Positions 1 through 32,000 of a DNA stretch of 32,000 bases are shown piece after piece. The stretch's first letter is position 1. The number at the start of each line of letters is the position of its first letter. Origin of the DNA: Candidatus Helarchaeota archaeon (GTDB lineage Archaea; Asgardarchaeota; Lokiarchaeia; Helarchaeales; RDOG01); the NCBI GenBank assembly GCA_029838215.1, contig JALGVI010000018.1:12096-44095 (forward strand), written 5' to 3'. The notes under the pieces are model-generated. The model did not search any database. It saw only the letters and a program-made list of their open reading frames with translations, and was not told the DNA's origin. The position numbers were made by a program, and so were the translations under genes.

Positions 1-19
1 TCCTGCCGTTTTTTTATTC

Positions 20-976
20 ATGACATTTTCTTTTTGCGGATCGTTGCCTTATTGTTTATTGAGTCAAACGAACATGACTTCATCTATTCCCGATTTCACT
101 CAAGAATTAAGCTCACAACACGTAATGGACATAATTGAAAATTTATCCAGCCATGCCACTCGCAAGACAGGAACGAGTGGTTGTAATTCCTCCGCTTATT
201 ACATTCAATCATGGTTGCAAAACAATACCTCCTCTACGGTGAGCCTGCAATATTTCTCTTATGAATCTGAAGTTTCAATGAATGTCTTGGCTTCAGTCGG
301 AGATATCGGTCCGAGAATAATTATTTGCGCGCATTATGATTCCATTTCATACTCTGAGGTTGCTCCAGGTGCCAACGATGATGCAAGTGGCATTGCTGCC
401 GCATTGGAAGCATTCCGACTCTTGTCCAATCATTCTTCTGAATTAAACTATCAAATCATTTTTGCCGCTTTTGCGGGAGAAGAACAGGCTCTTTTAGGGT
501 CCCGCATTTTCGTTCAAAAACTCCTGCTCGAGCAGCAACCCATAATGGCGGTCATAAACATCGACACGGTCGGTTACGGCTTTTTCCAATCTCTATACTC
601 GAACTTGGCTTCTTTATGGCTCGCAGACATTCTAATGGAGGGTGCCTTTTCTTTTCAATTACCTTGCGTGAAAAGCATCATCGGCTATCCTGAAAACAGT
701 GCTGGAGATCACCAAAGCTTTTGGAACGTGAACATCCCTGCTGTCTTAATATACGAACACGGTCCCCAATATCCATTTTTCCACGGCGAACAAGACACAA
801 TTGATAAGGTGAATTTTGACCTTGTCAAGCAGGCAGCCTTGATATCATCAATTGGAATATATTTGTTAAATTCCCGTGGCTCCATATCAATTTCTCCCAT
901 TTTAATGTTTTTCGTCATGCTTCCAACCATCACGCTTGCAGGTGTTTTCTTTTTCATTTCAACTAAAAAACTATAG
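20..976 (+). CDS. M28-family zinc metallopeptidase (aminopeptidase-like) with C-terminal TM helix
   Basis: M28 metal-ligand style motifs are present (CAHYDS, ANDDASGIAAALE, FAGEEQALLGS, NIDTVG). The C-terminus is hydrophobic (LMFFVMLPTITLAGVFFFI). The frame stays open from the window edge to ATG 20, so the true N-terminus may lie upstream of the window. Confidence 0.8.
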   Translation: MTFSFCGSLPYCLLSQTNMTSSIPDFTQELSSQHVMDIIENLSSHATRKTGTSGCNSSAYYIQSWLQNNTSSTVSLQYFSYESEVSMNVLASVGDIGPRIIICAHYDSISYSEVAPGANDDASGIAAALEAFRLLSNHSSELNYQIIFAAFAGEEQALLGSRIFVQKLLLEQQPIMAVINIDTVGYGFFQSLYSNLASLWLADILMEGAFSFQLPCVKSIIGYPENSAGDHQSFWNVNIPAVLIYEHGPQYPFFHGEQDTIDKVNFDLVKQAALISSIGIYLLNSRGSISISPILMFFVMLPTITLAGVFFFISTKKL

Positions 977-1191
977 AATCCTCCCAATTTTCATTTGTGC
1001 TTGTATCTTTTTTCTATTGATTGCTAGTTATATTCCTATTATTTCAGCAAGTCAGATAAAATCGACAACGCACGATATCAACGGTTATTATCCATCTGAA
1101 TGGGAATGGTAATATTATTATATCATCTCCTTTTTTTTAACGTGGAATAAATGTAAACACACAAATAACTTTTGAATTAGAAAAGAACGTT

Positions 1192-2019
1192 TTGGTGTCA
1201 TTTTTGAAAACCCGCACAAAATCAATCGTAAAGCTGTTCTTACTTTTTTCAATTATATTTGTATTATTATCCGTGTTTCTCTCTTCTAATGCGTTCCTTT
1301 GTGAAGCCATCCCAAACAAGGATTTACTATCATATCACGTGGCTTCTTCCGATCCCGAAACTAAAAAATACGTTGAATATGAATTTGGAATAACAGACTT
1401 AAATACTTCTGGAATATTTGCCAATTTCACGCGTAAAAACACGACAGGCGATCTTGAAATTGTTCAAGATTACAAAATAGGACACGTCCTTAGTGGAGAA
1501 AAAGAGATGCAAGATTTCGAACAATTTTGGGAAGATTTACTTTCCTTTCATTTTCTATATTTCATTCAGGTCGTTGATTGGAGAATATTTCAGGATTATA
1601 TCTGTGTTTTCTTTTATCAAAGCTCTCCGTGGGAATCTATAAGTTATAATTCAAAAACAATCACAAAACTACATGATGATGTAATTTGGCATCAGAATGG
1701 TTTTAGAGCAATAAAATGGTTCAAAATCTGTTATTCTGCATCGAAAATCGGAACAAATACAAGTAGTGAAATTCATCTGGAATTTGTTTTTGATTTAAAT
1801 GGAGTACTTCTTCACCTGAAGAACACGACATTTAATTATAATGTTGAAAGTTATCGATCGACTCTTATAGGAACGGTACAAACAGATTATTATCTTATTT
1901 CTACGACATTACCATTATCTATTGGGTTTCCAATAGAAATTTGTTTTGCAATATTTGTTTTCTGTTTTATTGGGCTCATCATGATTTCGATTTATTCATT
2001 TAAAAAACGGAAGCAGTGA
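1192..2019 (+). CDS. Hypothetical secreted/membrane-anchored protein, sequon-rich
   Basis: TTG start. N-terminal hydrophobic segment (LFLLFSIIFVLLSVFLSS). C-terminal TM plus basic tail (ICFAIFVFCFIGLIMISIYSFKKRKQ). Several N-x-S/T sequons (NTSG, NFTR, NTTG, NTSS, NTTF). No family recognised. It ends 7 nt before the ABC ATPase gene. Confidence 0.6.
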   Translation: MVSFLKTRTKSIVKLFLLFSIIFVLLSVFLSSNAFLCEAIPNKDLLSYHVASSDPETKKYVEYEFGITDLNTSGIFANFTRKNTTGDLEIVQDYKIGHVLSGEKEMQDFEQFWEDLLSFHFLYFIQVVDWRIFQDYICVFFYQSSPWESISYNSKTITKLHDDVIWHQNGFRAIKWFKICYSASKIGTNTSSEIHLEFVFDLNGVLLHLKNTTFNYNVESYRSTLIGTVQTDYYLISTTLPLSIGFPIEICFAIFVFCFIGLIMISIYSFKKRKQ

Positions 2020-2026
2020 TTTTGAC

Positions 2027-2944
2027 ATGGCCATTGTCTTCAAAGAATTGACAAAAAACTACGGCAGGATTCAAGCGGTAAGGAGGCTTAAAGGTACTGT
2101 AAATAAGGGAATTGTTGGATTTTTGGGTCCAAATGGAGCAGGAAAGACAACCACGTTTAAAATGATAATGGGACTCATTCATCCAAGCTCGGGAAGTGCA
2201 GAGATTTTTGGTCATGATATCATTAAGGAAAGTATTTTATCAAGAAAGAATGTCGGGTTTCTTCCTGAGAGAAGTTTCTTATTTTTGGATAAAACCTGTT
2301 GGGATTTTTTGAAATACTCGGGAAAGCTAGCAGGGATCGCCGGACTGGACTTGAACCTTTGCATCAAGGATGCTCTAGATTCCGTAGGGATTGTTAAAAA
2401 ATGGTGGAAGAAAAGACTTAAGGTATTTTCAGCAGGTATGAGACAGCGAGTTGGCTTGGCAGCCACTATCATAAATCCTCATAATAGATTGATAATTCTT
2501 GATGAACCCACGGCAAATCTCGATCCAATAGGACGTCAAGAAGTCCTTGATAAGATAAAAGCATTGAATAAGTCGAAGGATTTGAATGTTTTCATGTCAT
2601 CCCATATCTTATCGGAAATAGAACAGGTTTGTAGTGAAATATTAATAATTCACGAAGGAGAAATCGTTTTATCGGGAAAAATCAGTGAATTATCGAAGTA
2701 TTTCTGCAAAGATCAACTTAAAATCAAAATTAGCAATAATGAACTGTTTCTAAAAGAGTTGGAAAAGGAGTTAAATTTTACCGTAGAAGAAAACGATGAT
2801 TTCTTGTTAATAAAAACAGAAAACGTAAGCCTTCTCCGCCAAATTAGCTCGAAAATTGTCAATAGGTGCGGATTGGAAATCCTGCACATGGAAGAAGTCT
2901 CTTTGAATTTGAATGAATTATTCAAAAAAATCGTGAAAAAATAA
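2027..2944 (+). CDS. ABC transporter ATP-binding protein (ABC-2 exporter type)
   Basis: Walker A GPNGAGKTTT, ABC signature FSAGMRQRVGLA, Walker B LIILDEPTANLD, H-loop SSHIL. Confidence 0.9.
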   Translation: MAIVFKELTKNYGRIQAVRRLKGTVNKGIVGFLGPNGAGKTTTFKMIMGLIHPSSGSAEIFGHDIIKESILSRKNVGFLPERSFLFLDKTCWDFLKYSGKLAGIAGLDLNLCIKDALDSVGIVKKWWKKRLKVFSAGMRQRVGLAATIINPHNRLIILDEPTANLDPIGRQEVLDKIKALNKSKDLNVFMSSHILSEIEQVCSEILIIHEGEIVLSGKISELSKYFCKDQLKIKISNNELFLKELEKELNFTVEENDDFLLIKTENVSLLRQISSKIVNRCGLEILHMEEVSLNLNELFKKIVKK

Positions 2945-2949
2945 GAGAA

Positions 2950-3864
2950 GTGAAAAGTATGTCTGGCAATTTCGAATTCAAGTTTCATCTAGTCTTTTTT
3001 GAAGAATTTTCCAGCAGGATTAAGAAAGTAACGTTTTTAATACCCGTTGTATTATTCATTATCATTCCTCTAATTCTTCAGTTTTCCATAATGCCCGCAA
3101 TAACGATCTTATCCGATTTTATATTAGGACTAAAAATGGTCTTCTCATTCATTGGTTTCACGTATTTAATTGGGATTGCAATACCAATATTTGTTCTACT
3201 TGAGAGTGTTTCATTTTTTTCACGTTTGATCAGTAATGGAACGATGCAGATATTGGTTGCAAAACCGATAAAACGGTGGGAAATATTCGCTGGTAAATTT
3301 CTGGACTTTTTTTCGGTATTATTTGCTTGTTTTTTTAGCTATCTACTAATTCAGACAATATCACTCGCCTTTCTTAGCAGTTTTTGCATTCAGCTTTTTT
3401 TGGGAATAACTTATATTTTCTTTCAAATCTGGATAACTGTATTTATTTTTGCGATTGTACTTTATAGCATGATGACAATGATTGATATTTTGGCATCTTC
3501 ACCTATTAAAAGTTTTATAATTAACATGATCTTTTTTCTAATTTATCCATTAGTGTTGGTCCCGCTAATAATTACATCAATGGAGACAATGATAATCTCA
3601 AATTTGAGTTTTAATCGATCTATAATCATTCCTTTTATTGATTTGCTTTATCTTTTTTGCATTCAGTACCATCCTTATACGATATTATATCATTCACTCA
3701 ATTATTGGATGGTTCAAACAGATCTATTTGGTTTGAGCTCAAATTTCCAACGATTGCTCTATCCCGGATCATTTCAATTCTCATGTTATCTTCTATTGAC
3801 GATGCTTATTTGTGCAAATACAATTAGCTTACTTATTTTTTCCAGAAAAGACTTGAATGATTGA
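2950..3864 (+). CDS. ABC-2 type transporter permease (putative)
   Basis: Starts 5 nt after the ATPase gene. The protein is almost entirely hydrophobic helices, with size and position typical of ABC-2 permeases. Start is GTG 2950 or ATG 2959. Confidence 0.7.
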   Translation: MKSMSGNFEFKFHLVFFEEFSSRIKKVTFLIPVVLFIIIPLILQFSIMPAITILSDFILGLKMVFSFIGFTYLIGIAIPIFVLLESVSFFSRLISNGTMQILVAKPIKRWEIFAGKFLDFFSVLFACFFSYLLIQTISLAFLSSFCIQLFLGITYIFFQIWITVFIFAIVLYSMMTMIDILASSPIKSFIINMIFFLIYPLVLVPLIITSMETMIISNLSFNRSIIIPFIDLLYLFCIQYHPYTILYHSLNYWMVQTDLFGLSSNFQRLLYPGSFQFSCYLLLTMLICANTISLLIFSRKDLND

Positions 3865-3865
3865 T

Positions 3866-5485
3866 TCATACTTCTTCTTCTCCTCCCTTGAAGAATCGTT
3901 TTACAAATTCAATTCCATCTTTTATCGTATCTCCAAGATTGCTTCTTTTTTCTGCAGCAGGGTCAAAAAGATCGATGATTCCACTGATCAGGATTTCACG
4001 AGCCGTATCAGCCATGTTGACTAATAGTTTTCTCCGTTCGTCTTTATCTATCAGGCTTAAAAACTCTAGAAATGCGTTATTTTGGGTGATTTTATTGGCA
4101 GTCCATGACTGCACGCGAGCCGAGCTGAAATAAGCCATGACAATAATGATGACAAAAATGAGCGTGAAAAATGCTAACCACGTGGTATATTGGCTTGAAT
4201 TCATCATCCCGAAATTTAGGAGGGGGATGGGAACGTAAAAATAAATGACAATGAACGGGCTCAGGTTTTGATAAAAGAAATAAAACGTACCTAGAAATAT
4301 TGCAAGGAACCAACTCATCAAGGCATCTCTTCTTCGAAAGAACTTCTTTTGAATCGAGCGCATGGATTTTTGCTTAGATTTCTTTTTTGGTCTTGTCGGC
4401 TTGCTTTCGTCGTCCTCAATGTTAATGATTATCACGTCTTCGTCGTCTTTTTTACTGTAAAATGCTTCTTCCTGCTTTCGTTTTTCCAAGAATATTCGTT
4501 TTAATCCATCCAGTTCTTCTTTTTCGAAGATCTCATGCCTTGTAATCATTTTATTTTTAGGATTAATTGCCTGTGCAAGCGCTATTATCACTACTGCTGT
4601 CAGTGCCATTATTGTAACAAGAGTGATTACATCAATGGAGAAGAAAAACAAGAAAAATAAAAGATAGACAAGAAGGTAACATGAAACTACTGAAAAAGAA
4701 AAGAAATCAAAGGACTTGTATTTATGATACCATGATTTATTAAGCGTGATGAGTAAAATCATGAAATATGTAATTAAACCGATTACGCCTAACGCCAAAA
4801 ATTCTACGAATCCTGATGTGAGATACCTAAAAAATATGTAAAGCGGAAAGAAGATTGATATTAGAGCAATTGTCTGAATCTCTTTTTGAAACATGATTTT
4901 ATTGTTTGGTTTTCCCATTGAGGATACTCTTGCTATCCAAGACACTTGAAATTCATGGATTATTAGATAGAAACCCATTACAACAAGTCCGATTGAAATT
5001 ATTACCATAGGGGTAATAATAAAAATGAATTGCAAGGTAATGAGATTTGGGATTACTGATGAAGCGAATAGGATGATGGCAAAGCTCAAAAAGCTGAGAA
5101 TATAAAAAAATGCGTTTCTGACACGGCTTGAAGGTGTCAAGAGGCTTATAAATCCCGTGAAAATCAAGGAGAATAAAACACCCAAGAAAAAGCAATTTGT
5201 AATGTGAAATGAAATCCCTATTGGAGTGAAAATTAGAAAACTTGAGATGATGATTAATGAAATGCTAAGGATAACGGCAAAAGTATAACCTAAATACCTT
5301 GTAAAAAGAACTTTGAGACCATCCAAGAAATGTTCTTTCAAATAAACATCTAAGGCTCTTTCAAAAAAAGGAACACGGTCCTTTTCTTCGAGAAGATCAT
5401 TTTTTCCCACGGTAAATCCATCCTGTAAAACGTAGATATCTACATAGATATCTACAAGCTTCATATTTAAAATTATTGTGTCCAA
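3866..5485 (-). CDS. Uncharacterised polytopic membrane protein (539 aa)
   Basis: Long ORF dominated by hydrophobic helices. It has one highly charged loop (KRKQEEAFYSKKDDEDVIIINIEDDESKPTRPKKKSKQKS) and a soluble C-terminal tail. Start is TTG 5485 or ATG 5464. No family recognised. Confidence 0.65.
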   Translation of the reverse strand: MDTIILNMKLVDIYVDIYVLQDGFTVGKNDLLEEKDRVPFFERALDVYLKEHFLDGLKVLFTRYLGYTFAVILSISLIIISSFLIFTPIGISFHITNCFFLGVLFSLIFTGFISLLTPSSRVRNAFFYILSFLSFAIILFASSVIPNLITLQFIFIITPMVIISIGLVVMGFYLIIHEFQVSWIARVSSMGKPNNKIMFQKEIQTIALISIFFPLYIFFRYLTSGFVEFLALGVIGLITYFMILLITLNKSWYHKYKSFDFFSFSVVSCYLLVYLLFFLFFFSIDVITLVTIMALTAVVIIALAQAINPKNKMITRHEIFEKEELDGLKRIFLEKRKQEEAFYSKKDDEDVIIINIEDDESKPTRPKKKSKQKSMRSIQKKFFRRRDALMSWFLAIFLGTFYFFYQNLSPFIVIYFYVPIPLLNFGMMNSSQYTTWLAFFTLIFVIIIVMAYFSSARVQSWTANKITQNNAFLEFLSLIDKDERRKLLVNMADTAREILISGIIDLFDPAAEKRSNLGDTIKDGIEFVKRFFKGGEEEV

Positions 5486-5762
5486 AACTCGGGTTTAATC
5501 CCTGAAACGCGGCAATTGAAACAATATACGTGAGTTATAGATAAGAATCTCCTAAAATTACGAATGAATGGGGATAATTCTCTGAATCCGTGGAAATTGG
5601 ATGAAAATCTAGGCGGTTTCACGAAGGATCTTGTTGTTGGTTATTGAATTTTGTTAAATTCGTGGAGGATTTAATCATGCTTCTTTGATGAAAAAATTTA
5701 AGTTAGAAAAATAGGTGGTGAAATTAAAAACTACTTCTCATTAAGTAAGTAGGTGTTTCATC

Positions 5763-6551
5763 ATGTCAGCCATCCTGAGTGTAGATAATGTCTCGATTAA
5801 CGTGGAAAATCAAAGGATAATTGAGCGTCTTAATCTTCACGTGCCCGAAGGTGAAAGCTATATCTTATTCGGACCGAATGGTTCCGGAAAATCCACATTT
5901 CTCAATGCCATCATGGGAGATCCGGGCTATGTTGTCTCTGAAGGCGACATCAAGTTTCGGGGTAAATCCATCGTGAATCTTGAAATGGATGAACGTGCGA
6001 GACTTGGAATCACTCTCAGTTATCAAAATCCCCCTGAGATTCAAGGCATTAAACTGAAAGATCTGCTGAAATTATGCTTGGGTAAGGACAGTAAAGATGA
6101 TTTTTCAGAAGAAGAAATGAAATACATCGAACGATTTCGCTTGAAAGAATTTCTTGATCGGGATATTAACATGGGTTTTTCTGGTGGTGAACGCAAGAGA
6201 TCTGAAATTCTTCAAATCATGTTTCTAAAGCCAAAGCTCTTGCTCCTTGATGAACCCGATAGTGGTGTGGATGTTGAAAGCCTGAAATTGATCTCGAAGG
6301 AATTAGACGCATATCTTAAAAAAACAAAATCCTCAGCAATTATCGTAACTCATCGCGGTGATATTCTTAAATACATATCAGTACAGAAAGCAGTCGTGCT
6401 TTTAGAAAATACCATGTATTGCTTTAGCAGTCCGGAAAATGTATACAAACAGATCCGTGAATTGGGGTATCGTGGTTGCATTGAATGCGATCATAAAATA
6501 AAATGCGAAAGAACGAATATTTTTTGCAAGGAGACAGACAACGTTGCCTGA
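5763..6551 (+). CDS. sufC: Fe-S cluster assembly ATPase SufC, with extra C-terminal Cys-rich tail
   Basis: Walker A GPNGSGKST, signature GFSGGERKRSEILQ, Walker B LLLLDEPDSGVDVES. AGGTG lies 10 nt upstream of the ATG. The tail is GCIECDHKIKCERTNIFC. Confidence 0.9.
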   Translation: MSAILSVDNVSINVENQRIIERLNLHVPEGESYILFGPNGSGKSTFLNAIMGDPGYVVSEGDIKFRGKSIVNLEMDERARLGITLSYQNPPEIQGIKLKDLLKLCLGKDSKDDFSEEEMKYIERFRLKEFLDRDINMGFSGGERKRSEILQIMFLKPKLLLLDEPDSGVDVESLKLISKELDAYLKKTKSSAIIVTHRGDILKYISVQKAVVLLENTMYCFSSPENVYKQIRELGYRGCIECDHKIKCERTNIFCKETDNVA

Positions 6552-7665
6552 AAAAATCTCAAAACTTCAGGAACTTCCTCATGAAATCCTAGAAGCCGCC
6601 TATAAAACTGGTATAGACGGCGAAACGAAAGGACGGGCAGGAACATTTTTCCACCTGGACCAGTCTACGGTATATTCGAAAATCAATGAAACATTTGAAA
6701 ACAAATTAGAGATGATGGATCTAAAAGATGCTCTGGCCAAATATGAGTGGCTAAAGAATTATCAATGGAACCTCGTGGACCCCGATAAAGATGCATTCAC
6801 GCAGAAAGTTTCTGATGAATATGGTGGTGGGTATTTTATTCGAATACTTCCACACGCCGAAATCGTGTTTCCCTTGCAATCGTGCTTATTTGTCCAAAAG
6901 AAAAATTTTGAGCAACGCGTTCATAACATAATCATTGCCGAAGAAGGTAGTAAGTGCCATATCATCACGGGATGTGTCATGCATCCTCACGCAGGGTCTG
7001 GTTCACACTTGGGAATTTCAGAAATTTACGTGAGAAAAAATGCAGAACTTAACTTCACGATGATCCATAATTGGACACCTGAAACCTTCGTTCGACCTCG
7101 GAGTGCCACGCTAGTCGAAGATGGCGGCAAATACGTGTCAAACTACATCTCATTAGAACCCGTAAAGGACGTGCAGATGTACCCTGCCGTGACATGCGAG
7201 GGCAACAATTCAATTGCGAGCTTAAATAGCATCATTTATGCTCATAAAGGCTCTCATCTGGATATTGGTTCAAAAATAATTCTAAAGGGAAAAAATAGCA
7301 ATGGCGAAGTGATGTCAAGGGTACTTGCAAAAGAAAGCTCTTCCGTGATTGCTCGTGGATACATTGCAGGTAATGGTGATGGCTCAAAGGGTCATCTTGA
7401 GTGCCGGGGACTCCTAATGGACGATGAATCTCAGATAATGTCGATACCTGAATTGCTGGCAACCCGGAAGAACATCGACTTGACTCATGAAGCCGCCGTT
7501 GGCAAGATCGCCGATAAAGAAATCACGTATTTAATGTCACGACGACTCTCACGAGATGAAGCTGTTTCTTTAATCATTCGTGGATTCCTAAATGTTGGAA
7601 TACTTGGACTGCCTCAAGAATTAAATGCAGAGATTCAAAAAATAGTCGATACTGTCATCGAATAA
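6544..7665 (+). CDS. sufB: SufB/SufD-family Fe-S cluster scaffold protein
   Basis: The C-terminal region matches the SufB/D beta-helix plus helical tail pattern (CRGLLMDDESQIMSIPELLA...DLTHEAAVGKIADKEITYLMSRRLSRDEAVSLIIRGF). The TTG start overlaps the sufC stop by 8 nt. Confidence 0.85.
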   Translation: MPEKISKLQELPHEILEAAYKTGIDGETKGRAGTFFHLDQSTVYSKINETFENKLEMMDLKDALAKYEWLKNYQWNLVDPDKDAFTQKVSDEYGGGYFIRILPHAEIVFPLQSCLFVQKKNFEQRVHNIIIAEEGSKCHIITGCVMHPHAGSGSHLGISEIYVRKNAELNFTMIHNWTPETFVRPRSATLVEDGGKYVSNYISLEPVKDVQMYPAVTCEGNNSIASLNSIIYAHKGSHLDIGSKIILKGKNSNGEVMSRVLAKESSSVIARGYIAGNGDGSKGHLECRGLLMDDESQIMSIPELLATRKNIDLTHEAAVGKIADKEITYLMSRRLSRDEAVSLIIRGFLNVGILGLPQELNAEIQKIVDTVIE

Positions 7666-7809
7666 ATTTTTCTTCTCTTTTTCAAGTCGAATTTATTATT
7701 AAACGTGCCCTTTTCGGATTTTTGATCGGTTCAGTCCTTGAGCTCATTTTTTATTCCGTATATTTATATTCATCAGATAAATATGCTTTAATGAAGCTCA
7801 TTCTAATCG

Positions 7810-8037
7810 GTGAAACGAATGAAAAGATGGTGTCCGTTTTGTGAATCCCTTTCATCAAAAAAAGTCGGACAGGGTTATTGTGAAAGATGCAGGCAGGATA
7901 TGTCTATTTTTCATTGTGATAAATGCGGCAAAACATTTTATTCTTGTAATCATGAACATGAGAAGTATGTCATCTGGGATTCCCCTAGCTCGAAGCGCTC
8001 GCAGGAGCCATCAAACTCCGCTGGCTCATTCGAATGA
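7810..8037 (+). CDS. Small zinc-ribbon protein (hypothetical)
   Basis: Three CxxC pairs: CPFC, CERC, CDKC. Start is GTG 7810 or ATG 7819. A T7 run at 8078-8084 lies downstream as a possible terminator. A competing overlapping ORF (7841-8086) lacks any motif. Confidence 0.45.
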   Translation: MKRMKRWCPFCESLSSKKVGQGYCERCRQDMSIFHCDKCGKTFYSCNHEHEKYVIWDSPSSKRSQEPSNSAGSFE

Positions 8038-8072
8038 ACAAGTAAGATTTGAAATTGATGGAAATTTCCTAG

Positions 8073-8213
8073 TTAAGTTTTTTTAGTCGTCTTCGTACAA
8101 TATTTATGGATGACGGAAAATTGTTTCTCAGATCGAGGACTGATGCAGCTGCAGCAATGACCATCAGAGCAAACTGAGAAACACACCTGACAGGAGTAAC
8201 TCTTAAATTCCAT
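8073..8213 (-). CDS. Candidate 46-aa Cys-rich micro-ORF (MEFKSYSCQVCFSVCSDGHCCSCISPRSEKQFSVIHKYCTKTTKKT)
   Basis: Hand translation of the minus strand gives ATG at 8213-8211 and TAA at 8075-8073. AAGGAG lies 11 nt upstream. There are 7 Cys and 2 His in 46 aa. It is below the ORF-track size cut-off. It overlaps strong RNA hairpins, so it may be non-coding. Confidence 0.25.
   Translation of the reverse strand: MEFKSYSCQVCFSVCSDGHCCSCISPRSEKQFSVIHKYCTKTTKKT
8123..8185. ncRNA. Extended hairpin, candidate small RNA (H/ACA-like geometry, family not established)
   Basis: Perfect 9-bp basal stem GTTTCTCAG (8123-8131) / CTGAGAAAC (8174-8182). Internal loop of 8 nt (8132-8139) and 6 nt (8168-8173). 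Upper stem of 6 bp CTGATG (8140-8145) / CATCAG (8162-8167). ACA at 8183-8185 follows the stem directly. No K-turn recognised. Confidence 0.25.
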
Positions 8214-8396
8214 TAAAATGGGCTCTCCTTAAGGAAAGAGGTACCTCCTCCCTATGATAGCGAGTCAGCTTACCCAAATGGAAGACAGGTTACTCACAAA
8301 AAAACTGGCAAAAACCCTGCATTCGAGAGAACTTGATTGAGAGACTGGTTTGACCAATCAATGAGATCAAGCGTTAGTGCTTGGGGCACAGCCAGT

Positions 8397-9248
8397 TTAA
8401 TCCTTTTTTACTAAAATATCGAGAACAACGTGATACACGTGGGGTTTAAAACTTTTCACGCGAACGACTTTCAGCAGTTCAATTTCTCGGTTGTAATCAT
8501 CTGCAACTTGTTGAACCGAGTGAAATAAGGGATTTTCCTCATCAGTATCGCTTAATAAACCTTCATAATGGATGAAAGCATCACCCTCCGTGAGAACTTG
8601 AAAAGCAACGGGCAGTGCATCTTTGGGCGCGGGGAGAATTCCCATTATAACGCGATCGGCGATATTACCAATCTTTGGAGCTTCAATCTTGCAATCTCCA
8701 AGAATTGGCGTTATTTTATCGTCTAATTTGTTTAATTTGATGTTTCTCTTTAAATAATAGTAGGATGTCGGATTGATTTCAAATGCATAGACTTGCTCGG
8801 GATTCGCAAACCGGGCGATGTTCAAACTGAAATACCCTATTCCTGCAAAAAAATCAAAAACTATTTCACCATCTCGTACCAATTCGGGGATTCTTCTGCG
8901 CTCATTTATATTTCCCTTGCTAAACATGATTTTTGCACAATCAAATTCATATATCGTGCCATGCTCCTTGTGTTGCGTCTCTGTTGAATCACCGATTAAT
9001 AATTCCACTTGTGGCATGCGGTGTTGTCCCGTGATTTCCCCCACGTTTAAACAAACTGTCTTGCAATTCGAAATTAATTTTTTAACTTGGCTTGCAATGG
9101 CTTGTTTTTTTACCCATAATTTCTTATCTAAGTTTAAAATCACGACAGAGCCCACTTGTTGGTAGCCCTTCGGAAGGATAGACAATTCATCTTGAGCTAG
9201 AACATTTCGTAGATTCTGACGAAGTTTTTCCCGGAATGTTTGCTTCAT
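8397..9248 (-). CDS. Trm5/Taw2 (Met-10+) family tRNA methyltransferase / wyosine-pathway transferase
   Basis: SAM-binding motif VFDFFAGIGYFSLNIA, then AFEINP and RVIMGILP. At 283 aa it lacks the long N-terminal D1 domain of full-length aTrm5. The start overlaps the upstream gene stop by 4 nt. Confidence 0.8.
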   Translation of the reverse strand: MKQTFREKLRQNLRNVLAQDELSILPKGYQQVGSVVILNLDKKLWVKKQAIASQVKKLISNCKTVCLNVGEITGQHRMPQVELLIGDSTETQHKEHGTIYEFDCAKIMFSKGNINERRRIPELVRDGEIVFDFFAGIGYFSLNIARFANPEQVYAFEINPTSYYYLKRNIKLNKLDDKITPILGDCKIEAPKIGNIADRVIMGILPAPKDALPVAFQVLTEGDAFIHYEGLLSDTDEENPLFHSVQQVADDYNREIELLKVVRVKSFKPHVYHVVLDILVKKD

Positions 9249-9730
9249 TTGTGAAGAAGCCTTCCTCTAACATCTATTTCCTTCTTCCGAACTCGCGTGG
9301 AAGATATCGGCTTGCCATCTTCTGCAAGGACCATGTCGACTTCGATGAATTTTAATGGAAAAAGATTTCGTTTTTTCCGAATCGCATTGATTTTTTCTTC
9401 CATGTGGCTGGTTTCCTTGCTAACAACTATCGCTTCAAGCCCTGCATCCTCTATTGCGGGTCCAAAAGCATCGGTTAACATTACTATTTCGAATCGTTCG
9501 TCATAACCCTGCGATTTCAAGTAATTTATCATGTTTTCCTTTCTGATCTCAAATGATGGTATGAGATGCTTTAATTTTTTAGAAACGAGCATTTCATCGC
9601 TGGTCAAGCCAATCATTACACGCTCACTTTGTTCAAAAGCAATGCGGATCAGGGTCTGATGTCCTTGATGAAGGTCTGCGAAGGTTCCCGAACAACCAAC
9701 TAATTTAAATTTTGGCGAGGTTAACACCAA
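9245..9730 (-). CDS. Archaeal-type phosphopantetheine adenylyltransferase (cytidylyltransferase superfamily)
   Basis: Nucleotidyltransferase motif GTFADLHQGH (GxFxxxHxGH) and C-terminal ISSTRVR motif. Size about 160 aa. TTG start directly abuts the stop of the upstream gene. Confidence 0.8.
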   Translation of the reverse strand: MVLTSPKFKLVGCSGTFADLHQGHQTLIRIAFEQSERVMIGLTSDEMLVSKKLKHLIPSFEIRKENMINYLKSQGYDERFEIVMLTDAFGPAIEDAGLEAIVVSKETSHMEEKINAIRKKRNLFPLKFIEVDMVLAEDGKPISSTRVRKKEIDVRGRLLHK

Positions 9731-10885
9731 CTACGTGCTTGATTCAGATGGAACTGATGTTGGACGGAGTTTTGTTTTCAGGGGTTTTTCTAATTTTGTA
9801 TCAAAAATCCTAAATACGATGAGACTTGACCCGCATTTATTGCACTTTTCGTCTTCAATTTTGTAAATGTAGTCGCCCTCCTTGAACTCGCGGATTTGGC
9901 TGAAATTACATTCTGTATTCTCACAATGTACCTGAACTTGTGTTTCATGCTCAATTTTGCGTTTTATGACCTTACTTTTAATTTTAGGAGGCTTTTCTGC
10001 ATGTTTTTTCTTTTGAAGGACTTCGACGACTTGCTTTATCATTAATGGTGCACCGCATTTCTCACAAGTCTCCTGAAGCTGTTTCATCATGTAATCGCCT
10101 TCCTGAAATTCTCGAGTTGTTTCAAAACTGCAATGTTTTTCGCTCGTACAAGCAAGGACCGTTCTTGAAACTCTTTGATGTTTCGGTTTTTTAATCGGAA
10201 TTGATTTTATCTTTGCGTATTTCGCCTCTTTTTTGACCAATGGTTCTGATTCTTTTAAAATGTGATCCGAAATTTCGAGAATCTTCATTTGTTGTCCGCA
10301 TTGTGAACAGGTTTGCTCCACGGGCTTGAAAATATAGTCCGATTCTTCATGTGCACGTGAAATTTTTTCATCACATTCGTGGTTTAAGCAACCAATTACG
10401 GTTTCGGTTCGGTATTTTTTCCGTTGCTTGAATTTTCCAACACGAAATTTTTCATAATCGGGAGGTTTTGGGGGCTTTTTTAAGGGAGTATGAACGATTG
10501 CGGAAATGTAATAAGGTTGATTGCATTGAATACATGTTTCATCTAATTCCTTGAAAACGTGATCGCCTTTTTTGAAATCCCTGATGATGATTTCTTCGCA
10601 AGAAGATGGTGAACTGCATTTCAAAATTGAAAATGTTTCTCGCTTGATTACCAATTTTCTTGTTCCGAGAAACGACATCACGAATATCCCTGCCATCATG
10701 AGAATAAAACCAACTGATAGCAAGGCTCCTGAAATAATAGCGCTAATTTCTTGAGGGATGCCAAAAAATTGTGTTGGATTCAGGTAAAAAGAAAGCAAGA
10801 GCATGATTGCTCCTGTAACGACGATTATGAAACCGATCGTTTGAAAAAGTTTTGAAGCCTTTGTTAGTTCGCCTTCTTCGCTCAT
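9731..10885 (-). CDS. Membrane-anchored protein with four tandem zinc-ribbon repeats
   Basis: Two N-terminal TM helices (about residues 15-34 and 47-72). Then four units of about 78 aa, each C-x4/5-C ... (F)xEGDY ... C-x2-C-G. The Cys residues are 90/96/118/121, 166/171/193/196, 246/252/274/277 and 321/326/348/351. The units are separated by Lys/Pro-rich linkers. Confidence 0.75.
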   Translation of the reverse strand: MSEEGELTKASKLFQTIGFIIVVTGAIMLLLSFYLNPTQFFGIPQEISAIISGALLSVGFILMMAGIFVMSFLGTRKLVIKRETFSILKCSSPSSCEEIIIRDFKKGDHVFKELDETCIQCNQPYYISAIVHTPLKKPPKPPDYEKFRVGKFKQRKKYRTETVIGCLNHECDEKISRAHEESDYIFKPVEQTCSQCGQQMKILEISDHILKESEPLVKKEAKYAKIKSIPIKKPKHQRVSRTVLACTSEKHCSFETTREFQEGDYMMKQLQETCEKCGAPLMIKQVVEVLQKKKHAEKPPKIKSKVIKRKIEHETQVQVHCENTECNFSQIREFKEGDYIYKIEDEKCNKCGSSLIVFRIFDTKLEKPLKTKLRPTSVPSESST

Positions 10886-12042
10886 GAACCCACACCAATG
10901 GTGTTACCGACTCCACAGATTATGATGGAATCTCCTTCTTTTGTCCGTTTAATGATGCCTTCTTTTATTAATTCTATCGCAACAGGAACTGCGTCAGCTA
11001 TCTCTTTTTTCATTGGACCGTAAGCATCTTCTTCTGATTCTTTAATGACGTATCCATCCATGGGTATCTTGTACTTCGTGCCACCCTCTTCAATCTTGAA
11101 CTTTTCTACACCAGGTCCGCCAATAACTGCTCCCACGCCTTCTATTACATCGCCTGTTTTCTCACCTTCAAGCTTTAAGCCCGCATCAACCATGAAAAGT
11201 CTCGAAATCTTACCTTCATGTTCATCGAGTAGTTTCTTAATGGCTTCACCAGGCTTGCCAACGGTACCACCGGGACCTCTTGCCCTTATTAAATAGGCAT
11301 GACGTCCTTCAATGTCTATTTCCGCAATATCGGTATCTTCAACATAATCTTTTATGATTTTGGAATTTGAATCCTTATATTGATGGAAAAATGAAGCAGT
11401 AACGAGCGGTCCAATGCCATCTCCAATGGGTTTTCCAACCGAAAAAGCCTTTAATGCTTCCATGATGGCATTAGCAATTTTCATAATGAGGGCAAGTTGC
11501 ATTTGGATCTGCATGATGACCATGATTGAATTAGTTTTTTTCCCTAAGATGTAATAATGCCGCACGATCCTGTAAATCAAGTTGAGAGAAACGGCTGCTT
11601 CTAGCGTGCTCTCAATATTTTCTCGTTCCACGCGGCTAGCTTTCGGTGCAATATTTAAAACGTGACTCCGGAACCGGTTCTGGCGCATGTCCAACACGCG
11701 TTCTAAACGCCAAACCACGCCAGCAGGATCTAAACTTACAGGCTGTACCATGAAGAATTCTAAAAGATCTCCAACTGCTGCACGTGGATGAATTTCGGGA
11801 ATGCTGAATTTTTGAATGAGGTTAATTACTATCTCACGTCCCTCATGAGCAAGAGTCTGCAATTTTCCCACGGCTCCTTGAATGGCACGTAAATACGTGT
11901 AACTCTGAATTTTGGTCCCGTAGAACAAAAATGCAATGAAAAACACGTAAAAGCCAATTTGAAAAATCAAATTGATAACTGACATTACTGGGTCTGTCGT
12001 TCCCGTAGATGGTAGAAACAAAACATCTAGCATGTTAATCAC
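10882..12042 (-). CDS. Conserved archaeal membrane-associated protein, DUF1512-like (assignment from memory)
   Basis: N-terminal TM helix (VINLIFQIGFYVFFIAFLFYG). Then a soluble region with Gly-rich segments (RARGPGGTVGKPGEAIKK, GVGAVIGGPGVEKF, IICGVGNTIGVG). The stop overlaps the next gene start (ATGA). Confidence 0.6.
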   Translation of the reverse strand: MINMLDVLFLPSTGTTDPVMSVINLIFQIGFYVFFIAFLFYGTKIQSYTYLRAIQGAVGKLQTLAHEGREIVINLIQKFSIPEIHPRAAVGDLLEFFMVQPVSLDPAGVVWRLERVLDMRQNRFRSHVLNIAPKASRVERENIESTLEAAVSLNLIYRIVRHYYILGKKTNSIMVIMQIQMQLALIMKIANAIMEALKAFSVGKPIGDGIGPLVTASFFHQYKDSNSKIIKDYVEDTDIAEIDIEGRHAYLIRARGPGGTVGKPGEAIKKLLDEHEGKISRLFMVDAGLKLEGEKTGDVIEGVGAVIGGPGVEKFKIEEGGTKYKIPMDGYVIKESEEDAYGPMKKEIADAVPVAIELIKEGIIKRTKEGDSIIICGVGNTIGVGS

Positions 12043-12433
12043 TTAATTCTAATATCATTCCTTATATTATTCATAAATAATGAATTTGGTTCTTTCCTAT
12101 CATTTCCGATAAAAATTCTGTTCATCCAAAAATTGCTAGGAGTGAACTTGATCTAATCATTCAATAAGATTCGTCCTTAAATACTTATCTTTTCAGGTTA
12201 GTCCTTCGTGATGTTAAACTTGCTCATTCTTCTCTTACCACGCGGTCAATTTCCTACGTGTATATTAGGTCCGTTCCAAGGAAACTCGGGATTTTTTTCG
12301 GTGGCATGAATTGATTGATATTCCTGCTTCAATTTTAATTTAATGGAACGATTCTTTGATTATCAACCGTTAAATTTCAGTTAATGAAAAATTTAAAAAT
12401 TGTTATGTCGTTAAATCATTATCGTTAAAGGAA

Positions 12434-12441
12434 TGTTAAAC
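12434..12441 (+). promoter_or_regulatory. Candidate TATA-like box for the 5S locus
   Basis: TGTTAAAC sits about 30 nt upstream of the first paired base of the 5S flanking helix (12472). It is preceded by purine-rich AAAGGAA. It is one of several GTTAAA copies in this spacer. Confidence 0.3.
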
Positions 12442-12471
12442 ACTACTTTAACAGAAGATATTGCTATGTTA

Positions 12472-12623
12472 CCGAGCCGGGCGCCGAATTAAGCCTGGAC
12501 GCGGTCTTGATGGTATTGTTGTGGGCGACCCAACGAGAAGTCTTGATGGCTGTCCTTTCGGGGACGGTCATAGGTCCTGGGAACCATCCGTTCTCATCCC
12601 GAACACGGTAAAGCGCGGCTCGG
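12472..12623 (+). rRNA. 5S rRNA, circularly permuted gene order with flanking clamp helix
   Basis: Loop C / helix III motif CCGUUCUCAUCCCGAACACGG (12588-12608). 5S 5'-end motif ACGGUCAUAGGUCCUGGG (12564-12581). Loop E / helix IV segment GAUGGUAUUGUUGUGGGCGACCCAACGAGAAG (12509-12540, GCGA tetraloop). Helix II 3' strand UUAAGCCUGGAC (12489-12500). All are on the + strand, but the 3' half precedes the 5' half. This is also a local GC-rich island in an AT-rich spacer. Confidence 0.75.
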
Positions 12624-12651
12624 CATCTAACACAATTCAAGCATTGCATCA

Positions 12652-12662
12652 TTTTGTTTTTT
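12652..12662 (+). terminator. Oligo-T tract downstream of the 5S locus
   Basis: TTTTGTTTTTT lies about 30 nt after the flanking helix. Archaeal RNA polymerase terminates at T-runs. Confidence 0.4.
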
Positions 12663-12709
12663 CTCAACTATAAATCTTCATTTCACCAATTATTCCGCGC
12701 TTTTTATGT

Positions 12710-12913
12710 TCATTTTTCCGTGAGGATCTTCTTAAAGCATCGAGCACACGTGAACTTGTTGTCGTGAATAAAAGTATTCATTTCATTCAACGTCCACAAT
12801 TCACAAACGTGACACTTAGCACGAAATCTGGCAAAACTCAAGTATCGCTCTATTCTAATGGTACCATACGGGGTATCCAACGTGTAAGATCGTTTCACTC
12901 TAGGCATCTTCAT
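12710..12913 (-). CDS. Small zinc-ribbon protein (hypothetical)
   Basis: CHVC ... CARC pairs in 67 aa. It starts 15 nt downstream of the preceding co-directional gene. Confidence 0.5.
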   Translation of the reverse strand: MKMPRVKRSYTLDTPYGTIRIERYLSFARFRAKCHVCELWTLNEMNTFIHDNKFTCARCFKKILTEK

Positions 12914-12928
12914 TCAATTTTATCAATT

Positions 12929-13423
12929 TCATCCTAAAATATATCCCAACTTTTTGACAAGGTTTCTTCGTGCTTCTCGTTGAACATCGTTTTCTATTGA
13001 ATCAACTGCCTGTCCATCCACGACTCCGATGATCGCATTTCCCAAGGAAGTTTTTCCGATTATCACTTGAATTGGGTTGGCGGATGCAACGTAAATTCCA
13101 CAAACTCCGGAAACATTACGTAGCGTGGGAAGGACATTCACGGGAAATGCGTCATTCATAAAAGTCACAAAAACATGAGAGGCACCAATCTGTTGAGCAC
13201 TAATGGAAGCCAATTTTCCCAAACGCTCATCATTTGCATTAAATCGAACCAATTTTGGTTCCGCTTCATTCATTGCCACGGCAACTTTAATGCCGGGAAC
13301 CGCGGTCAATAAGTCCCGAAAGATATTATCGACAGTATAGATCGAAAAATTGGCTTGACCAATTATTACTTGATCTCGTGGTTCTTTTTCAATATTAATG
13401 ACTTCAAACTTGATTTCGGACAT
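12929..13423 (-). CDS. Adenosine-specific kinase family protein (PF04008-like, from memory)
   Basis: About 160 aa. The family-typical pattern is VIIGQANF...VPGIKVAVAMNEA.PKLVR...IGASHVFV...FPVNVLP...ASANPIQVII...GVVDG. GGAG lies 7 nt upstream of the ATG. Confidence 0.65.
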   Translation of the reverse strand: MSEIKFEVINIEKEPRDQVIIGQANFSIYTVDNIFRDLLTAVPGIKVAVAMNEAEPKLVRFNANDERLGKLASISAQQIGASHVFVTFMNDAFPVNVLPTLRNVSGVCGIYVASANPIQVIIGKTSLGNAIIGVVDGQAVDSIENDVQREARRNLVKKLGYILG

Positions 13424-13737
13424 GATTCATCTCCTCTTTCTCATTCTCGACTATTCTTTATAGAATCATCGACAAGTACAAGTTAAAAATCTGACTTTTA
13501 AGCTTTCTCAATGCAAGAGCGAAAATCAGTTCACGACTTGACCGATTGCTTGCAAACATAAAAAAAGATCAGGAAAACAAATTGGTTTAAATCGTTTCTA
13601 CATGGATTGCAAAGCTTTCGTAGTTCTTTGGCATCGATCTGATCAAGAACCTTTTCGTCCCAATACATGTTTACATTCTTGAAACGCGAAGCTCAAAAAC
13701 ATGAGTAACATCCTGATACATGTTCAGTTCTTCTTGG

Positions 13738-15726
13738 TTAGTAATAGAATGGTATTAATCGGAGAGCGTGTGCGAAAATCCCTCCTATTAGAAGAGCGAA
13801 ACCAATTTCAACTAACGTTATGATAAATGCTTTTTTATAGCCGTGTTCTCGAACGAGTACTGCGATTGTAGCGATACAAGGAATGTAAAACATGGCAACG
13901 AGACAAAGCGTGATCGCCTGTATGGGAGTTAAAAATGTTGATGCCGGAAGAAGGATTGCCAACTGAACTAAAATTAGTTCTTTCCGCAAGGCGCCTAAAA
14001 TTAGCAAGAAACCAACTTCAATGGGAAGACCTAACCAAAGAACCGTGAGGGGACTGAAAAAGAAATCTATGATTGGCAAAATCGAAAAAATTTCCAAGAT
14101 CTTCACGACAACACCACTTATTATTATGTAAGGAAATGCAATGTAGATGAAATCCTTGGCTCGGAACCACGTTTGCTTGAGAACTACTCGGGCAGATGGT
14201 CTTCTATAAGAGTGCATCTCCATTATGAGTCCTGAAGGTTCTCCAGGGATCGCCTTGAATGCAATTCTTCCGAAAAGAAAAACTATGAGAAGGTTAAAGA
14301 GATAAATGAATGCCGCCCATCCAAAACCAAATAGACCATACGGACCAAGAAGCCCAAGCACCACCACGCTTACAGCCGCGCACGGCACCATCGAAGCTAC
14401 AAATGCCGAAAGCAGTCGTTCCCGATGAGTCTCCATTATTCTGCAGCCGAGGCACCCCGTGACATTACACCCATATCCGAGGATCATTGGAATGAATGCT
14501 TTTCCGTGTAAGCCCACGCGATGCATTAGGTTATCCATTAGAAAAGCAATTCTCGTGAGGTAACCGGAATCCTCTAAGATCGCCAAGATGATGAAGAAAG
14601 GCACGACATACGGAAGCACGATCGTGATGCCACCAAGAAGACCTTCAATTGCAGCCCAAATCAAATCGCCGGTTACCGTGAACGGAACGGTAAAAGAAGG
14701 TGCTGCACTTATTGCACTGGCTGTCAAGAATTCAATTGTAGGTTGTATTCCCACGAAGATATAGTCATCGAAGATGGAAGAGATGACATCTCCAAGCATG
14801 AAGATCGTGAGAAATGTTGCCCCGACAACGAGAATCATGAAAAGGAAACCCCAGACGGGATGTGTTGTTAGTTGCTCGAATTTTTTCATGATGGATTGTC
14901 TCTCGGGTTTCTGAATCGTGATTACGGCGTGAGCAATTCGATTTATCATTGTATATTTCTCAGAAGTCATGACGAGTGCATATGGTTCCCCGTGTATTGC
15001 CTCAAGTTCTTGCGTGTGTGGAACAATTCTTTCCAGAATTTCTGGATTCGTATTTTGCAATTCTTTTATGATTTCAGAATCATTTTCGAGAATTTTAATG
15101 GCTATCCAGCGAGTGGGGTACTTCAAATCAACATCCTTAACCAAATTTGAAACGTGGTTTACCTCTCTTTCAATTTCCTTCCCGAATTTTATTATCGGTG
15201 GCATGACGGGATGTTCTTTAATTTCAATAATTTTATTCACGAGCTCGGTAACCCCCTCTCCAGTTCGGGCGACAGTTTCAATAACGGGAATGCCCAAGAC
15301 ATCCTCAAGCTTCTTCGTATCTATTTTTATTCCTTTTTTCTTTGCAACATCCATTAAATTTAACACGAGAATGAGGGGGCGTCCCAATTCCAACAATTGA
15401 AGCGTAAAAAAGAGATTTCTTTCTAAAACAGACGCGTCAACGACATTTATGACAATATCCGGTTGTTCTAAAGCGATGTACTCCCGCGATACGATCTCTT
15501 CCAAGGAATATGTTGAAAGGGAATAAATACCCGGCAAGTCAATCATCTCAATTCTATAATCCTTGAATATAAAATGACCTTCTGCTTTTGTAACGGTTTT
15601 TCCGGGCCAATTCCCAATGATCTGAGACATTCCCGTAAGCTGATTAAAAATTAGACTCTTTCCCACGTTAGCATTGCCTGCCAAGGCTACTTTTATCCGC
15701 TTATACTCTTTCTCCATTCGGTTCAA
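13738..15726 (-). CDS. feoB: Ferrous iron transporter FeoB
   Basis: N-terminal G-domain (G1 GNANVGKS, G3 DLPG, G4 NLMD) followed by a large polytopic membrane domain with conserved Cys-containing gate motifs. The start overlaps the upstream gene by 26 nt (17 nt if the internal Met is used). Confidence 0.95.
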   Translation of the reverse strand: MNRMEKEYKRIKVALAGNANVGKSLIFNQLTGMSQIIGNWPGKTVTKAEGHFIFKDYRIEMIDLPGIYSLSTYSLEEIVSREYIALEQPDIVINVVDASVLERNLFFTLQLLELGRPLILVLNLMDVAKKKGIKIDTKKLEDVLGIPVIETVARTGEGVTELVNKIIEIKEHPVMPPIIKFGKEIEREVNHVSNLVKDVDLKYPTRWIAIKILENDSEIIKELQNTNPEILERIVPHTQELEAIHGEPYALVMTSEKYTMINRIAHAVITIQKPERQSIMKKFEQLTTHPVWGFLFMILVVGATFLTIFMLGDVISSIFDDYIFVGIQPTIEFLTASAISAAPSFTVPFTVTGDLIWAAIEGLLGGITIVLPYVVPFFIILAILEDSGYLTRIAFLMDNLMHRVGLHGKAFIPMILGYGCNVTGCLGCRIMETHRERLLSAFVASMVPCAAVSVVVLGLLGPYGLFGFGWAAFIYLFNLLIVFLFGRIAFKAIPGEPSGLIMEMHSYRRPSARVVLKQTWFRAKDFIYIAFPYIIISGVVVKILEIFSILPIIDFFFSPLTVLWLGLPIEVGFLLILGALRKELILVQLAILLPASTFLTPIQAITLCLVAMFYIPCIATIAVLVREHGYKKAFIITLVEIGFALLIGGIFAHALRLIPFYY

Positions 15727-16441
15727 CTTCGATCATGACTTTATTGGCAATTGCATGTCCTAATACATAGTGCGTATCTCTCACGAAAATTTCAAGGGCG
15801 CCACCAAACGGACTCGTCCGAACAACAGAAACCGGAGTGCCCTTTGTGAGTCCTAAATGAGTCAATCGTTGTGTCTTGCGCCATCCACAGTGAATTTCAT
15901 GAACTTTACCTTCTTCACCCGGTTTCAACCATGTTAGAGGGATAATTCTTTTACCCGTAATTTTATTTGCAATGAATATTCTCTTTAAGAGAGGACCCCA
16001 ACCTCGACGCCCTCTATGACGAGCAAGATGATTGAGCTCGTGCATGGGATTCACTGCCTTCTTTCCGTGTCTTTTTCGCGATGATGTCATGAACTGTTCT
16101 AGTTTTGTTGCCATTTCATCCGACACGTAATGTTCCAGTTTTTCTGATTCCTCATGTGCTTTTTCTTTATCATAATGCAGGAAATATTTGAGGAAGTCTT
16201 CAAACAATTCATGCTTTTGGTATATCTTTTTTGCAAGTTTCAATCCTTTTTCCGTGAGCTTTATGCCTTTATCATCTCTAACGATGAGTTCTTTTTTTAT
16301 GAGTAGATCCACCACGTCTAAAATTTCATCGCTAATGTTTTCTTTATCCAACATTTTAATATAATCTTCTATTTTAACGTAATCATCCTGTCCCAAGATA
16401 TATATCACTTTGATGTAGTTTTCTATCGTTTCCTGTTCCAT
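15701..16441 (-). CDS. DtxR/MntR-family metal-dependent regulator fused to a C-terminal FeoA domain
   Basis: N-terminal wHTH plus dimerisation helices (IENYIKVIYILGQ ... IYQKHELFEDFL ... AHEESEKLEHYVSDE). C-terminal SH3-like FeoA (LTWLKPGEEGKVHEI ... LTHLGLTKGTPVSVV ... GHAIANKVMIE). GGTG lies 6 nt upstream of the ATG. Confidence 0.85.
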   Translation of the reverse strand: MEQETIENYIKVIYILGQDDYVKIEDYIKMLDKENISDEILDVVDLLIKKELIVRDDKGIKLTEKGLKLAKKIYQKHELFEDFLKYFLHYDKEKAHEESEKLEHYVSDEMATKLEQFMTSSRKRHGKKAVNPMHELNHLARHRGRRGWGPLLKRIFIANKITGKRIIPLTWLKPGEEGKVHEIHCGWRKTQRLTHLGLTKGTPVSVVRTSPFGGALEIFVRDTHYVLGHAIANKVMIEVEPNGERV

Positions 16442-16486
16442 TGTAACACCAAATGAATGATCAATCTCAATTTCGCATCGGAAAAA

Positions 16487-16525
16487 TTAGGGACGCCTAA
16501 CTTTATAAATTTTAGGTTCACCTAA
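16487..16525 (-). promoter_or_regulatory. Two iron-box-like palindromes flanking a TATA-like element
   Basis: TTAGGGACGCCTAA (16487-16500) and TTAGGTTCACCTAA (16512-16525) are both TTAGG-N4-CCTAA, the arms of the DtxR/IdeR operator consensus. They are separated by CTTTATAAATT (16501-16511). The block lies 45-85 nt upstream of the dtxR-feoA start. Confidence 0.5.
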
Positions 16526-16553
16526 TTTATAACCACTCAAAAAATTAATATAA

Positions 16554-16826
16554 TTATCCCCCGCCAAGAGATCGCAAGATATGGATTTCATCACCATCTT
16601 TAAGATGCTTTTGAAGCTCTTCTGGCAATTCAATCCTATTACCATTCAATAATATTACTGGACTTCCTTCATTGCTGGTAAGCATGTGAATTAAACTCAA
16701 ACCAACACGTTTTTCAACCTTTTTCAGAAGATCCTTAACGGTTGAACCGTTTTTTAGCCTGATGTTGAGATCTTTCTTTAGGAATTTATTCATGAACCGA
16801 CCATGAGTTGCCACGATGATCTTCAT
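16554..16826 (-). CDS. MoaD/ThiS-family ubiquitin-like beta-grasp protein ending in Gly-Gly-Gly
   Basis: 90 aa with C-terminus ...DGDEIHILRSLGGG. AGGTGA lies upstream, inside the 3' end of the AOR gene, so the two are probably co-transcribed. Confidence 0.75.
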   Translation of the reverse strand: MKIIVATHGRFMNKFLKKDLNIRLKNGSTVKDLLKKVEKRVGLSLIHMLTSNEGSPVILLNGNRIELPEELQKHLKDGDEIHILRSLGGG

Positions 16827-16840
16827 CTGTTCAAAATCAC

Positions 16841-18808
16841 CTAATTTGAATATAAATCCTCCACGACATCATCGAGTTTCAGGTCATGTAATTTTTGTTT
16901 GGACGGTTTTCCATCTTTCAAATTCCAGTCCATCGCATCATAAAATTCCTTGACCATCGTGTCCAAATCTATGGTCTTGCCCTTACTTGCACCTGCATCT
17001 AATGGTGGGATTCCCTTTGCTCGATCGGGTAACTTAAAATCCGATGGCTTCAAGCCATCTCGGACATTAAATGCTTGACGTAGATTCTGAATCCGCTCCC
17101 CTATTTCCACTAATTCCTCAAATGTGAAATCCCAACCTGTAACTGCCTTCATGGCATCAAAAAGAGGATACGGTCCGAGATAATTACAGAAGTAGCAAAG
17201 ACCTAAGGCATTTAACATTGATTGAGCGAGTCTCGAATAAAGTGCTTGCATTTCACCCTTTCCTTCATACTTCCATCGTTTAGTTTTCGTTTCCTTTACA
17301 TTCTCAAGGAATGGATACGAAAGTCCCATGTCTTGCAAACCGATTCCGCCTGCCGTATGTCGTCCTGGTGTTGGATCGGTCACGTATGTCGTACCGAAGC
17401 TGGGACTGAGTCTAGAATCGTGCATTGGTAATTCTTGACCGTGAACGTGAATGGCATATTTTTCTGATCCTTTTCCAATTACCTCCGACGCTTTTCTGAC
17501 ACCATTAGCTAAAACATCACCAAATCCTTCCCTTCTGGCAATCTTGTTCAATATTTGGAGAATGGCTTCGGAATTACCCCACGTTAAATCAATTCCATCG
17601 ATATCTTCCTTCGTTAAAATGCCGTTTTCGTAACATTCCATGGCAAAAGCTATCACGGATCCTGCTGAGATCGTATCAAGACCGAAAGAATTGCAGATAT
17701 GATTTGCTTCAATTATCGAGTCGAGGTCATCATTGAGAAGTAGGCTTCCAAAAGAAGAGAGTGTTTCGTATTCTGGACGATGGACTTCTTTACTTCCAAC
17801 CTCAAGAACTGCACTGCATGGCAAGACGCAGTGTGCGCAGCCGAATTTCTTTTTTACATATTTATCCATATTTTCTCCAGTTAATTTACTGGATTTGGTT
17901 TTCATGGGAAAATCGCGTGAACCAACACCCGCCCAATTCTTTGTAGGTGAATCACCTAGTTGACATGAAATTGCTGTGAAAACAGATGTTCCGTGCGCGC
18001 CCCACATTTCCTTTAAAGTCCCGTAATCAATTGACGTTATTATTCCTCGTTTATACATGGACGGAAGAAAAGGACCGAAAACTTTCAACACGATTTTGTA
18101 AAAGAGATTTGGTTTTCGTTTAAGCCGTTTTACATATTGTTTTTTAAGTTCTTTTAAGTCCTCAGGATGTGCAATTGAGATCTCTTGATTTCCGGTAACT
18201 ACTACGGCCTTTAGTTTTTTTGATCCCATCACAGCTCCCAAACCGCTACGAGCAGCAGCTCTTCCGTGATCATTTATGATGGCGGCAATGAGCGAGAGTT
18301 TTTCTCCGGAAGGACCGATAGAAGCCACCGTGATTTTTTTATTTTTAAATTCTTTCTCCAAGGTGTCATCTGTTTCATGAGTAGTTTTTCCCCAAAGATG
18401 ACTTGCGTCCCGAATTTCCGCTTTACCATTTTCTATCAGTAGATATACCGGCTTGTCTGATTTTCCTCTAATAAAGACAGCATCAAAACCCGCTTTCTTA
18501 AGTCCCAAGCCAAAATACCCTCCCGAATTCGCATCTCCCCATGTTTCAGTTAATGGGGATTTTCCAACAACTGAATATCTTCCAGAATAGGCAAGTCCAG
18601 AACCGGTCAACAATCCGGTGACAAACCCAAGAACGGCCTCAGGTCCTAATGGATCTGTCTTTGCAGGCACGTTGCTGTAAATATATCGCACTCCAATTCC
18701 GATTCCGCCTAGAAAATTACGATAAAAAATTTCATCTGGTTTTTCTATTTTTATTATATTGGTGGAGAGATCGACTTCCAAAAATTTACCCATGAAACCG
18801 CCTGACAT
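16841..18808 (-). CDS. aor: Tungsten-type aldehyde:ferredoxin oxidoreductase
   Basis: AOR-family motifs: KFLEVDLS N-terminus, GLGAVMGSKKLKAVVV, FGCAHCVLPC cluster ligands, GLDTISAGS. I chose ATG 18808 (MSGGFMGKF...) because GAGGAG lies 9 nt upstream. The ORF track extends to 18853. Confidence 0.9.
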   Translation of the reverse strand: MSGGFMGKFLEVDLSTNIIKIEKPDEIFYRNFLGGIGIGVRYIYSNVPAKTDPLGPEAVLGFVTGLLTGSGLAYSGRYSVVGKSPLTETWGDANSGGYFGLGLKKAGFDAVFIRGKSDKPVYLLIENGKAEIRDASHLWGKTTHETDDTLEKEFKNKKITVASIGPSGEKLSLIAAIINDHGRAAARSGLGAVMGSKKLKAVVVTGNQEISIAHPEDLKELKKQYVKRLKRKPNLFYKIVLKVFGPFLPSMYKRGIITSIDYGTLKEMWGAHGTSVFTAISCQLGDSPTKNWAGVGSRDFPMKTKSSKLTGENMDKYVKKKFGCAHCVLPCSAVLEVGSKEVHRPEYETLSSFGSLLLNDDLDSIIEANHICNSFGLDTISAGSVIAFAMECYENGILTKEDIDGIDLTWGNSEAILQILNKIARREGFGDVLANGVRKASEVIGKGSEKYAIHVHGQELPMHDSRLSPSFGTTYVTDPTPGRHTAGGIGLQDMGLSYPFLENVKETKTKRWKYEGKGEMQALYSRLAQSMLNALGLCYFCNYLGPYPLFDAMKAVTGWDFTFEELVEIGERIQNLRQAFNVRDGLKPSDFKLPDRAKGIPPLDAGASKGKTIDLDTMVKEFYDAMDWNLKDGKPSKQKLHDLKLDDVVEDLYSN

Positions 18809-19244
18809 GTAATTTTGCTCCTCTATAAATTCTTCGTGTCCAATACATAACATGAATTGATGATAATTTATATTTTTTCAATTATTGTATTTTATCTCAG
18901 TGTTATATTTCCTATGTTTTAAAATACCTTTAAAAAAATTCATGTATTGTTTTTAATTAATGATTTATTCATGATTTCAAAACAACATCAAGGCGGAGAA
19001 ATTCCTTCAATGAAGAGGCATCAGATTTTTTTTAAAATAGTTCCTTATTTTTTTCATTTTAAAGGTAAATCTTGCCGTTATATCTTCCATTCAACCCTGG
19101 TCTTGCTTTTTTCATGGAATTGCTTGCCAACGTCTATGATTAGAACGATGGCTTCATTTTCTGATACTTGCTTTAGTAACTCATAGCAAAGATTTTTGTA
19201 GAAATTCTTGCTTGTTTAATCAAAATCTCAGGACTTGAAAGTAC

Positions 19245-19625
19245 ATGTCTGATTTCTTTTCTCTCCTCGTTCCATTTTTGGATGTCACGTTGAGCATTGT
19301 TAAAATGGTAAAACAAGGCGATCTTGCAATGAAAAATAAGTGTTCAACTGAATACATGGACGCAGCAGCGATCTGCATGATGCATCCCAACTTAATAAAA
19401 CGCTTGGGAATGAAAGAAGGGAATGTCGAACTTCAAACGGATCATGGACGTGTGGTTCTAAAAGCGACCTCGAATCCCGAAGAAGAAGTTCCTGAAGATC
19501 TCGTATTGGTGCCATATGGACCTTGGGCTCAAGAACTAACGAATACGTCCAAAGATGGATTGATCATGAAGAATTTGAAGGCAAAGATTCGCACGTCGAA
19601 GGAAGAAATTCAGAAATATTGGTGA
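19245..19625 (+). CDS. fwdD: Formylmethanofuran dehydrogenase subunit D-like (molybdopterin dinucleotide-binding barrel)
   Basis: About 126 aa with the FwdD-like pattern ...KQGD...EYMDAAAICMMHPNLIKRLGMKEGNVELQTDHGRVVLKA...VLVPYGPW. The start codon is uncertain because no SD is present. Confidence 0.7.
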   Translation: MSDFFSLLVPFLDVTLSIVKMVKQGDLAMKNKCSTEYMDAAAICMMHPNLIKRLGMKEGNVELQTDHGRVVLKATSNPEEEVPEDLVLVPYGPWAQELTNTSKDGLIMKNLKAKIRTSKEEIQKYW

Positions 19626-19637
19626 GGCGGATTCCGG

Positions 19638-20114
19638 ATGAGTCCATTGACGACCTTTCAAATCTACAAATTACTTCCTAAGACAAATTGCAAGAAATGT
19701 GGTGAATCTACTTGCATGTCTTTTGCAATGAAACTCTTGAATCGGACTCAAGAACTTCAAAATTGCACTCCCCTGTATGATGAACCTCAATACGAAAAAA
19801 ACCGAAACGCGTTAGAAGAACTTTTTGCTCCAATGCTTCGAAGTGAAATACATCCTTCGGGCGTGTCGATAGATCCTGACTTATGCACGGGTTGTGGAAA
19901 CTGCGTCACGGCTTGCCCTCCGAATATTCGAGCAGTACCTGAGTGTGGTAAAGGAATTGGACCCAATTCTGAAGATGTTATCTTCAAGATCGATAATGGC
20001 AAAGTGAAAGTCCTAAAATTAGACAGATGCCGTCGGTATGAACCCCCTAAAACGGCTTGTCGCATCTGTGAAACATATTGCTATTCTAAAGCAATTACAA
20101 TCGTGGGGACATGA
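19638..20114 (+). CDS. Fe-S protein: N-terminal CdhE/RnfC-type 'FeS' motif plus ferredoxin-like clusters
   Basis: LPKTNCKKCGESTCMSFAMKL (PF04060-like) and CTGCGNCVTACP, plus CRRYEPPKTACRICETYC. GGTGAGG lies upstream of the ATG. Confidence 0.75.
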   Translation: MSPLTTFQIYKLLPKTNCKKCGESTCMSFAMKLLNRTQELQNCTPLYDEPQYEKNRNALEELFAPMLRSEIHPSGVSIDPDLCTGCGNCVTACPPNIRAVPECGKGIGPNSEDVIFKIDNGKVKVLKLDRCRRYEPPKTACRICETYCYSKAITIVGT

Positions 20115-21379
20115 GAATGGGTGATCTTAAAAAAATTATATGCGTGGGTTGTTCGCTTCTATGCGATGACATCATGATTGAATTAAAGGATAAAGAATTG
20201 GAACATGTATATCATGCTTGTAGTAAGGGATATTATTATTTAAAATCTCTAAACGACTCAAAACGCCACTTAAAGTCTCAACTCAAAGATGGTAATGAAT
20301 ACAAGGATCTTGAAATCCAAGATGCCATTTCAAAAGCCGCGGAAATGATAAAAAGTTCCAAGCACGTCCTGATCTATGGACTAAATAATTCTTCTAATGA
20401 AGCAATCGGAACAGCCATTGTACTTGCAGACAAGATAGGGGGTTCTATAGACAGTTCTGCAACATATTATAAAGGAATGGCCATTCAACAAATCCTGTCG
20501 AAAAAATTGCCCGTGGCTAATTTCAAGGACATCATGGATAAAGGCGATACAATTCTTTTTTGGGGAACGAATCCCAGCAGTTCCCATCTGCGTCTTCTAA
20601 GTAAATATGTCGTTCTAACTCGTGGTGAACTCACGCAGAAGGGAAAAGAAGATCGTAATGTCGCATTAATTGACATTTTTAAGACACAAATGCGACGCCT
20701 TTCAGACATCTTCTTGCGTGTTAATCCCGGTGAGGATGACCAATTACTCCAAGCATTGATAGACCTGATCGATGGGAAACCTCTACAAGCAGAAAAAATT
20801 GCAGGAATCCCGAAATCTGAAGTTGAAGACCTTACTAGCACGTTAAAAAGAATTGATTTCGGAGCAATCTTTTTTGGTTCAGGGTTATTTAATTCAAATC
20901 TACAAAACATCTCATCATTAATTACTCTTGTAAACAAGCTAAATTCCGATACAACAAAAATCTCAATGATTCCCACTGCAGTTCTGACAAATACCGTGGG
21001 TTTTTGTAAGATAATGCTTGACAAGACAGGATCGGTGAATTACGATTTTGATACAAAATCTCCTAAATCTTTGATAGAAGAGGTAGGTAACGGGAACGTG
21101 GACTTGCTCATTTTAGTTAATTCCGATCCATTCGAACATCTTCCCGCATCAATTACAGAAAAACTCAAAGAGATCCCCATCATTTCATTAACAACTCACC
21201 CCGATCTCTCCACGAAACATGCTGAATTAATCATTCCAATCTCATTGTTTGGTCTTGAACACGGTGGAACCCTGAATCGAATGGATTTCACGGAGATTAA
21301 CGTGCAAGGTTGTCTGGAGCCGCCCGAAAAAGTATGGTCGGAAGAAAAGATATTAAAAGAAATCATGAACAAGCTTTAA
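20111..21379 (+). CDS. fwdB: Formylmethanofuran dehydrogenase subunit B-like molybdopterin oxidoreductase
   Basis: N-terminal CVGCSLLCDDI ... HAC cluster motif typical of FwdB/FmdB. About 420 aa. The start overlaps the preceding stop (ATGA). No in-frame stop is present, so this is not the Sec form. Confidence 0.8.
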   Translation: MRMGDLKKIICVGCSLLCDDIMIELKDKELEHVYHACSKGYYYLKSLNDSKRHLKSQLKDGNEYKDLEIQDAISKAAEMIKSSKHVLIYGLNNSSNEAIGTAIVLADKIGGSIDSSATYYKGMAIQQILSKKLPVANFKDIMDKGDTILFWGTNPSSSHLRLLSKYVVLTRGELTQKGKEDRNVALIDIFKTQMRRLSDIFLRVNPGEDDQLLQALIDLIDGKPLQAEKIAGIPKSEVEDLTSTLKRIDFGAIFFGSGLFNSNLQNISSLITLVNKLNSDTTKISMIPTAVLTNTVGFCKIMLDKTGSVNYDFDTKSPKSLIEEVGNGNVDLLILVNSDPFEHLPASITEKLKEIPIISLTTHPDLSTKHAELIIPISLFGLEHGGTLNRMDFTEINVQGCLEPPEKVWSEEKILKEIMNKL

Positions 21380-21413
21380 TCACACAGTTACATCCCTTTT
21401 CGTTTTCCTCCAG

Positions 21414-22043
21414 GTGGTTTTGATCACGATCTCCAAAAAAAAGTTACAAATTCTTCTTCAAGGGTTAAAACCACACTCCGTCCCTGATATAAAGCTTGAA
21501 CAATATCCCTTAGATGCAAACACGACAGCCGAAATAATTTACATTGCTGGCTTCCTTAACAATGACATCGTTGATAAAAAAATAATCGATCTTGGTTGTG
21601 GAAATGGGCAACTGGGGCTCGCTGCTTCTCTTTTTGGAGCAAAGCAAGTCATCGGAATCGAAATAGATCCCGCTGCAATTGCAGTCGCTAAAGAAAATCA
21701 GGAAATACTTGGCGTGGAAAATATCGAATTCATGCTGAAAGACATTCACGACATTGCCATCACGGGTGATACGGTCCTGCAGAACCCACCATTTGGCGTG
21801 CAGGTTCGTGGTAAAGATATGGAATTTCTCAAAAAAGCATTTCAAATCGCTCCGGTTATTTATTCCCTCCATAAACGAAGCATCAAGAATAGACAATTTA
21901 TCATGCAGGTCATTGAGCGTGCAAGCCGCTCGGTTCGTGGCATTTTTGAACTCGATTTCAATATCCCGCATTTATATGAATTTCACGCCAAGAAATCCAA
22001 GAAAGTTCAAGCAGACTTGTGGAGAATCACCACTTCTTCCTGA
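21414..22043 (+). CDS. METTL5-like N6-adenine RNA methyltransferase (COG2263-type)
   Basis: N-terminal KKKLQILLQGL...LEQYPLD, SAM motif IDLGCGNGQLG, catalytic LQNPPFG. GTG start. Confidence 0.75.
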   Translation: MVLITISKKKLQILLQGLKPHSVPDIKLEQYPLDANTTAEIIYIAGFLNNDIVDKKIIDLGCGNGQLGLAASLFGAKQVIGIEIDPAAIAVAKENQEILGVENIEFMLKDIHDIAITGDTVLQNPPFGVQVRGKDMEFLKKAFQIAPVIYSLHKRSIKNRQFIMQVIERASRSVRGIFELDFNIPHLYEFHAKKSKKVQADLWRITTSS

Positions 22044-22201
22044 TTTTGAATGATATCCTAACCAGAATTATCCTCATCTTCTCTCTCTTTCTCGCCAAAA
22101 TTATCATATTTGTCAATCTTTTGATAATCCGATAAGACTATAAGATGGTAGTTGTATTTTCTTTATGTACTTAGATCTGAACTCGCGGAGAATCCGAGAG
22201 C

Positions 22202-22615
22202 ATGAAAGACATAGAAGAAATTTGGATAATAAACTCGAGCGGAATCCCCGTTTTTAACGTGCAAACGGCTTCGGACTTGGATCCCATTCTGGTTGCGGGT
22301 TTTTTATCATCACTTGAAACATACGTTAAGTCGATGGGCGATAAGAAAATAAACTCTATTTCTCTGGGAGAATCGAAAATAATCTTAAAGCACGGAAATC
22401 ACGGATTTCTATTCATATCAAGAAGTAAAAGAAATGCAAAAGAAAAAAAGATCATGAAAAGCCTTGATCTAATCGAAAAGGAATTTTTCAAGAAGTATGA
22501 ACACATTCTAGAAAAATGGAGCGGTGATACAGAAGTTTTCGAAGATTTTATTTCAGATATTGATAGAATTTTTAAAACTTCTGCAGAAACGAAAGCAAAA
22601 GAATCCCTGTGGTAA
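22202..22615 (+). CDS. Longin-like (or Roadblock-like) small GTPase-partner domain protein
   Basis: The sequence pattern suggests beta-beta-alpha-beta-beta-beta-alpha-alpha: IWIINSSGIPVFNV / DPILVAGFLSSLETYVKSMG / INSISLGESKIILKHGNHGFLFISRS / KSLDLIEKEFFKKYEHILEKW. There is no N-terminal helix, which favours longin over Roadblock. It sits next to the Arf-like GTPase. Confidence 0.5.
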   Translation: MKDIEEIWIINSSGIPVFNVQTASDLDPILVAGFLSSLETYVKSMGDKKINSISLGESKIILKHGNHGFLFISRSKRNAKEKKIMKSLDLIEKEFFKKYEHILEKWSGDTEVFEDFISDIDRIFKTSAETKAKESLW

Positions 22616-22745
22616 GCCATTAGGAGAATTTGTATTTCTTATTTTTAAAGCCCTCAAAAAAGTTTTTAGTCTCAACTTGTACAAGTTTTACTTGAATCAA
22701 TTTCCCAATACATGATTGATATAGCGTTTTTAGAGGTATTCAAAA

Positions 22746-23300
22746 ATGAGCAAGAAAGCCCCTTCAGAATCAGATGAGAAACCAATAAAATTCCTTTTAA
22801 TGGGATTGGATAATAGCGGCAAAACCTCAATAGCACTTTGTTTGAAGAAAAGTACAAATCTACTAAGTTACTGTCGGCTTAAACCCACGCCGGGTGTGAA
22901 CGTGGTGAATATCCTAGAAGGCGACCGGAAATTTGCGTTATGGGATCTTGGTGGTCAGGAGCGATATAGGATTGAGTACCTTGAAAATCTAAACAAGTAT
23001 ACAAAAGAAGTAGACAAAATCCTATTCGTGATTGACGTGCAGGATATCGAAAGATACGGGCTTGCATTGGATTATCTAAAAAATGTTGTTGATTTTATTA
23101 TATCAAATAGAATTCCTGTTGAACTTTCAGTATTCTTGCATAAATTTGATCCAAATCTGGAAGAGCTTGGAGATTTCTCCCCTGAGAAAATCACCGAAAA
23201 TTTGATTAATAAAATAAATGAAATCATCCCGGCAGATCTTTCATGTAAAATTTTCAAGACGTGTATTTATTCGATTTTTCAAAAAACATTGCTTTCCTAA
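22746..23300 (+). CDS. Arf/Sar/SR-beta-family small GTPase
   Basis: G1 LMGLDNSGKTS, G2 KPTPGVN, G3 WDLGGQERYR, G4 variant LHKFD. GAGGT lies 8 nt upstream of the ATG. Confidence 0.85.
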   Translation: MSKKAPSESDEKPIKFLLMGLDNSGKTSIALCLKKSTNLLSYCRLKPTPGVNVVNILEGDRKFALWDLGGQERYRIEYLENLNKYTKEVDKILFVIDVQDIERYGLALDYLKNVVDFIISNRIPVELSVFLHKFDPNLEELGDFSPEKITENLINKINEIIPADLSCKIFKTCIYSIFQKTLLS

Positions 23301-23329
23301 GCGATTCGGCAGAAACAGAGGACACTTCT

Positions 23330-23767
23330 ATGAAAAATGTAAGAAGCGTTTTGATTCTTGACGAGAAGGGAAAAGAACTATTTTTTCAACAACATGGACC
23401 GCAGGGCTCTACCGATGTAAATACGACGTTATTCACCAATCTCATAAATGCCCTTCAAATGTTCGTTAAGGATATTGGTGAAAAACACCTTGAACGGCTG
23501 GAGTTGGATGATTATAAAGTATTTATAGCACGAAATGAAAATTTAAGGCTGTCTTTCATAGTCCAGACGGAAATTAACATAAAAGATAAGAAAATGTTCA
23601 AATTATTAGGACAAATTGAAAAAGTTTTCTTGAAGAAATATGGAAAATACTTGAAATCACCCGAAAAAATCCGAATGCATATCTTGGGATCGTTCAAGAA
23701 GGATCTCGATAAGATCTTGGGTCAAGACATCGAAAAACGCGTCGGGAACTTTCTAGATTCCCTCTAA
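23330..23767 (+). CDS. Longin-like protein, paralog of 22202-22615
   Basis: Same layout as the first longin-like protein: VLILDEKGKELFFQQ / TLFTNLINALQMFVKDIG / LERLELDDYKVFIARNENLRLSFIV / KLLGQIEKVFLKKYGKYL. I chose ATG 23330, after the GTPase stop, instead of the track's GTG 23261, which overlaps the GTPase gene. Confidence 0.5.
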   Translation: MKNVRSVLILDEKGKELFFQQHGPQGSTDVNTTLFTNLINALQMFVKDIGEKHLERLELDDYKVFIARNENLRLSFIVQTEINIKDKKMFKLLGQIEKVFLKKYGKYLKSPEKIRMHILGSFKKDLDKILGQDIEKRVGNFLDSL

Positions 23768-23884
23768 TTCTTGGAAAAAAAAAGCGTTTTCGATAAGGAA
23801 TCGATGAGAAATAAAAATAAATTATTTTTACATCTCATGCATGTATTTTTAAGATCATGGATTTAGACAAATTGAGGAAATAAA

Positions 23885-25804
23885 ATGAAACTACTCGAAC
23901 CACTCCAAATCAAGAATATACGATTAAAAAACCGTGTTGTTTTACCACCCGCAGACACGAATTTTGCAGACACTAAGGGAAATGTCACGCAAAAAAGTTT
24001 GGATTATTATGAATTGCGAGCAAGAGGGGGAGTAGGTCTCATTTATATTGAAGGCACCTACATTGACACTGCGGGAAAAGGCACGCTGAACATGCTTGGC
24101 ATTTATGACGATGCCAAAATAGAAGGATTATCGAAACTCAGTTCAGTCATTAAAAACCATGGTGCGTCGGTAATCATACAAATGTTTCATGCGGGTGCTC
24201 AAGCATCACGACTCATAACCGGACAACAACCCGTTACAGCTTCCGACGTTCCTTGTAAGTTAATAGGCGAAACGCCACGCTCTCTATCTATTGGCGAAAT
24301 AAAGAAAATCGTTAAAATTTATGGTGAAAGTGCCATTCGGGCGAAAAAAGCAGGATTTGATGGCGTGGAGATTCATGCCGCTCACGGTTACCTCTTAAAC
24401 CAATTCTTATCACCTCGAACAAACAAACGCACCGATGAATATGGTGGAACTCTCGAAAATAGGATGAGATTTCTCCTAGAAGTATTCGATGAAACACGAA
24501 AGCAAGTGGGAAATGAATTCCTCATATCGGTTCGGTTGAATGGGAGCGACTACGTGCCGGGTGGGCTGGAAATCGAAGAGACCGTGAAGATAGCGAAACG
24601 AATGGAAGAAAAAGGTGCAGATATTATCAGCATAACGGGAGGTATTTACGACGATCCTGGATATCACATCATCCCATATATGAATGCCCCGCGGGGAACT
24701 CACGTGAAATTCGCCGCATCTGTTAAGAAAGTGCTGAAAAACGTTCCCGTAATTGCAGTAGGGCGGATCAATAATCCTGAAATGGCTGAGTCTATCTTAC
24801 AGAAAAATCAAGCAGATCTAATAGCAATGGCTCGTGCTCTGATAGCAGATCCATTTTTCGTGCAAAAGATCGAAACAAATAAAGAAAAAACAATCATCCG
24901 ATGCATTGCTTGTAACAATTGCGCAAATAATTTGCTTCTTCAATCTGAAATCAGTTGTGCCGTGAACCCAAACCTGTTTAAAGCAGAAAATGATATCGAA
25001 ACCGCAGGAGAAAAGAAAAAGATATTGGTTGTCGGAGCTGGTCCTGCAGGACTTGAAGCCGCAAAAATCGCAAGGTTAAGAGGGCACGACGTGGTTGTTA
25101 TCGAGAAGGAACCTCAGATCGGAGGAGCGCTTAACATTGCAAGCGTGGCACCGGGAAAGGAAGAAATAAAATCCCTAAACGAATATTTTAATTTCATTTT
25201 ACCAGAACTTGGCATTGAATTGCGATTAAACACGCCCCTTTCATTGGATTTAGTTAAAGAAGTCAACCCAGATACCCTTATTGTAGCAACCGGAACCGTC
25301 CCACTCATTCCGGATATTCCTGGATTAAATGAAGTTCCATACAAATTATATTCTGACGTGCTATCGTCACGAGATTTGCCTAAAGGACAAAATATTGCCA
25401 TCATCGGAGGAGGAATGGTGGGAATCGAAGTTGCAGAACTTTTATCCAGTAAAGGCAAGCAAATCACAATTATCGAGCAAATGAAAAAACTGGGTTCCAA
25501 CATTATCCAAATGGTAAGTATTGTCACGATACCTCATGTCACGGAAAATCCTGCAATAAAAATTCATTTATCTACAAAAGTGAAGGAAATATCAGGTAAT
25601 ACACTTCATTGCATGACGAAGGATCAACCAATTACAATAGATTTCGATGATTTGGTAATTGCCACGGGTGTGAAACCACATCAACCTGTTTCTGATGAAA
25701 TAAAGGAAATCGTATCAAACGTTAAAGTCATTGGAGATGCAGCAAAGCCAAAAAAGATTGCTGATGCCGTTCAGAAAGCATATAAGGTCGGATTGAAACT
25801 TTAA
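23885..25804 (+). CDS. OYE-family flavin oxidoreductase fused to FAD/NAD(P) domain (2,4-dienoyl-CoA reductase / 2-enoate reductase type)
   Basis: FDGVEIHAAHGYLLNQFLSPRTNKRTDEYGGTLENRMRF; 4Fe-4S motif CIACNNC-x11-C; dinucleotide folds ILVVGAGPAGLEAA and IAIIGGGMVGIE. GAGGA lies upstream. Confidence 0.9.
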   Translation: MKLLEPLQIKNIRLKNRVVLPPADTNFADTKGNVTQKSLDYYELRARGGVGLIYIEGTYIDTAGKGTLNMLGIYDDAKIEGLSKLSSVIKNHGASVIIQMFHAGAQASRLITGQQPVTASDVPCKLIGETPRSLSIGEIKKIVKIYGESAIRAKKAGFDGVEIHAAHGYLLNQFLSPRTNKRTDEYGGTLENRMRFLLEVFDETRKQVGNEFLISVRLNGSDYVPGGLEIEETVKIAKRMEEKGADIISITGGIYDDPGYHIIPYMNAPRGTHVKFAASVKKVLKNVPVIAVGRINNPEMAESILQKNQADLIAMARALIADPFFVQKIETNKEKTIIRCIACNNCANNLLLQSEISCAVNPNLFKAENDIETAGEKKKILVVGAGPAGLEAAKIARLRGHDVVVIEKEPQIGGALNIASVAPGKEEIKSLNEYFNFILPELGIELRLNTPLSLDLVKEVNPDTLIVATGTVPLIPDIPGLNEVPYKLYSDVLSSRDLPKGQNIAIIGGGMVGIEVAELLSSKGKQITIIEQMKKLGSNIIQMVSIVTIPHVTENPAIKIHLSTKVKEISGNTLHCMTKDQPITIDFDDLVIATGVKPHQPVSDEIKEIVSNVKVIGDAAKPKKIADAVQKAYKVGLKL

Positions 25805-26211
25805 TCCCTTTCTTTTTTAATGACTTCATCCATGCTTCTCAACGCAATTGCCAAATCACTTGATTCTGCAATCATTGAGCTGATAAGAATCGTTTCAAGG
25901 ATTTCATCATTCGTTGCTCCCAGTGCGAGCGCATCCTCCACGTGCACTTTTATGCAATGCGTGCATTTTTGACTCACGGCTGCAGATAATGCAATTAACT
26001 CTTTCATTTTTGGGGGTATCGTTGATTTTCGGGATCGCATCACGGAGTTGTTTTTTACAAAAAGACCAACAATGCGCTCGGGATGTTCCTTGAGAACCCG
26101 ATAAATATAAGGTACTGAACCATAAAGTTTTTCCAAACGTGATAAAATGTCATCGACATGGTTTTCCAAATCACGGATTTTTTGCTTCAATATTTTCTCT
26201 TCAGTCATCAT
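25801..26211 (-). CDS. Carboxymuconolactone decarboxylase / AhpD-like family protein
   Basis: CxxC-H motif in SQKCTHCIKVHVEDAL. There is an N-terminal coiled-coil-like extension. The stop shares the tetranucleotide TTAA with the convergent reductase stop. Confidence 0.8.
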   Translation of the reverse strand: MMTEEKILKQKIRDLENHVDDILSRLEKLYGSVPYIYRVLKEHPERIVGLFVKNNSVMRSRKSTIPPKMKELIALSAAVSQKCTHCIKVHVEDALALGATNDEILETILISSMIAESSDLAIALRSMDEVIKKERD

Positions 26212-26417
26212 ATATCTTTCCTTTTCGCTCTTATTATCATGTAATGAAATTGAATTTTAATCCATTTAATTCTTGTAGTGAAACTCCTTAAAAGATTTTC
26301 ATCCCCTTCGTTCATTTTCAACAATTTAAATGATAAGTCAGAAAAGAAACAAGTACGAGAATAAACTTTTTTATCTCGTCGATTCATATTAATCAAGATT
26401 CATTTGAGGTGAATTTT

Positions 26418-27962
26418 ATGACCGAATCTCTTTCTCATTCGGATTTAATGGCTGCTCTTGAGGGTATTGTCGGTAATCGGGCAGTAAATGATTCAGATCA
26501 TGCACGATGGACTTATGCTCTTTCAGAAGCGTGGTCTACTGTTAGTCCCGGATTGACAAATGATCTGGTGCTTGATCTGGGACCGCCTGACGTGATCGTC
26601 AAGCCAAAGACGACAGAACACGTCGTTGAAATCGTGAAACTCGCAAATAAATATAAGATTCCGATCATTCCAAGGGGTGGAGGAACGGGAAATGCATCGG
26701 GTTCAGCGGCTCTCACGAGCGGTGGCATCATGTTAGACATGTTGGACATGAATAAATTTTTGAAGTATGACCCGGTGTCTCGAGCATGTCGCTTCCAAGC
26801 AGGAATTAGTTGGGGTGCGTTGTGCCGAGAGTTGAAAAAATTGGGTTTAACGCCGGGTTTCATGGGGCCTCATGGAATCTATGGAGCTGTAGTTGGTGGT
26901 GGAATATCCTTGGATTCAACGGGAATACAGGGCACCAAATACGGACAGGAGAATGAAAACGTCCAGAACCTACAAGTCGTCCTTCCTAATGGAGAAGTTA
27001 TCGAAACGGGATCGCTAGCGAACAAGAGAACGGAGTGGTATTTTCGATATTGTAATGGTCCCGACCTTGCAGGTTTATTCATGGGTGCTTGCGGAGCATT
27101 TGGCGTTATCACGGAAGTAACTCTACGGACTTATCCAATTCCCGAACACTCCGCAGACATTCTATACCTGTTCCCGAGTGAAATGGATCAGTGTAAGGCA
27201 TTATCGGAGATGGATTCTTATGAACTCATGAGTGACTATTTTGGACTGGCACAGGGCTTTCAATATACCATCATTGAGAACGTGTTCAACCTCCCGCCCG
27301 GCAAGACCCAGAAAGGACCTGCCTTAATTTATACTTCTTCATATGATCCCGTCATCCTCGAACGGAAGACCTTGATGATGGATAAAATTGCGGAAAAATA
27401 CAAGGCGATCAAATTTTCAGGAGATCCCGGTGCATTGGGACTCAGTTGTCACGATACTGATGAGATGCTCGGTGGCGCAATTTGCAAGTGGATGGGAGGC
27501 ATGATGCATAAAACGTGTTCGGTTCTACCTCTACTTGAATGCCCAAAACTGAATGAATGGCATTATAAATTTTTTGCCACTCAACGGGTGCAAGACTTAT
27601 TGACAGAAACAGGTCTTGGAAATAAAGCTTGGAGCATTCAATATCCCGGAGGATGTCGTCATGGATACGTCTTGCACATGTCAATGTTTCATACTGATGC
27701 CACGTCACGGGACATGCGCACGACAGCTTATAAGTTATGGCATGAAATCTTAAAGGCGAAGATTGAACTGGGCACGTCTCCATATTGGGTTGGAAAGGAT
27801 GCATTCTTGCCCCATCTCTGCCACGAAATGAATCCCGTCTATTTGAATTTACTTCACAAGCTTAAAGAATTTTTTGATCCCAACAACATCATGAATCCAG
27901 GTGCTCTTGGTTTGGGACTAGGAGAGAAGTTTCCATGGAAAAATAAAGGTGTATTTAAATGA
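26418..27962 (+). CDS. FAD-linked oxidase (GlcD / D-lactate dehydrogenase-like)
   Basis: FAD-binding PCMH-type motifs (VVEIVKLANKYKIPIIPRGGGTG, GISWGAL). I chose ATG 26418 because GAGGTG lies 7 nt upstream; the track start is GTG 26409. Confidence 0.85.
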   Translation: MTESLSHSDLMAALEGIVGNRAVNDSDHARWTYALSEAWSTVSPGLTNDLVLDLGPPDVIVKPKTTEHVVEIVKLANKYKIPIIPRGGGTGNASGSAALTSGGIMLDMLDMNKFLKYDPVSRACRFQAGISWGALCRELKKLGLTPGFMGPHGIYGAVVGGGISLDSTGIQGTKYGQENENVQNLQVVLPNGEVIETGSLANKRTEWYFRYCNGPDLAGLFMGACGAFGVITEVTLRTYPIPEHSADILYLFPSEMDQCKALSEMDSYELMSDYFGLAQGFQYTIIENVFNLPPGKTQKGPALIYTSSYDPVILERKTLMMDKIAEKYKAIKFSGDPGALGLSCHDTDEMLGGAICKWMGGMMHKTCSVLPLLECPKLNEWHYKFFATQRVQDLLTETGLGNKAWSIQYPGGCRHGYVLHMSMFHTDATSRDMRTTAYKLWHEILKAKIELGTSPYWVGKDAFLPHLCHEMNPVYLNLLHKLKEFFDPNNIMNPGALGLGLGEKFPWKNKGVFK

Positions 27963-29191
27963 GTCAATTCAAATTGGAAGATTTTAAAAAGGAAGTTTGG
28001 TATTGTGGCTGTTGCAGCATGTGCCGCGATACCCAAAGCAAGGGAATTGCTAAAAAACACGCTTGGATTGGTGTCTGTCCTGTCTATGATGTTCTCCGTT
28101 TCGATCATTATACGTCTCGTGGCAGAAACAGCATAGCCAAGTACTTGCTTGAAGAAGTCATTGAATATAATACTGACTTGGCTGACGATGTCATATTTCG
28201 TTGTCTTGGATGCAAGGCATGTGAAGAAATATGCACGCCAACACTCCTTCCCGGTATGAAACCACTCGAGAACATGAAGATCGTGCGTGCCATGCGTCAA
28301 GATTGTTACGCGCGTGGACTGGTTCCAGAAAATCTCAAGGAAACTTTGGCAAAAATCATGGATAATGAAATAGGGAATCCATTTGGATTAGAACGGACGG
28401 AACGAATGGACTGGGCAGAAGAATTAGACCTTCCAAAAAAGGCAGATATTCTTTATTATGCGGGATGTGCCGCCAGTTATCAAAATCAAAACACGCCTGA
28501 AGCTGTAATCAAGATAATGCGGGCTGCTGGAGACGAGGTGGCATATTTAGGGAATGACGAGCTGTGTTGCGGACAACAGCTTTTTTGGATTGGAGATTTT
28601 GAAAATGCCCGAAAAAATGCAGAGGAACTAGTAAAGCGAATCCAAGATACTGGAGCAAAAAAGGTGATTTTTTCCTGTGCTGGATGTTTTAATACATTTA
28701 AGAATGATTATAAAGAATTGGGAATCACGATCCCATTCAAGTTAGAGCACGTGGCAAAGTATCTCGGCTCGGCATTAAAGAAACTTGATATTAAAAATGA
28801 GATAAAGGAACAGGTCACGTATCACGATCCCTGTCATTTAGGTCGGCACGGCGGAGACTACAAGAGTCCAAGGAAGATTCTCAAGAAATTGGGCGTTGAA
28901 TTGGTTGAAATGGAACGGAATAAGGCATTTGCTTATTGTTGCGGCGCAGGTTCAGGCGGAACGTGCTTGATTAATTACCCAGACTTGAATAAGGAGATTC
29001 GCTCCAGAAGAATAAAGGAAGCGGAAGCAACAGGCGCCAAGGTTCTCGTTTCACCGTGCCCAATGTGCATCAAAAACCTACGGGATGCAGCCCAAGAAAA
29101 TGGCGTGGACATGGAATTTTATGACTTGCCAAATCTCGTTGCAGAAAAAGCAGGTCTTAAATCAGACGTGTACGATTCATGGAAAGGATAA
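27959..29191 (+). CDS. Fe-S oxidoreductase with two CCG domains (GlcF/GlpC/HdrD-like)
   Basis: CLGCKACEEIC ferredoxin motif. CCG motifs YAGCAAS...LCCGQ and YHDPCHLGRH...YCCGAGSG...PCPMC. The start overlaps the GlcD-like stop (ATGA). Confidence 0.85.
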   Translation: MSQFKLEDFKKEVWYCGCCSMCRDTQSKGIAKKHAWIGVCPVYDVLRFDHYTSRGRNSIAKYLLEEVIEYNTDLADDVIFRCLGCKACEEICTPTLLPGMKPLENMKIVRAMRQDCYARGLVPENLKETLAKIMDNEIGNPFGLERTERMDWAEELDLPKKADILYYAGCAASYQNQNTPEAVIKIMRAAGDEVAYLGNDELCCGQQLFWIGDFENARKNAEELVKRIQDTGAKKVIFSCAGCFNTFKNDYKELGITIPFKLEHVAKYLGSALKKLDIKNEIKEQVTYHDPCHLGRHGGDYKSPRKILKKLGVELVEMERNKAFAYCCGAGSGGTCLINYPDLNKEIRSRRIKEAEATGAKVLVSPCPMCIKNLRDAAQENGVDMEFYDLPNLVAEKAGLKSDVYDSWKG

Positions 29192-29245
29192 TCCGAACAC
29201 ATCAAAAAAATTTTTTCTTTTTTCAACAAATAGGAGGCAATATTA

Positions 29246-29425
29246 ATGCCATTGATTGAAGTGACAAGTTTTAATCTTTCAGCAGATGTAAAACGTAAGT
29301 TAGTAAATGGTTTAGCTGAAAAAGCATCAGAGATCACGGGAAAACCGTTGGAATATTTTACGGTTGTCATTCGTGAAGTATCAGGTCCCGAAGCCTGGGG
29401 ACACCGAGGCAAATGTCTCGGTTAA
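29246..29425 (+). CDS. 4-oxalocrotonate tautomerase family protein (59 aa, below ORF-track cut-off)
   Basis: Hand translation gives MPLIEVTSFNLSADVKRKLVNGLAEKASEITGKPLEYFTVVIREVSGPEAWGHRGKCLG. The catalytic-type Pro follows the initiator Met, with beta-alpha-beta spacing. GGAGG lies 8 nt upstream. Confidence 0.7.
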   Translation: MPLIEVTSFNLSADVKRKLVNGLAEKASEITGKPLEYFTVVIREVSGPEAWGHRGKCLG

Positions 29426-29437
29426 AAACCCTTTTTT

Positions 29438-29797
29438 TTATGATTTCACGACTTGAACGAATGTTTTTCCATCTTTTTCGATTAATTTAACCCAGTTTAT
29501 GTCTCTAAAAAACGTTAAAAGGACTTTAAATTCATGTGCCTTCAGGTTCAGAGTTTTCATTAGATCCTCAGGAGTTTTTTCAGATATTGCGATTGTTTCA
29601 TAAAAATTCTTGCTTTGAGGAGGAATTCTTTTTAGAAGTTCTTCGCGTGAGAGAGAGCTTGCAAGTTTTTCAATGTTTTCAAGGCAATAATGCACGTCAC
29701 ATTCTTGCATGTAGCAATCATCACAAATATAAACCCCATTAATTTCGTAGATATAGCGAGGATCTGTTTTTCGCCCGCATTGAGAACAAAGATTCAT
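29438..29797 (-). CDS. Small protein with N-terminal zinc ribbon and possible winged-helix C-terminus
   Basis: CSQC ... CDDC in the first 30 aa. It is co-directional with, and 58 nt downstream of, the KaiC-like/V4R gene. Confidence 0.55.
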   Translation of the reverse strand: MNLCSQCGRKTDPRYIYEINGVYICDDCYMQECDVHYCLENIEKLASSLSREELLKRIPPQSKNFYETIAISEKTPEDLMKTLNLKAHEFKVLLTFFRDINWVKLIEKDGKTFVQVVKS

Positions 29798-29855
29798 GAG
29801 ATCAAGATTCCAAATTAAGAAATAAAATTGCCGTAGGACAAGTCAAAAGGACTAT

Positions 29856-31685
29856 TTACAAGACCAAAGACGAATATTCATCTAATGGGAGAACCTCAAA
29901 TTCACAGTGAGGATCACCTTTTGTAATGCACTTTGTTTCTTCACAAATTAGTTTTTTCTTTGTAATGAATTCCAAGATTCCTGCAAAGACACCAGAAGAT
30001 ATAAAATCCTTCCCTGATTGTTGTTGTTTGAAGTTTGGCGGAGGATTGATTCCATTATTTGGTTTGGCCGTGCCAATTAGAGGATTTTTCACTATGACTT
30101 TTAGGTAGCCCCGTTCGAGGTCAAGTTCCTTGATTTCGGCTATGCCCCATCCTCTTGAACCCACGATTTGCATGTAGACTCTGAGAATTGATGCTCCTGT
30201 CAGGTTATATTTCGCAGTAAGGATTTGACAAAATTGCAAAGCCATTCGTTCTCCTGCATGGTATAATATTTCTTTTGCTTTTTCAAATCCCACGATGTCT
30301 TCAGCAGACTCCACGATGTGCAGGAGGGTTCCGCGCGGCATGAGTAGCACGCGAGTCCCGAAAAGACTTAACGTGCCATCCCGTTCAAAACTCAATTCGT
30401 CCTTGATTTTCATCATGTCCGTGCTGAGAGGAGCAAGATCCTTGCTGGGAGATCCAATAAATTCGCAATATTCATCTTTAGTCGAAATGCATTTACTTTC
30501 AAAAAACTCCCATGGCTCACCCGTGATGAATTCCGTGAGACGTGCCATGAAACCCGCAATATGAGAATGGATGGAATTAATGCACTCAAAATTAAAAAGT
30601 CCTTGTGCCTCTACGATTACAACGCCTTTTTCCAAATCCATCTTTTTGAAATTAATATTTCCAAGACCGAGATTTACCGCATGATTAATTACCATCCGGG
30701 CGATCTCGTTAGAGTCTAACTCGAATAGGTTTTGATAATGCATTATGAAAATTTCAGCCATGTTCCTTCCTGATTCATAAGTCATTTGCTTGTACTCGGT
30801 GTAATCAATCCGATCGTGAAGATTTCTATATAAATCCAGAAAAGTTTCTTCAGGAAGGATGAAATGACGCTTTCCAAAAAGCTCAATTTTTCCATCGGCA
30901 GTCATTGACAAGGATTTCTTCAAGAGCGTGAAATTATTGATGAGGTCGGCCTGCATAACAATTTCCGTTTTGGAAAATTCATAAGGAACTTCCATTGACA
31001 GTATTTTCTCGCCAAAAAAACGGTTTTTCATGACACGAAGATGAGGAACGAGAATGGCGGAAATCTCCTTGACGCTCAGATGAATGACGGTTTCAACCAT
31101 GTTTTCCAGTGATGCAACGAACTGGGGCGATAATGCCTTCCTATCGACATAGAATAGACCTAAATCCCTATTTTTTTTCAAGAGAAAGAAGAACTCGCGA
31201 AGAAGTCGCAAAACCTTCTCTTCCGATCCAATCGTGATGACCATGTTTGTAATGTCGTCAACGATCCATCTAACATTTTGCACCTGTTCAAACCGTTCTC
31301 GCGTCATTTCAACCAGATATCTTAACTTGGAAATATCGGTGGGATTTTCAAGGGATGTGACCTCTTTGATGGGAGGAACATCGGGATAGGTAACTGTTCC
31401 ATAGCAATCAATTACTACTAGCTTTTCGTTTTTTATTGCATCTTGCATTTCGGGTGTCGTGAAGAGTTTCAATACGTGGTGAGCAGGAAAACCATAATCT
31501 ATCAAGATCACGCGTGAATCCGAAGATCGTTTAATTGCTTCTCTAGCGAAATAATCCGAAAAATTAGAGAATTGTGTACTTGAATGTTCTGAAACCATCA
31601 AGATTGCGCTTCCAGGTGTTATACCCCCTCCTAAAAGAGCATCTAAAGTTAAAATTCCAAATTTTTCCTGTCTAATATTATTCAT
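29856..31685 (-). CDS. KaiC/RecA-like domain with degenerate P-loop fused to two V4R domains
   Basis: The N-terminus LTLDALLGGGITPGSAILMVSEHSSTQF aligns with the KaiC/RadA pattern LDxLLGGGIPxGSxxLIxGxPGxGKT, but the GKT is lost. The Walker-B-like LVVIDCYG is retained. Two V4R C-terminal signatures are present: ESKCISTKDEYCEFIG and ETKCITKGDPHCEFEV. GGGGAG lies upstream. Confidence 0.75.
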   Translation of the reverse strand: MNNIRQEKFGILTLDALLGGGITPGSAILMVSEHSSTQFSNFSDYFAREAIKRSSDSRVILIDYGFPAHHVLKLFTTPEMQDAIKNEKLVVIDCYGTVTYPDVPPIKEVTSLENPTDISKLRYLVEMTRERFEQVQNVRWIVDDITNMVITIGSEEKVLRLLREFFFLLKKNRDLGLFYVDRKALSPQFVASLENMVETVIHLSVKEISAILVPHLRVMKNRFFGEKILSMEVPYEFSKTEIVMQADLINNFTLLKKSLSMTADGKIELFGKRHFILPEETFLDLYRNLHDRIDYTEYKQMTYESGRNMAEIFIMHYQNLFELDSNEIARMVINHAVNLGLGNINFKKMDLEKGVVIVEAQGLFNFECINSIHSHIAGFMARLTEFITGEPWEFFESKCISTKDEYCEFIGSPSKDLAPLSTDMMKIKDELSFERDGTLSLFGTRVLLMPRGTLLHIVESAEDIVGFEKAKEILYHAGERMALQFCQILTAKYNLTGASILRVYMQIVGSRGWGIAEIKELDLERGYLKVIVKNPLIGTAKPNNGINPPPNFKQQQSGKDFISSGVFAGILEFITKKKLICEETKCITKGDPHCEFEVLPLDEYSSLVL

Positions 31686-32000
31686 CTCAGGATTCTCCCC
31701 TCAGGTTCAGCCACATGAACAGTTTTTATTCGATTTCAAGCTTTATCATGGTGAAAAAATAATTTCAAATAAGTAATGAAAAAAATATTTTTATTAAGAA
31801 AATAATTCGAATCATGATTTTTAAGATTTTTCGCAATAAAAAACGAATTTATCAAAAAAACCGCAATTTATTTAATGGAAATCTAAGAATCTTGTGAACT
31901 TATCAACTCGAAAATCTTGAAAAAATCAATTTTATTTATTTTGATTCATATTCATTTTTAAGAAGAAAACATATCTTTCGTTTTTCTTTTCAGAAATCGT

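What the first reader, a model, noticed from the sequence alone, without database searches (positions are those of the whole stretch)
12472..12623. Circularly permuted 5S rRNA gene with hairpin-capped helix I and a BHB-like flanking clamp
**Element order.** All hallmark 5S elements are on the + strand but in rotated order.
- First comes the helix II 3' strand UUAAGCCUGGAC (12489-12500).
- Next are the loop E / helix IV hairpin GAUGGUAUUGUUGUGGGCGACCCAACGAGAAG (12509-12540) and the helix I 3' strand GGCUGUCC (12548-12555).
- Then a 6-nt loop UUUCGG.
- Only after that come the helix I 5' strand GGACGGUC (12562-12569), the 5'-end motif GGUCAUAGGUCCUGGG and the loop C motif CAUCCCGAACACGG (12595-12608).

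In every normal 5S rRNA the ...CAUCCCGAAC... half comes first and helix I holds the free ends.

**New ends.** Here the chain is open between ...ACGGUAA and UUAAGCC..., where a normal 5S reads ...CGGAAGUUAAGCC.... De-permuting at that point gives about 117 nt by my count, which is a normal 5S length.

**Flanking clamp.** CCGAGCC-GG-GCGC (12472-12484) pairs with GCGC-GGCUCGG (12613-12623). This gives 7 bp, a 2-nt bulge and 4 bp, followed by an AAA bulge. That geometry is close to the bulge-helix-bulge motif cut by the archaeal splicing endonuclease.

**Precedent.** BHB-dependent circularisation of permuted genes is known for permuted tRNA genes and for the permuted SRP RNA of Thermoproteales, and permuted 5S is known in some organelles. 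I am not aware of a permuted archaeal 5S rRNA gene. The mature form could be circular, re-linearised, or a linear permuted molecule held together by the clamp.
Basis: partly seen in the sequence, partly recalled or inferred. Interest (0 to 1): 0.85.

Follow-up and report, generated by a model that had tools for sequence, protein, structure and literature searches.

The report
Circularly permuted 5S rRNA gene
In this Asgard (Helarchaeota) archaeon and its relatives the 5S ribosomal RNA gene is written back-to-front, and flanking sequences form a tRNA-splicing-type cut site, so the mature 5S rRNA is most likely cut out and joined into a circle, which has not been described for any cellular 5S rRNA gene.

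Summary
Window 12489-12611 (+) is a complete 5S rRNA in rotated order: 3' half, helix I closed by a UUCG tetraloop, then 5' half.

- **Order test.** A covariance model built only from ordinary 5S genes rotated in silico matches it full length (58.4 bits). The collinear twin model gives 29 bits and Rfam RF00001 gives 22 bits, below its threshold of 38.
- **Relatives.** The same arrangement occurs in 11 other loci of Helarchaeota/Lokiarchaeota-type genomes, nearly always beside the DUF1512 gene. Helices I and II covary.
- **Flanks.** The flanks form a helix of 7-14 bp whose sequence differs in every lineage but whose pairing is kept (12 of 14 pairs show double changes). Next to it lie a 3-nt bulge, a covarying 4-bp helix (GCCG/CGGU) and 3 unpaired nucleotides.
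- **Predicted product.** Canonical cuts plus ligation give a 121-124 nt circle. Its junction restores loop B at normal length, and in one relative exactly CGGAAG|UUAAGCC.

Cleavage, ligation and the circular mature form are inferred, not shown. I found no published precedent. It is a new variant of the known permuted-gene/BHB mechanism.

The parts
12472..12482 (+). 5' strand of the outer (processing) helix h
   Evidence: It pairs with 12613-12623 over 11 positions, with one G.G mismatch at 12480/12615. In the 12-sequence alignment A2, 12 of the 14 outer-helix pairs change on both sides, and sequence identity between lineages is only 14-47%.
12483..12486 (+). Top strand (GCCG) of the 4-bp central helix H of the BHB-like motif
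   Evidence: It pairs with CGGU at 12606-12609. Across 12 relatives 97.9% of cells are paired. The variants seen are GCCG/CGGU, GCCG/CGGC, GUCG/CGGC and UCCG/CGGA. H forms in the unconstrained MFE fold of the window.
12487..12489 (+). Unpaired triplet AAU 3' of H on the leader strand; predicted 5' cut between 12488 and 12489
   Evidence: The triplet is always 3 nt (AAU, AUU or ACU) in all 12 loci. It is followed by the start of the 5S body. No closing inner helix was found, so this side is loop-like (relaxed BHB). The cut position is inferred from the canonical BHB rule.
12489..12611 (+). Permuted 5S rRNA body (123 nt), predicted to be excised and circularised
   Evidence: Full-length match (positions 1-121) to the rotated 5S model R1: 58.4 bits, E 6e-15. 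The collinear model R2 gives 29.2 bits and Rfam RF00001 gives 22 bits.
12494..12500 (+). Helix II, 3' strand (CCUGGAC)
   Evidence: It pairs with 12574-12580. In A2, 92.9% of cells are paired and 5 of 7 pairs change on both sides.
12501..12546 (+). Helix V, loop E, helix IV and loop D domain
   Evidence: It aligns to the corresponding part of the rotated 5S model. The pairs are moderately supported in A3.
12547..12556 (+). Helix I, 3' strand
   Evidence: It pairs with 12561-12570. In A3 the capped helix I is 100% paired, and 5 of its 9 pairs change on both sides.
12557..12560 (+). UUCG tetraloop that closes helix I where a normal 5S rRNA has its two ends
   Evidence: A 4-nt UNCG-type cap is present in all 12 loci: UUCG in 10, UGCG in L125 and UUUG in L134.
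12561..12570 (+). Helix I, 5' strand
   Evidence: See the helix I 3' strand entry.
12574..12580 (+). Helix II, 5' strand, preceded by the loop A motif AUAG (12570-12573)
12588..12608 (+). Helix III and loop C (CCGUUC-UCAUCCC-GAACACGG)
   Evidence: All six helix III pairs are invariant in the 12 loci. The sequence matches the universal loop C motif.
12606..12609 (+). Bottom strand (CGGU) of central helix H; its CGG is also the 3' strand of the base of helix III
   Evidence: H and the base of helix III are mutually exclusive pairings.
12610..12612 (+). 3-nt bulge AAA between H and the outer helix; predicted 3' cut between 12611 and 12612
   Evidence: The bulge is always 3 nt (AAA or AGA) in the 12 loci and abuts the outer helix directly in 11 of them (L137 is the exception). 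It is unpaired in the MFE fold.
12613..12623 (+). 3' strand of the outer (processing) helix h
   Evidence: See the 5' strand entry.
12652..12662 (+). T-rich tract (TTTTGTTTTTT), a candidate archaeal transcription stop
   Evidence: Read directly from the sequence. Similar oligo-T tracts lie 20-45 nt downstream of the outer helix in L134, L135, L137 and L139. Its function was not tested.

Best explanation
This is the functional 5S rRNA gene of a Helarchaeota-type Asgard archaeon, encoded in circularly permuted order.

Proposed pathway:
1. The primary transcript runs from upstream of 12472 to about the T-tract at 12652-12662.
2. Its leader and trailer pair into an outer helix that stacks on a 4-bp helix (GCCG with CGGU). 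That helix is flanked by a 3-nt bulge on the trailer strand and 3 unpaired nucleotides on the leader strand. Together these form a relaxed bulge-helix-bulge (hBH/BHL) motif.
3. The archaeal tRNA-splicing endonuclease (EndA) cuts after the second unpaired nucleotide on each strand, at 12488|12489 and 12611|12612.
4. The RNA ligase RtcB joins the two ends of the excised 123-nt piece.
5. The join rebuilds loop B (CGG-UAAU-UAAGCC, the same length as the canonical CGG-AAGU-UAAGC). It also removes the GCCG competitor, so CGG can pair in helix III.

The product is a covalently closed circular 5S rRNA in which helix I is permanently capped by a UUCG tetraloop.

Shown here: the permuted order, the conservation and covariation of the 5S helices, the outer helix and the 4-bp helix, and the fixed 3-nt spacings.
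Inferred: cleavage by EndA, ligation by RtcB, and the circle being the form in the ribosome.
For: Permuted 5S:
- The rotated model R1, built only from ordinary bacterial and archaeal 5S genes, hits 12489-12611 full length at 58.4 bits. It hits 11 relatives at 41-61.5 bits.
- The collinear twin R2 gives those loci only 18-36 bits. It gives untrained normal 5S genes 90-117 bits, and R1 gives those same genes only 28-50 bits.
- Rfam RF00001 scores 22 bits against a threshold of 38.

Functional constraint:
- The arrangement is found in at least 8 distinct lineages whose 5S bodies are 62-79% identical.
- The 5S body is 90.1% paired, against 28-45% when the partners are slid. The capped helix I is 100% paired, with 5 pairs changed on both sides.
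- The cap is always a 4-nt UNCG-type loop.

BHB-like motif:
- In 11 of 12 loci the flanks pair directly against H and the bulge.
- 12 of 14 outer pairs change on both sides, and H is 97.9% paired with G.U, G-C and U-A variants. The whole structure is 87.9% paired, against 31-40% when slid.
- The unconstrained MFE fold shows the full motif in the window, L134, L135 and L139, and H with the leader-side triplet in L132.
- Strand topology (the unpaired triplet lies 3' of H on both strands) and the 3-4-3 spacing match the BHB definition (PMC5829648; PMC4731332).

Junction:
- Canonical cuts give circles of 121-124 nt. The junction is CGGUAA|UUAAGCC in the window and CGGAAG|UUAAGCC in L135, which is the exact consensus of normal 5S.

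Enzymes and precedent:
- Asgard/TACK archaea have (alpha-beta)2 EndA, the type that cleaves relaxed motifs (PMC5829648).
- The same machinery circularises the permuted SRP RNA of Thermoproteus (PMC4731332).
- Neighbouring tRNA genes in relatives carry long and multiple introns.
Against: - There are no RNA data. Cleavage, ligation and circularity are untested.
- The motif is not a strict hBHBh'. After the leader-side triplet only one base pair (U12490-A12605) could form an inner helix, so that cut site lies in a multiloop.
- In 7 of the 12 loci the unconstrained MFE fold does not show H.
- L137 deviates. H has an A.C mismatch, and the outer helix is replaced or interrupted by a leader hairpin.
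- L134 would give a 153-nt circle with a 32-nt insertion at the junction.
- I could not scan whole genomes, so a collinear 5S copy elsewhere is not excluded.
- The EndA and RtcB genes of this organism were not examined.
- The rule 'cut after the second bulge nucleotide' rests on established knowledge of canonical tRNA introns. It was not tested here.
Confidence: 0.65

Rival explanations
1. Linear permuted 5S rRNA. The precursor is cut at the BHB-like motif, or trimmed by other nucleases, but the ends are not joined. The ribosome would then carry a linear 5S whose ends lie in loop B and whose helix I is capped. This would resemble the linear permuted mitochondrial 5S of brown algae.
For: All the evidence for the permuted order and the capped helix I applies equally here. 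Linear permuted 5S rRNAs do exist in brown-algal mitochondria (PMC4267664). Nothing in the sequence proves ligation.
Against: EndA products (2',3'-cyclic phosphate and 5'-OH) are the natural RtcB substrates. Excised archaeal introns, pre-rRNAs and the permuted SRP RNA are all circularised (PMC4731332; PMC12918454). The cut positions restore loop B at exactly the canonical length, and in L135 the canonical sequence. That precision would not be needed if the ends stayed open.
Confidence: 0.17
2. Circular intermediate that is re-linearised. After ligation the circle is reopened in the helix I cap, giving a conventional 5S with ends at helix I. This is what happens with permuted tRNA genes and with circular pre-16S/23S rRNAs.
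For: Re-linearisation after BHB-dependent circularisation is the known route for permuted tRNAs and for many archaeal pre-rRNAs (PMC10515664; PMC7758197).
Against: In all 12 loci the cap is only a 4-nt UNCG-type tetraloop sitting directly on a 9-10 bp helix. There is no spacer that could carry processing signals. Conservation of a thermostable tetraloop argues that it is kept rather than cut.
Confidence: 0.08
3. The clamp is retained. The flanks are not a processing signal but a new terminal helix of the mature RNA, so the product is a linear permuted 5S with an extra stem protruding from loop B.
For: The outer helix is strongly supported by covariation. A terminal stem would protect the ends.
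Against: - The stem varies from 7 to more than 14 bp, has no conserved sequence, and is replaced by a different architecture in L137.
- The leader's GCCG pairs with the same CGG that helix III needs, so keeping it would compete with an invariant 5S helix.
- The fixed 3-4-3 geometry has no obvious role in a mere clamp.
Confidence: 0.07
4. Non-functional rearranged pseudogene, remnant of a tandem duplication, or chimeric assembly.
For: No RNA family match reaches the Rfam threshold. A collinear copy elsewhere could not be excluded.
Against: - The element is identical in three independent assemblies that differ by nearby SNPs.
- The same order is conserved in at least 8 lineages with compensatory changes in helices I and II and in the flanking helices.
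- The core is far more conserved than its flanks.
Confidence: 0.02

Closest known systems
Permuted SRP RNA gene of Thermoproteus (Plagens et al. 2015, eLife; PMC4731332)
   Same: A single essential structured RNA is encoded in permuted order. Leader and trailer fold into a BHB. The heterotetrameric splicing endonuclease cuts it, and the ends are ligated into a stable, functional circle. The new gene ends sit at a functionally important internal loop.
   Different: The RNA here is 5S rRNA, a ribosome component, and the lineage is Asgard rather than Thermoproteales. Here the former natural ends are closed by a minimal tetraloop, and the central BHB helix borrows three nucleotides from an essential helix (III). 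For SRP RNA the circle, the junction reads and the cleavage were shown experimentally. Here they are only predicted.
Circularly permuted tRNA genes (Cyanidioschyzon merolae; archaeal examples)
   Same: The 3' half is encoded upstream of the 5' half. A BHB forms between leader and trailer, and a circular RNA is produced by the splicing endonuclease and ligase. This rests on established knowledge and is mentioned in PMC4267664 and PMC5829648.
   Different: Permuted tRNA circles are intermediates. The spacer between the 3' and 5' ends is removed by RNase P and tRNase Z to give a linear tRNA. Here the spacer is a 4-nt tetraloop, which leaves no room for such processing.
BHB-dependent circular pre-16S/23S rRNAs and circular or permuted 23S rRNA in archaea
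   Same: Long processing stems built from flanking sequence contain a BHB, and EndA and RtcB produce circular rRNA species. In some lineages the 23S stays circular or permuted in the ribosome (PMC7758197; PMC12918454; bioRxiv 10.64898/2026.03.23.713588).
   Different: Those genes are collinear. Circularisation joins the natural ends and is not needed to restore the order of the RNA. The same papers state that 5S rRNA is not processed in this way.
Permuted mitochondrial 5S rRNA of brown algae (Valach et al. 2014; Rfam mtPerm-5S)
   Same: It is a natural 5S rRNA in which helix I no longer holds the two ends and a hairpin takes its place.
   Different: It is organellar. Only the alpha domain is rearranged, and the ends lie at the alpha/gamma junction rather than in loop B. 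The mature product is linear and permuted, and there is no BHB. No match to that family was reported for the window.
Low-abundance circular forms of collinear 5S rRNA in Sulfolobus and Halobacterium (Danan et al. 2012; PMC3326292)
   Same: Circular 5S-sized molecules (123 nt) have been seen in archaeal circRNA-seq.
   Different: They come from end-to-end joining of a normal gene product, are rare, were not validated by RT-PCR, and may be degradation or side products. They are not required to rebuild the molecule.
Engineered circularly permuted 5S rRNA in E. coli (own knowledge: Huang et al. 2020, Nat Commun; not held in the searched library)
   Same: The native 5S ends are closed by a loop and new ends are opened elsewhere, and such molecules support ribosome function.
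   Different: It is artificial, bacterial and grafted into 23S rRNA. There is no BHB processing and no circle.

Membership tests
5S rRNA (Rfam RF00001, clan CL00113) | Three-way junction with helices I-V and the conserved loop A, loop C and loop E sequences | tested here: met
   The rotated model R1 matches 12489-12611 full length at 58.4 bits. In the 12 Asgard sequences 90.1% of cells in the 5S structure are paired, against 28-45% when slid. Helices I and II covary, and helix III and loop C are invariant.
5S rRNA (Rfam RF00001, clan CL00113) | Collinear order (5' half then 3' half) with both ends in helix I; score at or above the family gathering threshold | tested here: not met
   No hit at gathering threshold. 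The best hit is 22 bits against a threshold of 38, as two half-hits in reversed order. The collinear model R2 gives 29.2 bits here but 90-117 bits for normal genes.
5S rRNA (Rfam RF00001, clan CL00113) | Incorporation into the large ribosomal subunit | not testable with these tools
   Needs RNA or ribosome data from the organism.
Substrates of the archaeal splicing endonuclease (BHB motif) | Central helix of exactly 4 bp | tested here: met
   12483-12486 pairs with 12606-12609. Across 12 loci 97.9% of cells are paired. The first pair is G.U in 7, G-C in 3 and U-A in 1, with one A.C exception (L137). The second pair is C-G in 11 and U.G in 1.
Substrates of the archaeal splicing endonuclease (BHB motif) | A 3-nt bulge 3' of the central helix on the trailer strand, closed by an outer helix | tested here: met
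   AAA or AGA, always 3 nt, is followed directly by the outer helix in 11 of 12 loci. The outer helix has 12 of 14 pairs changed on both sides.
Substrates of the archaeal splicing endonuclease (BHB motif) | A second 3-nt bulge on the other strand, closed by an inner helix h' (strict hBHBh') | tested here: not met
   The three unpaired nucleotides (AAU, AUU or ACU) are present in all loci. Beyond them only U12490-A12605 could pair, so the site opens into the 5S multiloop. This corresponds to the relaxed hBH/BHL class described in PMC5829648 and to the definition 'at least one 3-nt bulge' in PMC4731332.
Substrates of the archaeal splicing endonuclease (BHB motif) | Cleavage by EndA at the bulges and ligation by RtcB | not testable with these tools
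   There is indirect support only. Canonical cut positions restore loop B length, and in L135 they restore the sequence CGGAAG|UUAAGCC.
Substrates of the archaeal splicing endonuclease (BHB motif) | The host encodes an EndA type able to cut relaxed motifs | not tested
   The literature assigns (alpha-beta)2 EndA to Asgard/TACK (PMC5829648). This organism's genes lie outside the window and were not examined.
Permuted mitochondrial 5S rRNA (mtPerm-5S) | Helix I replaced by a 5' hairpin, ends at the alpha/gamma junction, beta and gamma domains collinear | tested here: not met
   Here the break is in loop B between helices II and III, and the whole molecule is rotated. No Rfam hit other than RF00001 was reported; overlapping weaker hits of the same clan are not listed by the tool.

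The most novel reading that the evidence does not exclude
A whole clade of Asgard archaea (Helarchaeota/Lokiarchaeota-type lineages) has no collinear 5S rRNA gene. Instead it builds its ribosomes with a covalently closed circular 5S rRNA, made from a permuted gene by the tRNA-splicing endonuclease and RtcB. Ribosome biogenesis would then depend on the tRNA-splicing machinery. Standard rRNA annotation would be blind to the 5S gene of these genomes.
Probability: 0.55. Interest if true: 0.88.

Novelty: new variant of a known kind. Interest (0 to 1): 0.82.

Why it matters
5S rRNA is universal and is regarded as easy to find in archaeal genomes.
- **Annotation.** A clade in which the gene is permuted escapes Rfam-type annotation. 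Here the score is 22 bits against a threshold of 38. Such genomes would be reported as lacking 5S, which affects MAG quality calls that require all three rRNAs.
- **Biology.** This would be the first cellular 5S rRNA encoded in permuted order. It would probably also be the first 5S that is obligatorily circular. It extends the 'moonlighting' of the tRNA-splicing endonuclease and RtcB from tRNA, SRP RNA and 16S/23S processing to the third rRNA.
- **Lineage.** It occurs in Asgard archaea, the closest archaeal relatives of eukaryotes, whose RNA processing is of particular interest.
- **Engineering.** It gives a natural counterpart to engineered permuted 5S rRNAs.
- **Testability.** The prediction is simple: junction reads joining 12611 to 12489.

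Tried and rejected
- **Genome scan wasted.** These loci served only as a source of normal 5S genes for the control models. As a result, neither the taxonomic breadth nor the absence of a collinear 5S copy could be tested genome-wide.
- **Metagenome scan.** A BHB-aware pattern gave only one true relative (L129) and three chance matches (L128, L130, L131).
The proposed 7 bp + GG bulge + GCGC/GCGC was rejected. It cannot be drawn in the relatives, whereas the GCCG/CGGU register is conserved and covaries.
- **Inner helix h'.** I looked for one to make a strict hBHBh' and found none.
- **Synteny.** L138, a DUF1512 locus of another relative, has no 5S nearby, so the synteny is not universal.
- **R1 scores on normal loci.** At first sight R1's 40-50 bit hits on normal 5S loci looked like a problem. 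They turned out to be half-hits driven by the very conserved 5' half, for example 23S end plus 5' half in L025. For that reason I built the collinear twin R2 as a reciprocal control.
- **Promoter.** Several AT-rich boxes lie upstream, but no TATA box or transcription start could be assigned with confidence.
- **Literature.** Searches for a permuted or circular 5S gene in archaea found no precedent.
Full report
**1. What is in the sequence**

Reading 5' to 3' they contain:
- a leader strand
- the 5S motif UUAAGCC with the 3' strand of helix II
- the loop E / helix IV-V domain
- the 3' strand of helix I
- a short loop
- the 5' strand of helix I, then CAUAG
- the 5' strand of helix II
- helix III with loop C (CAUCCCGAACACGG)
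- a trailer complementary to the leader

The window has no tRNA and no RNA family reaching Rfam's gathering threshold. With a permissive threshold, Rfam's 5S model gives two sub-threshold hits in reversed order. The 5' half of the model is at 12560-12657 (22 bits; threshold 38). The 3' half is at 12456-12558 (14 bits).

**2. Independent test of the rotated order**

The Rfam tool cannot take a rotated sequence, so I rotated the model instead.
- I extracted 35 ordinary 5S genes (32 bacterial, 3 archaeal) from unrelated loci and added the Rfam consensus.
- I cut each one at CGGNNN|UUAAGC and joined its natural ends with UUCG.
- I aligned them (A1) and built model R1 with the standard 5S pairs. 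None of the training sequences is from Asgard archaea.

R1 matches window 12489-12611 over its full length (1-121) at 58.4 bits, E about 6e-15.

I then built a twin model, R2, from the same sequences and pairs in the normal order. The two models behave reciprocally:

| Target | Rotated R1 | Collinear R2 |
|---|---|---|
| Window | 58.4 bits, full length | 29.2 bits |
| Related Asgard loci | 41-61.5 bits, full length | 18-36 bits |
| Normal 5S genes not used in training | 28-50 bits, half-hits | 90-117 bits, full length |

So the element is a complete 5S rRNA sequence in circularly permuted order.

**3. Organism, assembly support and relatives**

The neighbouring DUF1512 protein is identical to one that NCBI names from a Candidatus Helarchaeota MAG. 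An Arf-family GTPase gene in the window fits an Asgard origin.

The 152-nt element is identical in three independently assembled JGI metagenome contigs. Those contigs differ from the window by SNPs 131 nt upstream or 33 nt downstream, so this is not an assembly chimera.

I fetched contigs that encode DUF1512 homologues of 54-65% identity. In L124-L127, L132-L137 and L139 I found the same permuted 5S in the intergenic region upstream of that gene. One more came from the metagenome scan (L129). One locus, L138, has none nearby.

The 5S bodies are 62-79% identical between lineages, so these are not close strains.

**4. Structure and covariation of the 5S body**

I aligned the 12 sequences to R1 (A3).
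- 90.1% of cells form standard pairs, against 28-45% when the partners are slid by 1-3 columns.
- Helix II has 4 of 5 pairs changed on both sides.
- Helix III is invariant.
- The capped helix I is 100% paired, with 5 of 9 pairs changed on both sides.

In every locus the cap is a 4-nt UNCG-type loop: UUCG in ten, UGCG in L125 and UUUG in L134. A pseudogene would not keep this.

**5. The flanks**

In all loci except L137, the nucleotides immediately upstream pair with those immediately downstream. In alignment A2 (14 flanking nucleotides on each side) 12 of the 14 outer pairs change on both sides. The two strands themselves are only 14-47% identical between lineages. The whole precursor structure is 87.9% paired, against 31-40% when slid.

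Between the outer helix and the 5S body the spacing is fixed:
- On the leader strand, 4 nt (GCCG, GUCG, UCCG or ACCG), then 3 unpaired nt (AAU, AUU or ACU), then UAAGC.
- On the trailer strand, ...GAACA, then 4 nt (CGGU, CGGC or CGGA), then 3 nt (AAA or AGA), then the outer helix.

The two 4-nt blocks pair in 97.9% of cells and covary: G.U, G-C and U-A at the first pair, and C-G to U.G at the second. In the window this is:
- outer helix 12472-12482/12613-12623 (one G.G mismatch)
- helix H 12483-12486/12606-12609
- unpaired triplets 12487-12489 and 12610-12612

ViennaRNA finds exactly this structure as the unconstrained MFE of the window, L134, L135 and L139. In L132 the MFE shows H with the leader-side triplet unpaired.

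**6. Comparison with the BHB motif**

The archaeal splicing endonuclease recognises a 4-bp helix flanked by two 3-nt bulges. Relaxed forms (hBH, HBh', BHL) lack one closed bulge. They are cut by the (alpha-beta)2 and epsilon2 enzymes, and the (alpha-beta)2 type is reported for Asgard/TACK (PMC5829648; PMC7714728). Plagens et al. define the motif as a 4-bp helix with at least one 3-nt bulge (PMC4731332).

Here the trailer-side bulge is fully canonical. It is closed by H on one side and by the outer helix on the other. The leader-side triplet has the right length and lies on the right side of H, but no inner helix follows it; only U12490-A12605 could pair. The motif is therefore a relaxed hBH/BHL, not a strict hBHBh'.

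Established knowledge of canonical tRNA introns places the cuts after the second bulge nucleotide. That gives 12488|12489 and 12611|12612, which are the limits of the R1 match. Joining the excised ends gives CGG-UAAU-UAAGCC. This has the same four-nucleotide spacing as the canonical CGG-AAGU-UAAGC. In L135 the junction is literally CGGAAG|UUAAGCC. The predicted products are 121-124 nt, and 153 nt in L134.

**7. Most likely mechanism**

The leader's GCCG pairs with the same CGG that forms the base of the invariant helix III. The precursor therefore cannot fold into a complete 5S until the leader is removed. This argues that the flanks are a processing signal and not a permanent clamp.

EndA cleavage leaves ends that RtcB joins. 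Archaeal introns, pre-16S/23S rRNAs and the permuted SRP RNA of Thermoproteus are all circularised in this way. The 4-nt tetraloop cap leaves no room for the end-processing that reopens permuted tRNA circles.

I therefore consider a covalently closed circular 5S rRNA the most likely mature form (about 0.65 for the whole chain). The rivals are:
- a linear permuted molecule (about 0.17)
- re-linearisation at the cap (about 0.08)
- a retained clamp (about 0.07)
- a pseudogene or artefact (about 0.02)

Permutation, conservation and covariation are shown. Cleavage, ligation and circularity are inferred.

**8. Exceptions and limits**

- **L137.** It has an A.C mismatch in H. A 10-bp hairpin in the leader abuts H where the outer helix should be. 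It also lies on the same strand as DUF1512.
- **L134.** It carries a 32-nt insertion directly after the predicted leader-side cut. The insertion can fold into a hairpin.
- **Whole genomes.** I could not test whether a collinear 5S copy exists elsewhere in these genomes or how far the trait extends within Asgard archaea.
- **Transcription signals.** No promoter could be assigned. A T-rich tract at 12652-12662 is a plausible terminator.

**9. Known precedents and novelty**

- The closest system is the permuted, BHB-processed, circular SRP RNA of Thermoproteus, followed by permuted tRNA genes.
- Brown-algal mitochondria have a differently permuted, linear 5S with no BHB.
- Rare circular forms of normal 5S were seen in Sulfolobus and Halobacterium but were not validated.
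- Recent work on archaeal rRNA circularisation states that 5S is not processed this way.
- Seven literature searches found no report of a permuted or obligatorily circular 5S gene in archaea.
- Rfam 15 has no family that captures it.

I rate it a new variant of a known kind: a known mechanism applied to a new and unexpected substrate, and conserved across a clade.

Noticed in passing
L124 9075-9400 (-), L126 9060-9420 (-), L125 9130-9310 (-): In several relatives, tRNA genes follow directly downstream of the permuted 5S on the same strand. Some carry long or multiple introns: a tRNA-Pro with a 34-nt intron in L124, and a tRNA-like gene starting GGGGUCGUGGUCUAGA and ending GGGUUCAAAUCCCUUCGACCCCA with about 120 nt of inserts. 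ARAGORN misses them, and Rfam reports them only as weak tRNA or spurious 'tmRNA' hits. This suggests a 5S-tRNA transcription unit and heavy reliance on the splicing endonuclease in these lineages. The window itself has no such tRNAs.
   Followed up: partly
L134 3682-3651 (-): There is a 32-nt insertion (UAUACUCUCCGAUGAGUUCGGUGGGUACUGUA) exactly at the predicted ligation junction of this relative's permuted 5S. It can form a hairpin of about 10 bp. It could be an expansion segment of loop B, or a remnant or second intron. It would give a 153-nt product.
   Followed up: partly
L137 3410-3600 (+): This is a deviant precursor architecture. A perfect 10-bp hairpin (CUAAAUUCGG-CGAA-CCGAAUUUAG) in the leader abuts the 4-nt block ACCG. 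That block has an A.C mismatch with CGGC. The leader-trailer pairing is displaced, and the gene lies on the same strand as DUF1512, unlike all the other loci.
   Followed up: partly
window 10882-12042 (-) with 12472-12623 (+); L124-L127, L132-L137, L139: There is conserved divergent synteny. The permuted 5S gene lies upstream of a DUF1512 gene, which is followed by a short ORF and a CTP_transf_like (phosphopantetheine adenylyltransferase-type) gene, across lineages with 54-65% DUF1512 identity. No functional link is known.
   Followed up: no
window 12455-12470 with 12640-12655; also L129, L133, L134, L135, L139 flanks: MFE folds extend the leader-trailer pairing well beyond the 11-14 bp outer helix, across an internal loop (for example about 26 paired positions in L134, and a second 10-bp helix in L135). 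This resembles the long processing stems of 16S/23S rRNA. It was not tested for covariation.
   Followed up: no
window 9731-10885 (-): This is a 384-aa ORF with no Pfam hit on record. It has an N-terminal hydrophobic region followed by four repeats of roughly 70 aa. Each repeat carries two cysteine pairs (for example C..C ... CxxC), so it looks like a membrane-anchored array of zinc-ribbon-like modules.
   Followed up: no
window 22746-23300 (+) (= L001 124-678): An Arf/Gtr1-RagA-family small GTPase gene, a eukaryotic-signature protein typical of Asgard archaea. Further Asgard-type genes (Longin, EAP30, Roadblock/LC7) appear in the related locus L135.
   Followed up: no
L004-L123 (genome-contig scan): Many bacterial 23S rRNA 3' ends contain GTAAGCC about 100 nt upstream of the 5S loop C motif. 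Any pattern search for 'TAAGCC ... CCCGAAC' in rotated order is therefore swamped by ordinary 23S-5S junctions. Requiring TTAAGC avoids this.
   Followed up: yes
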